From Dicyema japonicum (taxonomy: Eukaryota; Animalia; Dicyemida), in contig RDEW01000018.1 in the NCBI GenBank assembly GCA_011109175.1, positions 312,887-376,886 on the forward strand: a stretch of DNA of 64,000 nucleotides, written 5' to 3'. Positions within the stretch are counted from its first letter, which is position 1. Each line of letters opens with the position of its first letter. Both the position numbers and the translations under genes were made by a program. Positions 1 to 64,000 of this stretch are shown here, in pieces. Under the pieces are notes generated by a model that was not told the DNA's origin, did no database searches, and worked only from the letters and a program-made list of their open reading frames with translations.

Positions 1-520
1 GAAAATAAATTTGAGAGGTTTCTGATGTATTCAAACAACACCGATGCACCTGTTTGGTTACTAGAATCTGCGACAGGAATGACTCTTGGATCAATGTCCT
101 CCAGATAGGAAGCATTGGTATCCAGCTTGAGCACGATGTTGTCAGTATTTCCATCATACTTATACTGGAGATATATCTGACGCACAAGTGCCAATTCGGT
201 GGTACCATCGATAGTTATGGACATCATCTTATTTCATGTTGTGAAGGAAAGAAGATACCAAGGCAATAAACGTAATTGTGAAGCGTGCTCTGGAGTTTAC
301 TGAGTACCCATCCATATTAGTTGGTTGGACAGAGGAGGTGGAAAATGGTCATACCAAATTACAATCTTCCCATTAGAGGAAGGAGGAGAAGTCATTGGTA
401 TGGGATGCTATGAAGGATCGACTCCGTTTGTCTTTTTTATTTTTGTCGGGAGTGTGGTAGAGGCACTATAAGCAACGAGAAAAGTTCAGAAAACTAAGAG
501 GAAGAAATACAAAAGGTTTC
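1..520 (+). mobile_element. Decayed CRE-like (RLE-type) non-LTR retrotransposon 3' fragment
   Basis: THKCQFGGTIDSYGHHLISC is a degenerate zinc-knuckle motif, followed by frameshifted LDRGGGK..ITIFP..KSLVWDA; same family as 7365, 11851 and 19056. Confidence 0.7.
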
Positions 521-673
521 TTTCAGATTCACGCCTGGTTGTTATCGTTATGGAAAAAGTGGGTAATCGCTTAATTTTCAAACAAAGTTGGAAAGTCTGG
601 TTATACTCAGAAGACACGACGTAAGTGAAACCCGTGGTTTAACAGTTGATCTCCGTTGCAATCGTGAGATTCA

Positions 674-775
674 ATTATTATTATTAACTCCAGACTTACC
701 ATTCTAAGCCCAGCATAAACAGTCATAACTAACTAATCCAAGAAAGGAACCAAAGGGAAACATCTGCTTGTGCCG
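674..775 (-). repeat. LINE-like 3' end with (TAA)n tail; second copy at 35405-35510
   Basis: About 100 bp (aacagtcataactaactaatccaag...catctgcttgtg) is clearly similar at both loci and ends in a TAA microsatellite on the minus strand. Confidence 0.6.
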
Positions 776-927
776 AGAAGCAATGGTGAGAAGCAATTAT
801 GTCGGCGATGACAATTTGACTAATTATTATAAATATTTAAAAAAAGTAAAATGGATATTAATTTTAATAAATTTGAATTAATTATTTTTCGCTTTTTGCT
901 GTAGTAACTACACAGCAATAAGAATAC

Positions 928-3628
928 ATGTCAATAGACCTAGACTTATTCTATGACGTCGATGATTCCGACTCCAATAAGGAAAGCACGGCATCCCCTA
1001 CCAAGGTAACGACTCGAAGAAAGTCCACAAAAAGCCAGACATTCGACTCATTTAAAATATCCGAGGAAATGAATTCCAAGGACTTTGATATTTTGTCCGC
1101 CCCCAGTATCGCGTTCCCTCAGAAGAAGTTCTACTCCCTCGGCCAGACTTTTGATATACAACACAAAAACCTGGCCGAAATCGACGTAGAAGAGATGATG
1201 CTATTGCAGATAAAGAAGCGCAAGGAACAGGAGTATGATTTGTAGTAATTCCAGACGAATGGAAGAAGACGCCGAGTTGGATCGACGGTTGTTCCTTGTG
1301 CAGAAAATGAAGGTTTTGGGCTATTATTAGAAGAGAGTGAGCAACTGAACCGGTCTGCCTCAAATTGTGAAGTTTCCGTTCTTGAATCCACTGTGGTCTC
1401 GGATAACACAGATTATGATAGAAGGACAACTCTGGTACCCGATAACACTTCTGAACAAAATGAGTGTTCTGAAAGCCTCTTAAACAAAGTATATTTGTCA
1501 TTATTACCTCCTACTTGCATTTAGGTGAAATTTACCTCATTTAAAGGGGCATTTTAAGTTTATTTACTTAAAAGGCATTAAAAATTGTGATTTTTGAAAT
1601 TTTCCGCTTTTATCGCCTTCTATATTTTCCAGTAAATTTGTTTTTATGTCATTGTGTGTATAACATATTTTAATTTTTGCTATTAAATTTAATCGCCTCT
1701 ATTTTCATTTATTTGTTTCAGCTTATTTTGTATTTTCGAAATTTATTATTTGTACGATCGTACACAATTTTTCCGCATTTTTTGAATTTATTACATTTTT
1801 ATGCGACTAATCTGTTAGGACAAGTCAATAGTTTCTGAAAAAACGAACAGTTTTGTGACAGATAAATTCCCCTCGACAGGTACCGTTAACGCTCTTCAGG
1901 AGACTTTGAACATTAGAAGCAGGACTTTTGAAGATGTTTCCACTCCTTCTCCCGTTGGACGTAACTCGGTTTTCAAAAACGCTGCCAAACTCATAAAGGA
2001 GCACAGGCAAGCTGTGGAATCATTCTAGCCAACGACTGGTTTCTATTGTAGGAAAGGCGGCTCAGAAAGGTACCACGTGGATTAATAAACAGTTATCAAG
2101 AGTGACGATTCTTCTCTCAGTGATGACTACAGCCTGGACTCCGACTCAGTTAAGGTTCCGTTGGGTTACATGGCAGTACAAGTCAAGGAAGAAGCACTGC
2201 AATACTTTGAAATTCGAGAAAACGCGGATGGTTCAGCTGTTAGAAGGTCATCATGTGGTTAGAACCGTTGTTATGATAGGGATCCATCTGGGCTGTAGAG
2301 TTTTCCCGTTGTGGGGTTTTTATGGCGACCGGTGGACAGGACGGAGTGATTCACGTGTGGGTTGTGAGAGAGATGTCTGCGGAAATGCGAAATAACCGGA
2401 ATGATACGAAGGATACGACTTTAGATGGTTACAAGTTGGCAAAATTCAGAATTCCGTAGTCGGTTGTTCTACTCCCGTTCTTCGTTGTTCACAGATGCGT
2501 CTTCGATCTCCTCTGGGAATCTGTCGGAATTTTCTTTGGTTTTTTCTTCTGTTATTACAGACTGGGAGTGAACCGAGCGTCTACTCAACCTCCACCATGA
2601 ATACGACGGACAAGTCATCGACTTCCGTCCTGTTTGACCCGGTCCCATTCGTTTCTTACAAATCCCACGAATCTGACGTTCTCTGTTTGTCATGGTCCCG
2701 AGTTAGCACACTAACTGACAGTAGACTCATTTTTTGGTGTCTTCCTCGATGGATATGACGGTGAGACTGTTCAATGTATTTCACGGAAACTGTCTTTGCT
2801 GTTTTCGTCACGGAGATTGTGTTCCATCTGTGGCCTTCCACCCTCAGGTTTTGATTTCACGGATTTTAGGACGAACGGTACTTTGTGAGCGGTTCATTGG
2901 AGGGGATCGTGAGGATCTGGAATATTCCCGATAAGAAGGTGGCTATGTGGAACAGAGTAGACGGAGGATCATCGCGGATGATCACCGCTGTGAGTTTCTG
3001 TCGCAACGGAAGGATCGTGGTGGTGGGGACATACTCTGGTACCTGTCTCTTCTATGAGGCATCGGTGAGGCTGGTAATTATTTGTAGAAACTGCAGTACT
3101 CCACTCAGATCCAGCTGAAGGGATCTGGGAAAAACACGTGTCCAAAGATCACTGGGATCATTCAGATGCCAAACTGTTCGAACAAGGTGTTGGTTTCCTC
3201 CAACGATTCTCGGATTCGTTTGTACGACCTCCGTGATTTGTCATTGACGTGTAAATATAAGGGGGGACTGAACTGTAATAGTCAAATAAGGGCTTCTTTC
3301 AAGTAGTTGGAGGGTTTAATGTAGCCACTCTGGAAAGTTCATCATATGTGGGTCAGAGAATCACTGGATTTACATTTGGCGGACCAATAGGACTCTTTCA
3401 TCTACTAATTTTGGGAGAAGGGACAAGAATAACCAATATGAGAGAGTGAGAGGTAGTATTTGTATCTAATAAGCGCACTTTGTGACTGTCTCGTGTGTTG
3501 CTTTTGCTCCCAAATTGGAATATTTTGTGAAGAGTAAGCATAGTAATGGTGAAGTCTTTGTATCGGCTGATGTTTTGGGGAATATTAAGGTCTTTAAGGT
3601 GAGGTGGTCCAGGAAGGCTGCCTCTTAG
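928..3628 (+). CDS. WDR44: WD repeat protein 44 (Rab11-binding protein), multi-exon
   Basis: Spliced peptides GSIWAVEFSRCGVFMATGGQDGVIHVW, HESDVLCLSWSR-THFLVSSSMDMTVRLF, HPQ-DERYFVSGSLEGIVRIWNIPDKKVAMWN, LVSSNDSRIRLYDLRDLSLTCKYKG follow WDR44 closely. GT-AG introns at 2258-2279, 2702-2724, 2848-2869, 3065-3087, 3303-3324 and 3453-3473 (21-23 nt) restore the frame. N-terminal exons are less certain. Confidence 0.95.
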
Positions 3629-4199
3629 AGGTCTTATTTTCTCAAACTTTATTTATAAAATATTTTTACTTGTATTCCATGTTCATTAGTTTTATCGGTT
3701 TCTTATGTAGGTTTTTTATCTTATTTGATAATTTTATGCTGTTAAGACTCAATATTATGTAATCGGTTATAGTGCACCAATCTGGTAATACTTTAGACAT
3801 AAAGCACCTTTATTAAAGTAATACAAGGGAAACCATTAGGTCTATGTTTTTTCGAATCAGTGATCTTGATACTCAAAGGATCAATAGAGAAAGCATTACA
3901 TGTATCATTCTTATCCATTTTCTTGGGCCAATTCAGTCCAAAGAATGTCTTGAGTTGCACTTAATGAAACTAGTCTATCTCATCTTCTTCAACTTTGAAA
4001 ATTGGCCACATTGACGAATTATAAAATAGGGTTGATTTAACAAATTTTTATGTACCCTCAACCGGAATGGTACAGTTGATCGTTTTCCGTCAACCCTGTC
4101 TTGACTTAGTAAGGTTCTTTCTTTGAACAATATCCTCACAGTCTCCAAATAAGAAAATAAGAAGACATTATATATCCATCTATATGAAGTCGACATACT

Positions 4200-4760
4200 C
4201 CGCATAGACCAGATACACTTGTTTTCCAAGATCAAGATGTAAAAAAAATCGAAAATTATGCGTAGCGAGCAGAGGTTGTAGCCACTCACTTTGAACATCC
4301 GCTCAATGTGTTGGAAGAAAAATCTGACTTTATGTATAATGAAGGTATAAATTTAAACATAAAATTACATCAGTGAGGTCTCCAGAGCAATAAAGAAACT
4401 CAAAGATGAAAGCCGTCATGAACCCGATAATATTAGCTGAGAGTCATAGTCTAGTGGAATTCACAGACAAATTTGCAGTGTTGCTGACTGATAGTAAACA
4501 ATTACTATTCTGAACTTGGAATAGCATTACTGATGCCAATTCAGAAAGAAATATGCTTGCTGGGTTGATCGATAACCTACGCCCTATGATCTCATTGAAC
4601 ACAATACGAGAGGTCCTTGCAAATCGTTTTTAACCGGATCCAAGAATCATTGAATAAATATCTGGCACATAGTCAAACTGGCTTCAGAACAAGGAGTTCT
4701 ACGAATGATATAATGTGGTGTTATAGATGGCATTCAGTTATTCAGTTTGTATAATTATAG
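4200..4760 (+). pseudogene. Decayed RTE-like LINE reverse transcriptase fragment
   Basis: AEVVATHFEH..., EVSRAIKKLK, LGIALLMPIQK and SQTGFRTRSST match the RTE element at 19750-22700, with stops and frameshifts. Confidence 0.65.
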
Positions 4761-5107
4761 ACAAAAAACCTTTACTATATGTTTCGGGGCTGTCTTTAAC
4801 GTCTGGGTCTGTTAATTCAGCAATATTATCCACACTTTCCAGGTTGTCTTCACCGTCTAGTATTTTTCAAATTGGTGTTGTAGCCAAGAATTCCTCGATA
4901 TCTCTAAAACGTACTACTCTTACAAAAAAATAAAAGCACAAATTTACATGTGGATGAGTGAGGCGTTTGAATGTATAAAAACACAGACTTTCGAATGTGC
5001 TTGTGTGGAGAGTGTCCCGCAGGGCGTATATTTATAGGGATCTAATGGTCCCAGTTCCTATTAAGAAGGCTCACAATTCGAATTTTAATTGAAAATAACA
5101 TTAAATA

Positions 5108-7070
5108 CAGTAAACTCTCTCAAATTTGCCGTTTTTGGTTACAGCAAAATTGTGGCAAATTTGAGAATTGGCAGATTTCAGAATAGAATTTTATTTGAAG
5201 TTTTAATTGATTTATTTAAAAATAATTAAAATATTTAAATTAATAAATTTTATTTTTAAAGGAAAACAATATTTTTAACCAAAGAAACAAAAATTAATTA
5301 AAATTTATTAAAGTAATACTCAATTCCCAATTCCCTCTTATTAGAATTTTTAATATTTTCTTTATATCTTCTTGTTGAAGTAATGAATTCTACATCATTG
5401 TCATTTTCAATGTTTTCTAGAAGATAATTTTCAATCTATCTTAATTGAAGAGCATTTCAGCCTTGTTTAATGACTCATGTACTTCTACACAACCGGATTC
5501 TTCTTGGTCCTCAATAGCAATTAATTTCTTCTCTTCATCAATCCTTCTGGTTTAGTGGTTAGGTGTCGGGCTTAAGTGGCTTAGGCTACGGGTTCGAATC
5601 TCGCTGCTGTTCACCTGGTGGAAGGTTCCACGCATCTACGATGCAGAAATGGTTTGACGAGTGACGCCGTCATCAGTGAATGCTCACTGCGGAACTGGAT
5701 TGTCTAGAAAGGGCACTCACACAAGAAAAAGAAAAAAAGAAGTGAAGATCATTCCTTGGTTCTACGATTAGTTAAAATTAACTGTTCTTTACTTAAATAA
5801 AGTGTGTGTCCTGCCTTGCGGAGTTATAAAATACTATGGCTCTCGTGAAAAGGCTTTATTATTATCAATCCTTCTTTTCTCTGTAATCAATTGAAATTAA
5901 TTCTTCTATTTCAATAGGATAATAAATATCTGTTCTGGATGCAATTTCATCTGTTACATTTATGTTAGTAAATTCTGAATCGCATTCTGTACGTTCTAAT
6001 ATTATTATCAATCCTCCTTTTCTCTGTAATCAATTGAAAAAAATTCTTCTATTTCAATAAAGTCATAAATATCTGTTTTGGATACAATTTCATCTGTTAC
6101 ATTTATGTTAGTAAATTCTGATTCGCATTCTGTACGTTCTAAACGCTTAAAACAGTTTGAAATTGTTTGAGATTTCACATCTTTCCATGCCATTTTTACA
6201 AACAATACAGTATCCCTAAGATTTAACTTCTTATGTGATTCCAAGTTATAAATATTTTCAGTCGAGTAACTCCTTGAAACTTCTTCAAATTCTTTTTAAA
6301 AGACATCAATATCCACATGTTTTTCAGTGCGCATTTCGCCGTGTAATTTGTAATTCGAAATCTGTCTTTTTCCAGAAACCCGAAAGAATTTTTAAAATTA
6401 GTTAACGAAAATTCTTCCTTATGTAATAATAGAGAATCGTTCAATAAAGCACCTTAAACGTTAGAGTAAATTGTGTACCTTTTGATTCCATTGAATCCAT
6501 CCAATCTACTAGTTGTAATTCGAAATCTGTCTTTTTCCAGAAACCCGAAAGAATTTTTAAAATTAGTTAACGAAAATTCTTCCTTATGTAATAATAGAGA
6601 ATCGTTCAATAAAGCACCTTAAACGTTAGAGTAAATTGTGTACCTTTTGATTCCATTGAATCCATCCAATCTACTAGATTTTTATCAAACTGTTAGTTTA
6701 AGATTTCAGTCTTGAACTGAAATAAAAGCGATTCTGCATTCATTAATATTCAAGATTCTCTTTTTAAAAATAGAAGAAAAAATGTTGCATATCGCCTGAG
6801 ATGAAGCTGATATATTGGTTTCTTTATACCACAATATTTCCACTTTTTGAGCAATTGAAAGTATGGTGTAGCCTCCAACAAGAACATTCCGACCCATGCT
6901 TGCTTTAAAGTATTTCAATTTTTAAAAAATTTTAAAAATATTAAAAAAAAATAAAAATAATATTTTAAAATGTTGGCAAATTTCAGAATTGGCAAATATC
7001 ATTGCAAAAATATAAAAAAATCGATAAAAAATGGCAAATTTAAGAGTGGCATATTTGAGAGAGTTTACTG
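5108..7070 (-). mobile_element. Tigger/pogo DNA transposon, both ends intact, internally deleted
   Basis: 18-bp TIR CAGTAAACTCTCTCAAAT at 5108, inverted at 7053-7070, with TA on both flanks. Minus-strand remnants of the N-terminal HTH (LSIAQKVEIL), the CENP-B-like HTH and the C-terminal AWKDVKSQTISNCF; no DDE core seen. Confidence 0.9.
5549..5740 (+). mobile_element. tRNA-derived SINE inserted in the Tigger element
   Basis: A-box-like TAGTGGTTAGG, B-box GGTTCGAATC (5591-5600), unrelated body and A-rich tail. No complete cloverleaf. Confidence 0.6.
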
Positions 7071-7364
7071 TATTATTTATTGGACAGCAAAAAAAATATC
7101 TGACAGATTATTTTGCGTTAAAAATAAGAAATATCTGGTTTGGTACACTACTTGTTTCGATGGCGTTTCCTTCATCAACCTTGTGCTCCCAGCTACCTCA
7201 GTGATGATCGGAACTCTCAAAAAAGGCATTCAAATCCCTTTGTTCGTCTTTCTCGCTTCAGGAGTTTGAAAAAAAACAATTCTAACTCTAATAGTCTAGC
7301 CATTCAACAGGCCATTATTGTTTGATCTATAATAATTTTTATTTTATTTAACAAAAAAGATGGA

Positions 7365-7760
7365 AAGAGACCTGACGGGATGACCTTTTTCCCCTTCACG
7401 TCTGGAAGATCTTTGGTCTGGGACGCAACTTGCATAGACACGTTCTCAAGCACGAACATTTTTAAATCTGTTCAGACACCTGGAGCAGCTGCTTCGACTA
7501 CGGAAAACCTAAAAATCAAGAAATATTCTTGCCTCGGGGATCGCTACCGATTTACTCCTGTTGCGACCGAATCATCGGGAGCCGTTGGTCCAATGACGGC
7601 TGAATTCTTGCAAGAACTCGGAGGATTGCTTGCCAGAAAGAAAAGGGATCAACGAGAAGGGTTATGGCTAAGACAAAAGATTGGAATAGCCATACTCCGA
7701 GGGAACTCGTTCGCAATCCACGCAGCAGGCTTCTTCAACTGACATTTGTTTAATTGTTAA
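7365..7760 (+). mobile_element. CRE-like non-LTR element, RLE endonuclease C-terminus
   Basis: DGKRPDGMTFFPFTSGRSLVWDATCIDTF...AVGPMTAEFL...IAILRGNS is the CRE-type restriction-like endonuclease pattern. Confidence 0.85.
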
Positions 7761-7842
7761 AAAAAAATTTTTACTTTAACAAAGAAACAAATGTTAGTTA
7801 AAGAAACCGGCTGCGTGGATCGCGAACGAGTTCCCTCGGAGT
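7694..7842. repeat. Imperfect foldback inverted repeat (arms about 68 bp)
   Basis: 7694-7762 is the reverse complement of 7775-7842 at roughly 85-90% identity, with a short A/T loop. Confidence 0.85.
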
Positions 7843-8610
7843 GATTAATATAATAATTAAATATTAATTAAAATTACTAATAAATTTAGTTATTTTAAAG
7901 TTGATGGACAGTCAAATGGAACATATTCTTACATTTAATCTCTTGTATTGAAGAAAACTCTTGAGAGTATGTTTGTAACAAAACTTAACCCAAACAACTC
8001 CTTGGAAGCGATCCCATCGGATAAATCCTCTAATCAAGGGAATTTACCACAATTCTGATATTTTGCATGAAACCTTGTCAGTCCCTGTCTGGAGCCACGA
8101 GGCCAATAGACTTTTGGTGTTTTTTTGAAACTCCTTGTAGAAGATAGGCTGTCGGATTAGATGTAGACTTCGCCTTCTATCTCTGGGGAGAAGAGACCGA
8201 TCCCGCGACCTCTACTATTTTCAACCCTTTTCATCGCTTTATTGACTCAATAAAAATTTTTTGTAATGATTATAATGATTGTACTTATGATATTAATCCG
8301 GGAATGTTAATTTTGTGAGTATTTATGAAGTTAATGATAATGAATAAGTTGTTATGTTCTGACTAATAAATTGTGACTTAAAGTTCACCTCTATAGTTTT
8401 TAGCACTAATTCGTGTTCTTTCTAAAAAACGTAGTTTTTTTTATTAACGTGAAAAATATAGGCATTTTCCTTGTCGAAAATAAATTTTTAGAGAGTTTTT
8501 TAAGATGAAATCTGTCAAGTGGATTAATGTTTCCTCCTACGTCAAAATTATTACTGATTTCCTTTAATTTTACTGGTGTTAATCGCACTAGACGCATTTG
8601 TTCACGTTTA

Positions 8611-9070
8611 TTATTATTATTACCCCCAGGATCACTGGGTCAAAAAGAAAAAAATAAAAGTTCTCATCTAACTAAGTGATCCTAGACCGACAAAGGAGAG
8701 GACAAGGCCAGCGGAGTCGAGAATTCTGATTAGCTCTTCTCATTAGAAATGGCATCGGCTCAAAATTTCTGTATGATTGTAGATATTTCGATAGTGTATG
8801 GAATAGAAGGCAGCTCGGTAGACTAGCCGCCTTTAAAAGTTTCTGTTGTAATTGCATTAAGAAATTTTCAATAGGCTGGATTTCGTGTTCTGGTCCAATT
8901 AACTTTATTGCAGCCTCCTCGATTGCGCATAGTTTCAATGAGGAAAATCGTGAAATTTGCATTGCCCATGAAGGACTTGCATACGTCATCGTTGGTCGGA
9001 TAAATTGTTCATGAATCGTGGCAAGGCCACCAGTTTGGCCTCTAAGTGTTTTTGAGAGCACTTTTAAAAC
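8611..9070 (-). mobile_element. Ingi/Vingi-like LINE 3' fragment (subfamily b)
   Basis: FIRPTMTYASPSW...CRSRIT is nearly the same as 43047-43348; ends GACCCAGTGATCCTGGGG-(TAA)n. Confidence 0.8.
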
Positions 9071-9204
9071 GTTTATTCTATTTATTAATTTTATTGATTA
9101 ATTATTAAAATTTATAGATATATTTTAATATCCAATGAAAAATTTATGAAATTTCATATTTTTAATTCAATTTGCGAACGACAATGAATTTATCCTAAGA
9201 TTAA

Positions 9205-9600
9205 TTAATAGGAAGAAAGTATTGACTAACTGATTAAGTGATCCTAGCCTCCAACATCTCTCGAATTATCTTCGAATGCATTTATCCTAAGATTAATTAA
9301 TAGGAAGAAAGTATTGACTAACTGATTAAGTGATCCTAGCCTCCAACATCTCTCGAATTATCTTCGAATGCTCCGCCAGCGATCCAGCTGGATTCCTGAA
9401 TTGTCTTCTTTTATGTGAATTCTATCTTAGTGCACTTTTTTATGCCGATCTGAATTCCACCACATGTGTCACCCTTTCTCTGAATGGGTTTCCTAGCTTC
9501 TTGCAGATAAGTAGGAAGCCCTGACCATCTTTCATTGAGTTAAAGGAACAAGCCATTGATAAAACCACGTGACATAGCCTCACAAATCTCATAGGTTTTG
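9205..9600 (-). mobile_element. 3' fragment of the 2A-bearing Ingi/Vingi-like family
   Basis: Reverse complement aligns by eye to 42700-42950, including tgttggaggct(a/g)ggatcac(t/c)taa. Confidence 0.7.
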
Positions 9601-11248
9601 TCAACCAATAATATCAAGTTTCAATTTAAATTATTTTGAGGAATTGAATCGTTAAATTTAATTTAAGATTGAATCACGATGCTGGTGACTATTAGAACAG
9701 ATTTCCTTCGCAATCCTGAGAGCAATATCCACCCAGTTAGGCTGCGGCCCTCTAACTTTAATTTTTTGCTTCATTTTGACTAATAAACGTAACCAGTGGA
9801 ATAAGATAATGTGACCTAATGAACATCAAAGTCGTCAGTGAATATTAATGCAAAATAGAAGATGACTAATATTGACTTTAAAATATTTTGCAAGTCGCAT
9901 TTCTTTAAACATGAGACAAGGTAGTCTGTCACTCGAAATAAATTGTGGATATAGCATGGGGCGCCACGTGTATGAAAACTTTCACTTCAAACAACCTCAC
10001 TTAGAGTGCTGGCAGTGCCTGTCAAGTCCCTGAAAAGGCAGGGACATTAAAGCGGCTGACTGGTGATGCAACGATGTAACTATGGAAACCTCTTTAGCCT
10101 CAGATTCTTGTACTACGATCTCTTCAAAACACTCGGAAACTTAATTTTAACCCGCTCAGGGGCATATTGTCCATTCGAATGGATTTTTTCCCAGTCAAGA
10201 AGGGAATAGCAACGCAGTTAGGAAGTTGATTTCTAACTCTATTTTTTGTTTTATAATAAACTAGCAACATAAATTTCGCCCACATATATTTTATGTCATT
10301 GACATGATGTGTGGCTACAACAAATGTCATATTTGACGTTATTTGTGAAACAAGTTGATTGATGTTTTTATTTTACTGACGTTGAATTTATGACTACTTG
10401 CCTGAGTAACAGAACTCAAGACTTCGTCTTAGAGAAAACTCTTGATAAGGTAGGTTCTACGCATTCAGAATACTCATAGTAAAAATCCATCAAGTCAATC
10501 ACTTTCCTACGCATCATTTGACCATTAGTGACACTCAATCGCGAGAAGATCAGTTACAATTTATTCCCCTAGGACCACTAGATTCAAAGAACGTCAGCAG
10601 GTAACTAAGCGATTAAAGACTTACAAAATAGAGATCGAAACCAGCGAGGAAGACATCTTGAATCAATCTCCACCATAGATTTGGAGTCTTCTCGGATGGT
10701 CCTTGAAGTCTTCAATAAAAGTGTCGTAGAGAGCAGCTTAGTAAGTTTGCACTAACAACAAATTGCCCAAATTTAATGTTATTTCAGGCAAATTATTAAT
10801 ATTTACAACCACAAATGAAAAATATTCAAACAGAAAGAGCTTTGTGGTTTTTACGATTTTATCAGGAAAAAATTAAACTCAGGTAAAACCATAAACATCG
10901 AAATCACTATTTTAAACTTAGTAAATAATTCAATACTCAAAAATCCTAATAAAATTATCTTGCCTACGTGCTTCCAATTTACCATTCAAAGTACAACAGT
11001 TGAGTGGAGGAATAATAATCAAGTGCCTACAGATAAAGGTTATTAACATAAAAAATTCACATGACCTTGCCTAGGTGCTTCCAATTTACCATTCAAAGTA
11101 CAACAGTTGAGTGGAGGAATAATAATCAAGTGCCTACAGATAAAGGTTATTAACATAAAAAATTCACATGACAGAATTAGCACAAACCACATCAAAGATA
11201 AAGGTAACCGATAAATTTAACAAAATTAAGAGCATAATTTCAAAAGAA

Positions 11249-11730
11249 TTAATTATGTTTGTGTAGAGAGTCAAATTTAAGGTCATCATAGGGGACTTGG
11301 GGAAAAACTGAAAATGGTGGTTGTGGCATAGTGGAGTACCCGAAGCCTGGGATTGTGAAGAATTCCTGACTTGGTGGATAATCCAAGTAGAAATTGTTTG
11401 AATAAAAGTACGGCATCTTTGAGTACAGACTGGGGACTTGAAAGTGGGAATGAAAAAAATTTGGGGGATTTGTGCATTCTGAGTAGATTGGATAGAAGAT
11501 ACTAGCGTTATCAAAATTCACTTACTCCCACCATTGTTGAAGAAAACCAGGAGAGTCTCCCAAATGAACTGGTTTGTCGTATTTGATCTAAATTTAACAA
11601 AATCTGTACCTCTTTGATAAAATTCTCGGCTATTTCCCCCGCTCCAATATGATGGAGGTACTCGTAGACGTAAGCTGGGAGTCTTTAACATTAAAATTTA
11701 ACAGTACCTGTCCTTTTCGTTTAATACCAT
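11249..11730 (-). CDS. SSBP3: SSDP/SSBP2-4 family LUFS-domain protein, about 136 aa
   Basis: Removing 25-, 22- and 24-nt GT-AG introns gives MVLNEKDRLPAYVYEYLHHIGAGEIAENFIKEIKYDKPVHLGDSPGFLQQWWDIFYPIY, matching the LUFS pattern LxLYVYEYL...LGEPPGFLHSWWCVFWDLY. Spliced length 411 nt. The symbol indicates the family (Ssdp), not a specific paralogue. Confidence 0.85.
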
Positions 11731-11814
11731 TTTAATTATAATATTTACACATTTTATTCATATTTCGGTTCGAAGTTAAATTTATAAAAATATTTTATTT
11801 ATATATTATTAAAA

Positions 11815-12200
11815 ATAAGAAATTTATTACAGAAAAAAGTGAGCAAACGGTCATATAGGGTCTGCCCTGACTACGTGGATGATCTCTCTTAGGATGGCAA
11901 GCGAGATTCTCTCAAATAACCAGCAGCGCTCGTGGGGATCTCCTGATCGTGTAGAAATTCGATTCTTTAGACGACTCAAGAATTCAATTGTTGGAGACGC
12001 AAGCGAACCAGACGCTTCAACAGCGAATGGAACAAACAAAAAATCATTGGGTAGGACCGCGTACTTTGTCCGTTTCAACCTCTCGTCCTTCTCAGTGGCA
12101 GAACAGACTCCAGAGGCACTTTGGAGTAGGTCGCAAGGGGAAAACGTGTCGGTGCAGGTGACGTCCCAGACAAGAGGTCTAATTAAATTAAATTCCATTT
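11815..12200 (-). mobile_element. CRE-like RLE fragment
   Basis: RPLVWDVTCTDTF...FVPFAVEASGSL...WLFERISLAILR; its 3' UTR is shared with 51430-51555. Confidence 0.85.
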
Positions 12201-12274
12201 TAGTTCACTTTTCCTCCTCTAGAAGCAGTTTTGATAAGACGACAACGGAAGTTAGTGAGGATAACTACTCTATC

Positions 12275-12475
12275 TAACAGCCCCCTTTACGAAACCATCT
12301 CCAAATACCTAAAAACCATCCAAAATATGAAATAACTTAATGTCCTTTCTGGGGGGCATCCAAAATTTTAGTCTATGTTGGATAGGACATCTCTCATGCC
12401 GGTCTAGGGTCACTTAGTTTATTTAGGAATTTCCTTTTTTTAACCCTCCGATCCTTGGATCACAATAATAATATT
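12275..12475 (+). mobile_element. Ingi/Vingi-like LINE 3' end remnant
   Basis: LYETISKYL peptide, ggtctagggtcacttagtt motif and TAA tail resemble subfamily b. Confidence 0.55.
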
Positions 12476-12484
12476 ATGGCTTGC

Positions 12485-12600
12485 AGGAAATGAGAACGCA
12501 ATGGGAGTTAGCCCTCATGTTTGCGAACCCAATGTTCTGGAAGAACCATGCTGTCATTCTAGGCTCTCTTTTCCGCATTCCTACAAGCGGCCCGATCGAC
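12485..12600 (-). mobile_element. Small CRE-like C-terminal remnant
   Basis: Minus-strand REPRMTAWFFQNIGFANMRANS resembles the CRE C-terminus. Confidence 0.5.
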
Positions 12601-12649
12601 CTGATAGACTTTTAATCGGTTTGTTATTTTGGTAAATAATTTGAAAAAA

Positions 12650-13530
12650 ACTGAAAATAGAGTTGAATCCAGCAATTGTCTGCAATTATTGAGAGCTCAA
12701 AAAATTATGACTTTTAAAATGTTATTTTCAAGTTTTGTTGCGTTCATGATTTTGTGATATTTGTAGAATCCACATAAGAGTATGTTGAAGTCTTACTTTG
12801 TAATCAGGAAGATCACTTATTACTCCATATACAGTAATTGCAGAAAAAATCGAGTTTTTCGGCAAAGACCACATACTCATCCGGAGCCTTGTATGCTCAT
12901 GGGAAACAGGGGTTGCTTTCAACTTACTAGGGAAGGAGCATCACATTTGATTTTGAAGTTTTTGACACAACTAGGTTTTTTTGTGATAAATTAAAAATAT
13001 CTTTTGGAGTAATACTCCGCATATAATCATGGATCCAATTCGAGAAAGAATTTTCTTAAAAGTAAAGCTAAGACGCTGTGTGGATTGGATGGACAGAATG
13101 AAACTCACAAAAGAATTAAATTGTCTAAAAGCCATAGAAGAGAGATATAAGATGGCTACGGAACACAAGTGGAGGGTTGAGGCAACCAAAATAGACGCCA
13201 AAAAATTTTCCTTCTGGAAGATCTACAAGAAGCTCACAGGCCGCAAGATAGAAGCTAGGAAGATTATCTTGGATAATCCTAATGGAGGCACATATTCCAT
13301 TGAGGATGTACCTGCAGTATTCAAGAATCAACTGGAAAATATTCAAGGTATTGACCCAATAAGATTAACTCCGAATGATCAGATGCAGGCTTCCATGGAA
13401 CTCTGACTATTCCCTAGATGGTCTCAGAGAAGTTGAGAGGAAATTACCTTGGAGGAGATCAAGACGGCGGGATCTGACTTCATCATCATGAAGATGTCCA
13501 AGGAAGGTCTGGAGGCCTTGTTGCTTGTTC
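12650..13530 (+). pseudogene. Decayed APE-type LINE fragment (APE-RT linker)
   Basis: FWKIYKKLTG...VFKNQLENI...ITLEEIK..GSDFI pattern typical of the LINE pre-RT linker. Confidence 0.55.
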
Positions 13531-13571
13531 TACAGAATTTTTTAACGCTAAACGATAATAAGCGGGCTTTA

Positions 13572-14104
13572 TTATTTATTTATATTGGAAAAACAAGATT
13601 GAGTGTCAATTAGTAGAGAGTTGATTGTCCATACTTCAGAATCCTTTATATAATTCAAGTCAGTCACCTCCTCACAGTCTTGTGAAGGAATCAGAAATTT
13701 TGTCAATGGCCTCAAATCAACGTTGATATCCTTGAAATAAGTTTGATTATCTCACTTTATTCTCGAACATTGACTCTTCAATCAGTACTCTTTCAAGGTC
13801 TTGATAGGCCGCCAAAGAAGTTTGTCTGTAGATTATAATAATCTTTAACATTTCTGGTTCCACCAAAGTTGTCTGTTCAATGTGTTCAGCCTCGGGGATA
13901 AATTCTAGGATCACAATCAGGCTTACCGTCAGACTCATTTTCCTCTTCAATTAACCTAAAATGCTTATTAATGCTACTTTCTCGATATTAAGCTCTAAAA
14001 TTATAATTATAAATTTTACTGTTTTTGCGGATATGTCTGTCTCTTCCTTAGTCTGAAATAAGGACAATAAGCATTACTAAGTTTTTTGATCCCCTTCTTC
14101 GCAT
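13572..14104 (-). CDS. IFT43: Intraflagellar transport protein 43, about 121 aa, 8 exons
   Basis: Seven GT-AG introns (25, 25, 22, 22, 24, 25, 24 nt) give MRRRGSKNL...DEFIPEAE...YQDLERVL...VDLRPLTKFLIPSQDCEEDSEVW. This matches the IFT43 C-terminal motifs IP, YxDL, DLxxLTKxLxP and EDxxxW. Spliced length 366 nt. An extra upstream exon is possible. Confidence 0.8.
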
Positions 14105-14149
14105 TTCTTTGGCGTTGTCTTGGAAACAATTATTTTATTTTATTTAAAA

Positions 14150-14400
14150 CCAATAGATGGATACTTTTCGGACGAATACTGCGCCTTCACCGTATAACTC
14201 CAGATAATGCGATGGAAGTCTGTTTCACAGAGGAATCCTCGATATTCCTAGGATGGTCAAGAATAACCATTCTGGCTGTTCTTAATGCCGACCTAACAAA
14301 AATCAACGGTAAACCCGTCACACAAGAAGATCTCGACAACCTACGAAAAATGAAAAGGAACAGGGGAGTCTGGAAGAAGTTGGATGATCGGATCTGTCAC
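14150..14400 (+). mobile_element. RTE-like LINE 3' fragment
   Basis: RWILFGRILRL...AM...EDLDNLRKMKRNRGVWKKL is the RTE C-terminus also seen at 15935, 19814 and 53900. Confidence 0.65.
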
Positions 14401-14419
14401 GTGGTACAAGAGTTTCCAG

Positions 14420-15500
14420 TTATTATTTCTCGAACGGTGCTTTTAGTAGCAATAGTCACAGTCAGATTAATAGAGGGACGATCATTATGTGATCCTGGAC
14501 ACTCTCAATGGCTTTCTTATCTTCTCTAGGTGTTCCTCTCAGGATTTCTCACACTTTCAATATTCTCGCGTTACATGCAGATACACGTGAAATAAACAGT
14601 ATACATATGTTTTTGGAAGGGTTTTGAAGAAGTTGGATCCACCACGAAGTCAGAAAATTTCGTAGAGTTTTTATAGCTTTAGAGTGGAAGTCTTCGATTT
14701 TAAATTGGCGACTCTTAAAATGTTCACTTTGTTCGTGAAAAAAAATTTGTTCTGTGTTAAGAATCAGAGGAGAGCTGTTTACTTTTTTATCATAGTTAGA
14801 TACTGAAGTGCACGGCTTCTTCGCGCTTCTGGACAATGAGTTCGATTTTAACCGCTCGTTTAATCGGTTGAGAGTATCTTGCAGATATCGCAGATTGTGG
14901 CTGACATGTCAATCAGGAATAAGTTAAATAGAACGGGAATGTCAGAGTCAAAGACCTTCTTCGTAAGCATCCTTCCTGGGACAAAGTCAAAAGCCTTATG
15001 TATGTCAATCGAGCATACTAAGAACTCTTGGTATCCAATTTACAATGTAGGTCCTCAGAAATGAATCTTGTTAGGGTCATGAGTTTACGTTGATAAGCGT
15101 CTTTTGAATTACCGTCCTCCAGGATTTACCATATAGCTTCCGGATGTCGTGGATGTATTATATATCTGTGTTAAAGTACCGATGATGTTGGGGCATACAT
15201 TTCTGAGTATAACACTTGATGCACTGTCGGAACCGGAAGAGTATGTTGGATATAGCTTTTGGATAGTACTTTACGTCATTAACTCTGGATATATCGAAAA
15301 TGAAGATAATCACCATTTAAGTGTATCCAGTTCCTACGATTGAATTAACAGAAAGAAAAGTCATTCCGGACATACGCAGGTTCCTCCAAAATTACAGTTG
15401 TCAGATCCTTCCAAAAAGATTTTCAGTAAATAGAAGGGAACAAATCACCACCTTTAATGCCACCCTGACATTGGGAGACTCTTGAGACATGGATCAAATG
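14420..15500 (-). pseudogene. Decayed Ingi/Vingi-like LINE RT region
   Basis: IDIHKAFDFVPGRMLTKKVFDSDI matches IDIQKAFDSVPRKLQMQKIFNSNL in the 40215 element. Confidence 0.55.
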
Positions 15501-15892
15501 ACAAATGAAAAAAGGCAGAGCATAAGATGAAAAACTTGAACCAAGTAGCCAAAAAAGGATTCAAACATTGGACCATTGATACAGGTATGACACCACAACC
15601 ACTAGGCTACCTCGTTAATGCTGCACTTTACAAGGATCCATATTAGCTATGGCTCCTCCCAGGAAGGACACGTGCTTTATTTAACAGTTATGATGATTAA
15701 TCGTAGAGGGAGACCCAAGATTACTACGTTATTTATTTAAAAATGACAAAATTTAGTTTAAATTAAGCGAATAACTAAATTATGGTTCTAAATAATCAAT
15801 GAAAGTTCAGTTACTAAGAATGAGAGTAGTCTACGACGCCAATTTCCTGGAAGAGCCACTGTCTCTTAAAGGATCTCAATTTGCGTTCCTGG

Positions 15893-16190
15893 AAATTATT
15901 ATTATTATTAACACTTTCACGAAATCCATAATATTTATAGCCCCGCATATGCAGCAAAAAAGATAAGAGAATTAGTCAACTTGCTCCAAGCTCTTCTGTT
16001 CTTAGCCAGATCCCTCAGTGAGTCCAGATCGTCACCAGATGCCAATGTTTTCTTCACGGCTTTCAGATAGTTTTGTAAAACGACCGGGAGGGTTGTTCTC
16101 GGTCTTCCACGAAAGCGTTTTACATTGGAGGAGTAGTAATCTTCCATTGCGATATGGCAAATATATGTAAACAAAATTTTTCAAAATTTC
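15893..16190 (-). mobile_element. RTE-like LINE 3' end with (TAA)n tail
   Basis: RGRPRTTLPVVL...DDLDSLRDLAKNRRAWSKL followed by a TAA microsatellite. Confidence 0.75.
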
Positions 16191-17302
16191 AACTAAGAAG
16201 GGTCGGAAAACATGATATTTCTTTATTTTGAACTATTCGGCACCGTAAACTCTTGAATAGCTTTAAATAGACCATTTTGTATACCTAGCTCTTTCAAAAC
16301 TGGTGAAATTTTTAAACATTATAGTAGACCATTACGAAGATCACAAAAAAGTCAAAAATATAAAACATTGGAATTATTGCCAAAAAAGATTAACTTTTTT
16401 TCTGAGTTAAAAATGAATGTAGAACTTACGCATAGCAACCATGTTACTTTCATCTAATAATAGTTTGCAGAAGTATAGTAATGTTTCCACTAATAATTCC
16501 ACGTGGGCAAGATATACATTTTATTTGAGAACATTAATGCTAATTAATGAAAGGATCCGAGGCATCAGGATGCTCTTAATCTTTTAGTTGCGTTTCCGAT
16601 GTCACTCGTGATTGTTAGTGGTTCACCGCAGTAGTAACTGGTTTCAGTACACGCAGATTATGCATCTTCCACAGATTGCTTGCCGATATATGATTTAATG
16701 TATGAAGATAGATCATGCAAGTTAAGGTCTATCTACCATGGTCTGGATCTCCCTCACTAAACCATTCTTAACTCCTGGCATGTTTCTTCCATCATCAACC
16801 ATAACAGACTGTTACTGACTTTACACAAGACAATAGTTTTTCAAAATATTCTGAACCTCCTGGAAAAAGATACCTCCTTGTTATCCCCTCCAATTCTACG
16901 ACCTCATAATCGAAGTTAATACCCAGAATGAAGATCAGGAATGTACTAGTACTGTCAGCTAACACATCTGTCGCAAAAGAAAACCAAATAAACTTCTTAT
17001 CACTTTTAGAAATCGGCGATATACTCTTCCCAAGTTCTTCATTTTTCATCTAACAGGGTTTGTAGATGGATTAATGTTAGAAAATAGGTTCCTTCGAGTA
17101 ATCCTGATTCTAGAACACATTAACAAAATTCCAACGGGTATATGGATTTCTTTGTTTTTGAACCCGAATATACTAGAAAGAGACCAGAAGTTAATTAACG
17201 TCTAATTAAAGTATATCCAGTTCTCACAGTCGNTTAGAAAATAGGTTCCTTCGAGTAATCCTGATTCTAGAACACATTAACAAAATTCCAACGGGTATAT
17301 GG

Positions 17303-17516
17303 ATTTCTTTGTTTTTGAACCCGAATATACTAGAAAGAGACCAGAAGTTAATCAACGTCTAATTGAAGTATATCCAGTTCTTACAGTCGATTGTGACTCA
17401 TGCTTTCCAACCATCATGTCTGTTGTGGGAACCCCTCCAGTGAAGTAAGAAAAAAAGATCGTTTTGGATGCCGGTCAAACAATTAGTGTCTCTGGGACAC
17501 TAGATCACATGACGCC
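17303..17516 (-). mobile_element. Short non-autonomous head-plus-tail element, copy C
   Basis: Starts GGCGTCATGTGATC, contains CACTGGAGGGGTTCCCACAAC and ends aactggatatacttcaattag...tctttctagtatattcgggtt; all three parts resemble 28712-28949. Confidence 0.6.
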
Positions 17517-17564
17517 TCTTAGGAATTGAAGAAAACATAAAACGGAAATGAATGCTTTAACCAG

Positions 17565-17640
17565 GTAAGCAGCGATGTGGTAATTGAACCCACAGCTAAT
17601 CGAAAACGAGCAACAGCTCTAATCACTACATTTTCCTTGT
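17565..17640 (-). mobile_element. Truncated tRNA-derived SINE
   Basis: tagtgattag A-box-like and gggttcaatt B-box-like motifs; cgctgc..acctggt is shared with the 5549 SINE. Confidence 0.4.
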
Positions 17641-18328
17641 TCACACAACTTATTAAATATTCCGTAGATACTCAGAAAAACTGATTCATTTCAAGAAACT
17701 GCTTTGTAAAATAATTTAAAACAACGTTTGAGACTCAAACTGATTACATCGGAATGCTCCACAAAACTTAAAAAATAACTTACTTCCCAATGACGACAAA
17801 TATTACATTTCTCAACTATGGGAATAATCTCACTTCATATTACATTGTGTGCTTTACTTTTTGACTCAAAGTATTTTTTCATTCACTTTTGAGAATTACA
17901 CATTCATGATCAATCATAAAAACTAACTAGTTATTCCCTTGTTCTATTCGAGACAAGGGGTTCTCGTCCAGATTCTCTACATTTTGGAGTACGCATTGGT
18001 ACACGCGATACAGAATCTATTAAGAAGGAAAACCATAGGTTTTATATAGATAAGGAAAGTAAATGTATTAGAGTAATACTACACTGCACCATAACAATAA
18101 ATACATCTCAACATTCAGACCATGCCATTACTGATCTACAATAATATAACACCAGAGACCACGGTTGCACAAACTAACTAATCACGTGATTCCAGCAAGT
18201 TCTAGCAGCGACCTCATCTTGGTCCGATGAACCTCCCTCGACCTTACGAAAGCACGTATCCGCCGAGTGACTAAATCTTCGCAGTCATGACGGTGAGTTC
18301 CTGATATAACTGATTTATCAAAATAAAG

Positions 18329-19000
18329 GCTCTTCCGGTAAGTAGTGGGGACAATGGAAGATCACAGACGTCGAATGGCAAATTGATTGCGGAGACTGGG
18401 ATCACCTAACTGTTTGACTCTTTTGTCTTTCTTTCTCGGTGTTCCCGAAGTTATTAAAATGAATAACAAAAATAAATCAAAATAAAGTTAAATTAATTCC
18501 AAAGACCAAGGATAACCAAACTAACTAACTTTTTAAACCTGACTCGTTCCAGCGTTCCAGAACTTGTCTCCAGGTAACTACATTGCCCCCGGGGAAAGAA
18601 TAGTGGGTCCTCTTAATGCCAGCCAGGTATTGCGTCTCCTCAGTAAGGTGGATCTAATGACAGCATCAAAGGGAAGTAAAAAATTTTTTGACATATTAGC
18701 CACGTAGCAACACATGGGGACACGCGGCCACAAAAATCATAAATAAATAAAAACCAAAAAAATAAAACTAATTTAATTTTGATAAAACATTTATATTTGA
18801 CAATGATCGACAGGTCTTGTGTATAATCAATTTATATTTGACAATGATCGACAGGCTCTTCCGGAAAGTAGTGGGGACGATGGAAGATCACAGACGTCGA
18901 ATGGCACAAGTGATTGCGAGGACTGGGATCACTTAACTGTCTGACTCTTTTGTCTTTCTTTCTCGGTGTTCCCGGGGTTATTAAAATAAAATAAATAAAT
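18329..19000 (+). repeat. Two ~145-bp LINE 3' tails (18329-18470 and 18855-19000)
   Basis: Both start ggctcttccgg and end ctgggatcac(c/t)taact...ctcggtgttcccg; a related copy lies on the minus strand near 51810-51910. Confidence 0.7.
18480..18664 (-). mobile_element. Short non-autonomous head-plus-tail element, copy D (degenerate)
   Basis: gctgtcattagatccacctt..aggagacgc..cctggctggca resembles the head; agttagttagtttgg..cttggtctttgga resembles the tail. Confidence 0.5.
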
Positions 19001-19055
19001 AAAAATCAATTAAATTAATCTATTATTTTCTTGTCAAAGAAAATCCAATTAGTTA

Positions 19056-19560
19056 CTAGATCGCACAACGCCTGGGAGTTGATGTTTGCGTCGAACACCA
19101 ATGTCGTTGTGGAGGGATCGTCGATGCCAAAGGGCTGCACCCGCTCTCGTGCAAAAGGAGTGCGGGCAGAGCACTCCGCCATGCTGCTATGAACAACATT
19201 GTCATGCGAGCTCTTGAAGCGGGAGGCTTCCCGGCAGTATTGGAGCCTGTGTGATTGGACCGCGGAGATGGGAAAAGACCGGATGGGTTAACTATCTTTC
19301 CGTTCAATGAGGAAAAATCGCTCGTATGGGACTGCACTGTTGTGGATTCTTTCTCGAACTCGATGATACTCAGCTCGGCGCAGTCTGCTGGATCGGCAGC
19401 CGATCTGGCCAAGAAAATGAAGATTAAAAAATACGGCGAAATTGGAGACCGCTACCGTTTTGTACCGGTAGCAATCGAGACGTCTGGTGCGGCCAGAAGT
19501 ATTACAGCCTCCGTAAAAGATCCTTCATCTTTGAGAACCTAGTCAGGATGCTCATGGTGA
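19056..19560 (+). mobile_element. CRE-like non-LTR fragment: zinc knuckle plus RLE
   Basis: HQCRCGGIVDAKGLHPLSC..RH, then DRGDGKRPDGLTIFPF..SLVWDCTVVD...FVPVAIETSG. Confidence 0.85.
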
Positions 19561-19749
19561 AACGCGGTAGTGCTTTTAACTAACTTGAAAAGGGACATCA
19601 TAGTCTGTCTATTCCACATGGAAGAAACTAAAAAAAATTGTATTATGTACAACACAAGCAAACTTAAGTATCATATGCTATAAATCAAATTAACTAAGAA
19701 AAAGTCAATAAACCGGCTAATTTCACAGCCAAAAAATTAGTTAGTTAAT

Positions 19750-22700
19750 AGCACTCCCGCGTTGCCATAAGCACGTAAAAATGCCTAGGGTTTCGCTCGT
19801 GCCGTACAGCCGACTATCCTCCCGTCAGCCATCTCCATCTAGCTCTGTTCCTCGCGCGTTTACGAATATCCTCAAGATCGTCTCCAGTTTTGAGTTTACC
19901 ACCAATTCGTGGGTAATCGTTATTCAGGCAGAGGGGAACCGTACATCTTGACCGACTCCGAAATCCAATTCTGTGATTTGAACAGTAAGTTTCCATGAAT
20001 TGATTGCAAGGAATCACTTCGTCCATTCTCATAAAATGTCCGAAAAGTCGCCAGCGTGAAATAATTACTTCTCTGCTTATCGGTTTTCATTTACATAATT
20101 TGTAGAGAGTGTCGTTTTTGATAATCTGTGGCCATCTGATCCCCGCAATTTTTCTCAATTGATTTTTATGAAATGTGTCTTGTCTGTCAAGGTCCGTTTT
20201 TGATGTTTCTCATGTTACCGAGTTAGATAATAGGACTGGTTTTATGAACGCGTTATATAAGCGCATTCGAATATTTAAGGAGATAAGTTTTCTGCGAGTC
20301 CAAATACTCCACATCTTTTTCAGTGCACATGATGCCTACATCTTTCTGCGAGCAATGTTTTCAGCATCACCCAAAACCGAGCTGAGCCTTTTAGTGAACC
20401 TCCTTCTCATCAATCCGTGTCGATAACCGCTGAATTGAAGTTAACTCCTTTTTTTTCTGAATTGATCTACAAATACCACCTCTCCAGAACTGTTGTAGCT
20501 TTAACTACTACAGTTCTTAGTACTTCCACATCCTCAGACACAAAATCGATGTTATCAGAAAATTCTTTTCTAACGTCCCTCAACGCAGCTTCCAATAGAT
20601 TGCAAAGAGAATTGGCGAAAGCGAGTCCCCTTGCGGAGTACCAATCCAATTTTTCCGAATAGCCCTTCCCACTTTCACCATGATGCTCGTGTCCGCTAGC
20701 AAAAAACGCACAATCCTCAAACAGTCCTTATCAATTATGTCCTTGAGAACTTGTAATAGTTTATTTCGGCAGACACAGTCGAATGCTTTCGATAAGTCGA
20801 CTCCCAAAATATACAGTGTTTTTCTGTTCTACTGACATATTGCCGTACGCCTCCGATGACTCCATACTATATCAGCGGTTGACTTGGTGACAAGTATTGG
20901 TCAACTGAATTTGAAATCGACAATGTTTTTCAAAGTAGTCAAAAACACGATCGGCCTGAGATTTTCAATTGGACTTGCAGGTTTGCCAGGTTTTTGTAAA
21001 GGAAGTAGAACTCCCATCGCGATGTCAATTGAACAATGAGTCCTGAATATCTCGTTGAATAAGAAAAAGTTATCTTTTCTGCTAGCTGGGTTGGTGCGTA
21101 TTTTAACAACTCCTCACAAATATTGTCATAGCCAGCTGTTGTTGTTCATGCGAAGGAGTGCTTCACGAATTTCGGAATCCGTAAACACATTATTAAGTGA
21201 ACGAGGCTGTCCTTCGAATTGTGTGAGGGGTATAGCATCCTCCCGATTGAACTGCTTGCTAAAATGTTGGGCTATAAGTCCAGCAGAACGGTTAGCGTCC
21301 AATACAAAGTGATCAAACTTATCTTGAATTTTTAAATTGGTTTTTGCTGACCCACGCTTGAGTAAACGCACAGCCATAAACATTTTTGCACCTGAATGTA
21401 ATATTCTTTTCCACACGATGTGGGGTAGACCATCCATAGAAATATTGGATAGATACTGGTCCATTCGCTGCTGGTNCCACGCTTGGGTAAACTCACAGCC
21501 ATAAACATTTTTGCACCTGAATGTAATATTCTTTTCCACACGATGTGGGGTAGGCCATCCATAGAAATATTGGATAGATACTGGTCCATTCGCTGCTGGT
21601 ATCTCGTGAGGAGTGCAGGACTTTTCCTGGCCGTATTTACTAATTCTTCTCCCGCTATCATCTGTGTTTTTCTGGGACGTGCATGATTCGCATTTAACAT
21701 TCCATAAAGCCGGCTAAGATTCAACCGACAGACTACGATCTTGTGATCGCTATTTGTCAATGCTCTTCCATACGAACTGGAGTCCACTAATAATCTCTTG
21801 TGCGACTGCTTGCACAAAATATAATCTATTTGATTAAATATTTTTTGTTTTTCCATTTTTGTTTGTTCTACAACCTACCCAGGTTGTCTTGTGTCGGGCG
21901 GCGTGCTGAAAGGCCGTGTTGCACAGAAACAAATCGTAGGTATTACAAAAGTCGAAATTTCCAGAAGAATTTCGATATCCCCTTCTGTGATTATCAATGC
22001 AACGTTCACCTCTGCGTTTAATTCCTGCCTTTGAATTCCAGTCTCCTGCAACAAAAATTAGCGTGGACGAGCAGAGTTGAGAGTATACTTCCGATAAACT
22101 CATAAAAATCATTAAGTTGATCCANCGATATCCCATTCTGTGATTATCAATGCAACGTTCACCTCTGCGTTTAATTCCTGCCTTTGAATTCCAGTCTCCT
22201 GCAACAAAAATTAGCGTGAACGAGCAGAGTTGAGAATATACTTCCGATAAACTCATAAAAATCATTAAGTTGATCCATAGTTGATAGTCTTCCTGTGTGG
22301 GGGGCATACACATTTATGACAGTCATAATCGATCTCTTATTACGTAATCCGATATTAAGTTGGATAATAGCAATTCGGTCTGTTACCCTCCATACATTGA
22401 GTAGCCGATCCACAAGTGAGCTGTGTATAGCAAAGCCCATCCCATAATGACGGGAGTCGGATAATAGTATTGTGCATAGCAAAGTTCATCCCATAATGAC
22501 GGGAGTCGGATGGTAGTAGTATTAACGGTAATTATCATAGCATATATCTCGTTCTGTCACCTTCGTCTCTTGCAGACATGCCACACCGGTTTTGTATTTT
22601 TCTAGATCCGTACATAGATTGTTCTGTTTGATGTTTGAGGCAATTCCTCTGACATTGAAAGATGTAACGGAAAAAAGAGTAGAATGGATTGATCAAGAAT
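19750..22700 (-). mobile_element. Near full-length RTE-clade LINE (APE + RT), frameshifted
   Basis: APE motifs FNVRG, CLQETK, VINVYAP, GDWNSK, IDYIL and SDH; RT motifs DLSKAFD and PQGDSLSP; RTE C-terminus DDLEDIRKRARNRARW. Two N-joined duplications inside. Confidence 0.92.
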
Positions 22701-22860
22701 ACGATAAAGACATTAAAATGAGAGAGGTGTCAGCCAACTCTCTATCGTGACTCTCTTAACACAAAATATTGTCCTGCCTAAATGGTGGTTCAACTAGTGA
22801 GAACATTCCTACTTACCTACAAAAGGCTTTTATTATTGTTAATCAGAAAATAATAACTTC

Positions 22861-24727
22861 TTAACACCTCAGCAAATTCAGCTCATGAAAGCACTTTTCC
22901 TGGCCGTATAATTTATTTTCAAACGCTGTTATGCGTCCCTTAAGTTCTTCGATCAAATCTTTTCCATAAGGATCTTTGATCTTCCCAATATGATCTAATT
23001 TTCCATCGATATTAACTTTTCTAGGAAATCCAAAAATACCCCAAACCTTGAATTTCCCTTTAACCTCTTTTGTTGAAGGAATGTCTCAATTTTCTGATCT
23101 TTTATCCTGTTACGATTATCAACACTGAATTACTCGTTGTTATTCTCTAAAAACTGGATTTCTTGCTTGAGCTTATTATTCTCGACCAATAATCTGTTAT
23201 TGTTTTCCACAGAATCGTTCAATGCATTCTTCATAGAAGACAACTCCTCCGCTGATGTTTCGCTAAGAAATCGGTTGCTTTTGACTTTGTTCAGCATAAA
23301 GTTGGCTTTATTTAATTTTTCACTAAACTTTACATTCGTCAATTACCGAAATAGGGTTTCCTGAGCAGCCAAGTCTTCCTCACACTTTTTACGCAAACTG
23401 TCAATAATTTTCTGATTTTTCGCAGATTCTTGCTTCAACTGTTCGTTCAATTCTTTGCACGTGTTTTCTGCATTAATTCTAAATTAAGTGAAATTAAGGA
23501 AAACTTAAGTTTGTGATAAGTCGCTTCGTTTTTCGCGGCCTTTTGTTGAAATTTTTCAATTTCCCCCGCCACGTGGGCGTCTTTGATAGTCAGTTTTCGC
23601 TTTAGTTGGGTTTCGGACTTTCTGGAGATTTCAAGCTCGCATTTGAGTTCTTTCTGTGTAAATCATTGTACCTTCGACTTGCATTTTCAATTTGGCTTTT
23701 TGGTACTTTTCGTTCTCCAAGTTCATCTTCATCTCTATTTGCATATTTTGAACTCCCGAAGCTGCTAATGTGGTCAGTTGTTCGATTTCCTTCCTAAATT
23801 CTTCAATTTCTTTGTTTAATGACTGAAATTCCTTTTCTCGAGAGATTCCTCGCCTTTTCTCCTCTTCGATTTGATTGACAAGTTTGTTATTCTGATTTGT
23901 CAGGGATTCAATATTTGTCTAAATTTTATTTTTCAAAAAACCAAATTTTCAATATTTTTGTTTTTCAACTCCATTTCTGCCTTTTTGAACTTATTTTGAG
24001 ACTTTGTGTACTTTAGCAGTTTTTTATGCAATTCGTTATTTTTGTTTCTCAACTCCGTCCTCAATTCCTGAACGGTGGTGGACAGCTGGGCGTTTTCTTG
24101 GCGGGTTTTGATTAGTTCGACTTCCATAGATTCGTTGTGCCGGTCCCCGAAGAGTTGTTTTAGATTTACCGCGTGATCTTCCTCCTGTAATATTTCAGTC
24201 TTAAAATACCATTTGATTTATTTTGCGTTGTAAAGATTCAACATATTTGGATTTCTCGTTCAATTTAGTTTGCAAGTCACTCTCAGTTTCAATATGTTTC
24301 TGCTGATTTATGTTTATCGTCTGCAAGAGACGATTATTTTCTTCGGTCAAGTCATCCATTTTTTTCTGATATTCCCCACGGAGTTCTTCCCTGGTATCTA
24401 ATCTGATAATTTCCACGTGTTTTGGAGTCAAAAGCTACATAAACGTGAACAACTACCATCTTCTGGGCGTTGCTGCATTCCTGCTTGAGCTGTTGGTTTT
24501 CTGAATGTGCAAAGTCGAGCATCGCGACGTATTTATCTTTGACCATTTTGGACTCTTCCAACAATTCTACGTATTCCTTTTCCAGTAAGTTATAATCCTC
24601 TTTTAAGCTAACAAATAAATTCAAATAGGACAAACATTATGTGCTGTTCTTTTAACTGGTCATAGTTTTGTTGATATTGGCACGTGGTGGCCAACAAATC
24701 CTCGGCTACTTTGTCCATTTCGTCCAT
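22861..24727 (-). CDS. Unrecognised long coiled-coil protein, multi-exon
   Basis: Successive E/K/L/N/Q-rich heptad ORFs joined by short introns, from MDEMDKVAEDLLATT to ...ELKGRITAFENKLYGQEKCFHELNLLRC*. Internal exon structure is only partly resolved. Confidence 0.75.
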
Positions 24728-24859
24728 TTACTAATTTAAAGGTTTCTATGGATATTATAATTTTAGTATTATTAATATTTTCGTTAGAAATTAATTAATT
24801 TTTATTTTCAAATAAAGATTGTGGTAATTAAGAAATCAGACTAAAAATTATTATTCTTG

Positions 24860-26155
24860 TTTAGCTCCGCCCTAATAGAAAGCGCCCCAAATACAGAGTA
24901 AAATTATTTATCCTTTTTTTCAATATTATTTTTTAATTTTTAAAATTAAATGGCATGTTAAAAAACATTTTATTTATCAATTAAAATAGTAATCACTAAT
25001 TTTCCCGCCAATATTGTATTTTTTCCGTAATTTCTTGGAGACGTTCAGTCTGAAAGCATAATATTGTCTAAGTGATTCAGGACAAGCATTAAATAATGAA
25101 TTTTGACAAATGTGACATCTAGCATTATCAGGAATAATTAAAATTTGTCAATTCCATAAAAACATTTAATTATTAATTTTTTTGTAACCAAATGAAGATA
25201 CCACTAATCATTCATGCATTCTTGGATTTATATAACCTACATGTATTATTTAAAATTAGTACCCTATAATCCTCTGCATCTCGGTGATTTAAACTTTCCA
25301 ATAACCAATAGTTTTAACTTCTCACCTATAATAATACAGTATAGAAGAACTGATATCTTTCTTTACAGATTATTAACCAAAACAATTTTCTTCTTTAGTG
25401 ACAAATGATTTATTTGAATTTTTTTTAATGGAAAGGCAACTTTTATCTTGCATATTAAACTTGGCCAAAAACTCGTTATACTCTTTGTAAATTTTTAATT
25501 GAATATTGTCACAGGAATTCTTTTTACCAAAAATTGTTTAAAAGATAGTTCATGACGCTTTTTAAAGCAGTCGAGACATCCATTTGAGCTCTTAAATTTT
25601 TAAAATTTATCCGAGCTGTCGATAGTTTTAACAATGTTTTTAATTAAATTTCCGGAAACTGAATTTAATTATATATATCTGGGAACTGAATCAAATCCTT
25701 ATCTAATCTACATTTTTATTTTAGATAGTGTTCCTTTCCCAACTTTATGCATCTTAGATATTTCTCTTTCGGACATAGAGTTCCTTGCTATGGTTTCAAA
25801 AATGTTTTGCTTCAAAGCACAAAAAATCTTTTTTAACTAATACATTCTCTCTTCATTATAAAAGGTATATTTTCCTTTTATGATGCAGGCACCTAATTCA
25901 TATTATATTACGACCATGACGTCACCTATTTGACTACGCGACAAGAAAGCTTTTTTGGCATAAGTTAAAAATAGCACTCTAATAATAAATAAAATTTTAT
26001 TTAATTAAAAATGCCCCAATAAGTCGATTTTTTTATTTATTATTATTATATTGGTCAAAAATTAAATAAACTATCAGAAACTGAATTTTATAAAAAAAGT
26101 GGCCCATATATAGAGGGTGCCCCAAGCCGGGGTTTTATTGAAGCGGGGTTGTATT
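24860..26155. mobile_element. Possible highly decayed pogo/Tigger-like element
   Basis: GC-richer end segments containing gccccaa motifs like the 43417-43500 end; interior AT-rich with only faint coding traces. Confidence 0.25.
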
Positions 26156-26157
26156 AT

Positions 26158-27990
26158 ATTATTATTACCCCAGAATCACTGGGTCAAAAAAAAGAAATAA
26201 AAGTTCTCAACTAACTAAGTGATCCCAGACCGAAAGAGAGAAAAAGAGTCGGAAAGGTCGAGAATCCTGACATCTTTTACATCATCCAGTTTACATACGT
26301 ACGTCGGTAGACAGGGGTGGTGATCACATCGTAGATGAGCAAAATTTTCCTGGATGTAACTCGGAAGAGAAGATTCTGATTGGTATATTGAAGGAGGGGG
26401 CCGGTGTAGTATTTTAGTCTTAGGATTCTTGTAGAAAAAAAATCGAGTATCTGCTTCAGACGACTCTGGTCATTGGGACTAGAAGGAATGGATACTAGAA
26501 TTCGAGACAGGTCATTTGTTGTCATAGTAAATTTTCTTTTGTTTTGGGATTTGCATAGAGAATGACAAGGATAGTCTGGATTGTATGTTTAGGAGAGGAA
26601 CTGCAGGGCCCTCACTTCCAAATGGTCTCCAATTGAACGGACAATGAAAATGATCAATAAGGGTAAATTTGAGACATCCAAAAATTGTTATAAGCGCGAT
26701 GTTTTAGACTTTTTGTAGTTTGTCAATAGAAGTAAGGGAAGTAGAGATAAATCAACAAAGACTTCCANGTATCTGCTTCAGACGACTCTGGTCATTGGGA
26801 CTAGAAGGAATGGATAATAGAATTCGAGACAGGTCATTTGTTGTCATAGTAAATTTTCTTTTGTTTTTGGATTTGCATAGAGAATGACAAGGATAGTCTT
26901 GATTGTCTGTTTAGGAGAGAAACTGCAGGGCCCTCACTTCCAAATGGTCTCCAATTGAATGGACAATGAAAATGATCAATAAGGGTAAATTTGAGACATC
27001 CAAAAATTGTTATAAGCGCGATGTTTTAGACTTTTTGTAGTTTGTCAATAGAAGTAAGGGAAGTAGAGATGGATCAACAAAGACTTCCACAGTTAATTTT
27101 GGTTAGAATGAATTGTTTATATATGATGGTTAGGCCCCCATTGCATTGGCCGAAGGAATGGTCTGACGCAGCTTTCAGAATGTTGACTTTGCGAGAGGTT
27201 TTTGTGCATTGCCCCTCAACATGTTTCAAGAAAGTTATTAGTTGCTCGAAAATGACTCCAAGTATTTTGGAATGTTTTGTGACTAAATTATTTGTCCATG
27301 AATTGTTAAAATTGGCTGAATGTTTAGTTGACGGCGGTTGGACGTGCATACAGTGACGGTGGTCTTCAGCAGAGATAGAGATAGATGATTTACTCCAAGC
27401 CACTCTTCAGAGAGTTCAAGTGGTTTGGATATCTTCCGTTGCTTTGCTAACATCATCGTCTTAGAAGTGAAATCAGGCTGAATATGATAGAAATGTCTTA
27501 GAATTGGTTAGGATATCGCTTAGGTGCAAGTTGAATAAGGTAAGAGACAAAACGAAGTCTTGGGGGACTCCGTTTGGAAGGAATTGGTAGTGAGATTAAC
27601 AAGACATAATTTCAGCCGACCAAGTCTTCTAGAGAGGAAATTCGTTAGCCAATTATGAAGACGTTTAATCAAACGCCTTGGCTAGGTCAATCGATGCAAG
27701 GACAGTACGTTTGGAGGATTGTAATTATTAAACCCATCAGAGATATGTTGACTTAGGGTAGAGAGATGTGTTGATGTCGAATATTGTAGACGAAAGCCAT
27801 GTTGAGAATCCGGGAAAGGAAGATATTCCAATATTAGTTTCAATGCAACACATTCAATAATTTTCGACATTACAGATAGCAAAATCGGTCTGAAAGATCC
27901 TGGATCTGAAGGATCTTTTTTTGGGATTATTATGGATTTTTTCCATAGTACAGGGATTCGACAGTTGTTGGTGGTGACAGAAATGATATT
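26158..27990 (-). mobile_element. 5'-truncated Ingi/Vingi-like LINE (RT to 3' tail, subfamily b)
   Basis: WKKSIIIP..FRPI, QHGFR..STSTHL, KILGVIF; ends GACCCAGTGATTCTGGGG-(TAA)n. Confidence 0.85.
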
Positions 27991-28711
27991 TGTATGATGC
28001 GATTCACCTGTCCAAGAAGACGCCTAGTGTCTGATTGGCATACAAAAAGAATCTCTCTCTTCCATACTCACTGGATGAGTTACCAAATACAACTGCTTAC
28101 ATGCTGACTCAAGAAGTACGAATGGTTCAACTGACAGAAGCAATGAAAATCAAATAAGATTAGCTAAGTAAATGCTTAAGATGATTTACATGGACATTGG
28201 CTTTCAAAGATGCTGTCAAAATCATCACCGGTTCCGAGAGTTTTTTGTCATGCCGTGATAATTTTTTTGACAATAGTTCTTTTTTCACCTATCATCATAA
28301 CCGCTCCAAAGGTTTCGAAAGGGATCAGGGTAAAACTGTTTTAATTATTCTTGCATTATTCTGAATATATTAATTTTTGAAATAAAAATTATTTGTGTCG
28401 AAATGATCATCAATTACAAATTGAATTAGACAGCATTCTACGACGTGAGAGATAAGCGACAAGTCCCTGATCTTCGTCATGGAATATATTAATTTTTGAA
28501 ATAAAAATTATTTGTGTCGAAATGATCATCAATTACAAATTGAATTAGACAGCATTCTACGACGTGAGAGATAAGCTACAAGTCCCTGATCTTCGTCATG
28601 AAACTCGGACATATCGCCTCGCTCATGTATCTCATGTGGTTTAATCAGTAAAATTTGATAATCCCCATTTACATAATAAACGAAAAATTAATAAAAATAC
28701 AGCAGGCACGT

Positions 28712-28774
28712 GGCGTCATGTGATCCACCTGTCTAGGTGACGCCCAGTGCCAGGCCGGCACGAAAAAAGATCAT
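28712..28774 (+). ncRNA. Candidate HDV-like self-cleaving ribozyme
   Basis: Helix order P1 GGCGTCA/TGACGCC, P2 TGATC/GATCA, P3-L3, P1.1 CTG/CAG, P4 TGCC/GGCA, then CGAA. Compensatory changes occur in the copy at 40218. P3, L3 and J4/2 are non-canonical. Confidence 0.45.
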
Positions 28775-28949
28775 TCACTCTCCCCCACTCCACTGAAGGG
28801 GTTTCCACAACTGCAAGTAATGGACGTCTTACCCTTTATGTTGATTCCGGATGGACTCTGTTTCTGTAGAAGTGGAAACTGGATACACTTAATTAGTTGT
28901 TTACTTTGACTTCTTTCTCGGTGTATCCGGGGTTAATAAATAAATAAAA
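28712..28949 (+). mobile_element. Short non-autonomous element (LINE head joined to LINE tail), best copy A
   Basis: The first ~62 nt are homologous to 40218-40283 (5' end of the 2A LINE). The last ~70 nt (ctggatacacttaattagtt...ctcggtgtatccggggttaataaataaa) match the LINE 3' tail. No ORF. Confidence 0.75.
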
Positions 28950-30078
28950 GATTTTCTCAAACACTGTTGGCTATTCGAGTGAATTTCCTTCGCAATTCAA
29001 AAAGGAATAGTCACGCAATTAAGTTCGTGGTTTTCTAAATCTAATTTTTGTTTTTATTTTCTAAAATAAATTAAAAATTCCATATTTTTAACATTAATAA
29101 ACATAAAATAGCATAAACTGATCAATACACTAATTTATTATTAAAATTAGCTTTTTTAATAAAAATTGAAATTAATCTAACTCTGATTATTTTCACGTTT
29201 TCTTTCAGTCTCTGACGACTTTCTCTTTATAGAGCTCTTAATGGCTGCAAGAAGAGGTTCTATCATGTAGCGTCAAGAGGCTTATTTAGTACAACTAATT
29301 TTTCATTATTATCAATGTTTAGGATTAATAATCTAAATTACCAATTCCTCTTACTCTTCAATGCAGACTTGTTAAGATTCCTTCAAATTAGTGATAGACA
29401 AATTCGAACACAGAGAATTCGTTCCGAAACTTAAAGCATGTCTCATGCGTCGATCATTTTGTCTATGAAGACAAAATAAAGGGAAATGATTTTTGTCTAA
29501 GTTCTACCGATTTAAGGTTAATACCAAGACAAAGTTCGAACCCGAGACCTTCATATATCCGATGATCCTTTATTTATGAAGCATCGGTTATCAATTATTC
29601 CTGATTCACTTTTTAGCCTTACAAAATGTTTTTAAATAAATTTAAAAATAGGCAATTAAAAACCAGAATGACTGGGTAGCTAGCTCTAAAGAAAAAACTG
29701 TAAAATTTTAGTACAAAGTGTTTTTAAATAAATTTAAAAATAGGCAATTAAAAACCAAAATGACTGGGTAGCTAGCTCTAAAGAAAAAACTGTAAAATTT
29801 TAGTCTCACTTAGACAAAAAGATAACTTTTTTTTAAATATAAGAAACCAGATCAACAGATTATTTTTTCTATAACATTCTCATTTAGGGAGTAACTCCTA
29901 CTTTCTTTAGAGTGTCTGCTAGTCTTAGTAATCTTTAAATTATTTATTTACTATTGATTGACTGTTAACAGAATTTGCAATAATGACAGTGACTGTGTCA
30001 ATAATCGTGGAATAATATTAAAATAGCTACTAAATTATTCAAAAATAATTAAAAAACTTAAAATTGTCAACCGAAAAA

Positions 30079-30087
30079 TATATATAA
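30079..30087 (+). promoter_or_regulatory. TATA-box-like motif
   Basis: TATATATAA ending about 22 bp upstream of the ATG at 30110. Confidence 0.35.
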
Positions 30088-30109
30088 GCAGCACAAAATG
30101 TAAAAAAAA

Positions 30110-31055
30110 ATGATGAAGATTCACGTAATAATCATGACGCTACAAGCAATCTTACTATTCGGGGGTAAGTGATAAACTTATGCACTAGTTGTCGGTTATT
30201 TAATTTATTTACACTTGAAAACAGATTCATCTTCCCAACAAAATAGGAGTACCTGTAAAACCAAATTATTAAAATTTAGCAACTTTGAGCACAAAGGTTC
30301 CAAATTCAGGAAATTCTGAGACCGCTGAATACCGTAAATATTCTACAAAAATACGTAATTTTAATATTTACTAGCAGAACCATTGTGGACTTATACGACT
30401 ACAACACAACGAATGTATCGACCGGAACATAGATGTAATTTCAATATTCATTAGTAGGGACTACTACGAGGAATCCACAGATTAAAACGCAAAGTTACAA
30501 TCCAAAAACTACAGGAATGTATTGGACAACACAAAGATGTAATTTCAATATTCATTAGTAGGGACTACTACACGGAATCCAATGACGACAGGACAATATT
30601 ACAATCCAAAAACTACAGGATTTTATTGGACAACACAAAGATGTAATTTCAATATTCATTAGTAGGGACTACTACAAGGAATCCAATGACTACANNNNNN
30701 NNNCTACAGGAATGTATTGGACAACACAAAGATGTAATTTCAATATTCATTAGTAGGGACTACTACACGGAATCCAATGACGACAGGACAATATTACAAT
30801 CCAAAAACTACAGGAAATTATTGGACAACACAAAGATGTAATTTCAATATTCATTAGTAGGGACTACTACAAGGAATCCAATGACTACAGAACAATATTA
30901 CAATCCAAAAACTACAGGAAATTATTGGACAACACAAAGATGTAATTTCGATATTATTAGTAGGGACTACTACGACACAATTTTATCCAACACAGCGAAG
31001 AACAACTAGTACAACAGAATATTTAGGTATTTTAGCAATCAAATTCATAGGTTAA
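30110..31055 (+). CDS. Secreted or surface Thr/Tyr/Trp-rich tandem-repeat (mucin-like) protein
   Basis: Hydrophobic N-terminus MMKIHVIIMTLQAILLFGVVGYLIYLHL. Phase-1 introns of 24, 25 and 20 nt, then six 22-23 nt repeat introns, give units such as WTTTRNPMTTGQYYNPKTTGNYWTTQR; ends TTSTTEYLG*. The unspliced frame has stops. N-gap at 30695-30703. Confidence 0.85.
30415..30970 (+). repeat. 104-bp tandem repeat (81-bp exon + 23-nt intron), at least 6 intron copies
   Basis: Intron starts at 30435, 30539, 30643, 30734, 30838 and 30942, i.e. 104-bp spacing on each side of the N-gap. Confidence 0.9.
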
Positions 31056-31639
31056 ATTTCCTCCTGGTTTCGATTAATTCCTTATTTTTGTTTCTGTTGG
31101 TTTTTTTGTTAAATTCCTTACTATGAACATACAAAATAGTGTGACAGGCAGTTAGTGTTATCACGTTGTTAGTGTTATTTTAAAGAAAATCAATAAATTA
31201 AAATTTTCCACTAAAATATAAAATATTAAAATATATCGTTTGATAGTTTTTTTTCTATTTTTTTGTTTTTTCACAAAAAAAGTTTGTCGAAAACCAAACA
31301 CATAGAAAAATTATAGCAGCACTCTATATAAAAATAGGTTTTCCAAATTTATTTAAACAGAAAAACACCGTCATTGTCAGAATGAAAAATTTAGGTGATC
31401 CCGGCCTCCCACANCAAATATACCGTTTGATAGTTTTTTTTCTATTTTTTTGTTTTTTCACAAAAAAAAGTTTGTCGAAAACCAAACACATATAAAAATT
31501 ATAGCAGCACTCTATATAAAATTAGGTTTTCCAAATTTATTGAAACAGAAAAACACCGTCATTGTCAGAATGAAAAATTTAGGTGATCCCGGCCTCCCAC
31601 ATGCTCGGACTTAAAGGAAGTGCCGTCCAAGGAAATTTC

Positions 31640-32200
31640 TCCTGATGGTTGTTGATTAATGGTCCTTTTTGGATATAATTTAGGATTATATCTGGGGCCA
31701 CCAAAGATGGTAAATCACATGACTCACGCTAACAATACCGCTGTAACAAATAACAGTCCTGACATTTTCGTTTATAAGACAAAAAATACGATTACTCTTG
31801 TTGAAAGTGGGATTACTTCACAAAACTGCCTCAAGCAGAGCGAGGTAGGAAAGTTCCAAAAGTATGACTTAATGGCGAAAGAACTTAAGATTTTTCATCG
31901 TGCAAAGGTAAAAATAATCCCTGTGGTCATCATCTAGAATAGAATTGTCTCTAAATTCTTCAAAAGCTACCTGGATGCCTTCAAGGTGGAGGAGAGGGCC
32001 AATGCTTATATACAAACGCTAGTGTTACGGAAAACTTTGGAGAGTATGCAAGCTAAAGAGAGGCATGGAGTATCGATGTCTGTTGATGAGGAAGACGGCA
32101 TGGAGTGTCATCCTAGGACAGTCTCTGAATCAGCGACGTGAACACACCTATACAGGTTGGCCCCAAGAAGAGAAGATTAAGTTAGACTAGCGTTATAAAA
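31640..32200 (+). mobile_element. R4/Dong-like RLE non-LTR retrotransposon 3' fragment
   Basis: NNSPDIFV..ITLVESGITSQ..EVGKFQKYDLMAKEL..KIIPVVI...AYIQTLVLRKT fits the PD-(D/E)xK RLE with the K..KY motif; differs from the CRE family. Confidence 0.75.
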
Positions 32201-34249
32201 GAATTACTTTTACTTATTGTTTGATTAATTAAAAATCTCGATAAAAAACTTTTTCGTTCCATATATTACTGACCACAAAATAAATTTAAAAGCACTAATA
32301 CTAATATCCTAAAATCAAAAAATTCAAAACTATGGCTTAAACACCAAAAACCATAATGCTAAACGTTAACTCTCATCCGACATATGTAGGGCAACTCGTA
32401 TTTCTGACAGATCGCACTGCAACATCTGTAGAGACATAGGCAATTATTCATAAATTCTGCACTTGAATTAAATGTCTAGAAAATATCGTCTAGAAATTTA
32501 ATATACTTTGATTCCATATTCTTGTATACCTAATATAAAGTGTGGAAAAATAATATTTATTACATGTTATTTATAAGCGAGTTGTCTCTGACCGATTACA
32601 AAGAGTATCGTGGTATTCCTCGATTCAACACTGTTGTGGANACTTGTATTTCTGACAGATCGCACTGCAACATCTGTAGAGACATAGGCAATTATTCATA
32701 AATTCTGCACTTGAATTAAATGTCTAGAAAATATCGTCTAGAAATTTAATATACTTTGATTCCATATTCTTGTATACCTAATATAAAATGTGGAAAAATA
32801 ATATTTATTACATGTTATTTCTAAGCGAGTTGTCTCTGACCGATTACAAAGAGTATCGTGGTATTCCTCGATTCAATACTGTTGTGGAATCATGTTCACG
32901 ATAATCCAGAATTTTTTAATATAGTAGAATTGTAAGTTATAGAAAATCTAGAAAGTTATACAAAAAGTTTTTTATTGTTATTTATTAGTAAGGATTATGA
33001 GTTCCAGTTTAACTTTGAGAGGGTAAATTTGCAGTCTTCGTATTATGAAAAAATGAATAGGAAGATGGGAGTGGTTCTTTCACAAAGACTAAAAAATCAA
33101 AACCATTGAAAATAATAGTTAATTAGTATTTTTGTAAAATTGTTAACTTTGATATGATAGATTATGTTTTTTTGACATTGATGGATTACTCTCAGCGCTT
33201 GCGACATATTATTTTTTCTAGGCGAGTTNGTAAGTTATAGAAAATCTCGAAAGTTATACTAAAAGTTTTTTATTGTTATTTATTAGTAAATGTGAGTTCC
33301 AGTTTAACTTTGAGAGGGTAAATTTGCAGTCTTCGTATTATGAAAGAATGAATAGGAAGATGGGAGTGGTTCTTTCACAACGACTAAAAATCAAAACCAT
33401 TGAAAATAATAGTTAATTAGCATTTTTGTAAATTGTTAACTTTGATATGATAGATTATTTTTATTTTTGACATTGATGGATTACTCTCAGCGCTTGCGAC
33501 ATATTATTTTTTCTAGGCGAGTTGTCGTTTAGCCGACATAGGCATTAATTCATAAATTCTTGCTCTTGATTCAAAAAAACCAATGCTAAATTTTTGTAAA
33601 ATGGCGATATGATAAGTAGCCGTAGATTTTCAGGTGGCTCTGCCCTCTTGTTAGGCGAGTTGTCGTTTAGCCGACATAGGCATTAATTCATAAATTCTTG
33701 CTCTTAATTCAAAAAAACCAATGCTAAATTTTTGTAAAATGGCGATATGATAAGTAGCCGTAGATTTTCAGGTGGCTCTGCCCTCTTGTAGGTTTTTTAA
33801 TAAAACTTAGGACTTTTATCCCGCGGTATGAATAAGTTTTAGGAACATGTCTTTCAGTATATTTGTGAAAAAACTCTCTACTATATTTTAGCAGTTCTAG
33901 GCAGATTCAGGTCCTGGATTACAGTTGTTCTTAATTTGCCTTGCAAGGATCACATTAAAATGATTTTGTTGCTAAGAGGTTTAGTTTTATCAGAAAACGA
34001 TTCAAAGGATCATTCTCGATATGGAATTTAATTTAGAGTGGTGGTCAGCAATGATTTCTATAAGCTGTAGCAGATTTACTATCCACCTTCCGTCCTAGTT
34101 TAGAATTTTCAGATTATTATTTGTCACAGTCCATGGATGCGAGACGCCAGAGCTACGAGGTTTTAGAAATAATAATAATTGTTAATAAAAAATACATTTC
34201 TGAAGTTTTTTTCTTTATCTATTTACTAAATATCTGAAATTATTAATTT

Positions 34250-34950
34250 TCCATATTATTTTGGAGATCAAGATTTCCGGCAAACCAACATAAAATCAAA
34301 ATCATTGAGTGAATGTAGCATGTTTTCATTTTATTTACAAATTCATGAAAAATGGTTGACCAAACTATTTTTAAATTAAAAGCATCCAAAATTGCCTCTC
34401 GATTCAGTTTCTGATGAGATCCATTTTTTTATTAATTGATTAAATCTTTGACATTGAACAAAAAATTATCGTTCGACTTGTCCCTGTATCTATTGAGCTC
34501 GTAGTGGTCCCGAAACGTGGGAAATATTGTATTTTTTGCAAAGTTGTTTCGTATTGGAATTTTTAAATTCCTTACCATTATCTGTATGGAGAATAATCGG
34601 TGATCTAATTATGGAAAAAAATCCATTCAGGATTCGGCAAATCTTATTTGCAGATTTGCTAAGGCACTTTCTACCAGACCAAAATTTGAAAAAAGAATCA
34701 ATTATATCAATAATCTGTCAATTTTATTGCAAAACAATTACCAAAGAATAATTTTAATTTTTATCGCCTAAAATCGACAAGATCTACAATATATCGGTTT
34801 CTCGGCCCATAAGCAATAATAGGCGTAATTACTGGTTTAATCGCAAGAATTCGTTTAGACTAAAATCGTTAGAATTAATAATTTACTTGACAATAAACAC
34901 ATTTAGATACCACAGTAGTCACTTCACTACGTCTTGCACCATAAATGGTA
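34250..34950 (-). pseudogene. Decayed rve integrase (Ginger/KRBA2-SCAND3-like)
   Basis: SKCVYCQ, PIIAYGPRNRYIVDLVDF, IIDSFSKF..SKSA, ILHTDNGKEFKN and QGQVER on the minus strand. Confidence 0.7.
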
Positions 34951-36266
34951 AGTGACAATAAACTATATAATTTATCATGTCCAAAGTGATTTAAATTGTG
35001 TTGAGCCTAATTTAAATCAGCAAATATCAAGCTTCAATGTATTTTAGTTTGAATTCAGAGTCATCAATACNGTACCACTTTGATTTTGGTAAGTACCACT
35101 TTGATTTTGGTAAGACCCACTTTGCTTTTGGTAAGACCCACTTTAAACCTGAAATGGTATAGACTATGTTGAGCCTAATTTAAATCAACAGATAATACAA
35201 CTTTAATGTATTTTAGTTTGGATTTAGAGTCCTCAATACAAAAGAATCGAAACTCTCGATCATTCTTAGTAATGTAGACCGCGTGGTCCTTGAAAATAAA
35301 AGTTCGAGCATATCGCCTGATATTTTCCCTTTCTCTTCAGTCAATGGATTTATCGAGTTGTCCCGATTCAGTAAATATCTTAATTATTTAAATTGCTTCT
35401 CGTGTTATTATTATTATTAACCCCAGACATACCATTGTAAGCCAAGCACAAACAGTCATAACTAACTAATCCAAGGAAGGAACCAAAAGGAGAACATCTG
35501 CTTGTGTCGATGTTTCTCGTGGTCTAATGGTCTAATTTTTATAATTGACATTTTCATAAAAAACTATAGGTTTTATTTTTTATTATTAATAATTTCTTCC
35601 AATAAAATGTTTTCTGAAAAAAATATTTTTTTCTTATTTTGAGCATTGACCTCGCAGCCATGGACTGTGACATTAATTTTATCGATTTCTAAAATACCGT
35701 ATAGATGGTGGCATTTACGCAGTGTTTTTTTTGGTCCTTGAATTTCCGGCAACATCCTTCCTAGATTATTTAATGTCCTTGGTTCAACTTTCTCAGTTCA
35801 TTATGACTTTTATTACGCATAGTTTTAATTTTTGTAGACAGCAATAGGATAAATAGAGATATATTACATTTATTTGGCTAAATTTTGAGTGTCTATATCT
35901 TTGTTGATCCTACGTGGTTAACCTGGTCAGTTTCCAGATCTTTATTCCCTGGATTCCCTCCATAGCATTCATACAGGAAGCCGAGAGATGGTGTGCCAAA
36001 GGTGTTCTTCAAGGGAGAGTTGATAATTCTTTCAGATATTTGGAGAAAAGTGAAGTATAGCTCATGAATTGATTACTGATGACTGCGTCACTCGTAGATG
36101 CTCAGAACCTTCAATCGGATTGAACAACTTAGAGATTCATACCGAGAACCATTTGGATTTTGTTCGGCACTTATGAAACTGAGTCAATATTAATATATGA
36201 AATATAATTAATCTTATAAAGAAATTTAAAAAAAATTAAAATTTAAAAATTATTTTATTTTTATAT

Positions 36267-37331
36267 ATGCAACAATATAAGCATGAAATTACTGAAAATC
36301 CGGATTATCTAACCAAACCTCTTCCAGAAGGTTGGGTCATGAAGATCGACCAGTCGAAAGTCCCCTATTACATACACACCGACACATCCGTCTGCACCCT
36401 ATCCAGACCCTTTCTTTTTGATTCCAATCTTGAATGCCTAAGAACAAGTTCTAAGGTTGCTCAGCAGGATCTCTCTTGCTCCAGCCATGTGAGAAAAAAG
36501 AGTGAACTCCCGTTCGTTTATATATCTGATAATTGCATAAACTTGGCAGTCCCTCTCGGGTAGTCCTATTGAGTCACATTCTAGGGACGGAACCTCAACG
36601 TTCCGGAGAATCACAACGGAAAATAAGTCCCCAGTCAGTGTGATCAATGAACTAGTCCAGAAAGGGTTGGGGTGCCATCCAAAGTACCAAAATCTCTTTT
36701 ACATAGGTTTGAGATCACTGGAAATACTATTGAGGGATACTTTGCTCAGATCACTGTCGGGGATCTGGACGTGAACGGACTCGGCAGAACGAAAAAGATT
36801 GCCAGAAACTCGGCAGCTACGGAATTTCTCAAAAAATTTTGTCCCGACTTGGATATACACGTTTTTGATCCTCAGGAGACTGTAAAAATTGAAATATATT
36901 GTTAGTGGACCATCGAAGATGTGGCGGATGCCCCTAAATCCATAAGACAACAGGATCCTTACGACATACTTGTGCAATTGGTCTCGGCGACGTACCCGGT
37001 ATATGTGAAGACGTGCATGATGTTCGCTGAGGGGAAAACTACGATGAAACTCGGAGACCTCTCCGTGGTAGTGGAATGTTGGGATGAAGAGACTGGGAAG
37101 CAGAGGGCGGCAGAAGATATGCTTTACAGGATATTCCCCGACTGTGAGGACTGGGGATCGGTTGTTGAGAGGGTCAACCAGGAAATACCTCCAATAGGAA
37201 ACAGGAGGGAAATAAATACTCTTGCTTCCAAACAATATTCGTTCCAAGAGAAGAATCCGGTGATTAATCTTTTTTATGAGGACCTGCTGCAACACGCGAT
37301 TTCGAGTTGTCAAAAAGTCGGTAAAATTTGA
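36267..37331 (+). CDS. DGCR8: Pasha/DGCR8 Microprocessor subunit, about 320-330 aa
   Basis: WW motif PLPEGWVM..SKVPYYIH..VCTLSRPF; dsRBD1 KSPVSVINEL...GRTKKIARNSAA; dsRBD2 PYDILVQL...KQRAAEDML; C-terminal IFPDCEDWGSVV. Introns at 36684-36706 and 36882-36905, plus one ending at 36549. Confidence 0.92.
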
Positions 37332-37767
37332 CCATTTTATATTAAAATTTATTTGATTATTTTTGAATTTTAATTATTAATTTCACTTGCGAATATTTCC
37401 TTTCCGCATAAGAATTAAGTAATGTCGAAACGGTAAGACGTACAATGAAAAAGGGTGAATCTACTTCCCCAAGCCTGCAGTGGAATATTGTAGGATATGT
37501 TCGGTAGGCACAAGCAGATGTTCAGTCTATAGAACCATTGCCTCTAGAATTCAATTCAGTGTTCGGTCTAGGACAGAGGTTCTCAGAAAATAATTCTCGC
37601 GGCANGAATTAAGTAATGTCTCAACGGTAAGACGTACAATGAAAAAGGGTGAATCTACTTCCCCAAGCCTGCAGTGGAATATTGTAGGATGTGTTCGGTA
37701 GGCACAAGCAGATGTTCAGTTTATAGAACCATTGCCTCTAGAATTCAATTCAGTGTTCGGTCTAGGA

Positions 37768-38590
37768 CAGAGGTTTTCAGAAAATGATTCCCGCGGCAAA
37801 CTAGTCGTAAAAAAATTAATCCACGGCACACATTAAAAATAAAAAATAAATTTTTTTGCGGATACGTAAAAGTGAGGACAAAAATTGGTAATTTAATGAG
37901 CAAATTTTTATTAATTTTAGACAAATCGTATATATGCCAACAAATGTGCAATTCCGAAATGTCTATAGATTCATCAAGTTGTAATGAAAAACGAGTTTCC
38001 CTAATAGAAAATAAGACATTGTTTTCAATATTCTCCGACAAAGAACAATTCTGACGAGAAACAGTGTTATCTGACAAAGGTATCTTCATTATATATGACC
38101 AAACATAGTCCGAGCAATGATACGACAAGCAGTGATTATCAAGTTTTCACCAATGGTATGAGGTTTCAGTTGCTTTGCTATTAAATCAGAAATCAGATAT
38201 GAACAATTCAATAATTCCGTTGAGTTCACAAAAATATCACTAAACAACATTTGACTGGATCTACAATACATAGTAAAAACTAAATAATACTTGTGTTGTT
38301 TTTTCAAATGCATAAAATAATCTACAGATTTTTTGGAATAGTCCGGATGCTTGGAAGTAAAATGTCTATTTAGTTTTCTAGGAACCATAGCATCATTTGC
38401 CAAAACGTCCATNTAACATTTGACTGGATCTACAATACATAGTAAAAACTAAATAATACTTGTGTTGTTTTTTCAAATGCATAAAATAATCCACAGATTT
38501 TTTGGAATAGTCCGGATGCATGGAAGTAAAATGTCTATTTAGTTTTCTAAGAACCATAGCATCATTTGCCAAAACGTCCATACAAATCTG
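37768..38590 (-). mobile_element. hAT Buster/Charlie-type transposon fragment with 8-bp TSD
   Basis: KLNRHFTSKH, IAKQLKPHTIGENLI, IPLSDNTVSR and FSLQLDES motifs; terminus CAGAGGTTTTC at 37768; GTCTAGGA at both 37760-37767 and 38591-38598. Confidence 0.88.
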
Positions 38591-38849
38591 GTCTAGGAGT
38601 TAATTTTTTGGTATATCCTAGATTTTCAGGGTATCAAGTGTAGTAGAACCCTAGATTTTTAAGGGTATCAACTGAAATGACTAAAAGAAATACAAAATCG
38701 GCACCCATAATTAAATTTCAATAGAAATATTATCTAGGATTTAATAATTTATAGATCATTCAAATTCTTTATCATAAAATTTCAAAACTGAGATTCATAA
38801 GCATTTTTAGTTAATTTGAGCATTGTCCTTTTAGCAATTTACTTATTGG

Positions 38850-40060
38850 CCCACCGAGTTATATGGAAAGACATGCATTTTCAGAACTTATTACAGATGA
38901 ACATAGTGCATTTCCTGACTCTTGACAGACCTGGAAGAATCCTTATCCTGTTCCTAGAAGTAATGATAACATCATCCGCATAGATCAAAAGTAATGTTTG
39001 TTGGGCGACATCGTCAATTGCGTGACATTGTGAAGGAAAAAATTATATAATTAAGGAAAGAGGAAAGCCCTGTAGAACTTTATTTGAAAGCATTCGTGAT
39101 CTCGACCTGATGTTCGCCAGGCATACACTTTCACGCCGTTCAGATAGGAATTTTTACAAACAAAGATTAAGGTTCTGGTAGATGTTGGAGTCAAAGATTT
39201 TTTTAAGGTGAATCCTTGAGACCGATTCGAACGGCTTATGGATATCGATAAAAATCAACATCGTCGGCATATGAATGAAGCCTTGGGGATTGAAGTGCCC
39301 ATAATAAACTACGATATAGTTGTCAAGTGCGTTCTGGTAGATCCACCAATTCTAAAGCCATGCTGAAAATGGAACCGACTAATCAGGAATAATCATCATA
39401 AGAACTAACTTCTCTAACACCTTGAGGAAGTGCAAGTCAGTGAATTGTATTGTCCAGGTTTTGGAGTGATGGTAATGATTGAATTTTTCTAAATTTTGGG
39501 GAGGGCGTGCGCATTAATAGAGACGTTGATATGTCCGTAAGTATCAGCCTCGCCTGGGTAGTCAAGTGCTTTAGGTGACATGAAGATACTTCAATGTCGA
39601 CATTCATGAGGATAAGTCGAGCTGCAATTGAGAGCGATAACTCAATAGAGAACTGCTCCAATGTTCCGTCGTCCTCACACAAACTCGGGACACAATGAGA
39701 AAAATAGGAATCTTGCAATCGTTGTAGGCATCCTACTAGAGCCACTGTCCAAAATCTTGCTGACTACCAAATAGCCTAGGAAAAAAGGAGTGGGGATTGA
39801 TTAAGTAAACTTTGTTTCTTGGATTATCACGATGCCCACTTTGTGACACGTCAGCATGCAAATCTAAAAATTTGCTTATAATCTCACTTATGTTCAACTG
39901 GAGAATGACAGGGAGGAAGATAGAAGATGGTTATGTTCTAAATCCTCAGAAAATATTCAGCACACCAATGAGAAGGGAAGCTACTCCATGCAACAATGTG
40001 ACAGGGTGGGGCGTAAATAATTGTTTTTTTCATCCAAAGGGTGGATAAATATGGAAACGC
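38850..40060 (-). mobile_element. Internally deleted, decayed Ingi/Vingi-like LINE
   Basis: QLNI..IQETK and LCEDDGTLEQFSIEL (APE); IDIHKPFESV and YADDVII (RT); remnant of the head motif ttgcatggagtag near 39990. Confidence 0.65.
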
Positions 40061-40214
40061 TTCACACAACACTAACACGTAAATTATTTATTTATTAAAA
40101 AAATTTGATTAACCATCAACTCAGTTTTTATATTATTATTATTAATAAGCCAAAAATCAAACTAATTAAAAAAATAATAATAAGAGCTTGAAAAAGACAG
40201 TATTTGAATTTTAG

Positions 40215-42985
40215 CGTGGCATAATGCGGTTCACCTGTTGTTGTGGTGGCGCTCAGTGCAAGTTTTGCATGGAATAGAACCGTTCGACTTTCCCTACCTT
40301 TTTGCGATTTTCAGAAGGGTGGCCTACCAACTCCCTCGTTTTCTTTTTACTACTTCTGTCTGGTGATGTAGAACCTAATCCGGGACCCAACTGCACTCTG
40401 ACTATTCTACAATTAAATGTATATGGAATCCGCAATAAAGTGTTGGAACTACGATCCCTATTATCCCATTTGAGAGTTGACATAGCTTTCATCCAAGAAT
40501 CGAAGCTCTCTATAAAGTTCCCAACATCTTGTTTTCCTGGATATTGTGTACTTTGCATTGACCGAACAAGAAGTCTCGGAGGAGGATTATCGACTATCGT
40601 TAATCACTTTTTCTGTATTTTCTCTCTGCGAAGGAGATCTTATTCTGGAACAGATTTCTATTGAAGTTTTCGTTTCTTCGACGAGATGTTTTACATTGTG
40701 TAATGTCTATATCCCGCCTCAGGGGTCATGTACTACTTCCTACACCCACAACCTATTGAGACTGTGTGGATTAAAGGATCTGCTATTATGCGGAGACCTA
40801 AATGCCAAACATCCACTTTGGCTCCGGAAACAATCAGCCGACAGTCGCGGCGAGTACATCCTATCCATACTTAATAATTTGACTATTTTCAATGACCCGG
40901 ACGCTCACACAAGGACCCCATCCCGAAGAAGCGACAGTCCAACATCCCGGACCTGTCCCTCTGCTCTCCTTCTATAGCTGGATGTATTTCATGGAATGTT
41001 CGTTATGGTTTCTCAAGCGACCATAACCCCATTGTGTTGAGACTTAGAAGGCTTATTTGTTCACCGTGTTGTTCTACAAAGTTCAAAATTCTGAAAGCTG
41101 ACGAACTATTTATACCTGTCGCCTCTTACAAGAAGTTCAATCCAAGATTATCATCTTAAATTGTGTCACTCATCAAGAAACGAGAATCGTTGACGAGGAA
41201 AAGAACACAGACCAATAACTCCTTCTACTACATACGTTCACTGAATACCAAATTATTTGAGCTTATCCGAACTAATAACATACTCAAATGGAGCTGCTTA
41301 TTTGAACGACTATATCACAAAAACTTTTGTGCCACATTTTGGAAAACGCTAAGAAAGATCAATAGCCTTTTCAATGAGGAGGACCGCAGAACTGAGGTCG
41401 TTACCCGCACGCAAACTTTCAAACAAGATTATGAAGTACTACGTATCGATCAGCTACAAAAATTTTTCTCGTTTACGCTTGTTGAACGGCGCTGGCCACA
41501 ACAAGAAGCATATTCCACCTTCTTCACCCCCGATGATGTTGACAAGGCTATTAAATTGCTGCGTCCTACTCGTGCTTGTGGTCCCGACGGTATTTGCACT
41601 ATTCACCTCAAACACCTTGGATCTCACGCACGGGCCATACTATCAAGACTGTACAACGGCCTTATCAACTATCATACGCTACCTAATGGATGGAAAAACT
41701 CCCTGATTACGTCAATTCCCTCTTCTTACCGCCCCATCTCAATAACTTGTGCTTTATCAAAAGTACTGGAAAAGCTTGTGTTAATACGCATCTCTCCTGT
41801 TCTACATCTATTAGAGTTTCAACATGGTTTCAGAGCAGACCGTTCTACAACGACTCACTTGGGTTCTATCTCCCAGCTTATTACCGACGGCTTCAGCATG
41901 AGAACACATTCATGGACGGCCTTAGTATCCATTGATATACAGAAGGCCTTTGATTCTGTCCCGAGGAAACTCCAAATGCAAAAGATTTTTAATTCCAATT
42001 TACATCCGAACATCAAGCTATGGCTGGAAAATTTCTTAACTGGGAAGGGTCCGGATTGACAAAACCTTTTCAAAATAAAGACTACTCCCCAATGGGGTCC
42101 CGCAAGGCTCCCTTCTGTCTCCTCTTTTATTTAACTTATTTCTACACGATTTACCTACTACCAATGATCAGGACACTATGTTTTTATCTTATGCATACGA
42201 CTTGATTATCGCTGAAAGGGACAAATCTTCCTCCAGGGCTGTGGTTCAGTCAAATCTAAACCGAATATGTGACTGGCTATCTGCAAACATATTATGTGTG
42301 TGTCAGCATCTAAATCCCAGTTCACCATTTTTACTACTGATAGAAGATTAAAGGATGGACTCGAACTGTTTTTTGGAGATACTTTATATCCCTTCTACGC
42401 GGACCCAGAAGATCCTTGTGGTAGTTTTCGACTCTCTGATGACGTTCTCGAGTCACGTGGAGAAGGTCCTTGTTAAGGGTCTTCGGAAATGGAACATTTA
42501 AAAGCGATCATAAAGAAGAGCCCTTTTCCCCTGCTGCTTGCGTCAACAAGGTCTACCAACAAGTCATCGTTCCTACCATAGAATATGCATGTTCCGCCAG
42601 AAGATTTGCGATTCCCTCTTCGAGTGTGGATTATTTGAACTCCCTCAGACGGATACTTATGCACCACATGGACATCCCCATTGGCGGCCTCGTTTCTGAT
42701 GAGGCGACGTTGAAGAATGGCCAGGGTTTCCTACGTTTCTGCAAGGAACTGGGTAACCCACTCAAGGAAAAGGTGGCCCATGCAAAGAAATTTCGGCCGG
42801 TTATAAAAAAAAGTGCACGCCGATTGAATTCCTTTGCAGAACAAAGAGAAGGCGTTTCCGGAATGCGGTTGGGTCATCAGAAGACCACATGAAGAGAGTT
42901 CGTATGTTGTTGGAGGCTGGGATCACCTAATTAGTTAGTTTTGACTCATCTTTCTTGGTGTTCTTGGAGTTAAATAAATAAAAAG
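40215..42985 (+). mobile_element. Full-length (~2.8 kb) Ingi/Vingi-like LINE: structured head, 2A, APE, RT, no RNase H, frameshifted
   Basis: APE motifs LQLNVYG, IQESKL, NVYIPP, GDLNAKH and SDH; RT motifs YRPISIT, QHGFR, IDIQKAFD and YAYD-like; conserved 3' tail then AAAT repeats. No ORF1 is present. Confidence 0.9.
40362..40388 (+). other. 2A (StopGo) ribosome-skipping motif GDVEPNPGP
   Basis: Exact D(V/I)ExNPGP consensus after a hydrophobic stretch (FFLLLLSG), in frame with the APE domain. Confidence 0.9.
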
Positions 42986-42999
42986 ACAGCTTAGAGAAC

Positions 43000-43410
43000 A
43001 AACTGGTGGCCTAGCTACGATTTATGAACAATTTTTCCGACCAACTATGACGTATGCAAGTTTTTCATGGGCAATGCAGATTTCACGATCCTTTTCATTG
43101 AAACTATGCGCAATCGAGGAGACTGTAATAAGGTTAATTGGACCAAAACACAAAATCCAGGTCGTGGAAAATTTCTCAATCCAATTAAAACGGAAACTCT
43201 TAAAGGAGGATATTTCACCGAGCTTCCCTCTATTCCATACATATCGAAATATCTACAATCATACAGAAATTTTGAGCCGATGTTATGTCCAATGAGAAGA
43301 GCTACTCAGGATTCTCGTCCTTTCCTTTGTCGGTCTAGGATCACTTAGTTAGATGAGAACTTTTATTTTTTTCTCTTTGACCCAGTGATCCTGGGGTAAT
43401 AATGAAATAA
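43000..43410 (+). mobile_element. Ingi/Vingi-like LINE 3' fragment (subfamily b)
   Basis: Close paralogue of 8611-9070. Confidence 0.8.
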
Positions 43411-43416
43411 ACGTGN

Positions 43417-43500
43417 ATGCCGAACCTCCATTTTTGAGGAAACCTCTGTTTTTGGGGCATTTTTTTTAAATAGGTGCCCCAAATAGAGGTAATACTGTAT
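43417..43500. mobile_element. Isolated pogo/Tigger-type terminal sequence
   Basis: Ends ...gaggtaatactg|ta like the other pogo ends; begins at an N junction. Confidence 0.4.
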
Positions 43501-43649
43501 TAATGAACTGAATAATAATTTTATTAAAGAAAATCGACACATTCACTTCAAATAAGATGATTCGACTTCTTCAAAAGACCTTAGAAAATTAAAATTCTAA
43601 AAAGAGTTAAAAAGGAGATTCACATCAAAATAAGATGATTCGACCTCTT

Positions 43650-45270
43650 CAAGAGATCGGTCTCTTAGAAAATTAACAATTCTAAAAAGAGTTAAAAAAG
43701 TGATTCACATAAAAATCGCATTGACTGAAGCTGGGATTTTCAATATTCCATCACATATTAGATTTTTATTTACATTGATTTTGCCATATTGTAATATATC
43801 AAATCCTCTACAGCTATGGGAGAAGCATAAAGAAATAATATGTGAAGATATATTATACAGGGACACAAAATCAGGTTTTGCAGAGGAAAATTTTAATGAA
43901 GAATAACTAATCATTAATAGATTACTTGAATCAGTGATTGGGAAAAATCTTAATGAGTGCGGGTTTACCGTTAACAGTCAAAATTCTGCGAATAATTTAG
44001 AATGTGAAAATATAACTTAGAAGAACTAAATCAAATAATAGAAAACAGGGAACCGAATTTATTGGAACGTCAATCAAAAATCTATACTGAAATAAACAGA
44101 AATATTGAAGAGAATGATGGTAAGATATATTTTATAGATGCACCAGGAGGTACAGGTAAGACATATTTGTTAAATCTATTGTTAGCAAAGGCTAGATGCA
44201 ATCATAAAATAGCCATAGCAGTTGCATCTACAGGTATTGGGGCTACGCTTTTAGATGGTGGTCGAACATCGCATTCAATGTTCAAACTACCATTTAATCT
44301 AGCAAGAGATATGAACCCAGTTTGCAACATTAAAGGAAATTCACTTATTGGGAAAATTATACGTGATTGCAATCTAATAGTATGGGTACAACTTCCTGAA
44401 GAATTGTGTATAAATGTACACAGTTCAGAAAATTTATTGACTTTTGTGTATCTAGATCTACAGGAAAACTACACGTGTTTCGACTGGCTTCGGAAAAGAG
44501 CTATACTAGCAACACTAAATGATGAAGTACAAAATATTAACTTAGACTTACTTATAAAATTACCCGGGTTGGAACGTATTTATAAATCTGTTGATGTAAT
44601 TATGGATCAAGAATCAGCATGTGAATATCCTGTAGAATTTCTAAATTTTTTAGAACCGTCAGGGATGCCTCATCATACCTAAAATTAAAAGCATTTGTTC
44701 CACTACGAAATCTAGAATCTCCCAGGTTATGTAATGGTACAAGATTGGTAGTAAAAAAATTGATGTCTAATATTGTAGAAGCAACGATATTAACGGGGCG
44801 AAATAAATGAAAAGACGTTTATATTACAAGAATTCCAATAATTTCAGATGAATTACCATTTAGATTTGAGACTACAATTTCGATTGAAATTGAGTTTCGC
44901 AATGACAATCATCAAATCACAGAGACAAACTCTTAATGTAGTAGGTTTATCTTTAGCAAGTGAATGTTTTGCACATGGACAGTTATATGTAGGTTGTTCT
45001 AGAGTAGGTGAACGAGAAAACCTACTCATATACACAAAAGACGGTCGTACAAGCAATGTTGTATATCAACAAGCATTACAATAAAATAATTGATAATTTT
45101 TACTATAACAATCAGTTTTTTTTAAATAAAAAGTTTAATTCGTTAAATATAATTCACTAAGGAAAAAACTGATCTCCGCAAGAGCGAAATGGGAGTGAAC
45201 TCCAAAGGTGTTGACGACAGCTGTCCGCAGGACCTAGCTCGCTGTGAGCGAAGCGAGCTGCCGAGCTAGT
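43650..45270 (+). mobile_element. Helitron 3' part with PIF1-like helicase
   Basis: DAPGGTGKT, AVASTGIGATLLDGGRTSHS, SFAMTIIKSQRQTL and FAHGQLYVGCSRV; hairpin AGCTCGCT/AGCGAGCT then CTAG|T at 45266-45270. Confidence 0.92.
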
Positions 45271-45883
45271 AATAAATAATAATAATAAACAATAATGTAT
45301 GTATCCAAAAAAAGTAATAGATAAATAATCTTTTAATTTAATAAGTTATTATTATTTGAAACCAAAGGAGTTCAACATGCCTAGATATTTTCTGCTAAAT
45401 TACACATCCTCATGATAGGGGGTCGATATGAACAAATAGAGTAAAAGGATGAAACAACAAATTCTAATTGAGAGATTCCTCTTCAGTTGATCTCTGTTGA
45501 GACGTTCAACTGCTTGATCAAGCAATGTGGATTTTGGTGAAACGATTGAGCATTAGGATTACTATATGAGAACCTTGAACAGCACAATTGCTGATCTTTG
45601 CGATCATGAGACACTCAAGGCGTCATGATGGCCTGCAAGTCTTAGTCCTCCGAAGATTATTTATTAATATAATTGAATATAAATCCTGAATGTCGCTTGA
45701 TGCGTCTGTAACTCTCTACGTGTCCAGTTATAAATTTCTGAATAATGGACACAAAATATACTTTTCAACACAATATAGGTCTGCTTTATGAGTACGATCA
45801 GCCAAATCAATCCCAATGGCCGATTTCTACTTGTTCAGGAAAATGGTAAAATATTAGCAAAATTGTTGCTAGGCAACCGTGTA

Positions 45884-48800
45884 ATGTTATCTTTGCCTCC
45901 AAATGTCAGTGGAAAAACGAAAGGATACTTGTACATAAAAATCCAGCTGCTGAACTTTCCTACGCGACTTCCCCGGCTGCGACTTCGATGGTGGGGAGAC
46001 ATAAGCGGCGGAGTGATGCTGAGGTTGCCGATTTAAACTTATGAAATAGACCCGGTAAAGGAAAGGTTTATTCTGCTCTCTTAGACGTCAAATTTTCGAT
46101 GTTACAGTTCTCCTGCTACCTCTGTGACATGATCCCTTTGAAGGTGGGGATGATTGATGAGAATCTGCTGGCGAATGGATTCTCCCAGTTGCTTGATTTA
46201 GGAAAACTATCCAAAATGAGTCCGATCCACAGGTTTGTTATGTTTCCTCGATTTCAGTGATTACACGATTGAATCAGTGGCTGAGCACAGTCTGGGTCAG
46301 TTGAAAGCCAGTATTTGGCTTGAGGATGTAGGAGACCGCCCCATTTCAGTCTCTTCTCTCTCCACGACCGACTTACCTAAGGTATGCTCTCCAGAAGCTC
46401 ACAAAATGGACCCCGTCCTTCTCAAAGATGATTCATCTTTCCGGTCTCTCGCAGTAAGAAACTCCTTTAAGTCCACAGAACTGTTCTGAGGCCGAATCCA
46501 TTGCCAAAAAGTCAACCCTTCGACCTAAAAAATCGACCACGTGTGCCAAGACAAGCAAAGAAATTAAAAAACGGGAAAATAATCCAAATTTGATCACAAC
46601 GTTGCTTAAGAAAACCGAATCCCTCATAAAAGAAGCTGAAAAAGAACCATTTCGAAACACGTGGCGCGACCGAGAGCAGGGTCCTCAACTAAAGGTCGAG
46701 ACAATCAGCTCAAAAATACATAATCTACTTCTCGATCACATAAATAATGATTTTTCAGACGACGAGGTAATTTTTTGCTGAATTTCAGATTCCGGTCGCG
46801 GATAATCTTTTCACAACTAGATACAGCGACTCATCCTCTTCTGAAGACCTCCCGTCCTACGTAGAGCCGGAATCTGTGTCACCAAAGACATTTTTGATAG
46901 TATTTAAGCAAATCAAGCTCATTTTGAACAATGCACGTATGTTCCTTGAGTTAACGTTAAAAAAAGGCTCATTTGTTACCGCCGGAAAGCCTCCTCTGCA
47001 GGAATCTCAGTTTTCTTTGCTAATTCGGTTCCTAAACGGCACTAACTCTTATAAATCGGATATAGCTCTCAATTCGGGAGTTCAAGATGGCTTGGGGACT
47101 GATTTTGTGGTCCCCGACCCATTTAATGTATCTGTCGGTAAGCAAACGGCGGAAATCATCTTCTTGTTGTACTACAAGATCATCAACACGACCAGGGTCT
47201 CTTTAATTGTGTTATTCTAGAAAAAATCAATCGGTATGGCCAGTCTCTGTCTTCCTTGGGATTCACCGCGGTCTTTCAGGACAAAATTAACGGTAACAAA
47301 ATCGCAAGAAGATCATAGACCTTTGGGACAACTTCAGGTAATATAATTCCGCATTTTAGCTGGAAATCGCGGTCGTGGAATACGTGAAAGAAAAACCGGT
47401 GATTGCCCCTATTCTTCAGCCAAAACTCACCCCAATCGTAGCGAGTGATGTTCCCACTGATCTCCCACCGATTTTTACTCTCTTAATGATTTTGGAAGGC
47501 TCAAACATTGGAATTTCAACAACAAGGGAAAATCCTGGTTATTGCCGTAAAATTACGCCAGATCCGCGATCAAAAATCAAAAATCCGTATTTGGTCTCCA
47601 AAATGTTTTGGCTCAGAGATGTTATGAAGTCGGAAGTTTTTTTTGGTACAACAAACCCCAAGTTCTCGTTTTGTCAGGTAAAGTTCCCGTTAACAAGTGC
47701 AAGGTGGGTCCCTTAGTCACTTCTGCCCAAAGCTTAGAGAAAATGCAGAACAACCACCTCGTCGTTGAAGTCTGGGACAGAAAAACCTTTGAAAGTGAGG
47801 ACCAGGTAATCTCAACTCTTCAATTTAGCTGATTGGATTGGTCAAGGTTCCTCTCCACGGCATATCCACCGCGCTTCTAAACACATCTCCGAAATTTTGG
47901 GAGTCTGTATGCTTTCTAACATATTCAAAGGATCTGCAGACTGTTCTAGATCAATGGATGCCTATTCGAAATCCTCTTCTTGGGACACACTTGGGGTTAC
48001 TTTCCGTGTTTTTTGCCGTTGGCACCAAAAACAACGTCGACAAGATTATAAATGACACGGTTCTACCTAAAATTAAATCAAATGTGGAGGAAAAGCCCTA
48101 TCCTCCACAAAACGAGACCTTCCCCTCAGTTAAACCGAAAATAAGTTGAATTCTATAAAAATTGTTTTACTAGGCTCAGAACAGCTGATAAAGCATTCCA
48201 CATGCGTGAAGATACACAGTTTAGAAAACGTTGACTTTCTCTCAGAAAACGCGGATATTTTCGTTCAATATTATTTCCCACAGAAAATTCATGAAAATGG
48301 GGGTAGCTTAAATTATAATATTTAGTGGAGTTGGCTTCTTTTAGGACGAGTTATCGAACAATGGAGTCCCTTAATGACTTCAACGATTCCCATATACACA
48401 CGATCTGCCTCCCCACGTGTGTCTCGTATACTAGAGAGCTGCTTAAAGGTTGAATGTTAGCGGATTTTTTAAGCTTTTGAAGGAAATGACGGTCTTCGAC
48501 TAGAGATTTGGGTTAGAAATTATGTTCCTGCAATTAGAGACCGCCTCGTGGCTACAGTTAGCTATAAGACTATATAAACTAGGCTTATCTGGAATTGTGC
48601 AAACTAATAGCAATTTCGGCAACTTTTAATGAGACTGGGATGACTTNATTCGACTGGATGTGTTTCATTCCGCAGACGAAAGTCACTCGCAAAGCATTGG
48701 AAGTGTCCACGTGGACCTGAAGCCACTTTTAGTTGGGATGCCAGAACTCTACGGGTGGTACAACGTCGTGGACTCTCTCAGAAACCCCCGAGGACAAATT

Positions 48801-50569
48801 AAGGTAGAAACAGTAGATTGAAGTGTAGTTGGCAATAGTTCCCTTATATTTTCCCGTTAATGAACAGTCGGCCTCATATCCAGCCAATAATGACCACGTG
48901 ACTAATTGGCCCCACCCTCAGATGCCCTCAAGTGAGTTATCATCCCATTCTTCATATATGAAGGAACATGATAATATAATTTCTCTACCAGAAGTAAGTA
49001 ACACGTGTGATACAATTGATGACTCAACCATCGAACTTTCATCGATGGTATATTCTTACCTGGACGACCACAACTCCATTTATAGCCAAGAAATTGCTTC
49101 TGTTGACTCTGATCAGTTAACCTACAAGGAAGCAACCCATTTAAACATTGAAAATCTCGGACCTGCGCCGGAAAGTGGCCTCTTCCCGGAAATTGAAACT
49201 ATGAAATATGCTGATTCCTACTTTGATCTTCCAGACTCTCAGATTGAGGATTATGTGGTGACTGAAGAGATTGATGTGAGGCAGAATGACTTGATTCCAA
49301 ATTTGATCCTTGAAGAATCTGCCTCGGAACAGTTCGATGGAATAAAATCTGATAATCTAAATGTACTCGATCCATTAAATCCCAACAATTGTGGAAAAGA
49401 AGACAATCTCCCAACTCCGATAAAAAATGAGCCACCAACTGAAATTAAAGCCACGAAATCGATTGAAAAACCCAAAGTATTAGAAAGCTCTGAATTTCTT
49501 GAATCGATTGAAAAACCCAAAGTATTAGAAAGCTCTGAATTTCTTGAATCGACTGAGAATCTCAAAATATTAGAAAATTCAGCGGAACTCGATAATCCCA
49601 GTGAAACCGAACTTCTAAAATCCGCTGAAATTATTAAAGTGTTAAAAACCGATAAATCTGAAGCGGGTGAAACTGTCTTAACCAAATCTACTGAGAATGC
49701 GGAAGTGTCAGAAGCCAATAATCTCAAAATAAATTCAAGCAATTCAGCTAAATTCGATGAAATTTGTGAATATAATTCCGTCAAATTACTCGATAAATCA
49801 AATAAAGTCGATTCTATTGAATCTGATGAAAACTCTCAGAATCAATTCCAGAACAATTTCGACGATTTCACAGATTATAAGACGGCTGAGTCAGATATTA
49901 AACCACGTAGTAATACTGTCACGTATCCACTCAAGGATGTGAATGATGGAGGATCCCAGAATGAAATGTCTTCAAATACCAATGAAAGCAGTGATCAGAG
50001 AGAATCAGACTCTTATACTGTTGTTGAAGAATGTGATGAGCAGAAGGATTTTTCTGATGAGGACATTCCCTTCTCAACTGAAGAAGACGAGAGTATTAAT
50101 GCAGAAAATAATACAGGCTGGACCTGTAAGAGATCGTCTAATGCAGAACCTGAGGATCAGGGGCCAGCATTAGGGAGGGAAAGATTTACTGGTCTCATGG
50201 AAACTGATGAATCGGATTCTTGNAAATACCAATGAAAGCAGTGATCAGAGAGAATCAGACTCTTATACTGTTGTTGAAGAATGTGATGAGCAGAAGGATT
50301 TTTCTGATGAGGACATTCCCTTCTCAACTGAAGAAGACGAGAGTATTAATGCAGAAAATGATACAGGTTGGATTTGTAAGAGATCGGCTAATGCGGAAGC
50401 TGAGGATCAGGGACCAGCATTAGGGAGGGAAAGATTTACTGGTCTCATGGAAACTGATGAATCGGATTCTTGTGATGACAAAAAATTCAGATTTTTTATG
50501 CCAGCTTCTGAAATGGCAAAATCAATGAAATCAATCATGGAAAGAATTTCAGGATCATCTGAGGTTTGA
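45884..50569 (+). CDS. C2CD3: C2 domain-containing protein 3 (distal centriole, ciliogenesis), multi-exon
   Basis: N-terminal SLPPNVSG...LRWWGD; middle C2 TTNPKFSF...QNNHLVVEVWD..LIGLVKVPLH; last C2 IGSVHVDLKPLL..LYGWYNVVD..RGQIK|VAIVPL; long acidic final exon. The start may be at 45788. N junctions at 48647 and 50223. Confidence 0.88.
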
Positions 50570-50789
50570 GGATATCGAAATGTATTTTAGATCAAGGAGG
50601 CATCCAACTTTACTCCCGATATAAGTGAAAATAGGGACATTTATAGAATCAAAAAGATTTTTCATTCAAATAAATAATTGATGTTTTAATTTAAGACCAA
50701 CAAAGAATTAAAGATTGTGTTTCCCGCCAAAGTCAACGTAACCAACTCTAATTGATCATTATAACTGAGCTCCAAACATTCAGTTTAAA

Positions 50790-51274
50790 ATGACAGAATT
50801 CTTAAATTATCCACTTCCCAAAGATGTGTTCATTCGAGTGTTTGACTTAACACGAAAACATTTATAATAGGTAGGTGTTCACTATTCGAGATGAAAGTCA
50901 TTAATAATCAAATCATACACACTCCGAATAAGCCTGGAAAAAAACACCTGAAAAAGGAATACATACTTGGAGTGAAAATGCACGTATTCTGCGTTATTTA
51001 CGGAATATTTCATGGACGACATAAGGGGGAGAAGGAAGAGAGATTTTAAGTCATTCCTATGTACACAAAAGTTACACGTTAGCCATGCCATCTACCTGTT
51101 TATCTTCAAGCGAGTTATTTTTTCTAACCTACTTTATAGGTGCGAGGGATGGCTTTTCTCTCAGAAGAGAGAGATCCTATTCTTTTAGAGAAAACAAAGA
51201 GAGCTGCAATTAAGCTTTCCTTAAACAAGAGACTGTCTAAGAAAGGACGAGGACAAGCTGCTAGTACCAATTAA
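50790..51274 (+). CDS. Small unknown multi-exon gene
   Basis: ATG at 50790 with several GT-AG intron candidates of 25-40 nt that join open frames; exon phases are ambiguous. Confidence 0.4.
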
Positions 51275-51429
51275 TTTGATTGTAAAGGATTGGATTAACG
51301 GTTTTTGGAGAATATCAGGACACATATAAAACTTGGAGAAACGTTTTGAAAAAATTAAAAAAAAGGAGTGTCCAGGTGTGGAGTCCAAGCTTTAAGGTTG
51401 GACTTAAATGTGATATCTTCCAGATAACT

Positions 51430-51555
51430 CCTAACTGAGCGAATCTCGCTCGCCACCCTAAGAGGGAATAGCCACGCAATCAGGGCGGCCGTTATATAAC
51501 CATTTGCTCACTTTTTTCCTTAATAAAGTATTATTATTATTATTATTATTATTAC
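51430..51555 (+). mobile_element. CRE-like 3' end with (TTA)n tail
   Basis: ERISLA...GNSHAI plus a 3' UTR shared with the 11815-12200 copy. Confidence 0.6.
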
Positions 51556-51799
51556 CTTAATAAAGTATTATGTACTTCTAACTTTATAGTTAATAAATAT
51601 TTGTTGTTAGTGCGAAGTTTTCAAATTATATATAGGATCTCGATATCCGACACAATCCTCTTTTTTGTCCGCAAACAAGTTTACAACTAATTTGTGAATA
51701 AGCCAAACCTTCAAATTTTTGTATTTTTATTTCTTGCAAAATAGAATGAATCGAGGATTCCGTATATTAAGACGGGATATTGATTTTTGACGGATTTAT

Positions 51800-53640
51800 T
51801 TATTTAAAAAAACAGAAAAAAACGTCAAAGAGTTAGGTGATCTCAGTTCCCATAATCAACTGCAACATCTAACGTCTGCGGTCTTTCATTCCAGGAAAGA
51901 GCCTTTTCTCATTTCTGCAGAGGAGTCTGACTAAGGTTGTAAATTTTTTAACCAATCGGTTTTTTTTGCATTGAAAATAGACAGACGAAGCGTGCTTCCA
52001 TCTTTCTCATAGACGCGAAGGAATCCGTATCCGCGACTACAGGTCGTGGCTTCCGTGTGCAAGGGATTGATGTTGATCCAATATGATTGGCCAACATACA
52101 AATAGTTGTTCAGTAGACAGACGAAGCGTGTTTCCATCTTTCTCATAGACGCGAAGGAATCCGTATCCGCGACTACTGGTCGTGGCTTCCGTGTGCAAGG
52201 GATTGATGTTGATCCAATATGATTGGCCAACATACAAATAGTTGTTCAGTATATTGAATTGAGTCTGTAAAGCAGTGGTTCCCAACTTTTCGGATTCTTA
52301 TTTTTCGCTATAGAAACAGAACCTTTAAATTGCCCAGTCATTTCTGGAGCATCATCAGTGCAGATACTCACACATGCATTCCAATCCAACTTTATATTTT
52401 CAAAATTTGAATTTATAAAATTGAAAATGTCATATCCCTTTGTTGTTCCGAGCAACTCTTTGCAGCAAAGAAAATCTTCGACAATGGATTCATCGTTCAT
52501 ATATCCAACGAAAACAAGGAGTTGCATTTTTTCTGTAATATCTCAGTTTTCATCCACCTAAAGCACAAAAACACAGATTTTTTTATTCGCCGAACCAAAG
52601 TGGTTTCAATGTCATCAGACATATCCTTGATGCGTCTGCTCACAGAATTATTAGAAATAGGATTTAATTCGAGCTCAGCGGCAGCAATTTCTCAGAACAT
52701 TATCTTCTCTATTTTTTCGCATACAGACAAAATAACAGTTTCGGTGAGAGTATGCGATTTCATATTTTTAGCGGCAATCTAAGCAACAGCATAACTAGCA
52801 TGCGGTGCTTTATCGTTTATTTTGAATTTTTTTGTAAAACTGGATGCTTGAACTTTATTCTGGTCCAATTGCAGCATAAATATTCTTTTTTTTCTTTGAA
52901 AGTTCAGAGTATTTGGTAGAGAAATGACGTCTAAGTTTCGNCAGACAAAATAACAGTTTCGGTGAGAGTATGCGATTTCATATTTTTAGCGGCAATCTAA
53001 GCAACAGCATAACTAGCATGCGGTGCATTATCGTTTATTTTAAATTTTTTGTAAAACTGGATGCTTGAACTTTATTCTGGTCCAATTGCAGCATAAATAT
53101 TCTTTTTTTTCTTTGAAAGTTCAGAGTATTTGGTAGAGAAATGACGTCTAAGTTTCGTTGGAGCCAAAGCAATATTCGCAAGTTTTTCACTGCAAACAAC
53201 ACAGTGTCCCCAGTCCATGTAAAACCAAAGACAATATAACTTTTTCGATACGATCGAACTTTAAGATGTGCACTGTCACATGACTCCATTTAGACAGCAT
53301 AAATTAAATTAATACGTTTTGAAAAATTATGCTTTTGTAAAAAAGAATAAAATTTTTTTTGAACTTCGGAGAACCCCTAGAATATTTCGCGGGACCCAGG
53401 TTGGGAAACACTTTTATAGAGTATAGTCTCTGATAATGTGAATTTCGCAACAGAGGCATATTCTACAGCTGGCGCCGGTAGAGTGTTGTAACAGAAACAT
53501 CCAAGGTGTCCTCAAAACAAGTGCACGTACAACGTTCAGTTTCTGGTGGCCTTTAGTGATGACTTGCTTTGCATGGATGTTGGAATTCAATAGCATCGAT
53601 TTTTGACGGGTAAATTACTTGGTGACGACGCCTCTATTGC
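51800..53640 (-). mobile_element. Ingi/Vingi-like LINE 3' portion split by a hAT insertion
   Basis: KLNVVRAL (53414-53596) continues as LQTQFN (below 52272) down to the gatcacctaact tail. Confidence 0.6.
52273..53413 (-). mobile_element. hAT Buster-type transposon, internally deleted, both ends present
   Basis: Ends CAGTGGTTCCCAAC and GTTGGGAAACACT; RSYRKSYIVFGF and EDFLCCKEL..TTKG..ICTDDAPEMTG motifs; 8-bp flanks are both nnnTAnnn but only 5/8 identical. Confidence 0.88.
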
Positions 53641-53699
53641 ACTATGTCTTATTCGTATTCCTTATCGACTTCTCCGTTCACTCTGGGATCTTTTTATTG

Positions 53700-54082
53700 T
53701 AGAGGACTTAAGCAACCTTGCAAGAAACAACAACTGGTATGCGATATAACTTAATATGACTTCTCTGTCTGCTGTCTACAAGGGACAAAAACGACCGTAT
53801 AATTTACAAAACTGTTTAGAAAATTCCACCTTTTTATTCTCTTATCGGCTTGTCGATATTATGGTCTCGGATTTGCAGTCCACCTGATTTACCGTGTTAC
53901 AAGAGTGTAGACAGCATCTAATATTAAAATGGAAATGGAGGACGACCTGGACTACCTAAGAGAAGTAGCGCGCAACAGAGGATCATGGTCGAGGCTGACA
54001 GAGAGAATGATTAGGAATACGGCACAAGGGAAACTTAACTAATTTTATGTTTTCTCGGGAGTGCTTTTTAATAATAATAATA
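53700..54082 (+). mobile_element. RTE-like LINE 3' end
   Basis: DDLDYLREVARNRGSWSRL followed by (TAA)n. Confidence 0.65.
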
Positions 54083-56029
54083 AATTACAAATCTGAGTTA
54101 GTGGATGACCCCAAGTGTTTTAGTTGTTGAATTGAATGAAATAACATTTGTTACTCTGAATAATAATAATAAATTACAAATCTGAGTTAGTGGATGACCC
54201 CAAGTGTTTTAGTTGTTGAATTGAATGAAATAACATTTGTTACTCTGAATAATCAGTTCTTCATTTTCTTGATAATTGGCATTAATGAATTCCAGTCTAA
54301 AAGTATTTTCCGAAAATTGACTTTTTCTATACGGCATGTGCAATGGTCTATGTTGGAATAGGCTTTATGATAATAATCTCTCGGAGCCTCTTAGATTGTA
54401 GAGATAAAGACCTGGGAGATTTATTTCTGAGTGTTAGAAAACATCTATTTCCATATAGTCGTAGTTTTTCACGGTTTTTCCAGAACGGTTTTCTTTTTTA
54501 TTTACTCTTAGTACATTCAAATGAAGGAAACTGGTGGCTAACATGAAAGTAACAACATGAACTAAGCACTCCCAGAAGTATAACTGATGTGGTGCAGAAA
54601 TCGAAGGCGGATCAAGAGAAGAGGTGCTTATCTTGTAATTGGTGAAAAAGCAGAAGTGCAAAGCGATGAAACCGATCGTCCAATTATGTTCATATTGTCT
54701 TGTAAAGCTGTATGGTGACCGCAATGAAGTGGCCACGAACTTTCTAAGATAGGGAAGCTTTGGTATCAATAATGTTCGACACAGACATCCCAGAAACTTG
54801 TTGATATTAAGGTTTTCGCCGCTATTAAATATGATTTTCTTTTTTATTAATAGAAAGACAAAACAAAAAATCGTAGATCAAGCATCATGAAGTAGGTGTG
54901 AGAATTTTCGATTCACAGTGTAAGTGGTCAATTGGAGTGGCTTTAGACAGTCTATAAATATTCCTATTTTCAGGTTCGTTTTTAATAAATAGAAACACCG
55001 GGCAGGAACAGCATAGTTTATCCTAGTTCTGATGAAACTCTTCTAAGTGTTGTTTGTTTTATCTACAATGTTCAGAATAGAAACACCGGGCAGGAACAGC
55101 ATAGTTTATCCTAGTTCTGATGAAACTCCTCTAAGTGTTGTTTGTTTTATCTACAATGTTCAGAATGATTTCTTATTTTCCTTTTATGTTTCTGTGTTAA
55201 ATGGATACAACGAGCGTTAAGGTCGACACATCGGAATGATTTTTTGAGCTCTAAGTATTATCTTATTGAGATTTTGGCCACTGGGGGATACTTTATCCGG
55301 AAGCAGTGAGAGTGATGTTCAACAAATGATGTGAAGGCAAGTCAGTGTGCTCGTTACAAGTTGAGACTAGTCTTTGGTGCATGAATTAACTTTTGTTTTG
55401 TGAATTTTCAGGATGATCAGGTTATGGTGAGTACTTAAATATTATATAAAATCCAAAGAGATGAGTTGAGTGTCCTTACGTGCTCATTGTATTCATGTAA
55501 AATATCCAGTGAGGTATGGGAATCACCACATCTTGACAGTGTCCTTTTACTTTGTAATGCGAATAAGATCAAGCAGATAAGACCCGGGACATGACGGTGG
55601 ATAAAATGTAAATATTTACAATTGTCATTCGAAGAGACGGAAAATTGATTTTTGGGGTTTGTTGTTCAAAAGGATCGTCGAAGGGGAAGAAGGCTGATAT
55701 TTTATCCGAGATGTCGTCGACAAGGACTTTATTTTCGACCTTTCAGGCAAAACCTCTGCTTCTTCCATATTTTTTGTCTCGCCAAAAAACAGAGTATTCC
55801 AAAAAGTGGAAGTTGGATACCGAGTGTTGACTTTTGTCTCTCGGAAAAAGATATACCCACAGAATGGTCTAAAAGATTCATTTATGGTTCAGTAATTTTC
55901 CTAGGATTCATTTATGGGTATTTTAGTTGTGGTATGCTCAGATCCTGGGTTTTGATTAACGTCATTAGATGATATGAGACCATCCACATCTCCATGTTTG
56001 CAGGATAGGGAAATTGAAACTTTTTTTCA

Positions 56030-56500
56030 ACACGTTAAGTGACCATGCCACTACTTAGGTGAGTCGCGTAACATCAAAATTGTGCGTGTTTTGTAACGAC
56101 TGTTAGTTAACTAGTTAAGTCGAACTGGTCGCCCCACTGATCAGTACTTTAGTGTGGTAGACTGACAGCGTACAGTTCAGGACATCTAAAAGGTGATTTG
56201 CTGTCAACTCGGAAAGGTCGTAAATGGAACAAAGGGTATCTTTCACATTACGTACGTATGTAGAGAGGAGTTGTATTCACGTAATAGAAGAACTATGTTT
56301 ACCCGAATGCCCTTCAGAAATGAGGATTCCAATTGGTGGATCGGAAGAGGGGTACGGAGTAGTATTTTGTTATAATCGAGTCCTCCGATGGTTTCTGTGG
56401 AAACAAAATTGTTTATCTGTTTCAAACAATCTCATTCTTGATAACAGGAAGGATGGAGAAAAACATTCGAGGCAAGTCACGGTTTGTAATGATCGTGGTA
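56030..56500 (-). mobile_element. Decayed Ingi/Vingi-like C-terminal fragment
   Basis: DPPI...SGKHSS...LCSI..TANHLFRCP zinc-finger remnant and tail-like tcac(c/t)taa motifs. Confidence 0.5.
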
Positions 56501-56594
56501 TCGAGAAAATGCTTATAATAAAAAAATATGATTTAATAAAACACGACAAGAAAATTAAATAATAAATTATTTAAAGTTCAGCTACAAACGTGCA

Positions 56595-59500
56595 ATGTGT
56601 GAGGAAATCAAGCAAAGGGTATTCAACAACGAATTTCTCATTTCACATTGCAGTCAATGTACTTATCGAGGCATTGAGCTCCATAATGGCATGAAAATCC
56701 TCCTTATCAACGACCCCAACGTTAAAATCGCGGCCACCAGCCTTTCCGTGGGCATTGGTAACCTTATCATTAATCACAGGCTCATTCTACGAACCAAATG
56801 ATATACCAGGACTTGCCCACTTTTGCGAGCACATGCTTTTTATGGGTTCTCAGAAAGTCTGATAATTTTAACATCCTAGTTTCCTGATGAAAACGAATAC
56901 GGCAAAGTTTTCTCGTCTAATAACCTTCTAGTTCATTCAGAACAACGGGGGAACCACCAACGCTTTCACAACCAAAGACCAGACATCATTCTACTTCACG
57001 GTCAAGACAGGGAAGTTGTTCCAAGCCATGGAGATGTATTTTTAATGGTTAAGTTAAGATTTGCTGAGTTTTTCATATCGCCTGTCTTTTGCCCCGACAG
57101 CATTGTGAGCGAGGTTGAGGCCGTCGAGTCTGAGTTTGTGGGGAGCAGCGAGGACGACTCCTTCCGAATTGGGGAGGTTGTCCGCATGTTTGTGGAGGAC
57201 GGCCATCCTATAAGTTTATTCTCCTTTGGTATGACTTAACGGTTAAATTAGGCAACCTAAAATCGCTACTTGAGAATCCACGTGATTGTGGGACAGACAT
57301 CCGGGAGGCCCTAAGGAGATTTTTTAGTTTTTTTAGCAGCAATTTGATGACTCTCACAATAATTTCTAACCGTAACCTTGATTACTTATAAAAGATGATA
57401 TCGGCGAGATGGAACAGAAAACATCGGCAATTTTCTCGAAGATTGAGAATAAAGATACACACAGGAAGACATGGGAGATACCGATGTTGAAAACGAAGGA
57501 TGTTGTGGTGAATTTGTATTGTAGCACATGATTTTCATTGAGAGTCTTGGGGAGGTTAACAAGCTCTGTATCCAGTTTTTTGTCCCTGACATGAATGACT
57601 ATGATAAATCTATAGTTTGTTGTGTCACTTACTTAAAGTCTCTGAGGTTCATTGAATACTTGTTGAATAATCCATCACCACAAGGACTAATATATTTACT
57701 ACAAAAGCGCGGTATAATTTAAGTATTTAATTTTTAAACTATATTTGAAATTATTAATTTTCTGAATCTTATTTTCACAAATATTTGTATTTAATTAATT
57801 AGGACTGATTGTGGATGCCGATTTTGAATGTGTTCATGAGGCTAAAGGATTCAACGTGTTTGTTGGTGAATTTGAATTGGAGGCCTACAACATTGGTATT
57901 GTCTCTAGTCATCGTAGATTACATCAACCAAATTGTCCTAATGTTCTTTGCTTATATTAAATTGGTGAGTGATAACCCTTTCCCAAAGTCAGTCTATGAC
58001 GAATTCACTGTTTTTTTCTCCTTCATTGCAGACCTTCTTAGCCATTCAGTTCCACTATGGAGTTACTCCTCCTCCAGCTTCACTGGCAGAGTTAATCTCA
58101 GCATCTCTGCAGGTTTTACCCATTAAGGACATATTCTTTTTGCCTGAGAAATACGACCTCGCCTCGGTGGACCACGTGATCAAGTATTTTACTCTTGAGA
58201 ATGCACTGTAGTGATTCTAGTGAGTTTAGACTGATATTCGTGGCTAAAAAGCTGCCTTATAAGACAGATCGGACTGAACCACACACAGGTGCAAAATTCT
58301 GCATAAAAGCCCTTAGTGAGGCACAGATTGAGGTACACTTTAATTTTATCACCCAGATGTGGACTTCCTATGTTTATAATGAAGTATTCGGATACCCTGA
58401 AGCGAACCCCTACTTGCCGAAAAATATTGATGATATTTCAAGTCTTATTGATTTAGATGATTTGAAAAGTCAAAATGAGGTTATTGGTGTCCAAAATTCT
58501 AGAAAGCGAATTCACCTAATCCTTCTAAATTGATGGTTTTTTGTGCCTTAACTTGTTAAGGCTTTCCCACAATATTGTCTTTGGTATAAATTCGACTACT
58601 ATTTAATGTTCCCTAAAGTCTTTTTAGGCTTTCGTCTATTAAAGTATTGATTTGTTTCATGATAGTGAAAATTTCTCAAAGGATCCTCTCAGTTACTGCC
58701 TGTCTCACGTTCTGATGCATGCCTTTACTGACCACTTAGAAAATATTCTGGCTTTGGCAGACATGGCGGGCATCTCTGTCGAGGTGAAGATCCTAAATAA
58801 ATCAATTAAAGTTTGCCTTGATTTGATTTTGATTATTTTCTATGGATTTTCTTCCAAAATCAGCGAAATTGTTCAAATCGTGGCCCACAACATCAAACAT
58901 TTCATCCCAACCAAAATTAGGTTCGCCGCCGTAAAATATGACGTTTGTGTTGGCTTACTCAAGTACTTCCAAGAAATCGAAGATATGAAGATTGCGAGTC
59001 CTTTCGAGCAAGCCTGTTTTTTCTCATCCTTGGCTCATACTGAATTTGGCTTTCTTCCAGAAGATTTACTTGCTGTCAAAAAAAGTAAGTAGTAGTTAGA
59101 TGACTAGATGTTACTATGGAGTCTCTGATAAAATTCAGGGATGATAACCTGAGGGAGGTATTCGTGGAGGGATTCATCAGTGGTCCCGTTTCCACGGAAG
59201 TATGAACTGTGTTGATGTGTCTAGGTGGCTTCTCAACTGTTTTTTCGATTTCAGGAACATTTTCCTGTAGAAAATCTGCCACCATGTGCTAAATTATTGA
59301 AATTTTTTATTCCCAAAGGTTAGTCTGAAATTTTACTTAAGGATTGTCACGTCTGTTTTTCTCTGATACAGACGAACATACTGGCTATGGAATCTCACAT
59401 ACTTTCTTCGTTCCAGAGACTGCCACTTTAAACTTGGGGCCCCGTCAGGAGTTCTTTTGCAGTCGGCTGCGAATTGAGTGCATTCTGGGCATGTTGGAAC

Positions 59501-60135
59501 TGATTTTGTCTGACGAGTGCTTTAATTTCCTGCGGACAAAACGACATTTGGGTTAATTGGCGGTAAAACATAGGTTATTCGGTCTCTTTTGAAGTCTGTG
59601 TGTCACGTGGCTGCCACGCTGTTAAAATTTTTGTTGAGTCTTCCTACAATGCTAAATATGTCGAAGGTCAAATCGAAGAAGCTCTGCATCACTTTAGAGT
59701 TTGCTAATAATGGAATTATAGGCCTATTTGGCAAGCTTTTCCAGTGATGAGTTCGCCAACGTGGTGGACTCTTACAGGTCAATTTGCCTAGAGAAGCCCT
59801 CGACTGCTTATAAACAAGCGAATAGACTGTTTAAGGCTATTTTGACGGATACCTTTGAGTTTGATAGAAGTTAGGAGGTTGCTGTTTATTTAGGGAACAA
59901 ATTGGTGGCGGAGGTGGACCTTTTGGAGCTGAGGCACATGATCTGTTTTTTTGACACATTCGTTGGTTCTGGGGAAAATGTCCCTGAGAGATCTCGAATC
60001 ATATGTCACGTGGTGCCTATGATTGGGATGAAGGAATATATTAAAGAGTCCGAAACGGTTGTATGGCTGATGATGTTGTAGGCAGCTCAGCCCGTAGAGC
60101 TGTTGTATGAACTGAGGAAGCAGTGCTTGAAGTAA
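56595..60135 (+). CDS. IDE: Insulin-degrading-enzyme-like M16A metallopeptidase, many micro-introns
   Basis: [35 protein letters not shown] (HxxEH at 56818-56832), [16 protein letters not shown] and [12 protein letters not shown]; ends ...LRKQCLK*. Nardilysin is not excluded. Confidence 0.9.
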
Positions 60136-60447
60136 TTACTTTTTCTACTAAATTTGTTTTTTTTACTTTTTGTCTATAATTGTTTCTATTAGTAATGATA
60201 TAAAAGTGTCCTGAGATGCTAAGCAAGGAAAGAGTTTCAGTTTTTACGTTCGAATTTTGTATATTTTCGATTGGATGTTAGCGTCACTAAAATTTGGGTA
60301 TTCTAAGTGGATTAGTTCCCTTTGAAGGCCTATTATTATGCCATAGATCACCAGGTAAACGCTAACGTTCGAATTTTGTATATTTTCGATTGGATGTTAG
60401 CGTCACTAAAATTTGGGTATTCTAAGTGGATTAGTTCCCTTTGAAGG

Positions 60448-62760
60448 CCTATTATTATGCCATAGATCACCAGGTAAACGCTAATTAAAAGGAAAACGCC
60501 ATCAGATGATCCCGGTTTCTCTCAGAAATATTCTCATCTTTCTTCGGTGTTGCTCTCGGGAATCGACGCATTTTCGATTGTACCGTTCTTATGGTAGTTT
60601 TTCATTTTGGGTGAATTTTCAGCCCAAATTCCTCACAAGAACCTCAAATTGGGTTGCTCTTATTGATAGTCCTGTGATTCGAGAGATTGTTTTGGTCATA
60701 TTGGATTGAGACGAGTTGATCTTATCCATGCTTGTTTTAGCAAGTTTTGTCCCTCAAGCTGTACATCCATAACTTATAGTTGGCTCATTGAATTGGGTGT
60801 ACAACGTGAATGACCGATTTGAAGATCTTTTAAAATTTGAGACGAGCACCATCAAGAAGTTAAGGTTTCGTGCCGAAGCACTGAGTTTGACACATGTGTA
60901 GCCCATGATGGTGTTGAATGTTAAACCCAGAATCTTAGATTTTTTCTTGTGTGGAATTAGTTCACCATTCAAAAATAGCTCGGTGGAATAACTTGATAGT
61001 CTTCTATTCGATGTAAAAAGAAAGGCAAAAAAATTTTCTGTAGATTGAATTTGTGTTCAACCATTCATGAAGTCTAATAGTTTGCAATGTATTTGTAGCT
61101 GGCGTAACAGGTATATCTTTGCAAGCATAAATTATGTCATTAGCATACGCAAGGGTTAGCGAATTTGTGTCCGAATCAATTGGAATATCGTGCAAGAATA
61201 GTTAAAAAGCGACGGTGACAAGGGGAACCCTGAGGCACGCCGTTTGGAAGAAATTTTGAGACCGATCGTTATGATTTTGTTACGACTTTTCCTCTTTTAC
61301 CAATGAAAAAGTTCCCGAGCCATCTTTTGAAAATGCTGGGATTTCTGAGCAGTAGATCTTCTTTGTTAAGAATTTTCTGGGGACCGAGTCAAAAGCCTTG
61401 CGGATGTCAACCGAGCACAATTAAGTTTTGAGGTGCCTAGGCTTTAACTAAAGTCCCGCCATAATAAAGCTTGTGAGGGTTTGCAAGTGTGAACTTGTAG
61501 ATATGTCTTTTTTAAATCTGTGCCGGAAGGATTGCTTACGTAAATATAGGAAGATGCGGTCCAAGACCATTTTCTCAAGAATTTTTCAGAATGTGCATAA
61601 TAGGAATATTGGTCGATAAGAAGAAGAGGACTCTTTTTGTTTTCCAGGTTTCTGAACTGGGTAGATGTGGGCCAACTTCCAGATTATTGGAATTGTGTTT
61701 TTATTTATTCTGGTCCGCTTGAGAGGTTAGCCTTTCTACCTCCAATGGTGAAACCGATATATGATCATGACGATATCTTGGTTTTATCAATGAACAAGGG
61801 AGGACCCTCGTACATTTTATGAGATAAATAACTATTCTGAGCGTAGAACTTTGTCATTCTATCGAATTCTTTTTCGCTGAAATCAAGACTGTTTCTCTTC
61901 TTAGGGATTTTGATCTTTGAGATATTCTTCCACATGATTGATAGGAACCTCTGCTTGTTAAACGTGGAGGTGATTTTTCTCCATGCGTCCATTTCCTTTT
62001 TCTTATAGGTTTTCTTTATTTCGCTATCAAACACTTGAATTCTGTATCTAACTACTGGTGATGGCCTTTGGATGCTTTTGAGTCGATTAAGTTCATTCAT
62101 AAAAGTTTTATAGAATTTGATTGACCTTTCTCGAATAAATACCTTTATTGCCTTCTGGATCTTTCTGTTAGCATAGGAAACTGAATTATCTAGTGAGTTA
62201 AAACGTACTGAATCGAAATCTGCTAAGTTTATGTCCACATGTTAAGAAATCTTTCTAATTGACGTTTCTGTAATCCAGGAAAGTGTTTCGTCTTCTTTCA
62301 GAGATGAGCGTGTTTTTCATCCGAGTGGAAATAGGATTGTGGTCTGTCCTAAATCACAACCAGTTGTCAAGAAAAGCAATGTTAGGGATAGCAAGGTGAA
62401 GTGTTGTCATAAGCTCTATAAGGTTTTCTTGTGTTAATCCGATAGTCGCTAAGAATTATGAAATTATCCAGTAGAAAAAAAAGGAGATCTCCTCTGGCAT
62501 CAGCAGGTGGTTTTGTACAAGATCAGATGTTTCGCGTTGAGCTGCCGCATATCAACAAATATTGGTATTGATGTACCACATCCAAGGAGAAGGTAAACTA
62601 TTTTGGGAAGGAGCTGGTAGGGGAATGTATATGTTCACAATTGTAATATTTCCCATGTTTGTTCTAATGGAGACTCCAATGTATTCCACGAGAAATGGAG
62701 GATCATAATGCGTAAACATTATTATGTGCTCGATCTCACTTTTGACAAAAGTAATGACTA
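60448..62760 (-). mobile_element. 5'-truncated Ingi/Vingi-like LINE (partial APE + RT + tail), decayed
   Basis: ITIVNIYIP, DIRKAFDSV, VPQGSPLSPSLF, YANDII and KILGLTF; tail ccgggatcatct...cctggtgatctatggc-(ATA)n. Confidence 0.85.
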
Positions 62761-62906
62761 TGCAAAAACATTTTTTAACCTTAAAATTTAAATAAATTTA
62801 ACATTAATAAGTTAACTTTATTAACTTATAAACCAAACTTTTTAACCTTAAAATTAAAAAAAATTAACTTTATTTATTTTCCATTTAAACTTGTAAAATA
62901 TAGATT

Positions 62907-64000
62907 CAGTAAAACCTCTCGAATCCGCCGCATTTTTTAAAAAATACAAAATTCCCTATGAGAAATTCTCGAATACGCCAATTTCTCTAATCCGCCGCAT
63001 TTTTAAAAATAATTTTTTTCATTTTCTTATTATTTTTATTTTTTTAATTCAAAAAAACTTCTACACGAGACATTATCATTTTTGTGTTGTTGGTCCTAAT
63101 GAAACGTAATTGTACAAGATTAAAAAATTCTGAAAAGCCTCAAATTATAAAATTTATCGGGAAAATCCAGGGATTTCGCTCACAAGAGTGTCTGAAATCT
63201 AATCCTGAAGATTCAGACGTGGTATTTCAAGACGATCCTTAAATGACCTGAGGAGCAAAGGGAATGTATCCACCTTGCTTTTTTCAAAATTATCTCGGAA
63301 TCCATCTCTCCATCTCACAAAATTTGTACAGATTTACTGCAAGTTGAAATAATGTTTTTACCAACAAATTCTTCATATTTTTTACAGCCGATGGACCAAG
63401 GATTCATTAAGAGATTCAAGACGTTATTAAATAAATACAAATTTCTCGAAATTATTGAAAAAATTGAACTCGGAAAATCATCAACCGAGACATGTAAAGA
63501 AATAAACCTTAAGGAATTTATACTCATCAACGATGGAAAAAGCTAAATAGTATAAAAAATAATAAGCTGTTTTTGACATGCTAAATGGACCGAAGATTTT
63601 ATTGAAGTAATTAATGACGATTTTTCGTTTGAAACTTATCAAGAATTCGTGTCAAGGCTGCAAATAAATGATCCAATTCCAAAAGATGAGTTTCTTCTCT
63701 ATGAGTATACATAGCATGAAAAGATCCTGGAAAATTTGAATGAAAATGATGAAGACAAAGAATGCATTAATGATGGAGAACAAAAAAATGAACAAGTCGT
63801 TTTAGACTATGATGCAATGAATGTGTCTATAAATTCAGGAAGTACTTTAAACAGAAGGATGAAGTTAACTTAAATGTCTTCAATCTCCTTGATGATGTTA
63901 GTAGAAACATCAAAACGAACATTAAAACAAGAATAACTGATTTTAAAAGAAATTAATGTTATTTTTTAATTAGTCTTTAGAAATTAAAAAATACATTTTA
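62907..64000 (+). mobile_element. Tigger/pogo transposon (left TIR + DDE_1 remnant), runs off the window
   Basis: CAGTAAAACCTCTCGAATCCG terminus; FLPTNSSYFLQPMDQGFIKRFK is the DDE_1 signature. Confidence 0.8.

Follow-up and report, generated by a model that had tools for sequence, protein, structure and literature searches.

A probable split gene with ultra-short introns in a tandem exon-intron array of Dicyema japonicum

Introduction

Does a tandem repeat with stop codons in every reading frame conceal a gene whose introns were multiplied together with its exons? This question is raised by a 104-bp array in a stretch of Dicyema japonicum DNA of 64 kb, the whole of which was analysed and is referred to here as the window. 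The genome of D. japonicum has a G+C content of 36.7%, is made up of repeats to 49%, with many LINEs, and has a mean intron length of 38 bp (PMC6736024). Among 51 animals, median intron lengths below 30 bp occur only in myxobolid myxozoans and in D. japonicum, and the splice signals of these genomes are reduced to GTa and AG (PMC13644364). An earlier note on the DNA of the window had read the array as a hidden mucin-like gene in which each repeat carries its own micro-intron. Here we describe a computational analysis of this locus.

Results

The window is AT-rich (36.4% G+C). Tandem Repeats Finder placed 5.4 copies of a 104-bp unit at 30427-30973, and reported 27 bp as a sub-period of the unit as well as higher-order periods at ~195 and 299 bp. 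The start-to-start spacings of the repeats are 104, 104, 91, 104 and 104, the 91-nt spacing being due to an assembly gap of 9 N (30695-30703). An exact 23-nt segment recurs five times (starts at 30435, 30539, 30643, 30734 and 30838), and a sixth copy at 30942 is shortened to 22 nt by one deletion and also carries one substitution. A search of Rfam with the whole window gave no match. As the earlier note had stated, the length of the 104-bp unit is not a multiple of 3 and the unit contains stops; without splicing, every unit of the array has stops in all three forward frames. No plain ORF at the locus exceeds 51 aa, confirming that a track of open reading frames is blind to the gene proposed here.

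Removal of nine GT-AG segments turned 30110-31055 (+) into a 10-exon gene reading from ATG to TAA. The removed segments are, in order, 60, 25, 23, 23, 23, 23, 23, 23 and 22 nt long, and all of them are of phase 1, in agreement with the earlier proposal. GT..AG ends are present in nine of nine segments and a GTAA start in eight. The eight segments of 22-25 nt fall within the genome mode of ~20-27 nt and have GTAA at the 5' end and TAG or CAG at the 3' end. Removal of the introns restores one frame whereas their retention gives stops, with the exception of the assembly gap.

The unique 5' part of the model begins downstream of a TATA-like motif at 30081-30088 (+), a possible core promoter 22 nt upstream of the ATG. 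Exon 1 (30110-30164) supplies the ATG and a hydrophobic N-terminus. It is followed by intron 1 (30165-30224, 60 nt, phase 1), which contains in-frame stops; a shorter alternative of 24 nt (30165-30188) likewise preserves the frame and would lengthen the product by 12 residues, most of them hydrophobic. Exon 2 (30225-30254, 30 nt), intron 2 (30255-30279, 25 nt, GT-AG, phase 1, containing SNPs 30261 and 30262) and exon 3 (30280-30354, 75 nt) complete this part.

The cassettes follow. Intron 3 (30355-30377, 23 nt, phase 1) is a degenerate first cassette intron, sharing 19 of its 23 positions with the repeated intron. Exon 4 (30378-30434, 57 nt) is likewise a degenerate cassette exon, with homology to the unit at its 3' end. 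Intron 4 (30435-30457, 23 nt) is identical to introns 5-8 (30539-30561, 30643-30665, 30734-30756 and 30838-30860, each 23 nt). These introns separate exon 5 (30458-30538, 81 nt), a diverged 27-residue unit, from exon 6 (30562-30642, 81 nt), a further 27-residue unit, and from exons 7, 8 and 9. As assembled, exon 7 (30666-30733) has 68 nt and a broken frame, with the 9-N gap inside it. Exon 8 (30757-30837, 81 nt) is 2 nt different from exon 6 and may represent one unit assembled twice; exon 9 is found at 30861-30941 (81 nt). Thus, excision of the 23-nt segment does leave 81-nt exons encoding 27-residue units, as the earlier note had claimed, except for the 68-nt gap exon. The claim that the frame survives a shorter last intron was also upheld: intron 9 (30942-30963, 22 nt) carries one deletion and one substitution, and the frame is unaffected because the deletion falls within the intron. 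The last unit, again degenerate, is carried by exon 10 (30964-31055), which ends with a short hydrophobic C-terminus and the stop codon TAA (31053-31055). An AATAAA at 31192-31197 (+), 137 nt past the stop, is a possible polyadenylation signal.

The order of the predicted product is accordingly a hydrophobic leader, a short Ser/Thr-rich unique part, the exon 4 unit, the units of exons 5-9 and a degenerate last unit. Tandem arrays usually fade into diverged units at their edges. The resemblance of intron 3 to the repeated intron and the cassette-like end of exon 4 indicate that this array does so at both edges.

Support for introns of this size within the window came from an M16 peptidase gene of the insulin-degrading-enzyme (IDE) type at ~56560-60080 (+) (Pfam PF16187). 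We joined its exons, including a 27-nt micro-exon at 56880-56906, by removing GT-AG segments at 56857-56879 (23 nt), 56907-56931 (25 nt) and 57036-57058 (23 nt), and the joined peptide aligned without gaps to residues 64-148 of human IDE (E=5e-22). A fourth 23-nt intron of this gene (57229-57251) lies outside the three validated by the alignment. By this alignment, introns of 23-25 nt are real in the window. The segments at the array resemble the published ultra-short introns of D. japonicum in being GT-AG, 22-25 nt long and equipped with a GTAA donor, the published lengths being ~20-27 nt (PMC13644364, PMC6736024). When GTAA..YAG segments were counted by length across the window, a weak excess was seen at 22-23 nt, weak because the window contains few genes. 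Note that a small gene at 36267-37331 (+) gave a WW-domain match of 24.6 bits, below the Pfam cut-off of 26.9, and has candidate introns at 36560-36584 (25 nt), 36684-36706 (23 nt) and 36882-36905 (24 nt); a Pfam search with its unspliced pieces gave no hit for the double-stranded-RNA-binding parts. An ORF with a reverse-transcriptase domain at 41163-42059 (+) (PF00078, E=2e-13) fits the LINE-rich surroundings.

We next consider the gap in exon 7, which affects the number of cassettes. The gap exon joins in frame only if the gap measures 22+104n nt, or if its flanks are an un-merged overlap. The sequence to the right of the 9 N restarts 186 nt before the gap and is identical to the left copy at 184 of 186 positions, the only mismatches being at 30621-30622. 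Merging of the two flanks produces an uninterrupted ORF of 183 codons with three full cassettes. The same arrangement is common in the window: at 12 of its 15 N gaps (17233, 21476, 22125, 26768, 30695-30703, 31414, 32641, 33229, 37605, 38413, 50223 and 52941) the right side restarts 124-321 nt before the gap, with an overlap identity of ~97-99% where no indel shifts the register. The D. japonicum assembly was produced from a pooled sample with 1.24% heterozygosity, using Platanus, SSPACE and GapCloser (PMC6736024). The 2.0-copy tandem duplications with N at the copy junction are almost certainly un-merged contig-end overlaps rather than biology, which explains why in many of them the N falls exactly at the junction. 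Eleven further 2.0-copy duplications are free of a junction N (5857-6142, 6348-6677, 9183-9371, 10959-11172, 28363-28600, 29620-29804, 33514-33789, 51978-52251, 54070-54253, 54988-55166 and 60246-60484; periods 88-165 bp, 93-100% identical). These may have arisen as the same artefact, with the gap since closed, or may be genuine duplications of recent date.

These observations bear on the first alternative to the assembled structure, namely that the gene is real while its array was inflated during assembly. Haplotype differences would have blocked merging, so that the 9 N joins contig ends overlapping by 186 nt, and the gene would have three full cassettes in a 183-codon ORF. This is quite conceivable, if somewhat short of probable. 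The near-identical restart, the clean ORF obtained upon merging, the presence of the same duplicated arrangement around N at 11 of the 14 other gaps and an SSPACE/GapCloser pipeline applied to a pooled, heterozygous sample all favor it. However, the gap has 9 N and the clear overlap artefacts all have 1 N, suggesting a positive gap estimate near 22 nt; duplicated flanks arise automatically at any gap within a tandem array; and contig depth over the array is several-fold higher than over the flanks, though inconsistently between sequencing runs. The number of full cassettes is thus uncertain, ranging from three to at least five. This alternative challenges the assembled structure and leaves the gene standing, and the finding of a gene is independent of which cassette count holds. 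At 30504 and 30063, contigs from two sequencing runs (X1 and X3) depart into sequence absent from the window; this could mean that a contig is chimeric, or that a second locus has a short stretch in common with this one.

The predicted protein has 229 residues, gap residues excluded, or 183 residues with the merge. It lacks Cys, has one N-glycosylation sequon and has a pI of ~10.4. The repeat region consists of 34% Thr, 9% Tyr, 9% Arg, 7.5% Trp and 7.5% Pro (Tyr plus Trp 17%), consistent with the T-, Y-, W- and R-rich repeat described in the earlier note. It has the tandem repeats dominated by Thr, Ser and Pro that characterize mucin-like proteins, and is unusual in being rich in Tyr, Trp and Arg as well. 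The 27-residue unit is composed of three 9-residue sub-repeats. At the N-terminus, Lys at residue 3 is followed by ~15 hydrophobic residues and then by a polar Ser-rich stretch, with 11-residue Kyte-Doolittle means reaching 2.6; by its hydropathy, the N-terminus would fit a signal peptide. The hydrophobic stretch at the C-terminus comprises only ~10 residues.

We searched a protein database of 5.8 billion sequences with the spliced N-terminal 99 aa, a two-unit junction peptide of 54 aa and a 112-aa query, and found no relatives of 30-196 aa. When the 39-aa plain ORF of a single unit was compared with the Atlas, no meaningful match was obtained (best score 0.74). The earlier note had suggested a search for paralogues, and neither tblastn nor blastn detected any within the 64-kb window.

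A second alternative concerns the destination of the product, which might be membrane-bound rather than freely secreted, through a signal anchor or through a C-terminus resembling a GPI signal or tail anchor. Two splicing variants would lead there. Use of the 24-nt intron 1 lengthens the N-terminal hydrophobic stretch to ~26 residues, which would suit a signal anchor. At the other end, a phase-1 donor at the stop (31051) spliced to an acceptor ending at 31151 would add 10 hydrophobic residues. Both variants keep the frame, 24 nt is closer to the local intron mode than 60 nt, and SNP 31175 (TTA to CTA) would be synonymous if the C-terminal frame were extended. However, hydrophobic residues are often encoded by T-rich 3' sequence by chance, an intron of 101 nt with a GTT donor is atypical here, and SNP 30203, which changes Ile to Val in the 24-nt model, is uninformative. 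We regard membrane attachment as unlikely, and the C-terminal extension via a donor at the stop codon as speculative. Note that the stop codon overlaps the possible donor (GGTTAAA, cut after the first G) and that the extended frame would end at the TAA at 31181-31183.

Is the open frame more than a product of the free choice of splice sites? The earlier note had taken it as a sign of a gene that the frame opens once a GT..AG segment is removed, and this argument did not hold by itself. When 104-nt units were shuffled, 81% permitted such a removal on at least one strand, or 44% if the donor was required to be GTA. The real spliced unit has two open frames, as well as a solution on the minus strand. 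The Thr-rich frame alone stays open through every unit, the other being closed by a stop in the diverged exon 5. The minus-strand solution, a 38-nt intron with a 66-nt exon, is exact in two copies only and lacks a start or context, and periodic 34-aa ORFs on the minus strand are merely the repeat itself.

More specific evidence was obtained from polymorphism. Among public runs, searches found only four, all from one sample (X1-X4), that cover the locus; they consist of genomic DNA, with even depth over flanks and introns and without exon joints, and their contigs diverge by ~2% from the assembly. Six substitutions between reads and assembly fall in the unique exons. Five of the six are synonymous in the spliced frame (30145 in exon 1, 30232 in exon 2, 30296 and 30344 in exon 3 and 30995 in exon 10), and one, 31036 in exon 10, changes Ala to Val (binomial P=0.003 for these six sites, where a fraction of 0.23 would be expected to be synonymous). 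The two remaining frames make 0 of 6 and 1 of 6 synonymous. Since exons 1 and 2 do not share their genomic frame with exon 3, and intron 1 contains in-frame stops, the synonymous signal depends on the proposed introns. Indels behave similarly. The sole exonic one, present in one allele in the reads, is an in-frame insertion of 9 nt just behind 30280 in exon 3, which adds three residues. In contrast, the eight non-coding indels measure 1, 1, 2, 2, 1, 1, 1 and 4 nt. The cassette copies themselves show three synonymous differences (ACG/ACA, AGG/CGG and ACG/ACT) and no indels among exon copies, the single 1-nt deletion residing in intron 9. The 27-nt sub-period corresponds to nine codons. Judged from these patterns, 30110-31055 (+) is very probably a real split gene, and splicing of its micro-introns is predicted.

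The locus might instead be a recently dead or silent copy, that is, a former coding cassette array that is unexpressed or decaying. In the assembly the gap interrupts the frame, and the neighborhood is rich in LINEs. Apart from the gap, however, no exon has a stop or frameshift, and the polymorphism still looks purifying, making a dead copy improbable. Least probable of all, and by our estimate very improbable, is a non-coding minisatellite in which the spliced ORF arose by chance: shuffled units readily mimic it, homologues of 30-196 aa are absent, the runs over the locus are all genomic DNA and the surroundings are repeat-rich, but this reading has to contend with a synonymous bias that extends over two genomic frames, which the proposed introns connect, the in-frame exonic indel among shorter non-coding ones, an ATG with a hydrophobic leader, one frame open through diverged units and the 27-nt sub-period.

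Returning to the split gene, we considered how its introns were multiplied. The earlier note had proposed tandem duplication of exon and intron together, and this is supported: introns 3-9 are homologous and stand in register with homologous exons. In the AGGT model, a new intron is made from duplicated former exon sequence. Creation of these introns from a duplicated exonic AGGT segment does not fit the array, as the intron copies align with one another and not with the exon. Exons 5 and 6 differ at 14 of 81 positions, in contrast to 0 of 46 nt in the flanking introns (30435-30665; Fisher P=0.002). This higher conservation of introns than of exons might have arisen because nearly all bases of a 23-nt intron are constrained, because of conversion tracts, or because the exon diversified.

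Discussion

We consider it likely that 30110-31055 (+) is a protein-coding gene with ultra-short spliceosomal introns (seven to nine GT-AG introns of phase 1), encoding a hydrophobic N-terminus, as a putative signal sequence, and a Cys-free, very basic repeat region, and that it was extended by duplication of a 104-bp cassette. The whole cassette, an 81-nt exon with a 23-nt intron, would be copied by unequal exchange or slippage, with the number of introns rising together with the number of repeats. Gain or loss of a cassette keeps the frame because each cassette exon is symmetric (phase 1-1). The 23-nt introns would be removed by the ordinary spliceosome of the genome and the product would enter the secretory pathway, where the Thr-rich, presumably disordered chain may become O-glycosylated in the manner of a mucin, to function in an extracellular coat or at the host surface. 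Its content of Tyr, Trp and Arg would suit an adhesive or cross-linked matrix role.

The design of exon-plus-intron tandem repeats is already known, and the locus is probably a real unannotated gene that would not surprise specialists. In fibrillar collagens, with their 54-bp exons, and in the kringles of apolipoprotein(a), duplication of exon plus intron raises both numbers. The introns there are hundreds to thousands of bases long, and these arrays therefore do not have the appearance of minisatellites.

A closer parallel is provided by SmPoMuc of Schistosoma mansoni, with a signal peptide ahead of 9-residue repeats that vary in number, and with a 27-bp repeat exon that is duplicated in tandem with its flanking intron, the intronic part being highly conserved among units (PMC2576457). 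The D. japonicum locus similarly has a 9-residue sub-period, one unit per exon and introns more conserved than exons. Its repeat exon, too, is tandemly duplicated with the flanking intron, which amounts to a shared architecture and not to membership in SmPoMuc. In contrast to the SmPoMuc unit of ~1 kb with introns of ~550 bp (PMC2576457), the unit here is 104 bp and the intron 23 nt. Furthermore, the exon has 81 nt instead of 27 bp, contains three sub-repeats and is rich in Thr, Tyr, Trp and Arg codons, and no multigene family was seen within the 64-kb window.

Schistosome micro-exon genes (MEGs) have very small exons and are reported to be restricted to platyhelminths (PMC4350168). The symmetric-exon logic (phase 1-1) is common to MEGs and the locus. 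However, the exons of 81, 75, 57, 55 and 30 nt are far larger than those of MEGs, only exon 2 (30 nt) being micro-sized, and the gene is therefore not a MEG. The likeness to SmPoMuc and MEGs is architectural, the database having yielded no relatives of 30-196 aa.

Unlike the introns in published accounts of D. japonicum, those of the locus are part of tandem exon-plus-intron cassettes, which are absent from these papers (PMC13644364, PMC6736024). The words tandem, mucin and secreted are absent from PMC6736024, and a literature search for exon-plus-intron arrays in dicyemids found no paper.

More tentatively, and with some doubt, the locus may exemplify 'spliced minisatellites'. Introns of ~23 nt would bring a cassette down to the size of a minisatellite unit, so that slippage and unequal exchange could expand, contract and homogenize the array and thereby generate secreted or surface proteins of rapidly variable length. 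The introns would stay near-invariant because splicing depends on almost all of their bases. If this holds, the identical introns would offer a natural test of donor-acceptor pairing by the spliceosome (23 versus 127 nt).

There are also practical consequences. The locus suggests that a class of such genes may be hidden from standard gene finders and repeat maskers in genomes with tiny introns, and repeat-masked 'satellites' of this assembly are worth re-reading as possible genes. Two-copy 'tandem duplications' at its N gaps, on the other hand, should be treated as assembly artefacts.

In conclusion, if confirmed by RNA, the locus would illustrate cleanly how duplication of cassettes raises the number of introns, and the very small gene set of this highly reduced parasite would gain an orphan secreted repeat protein.
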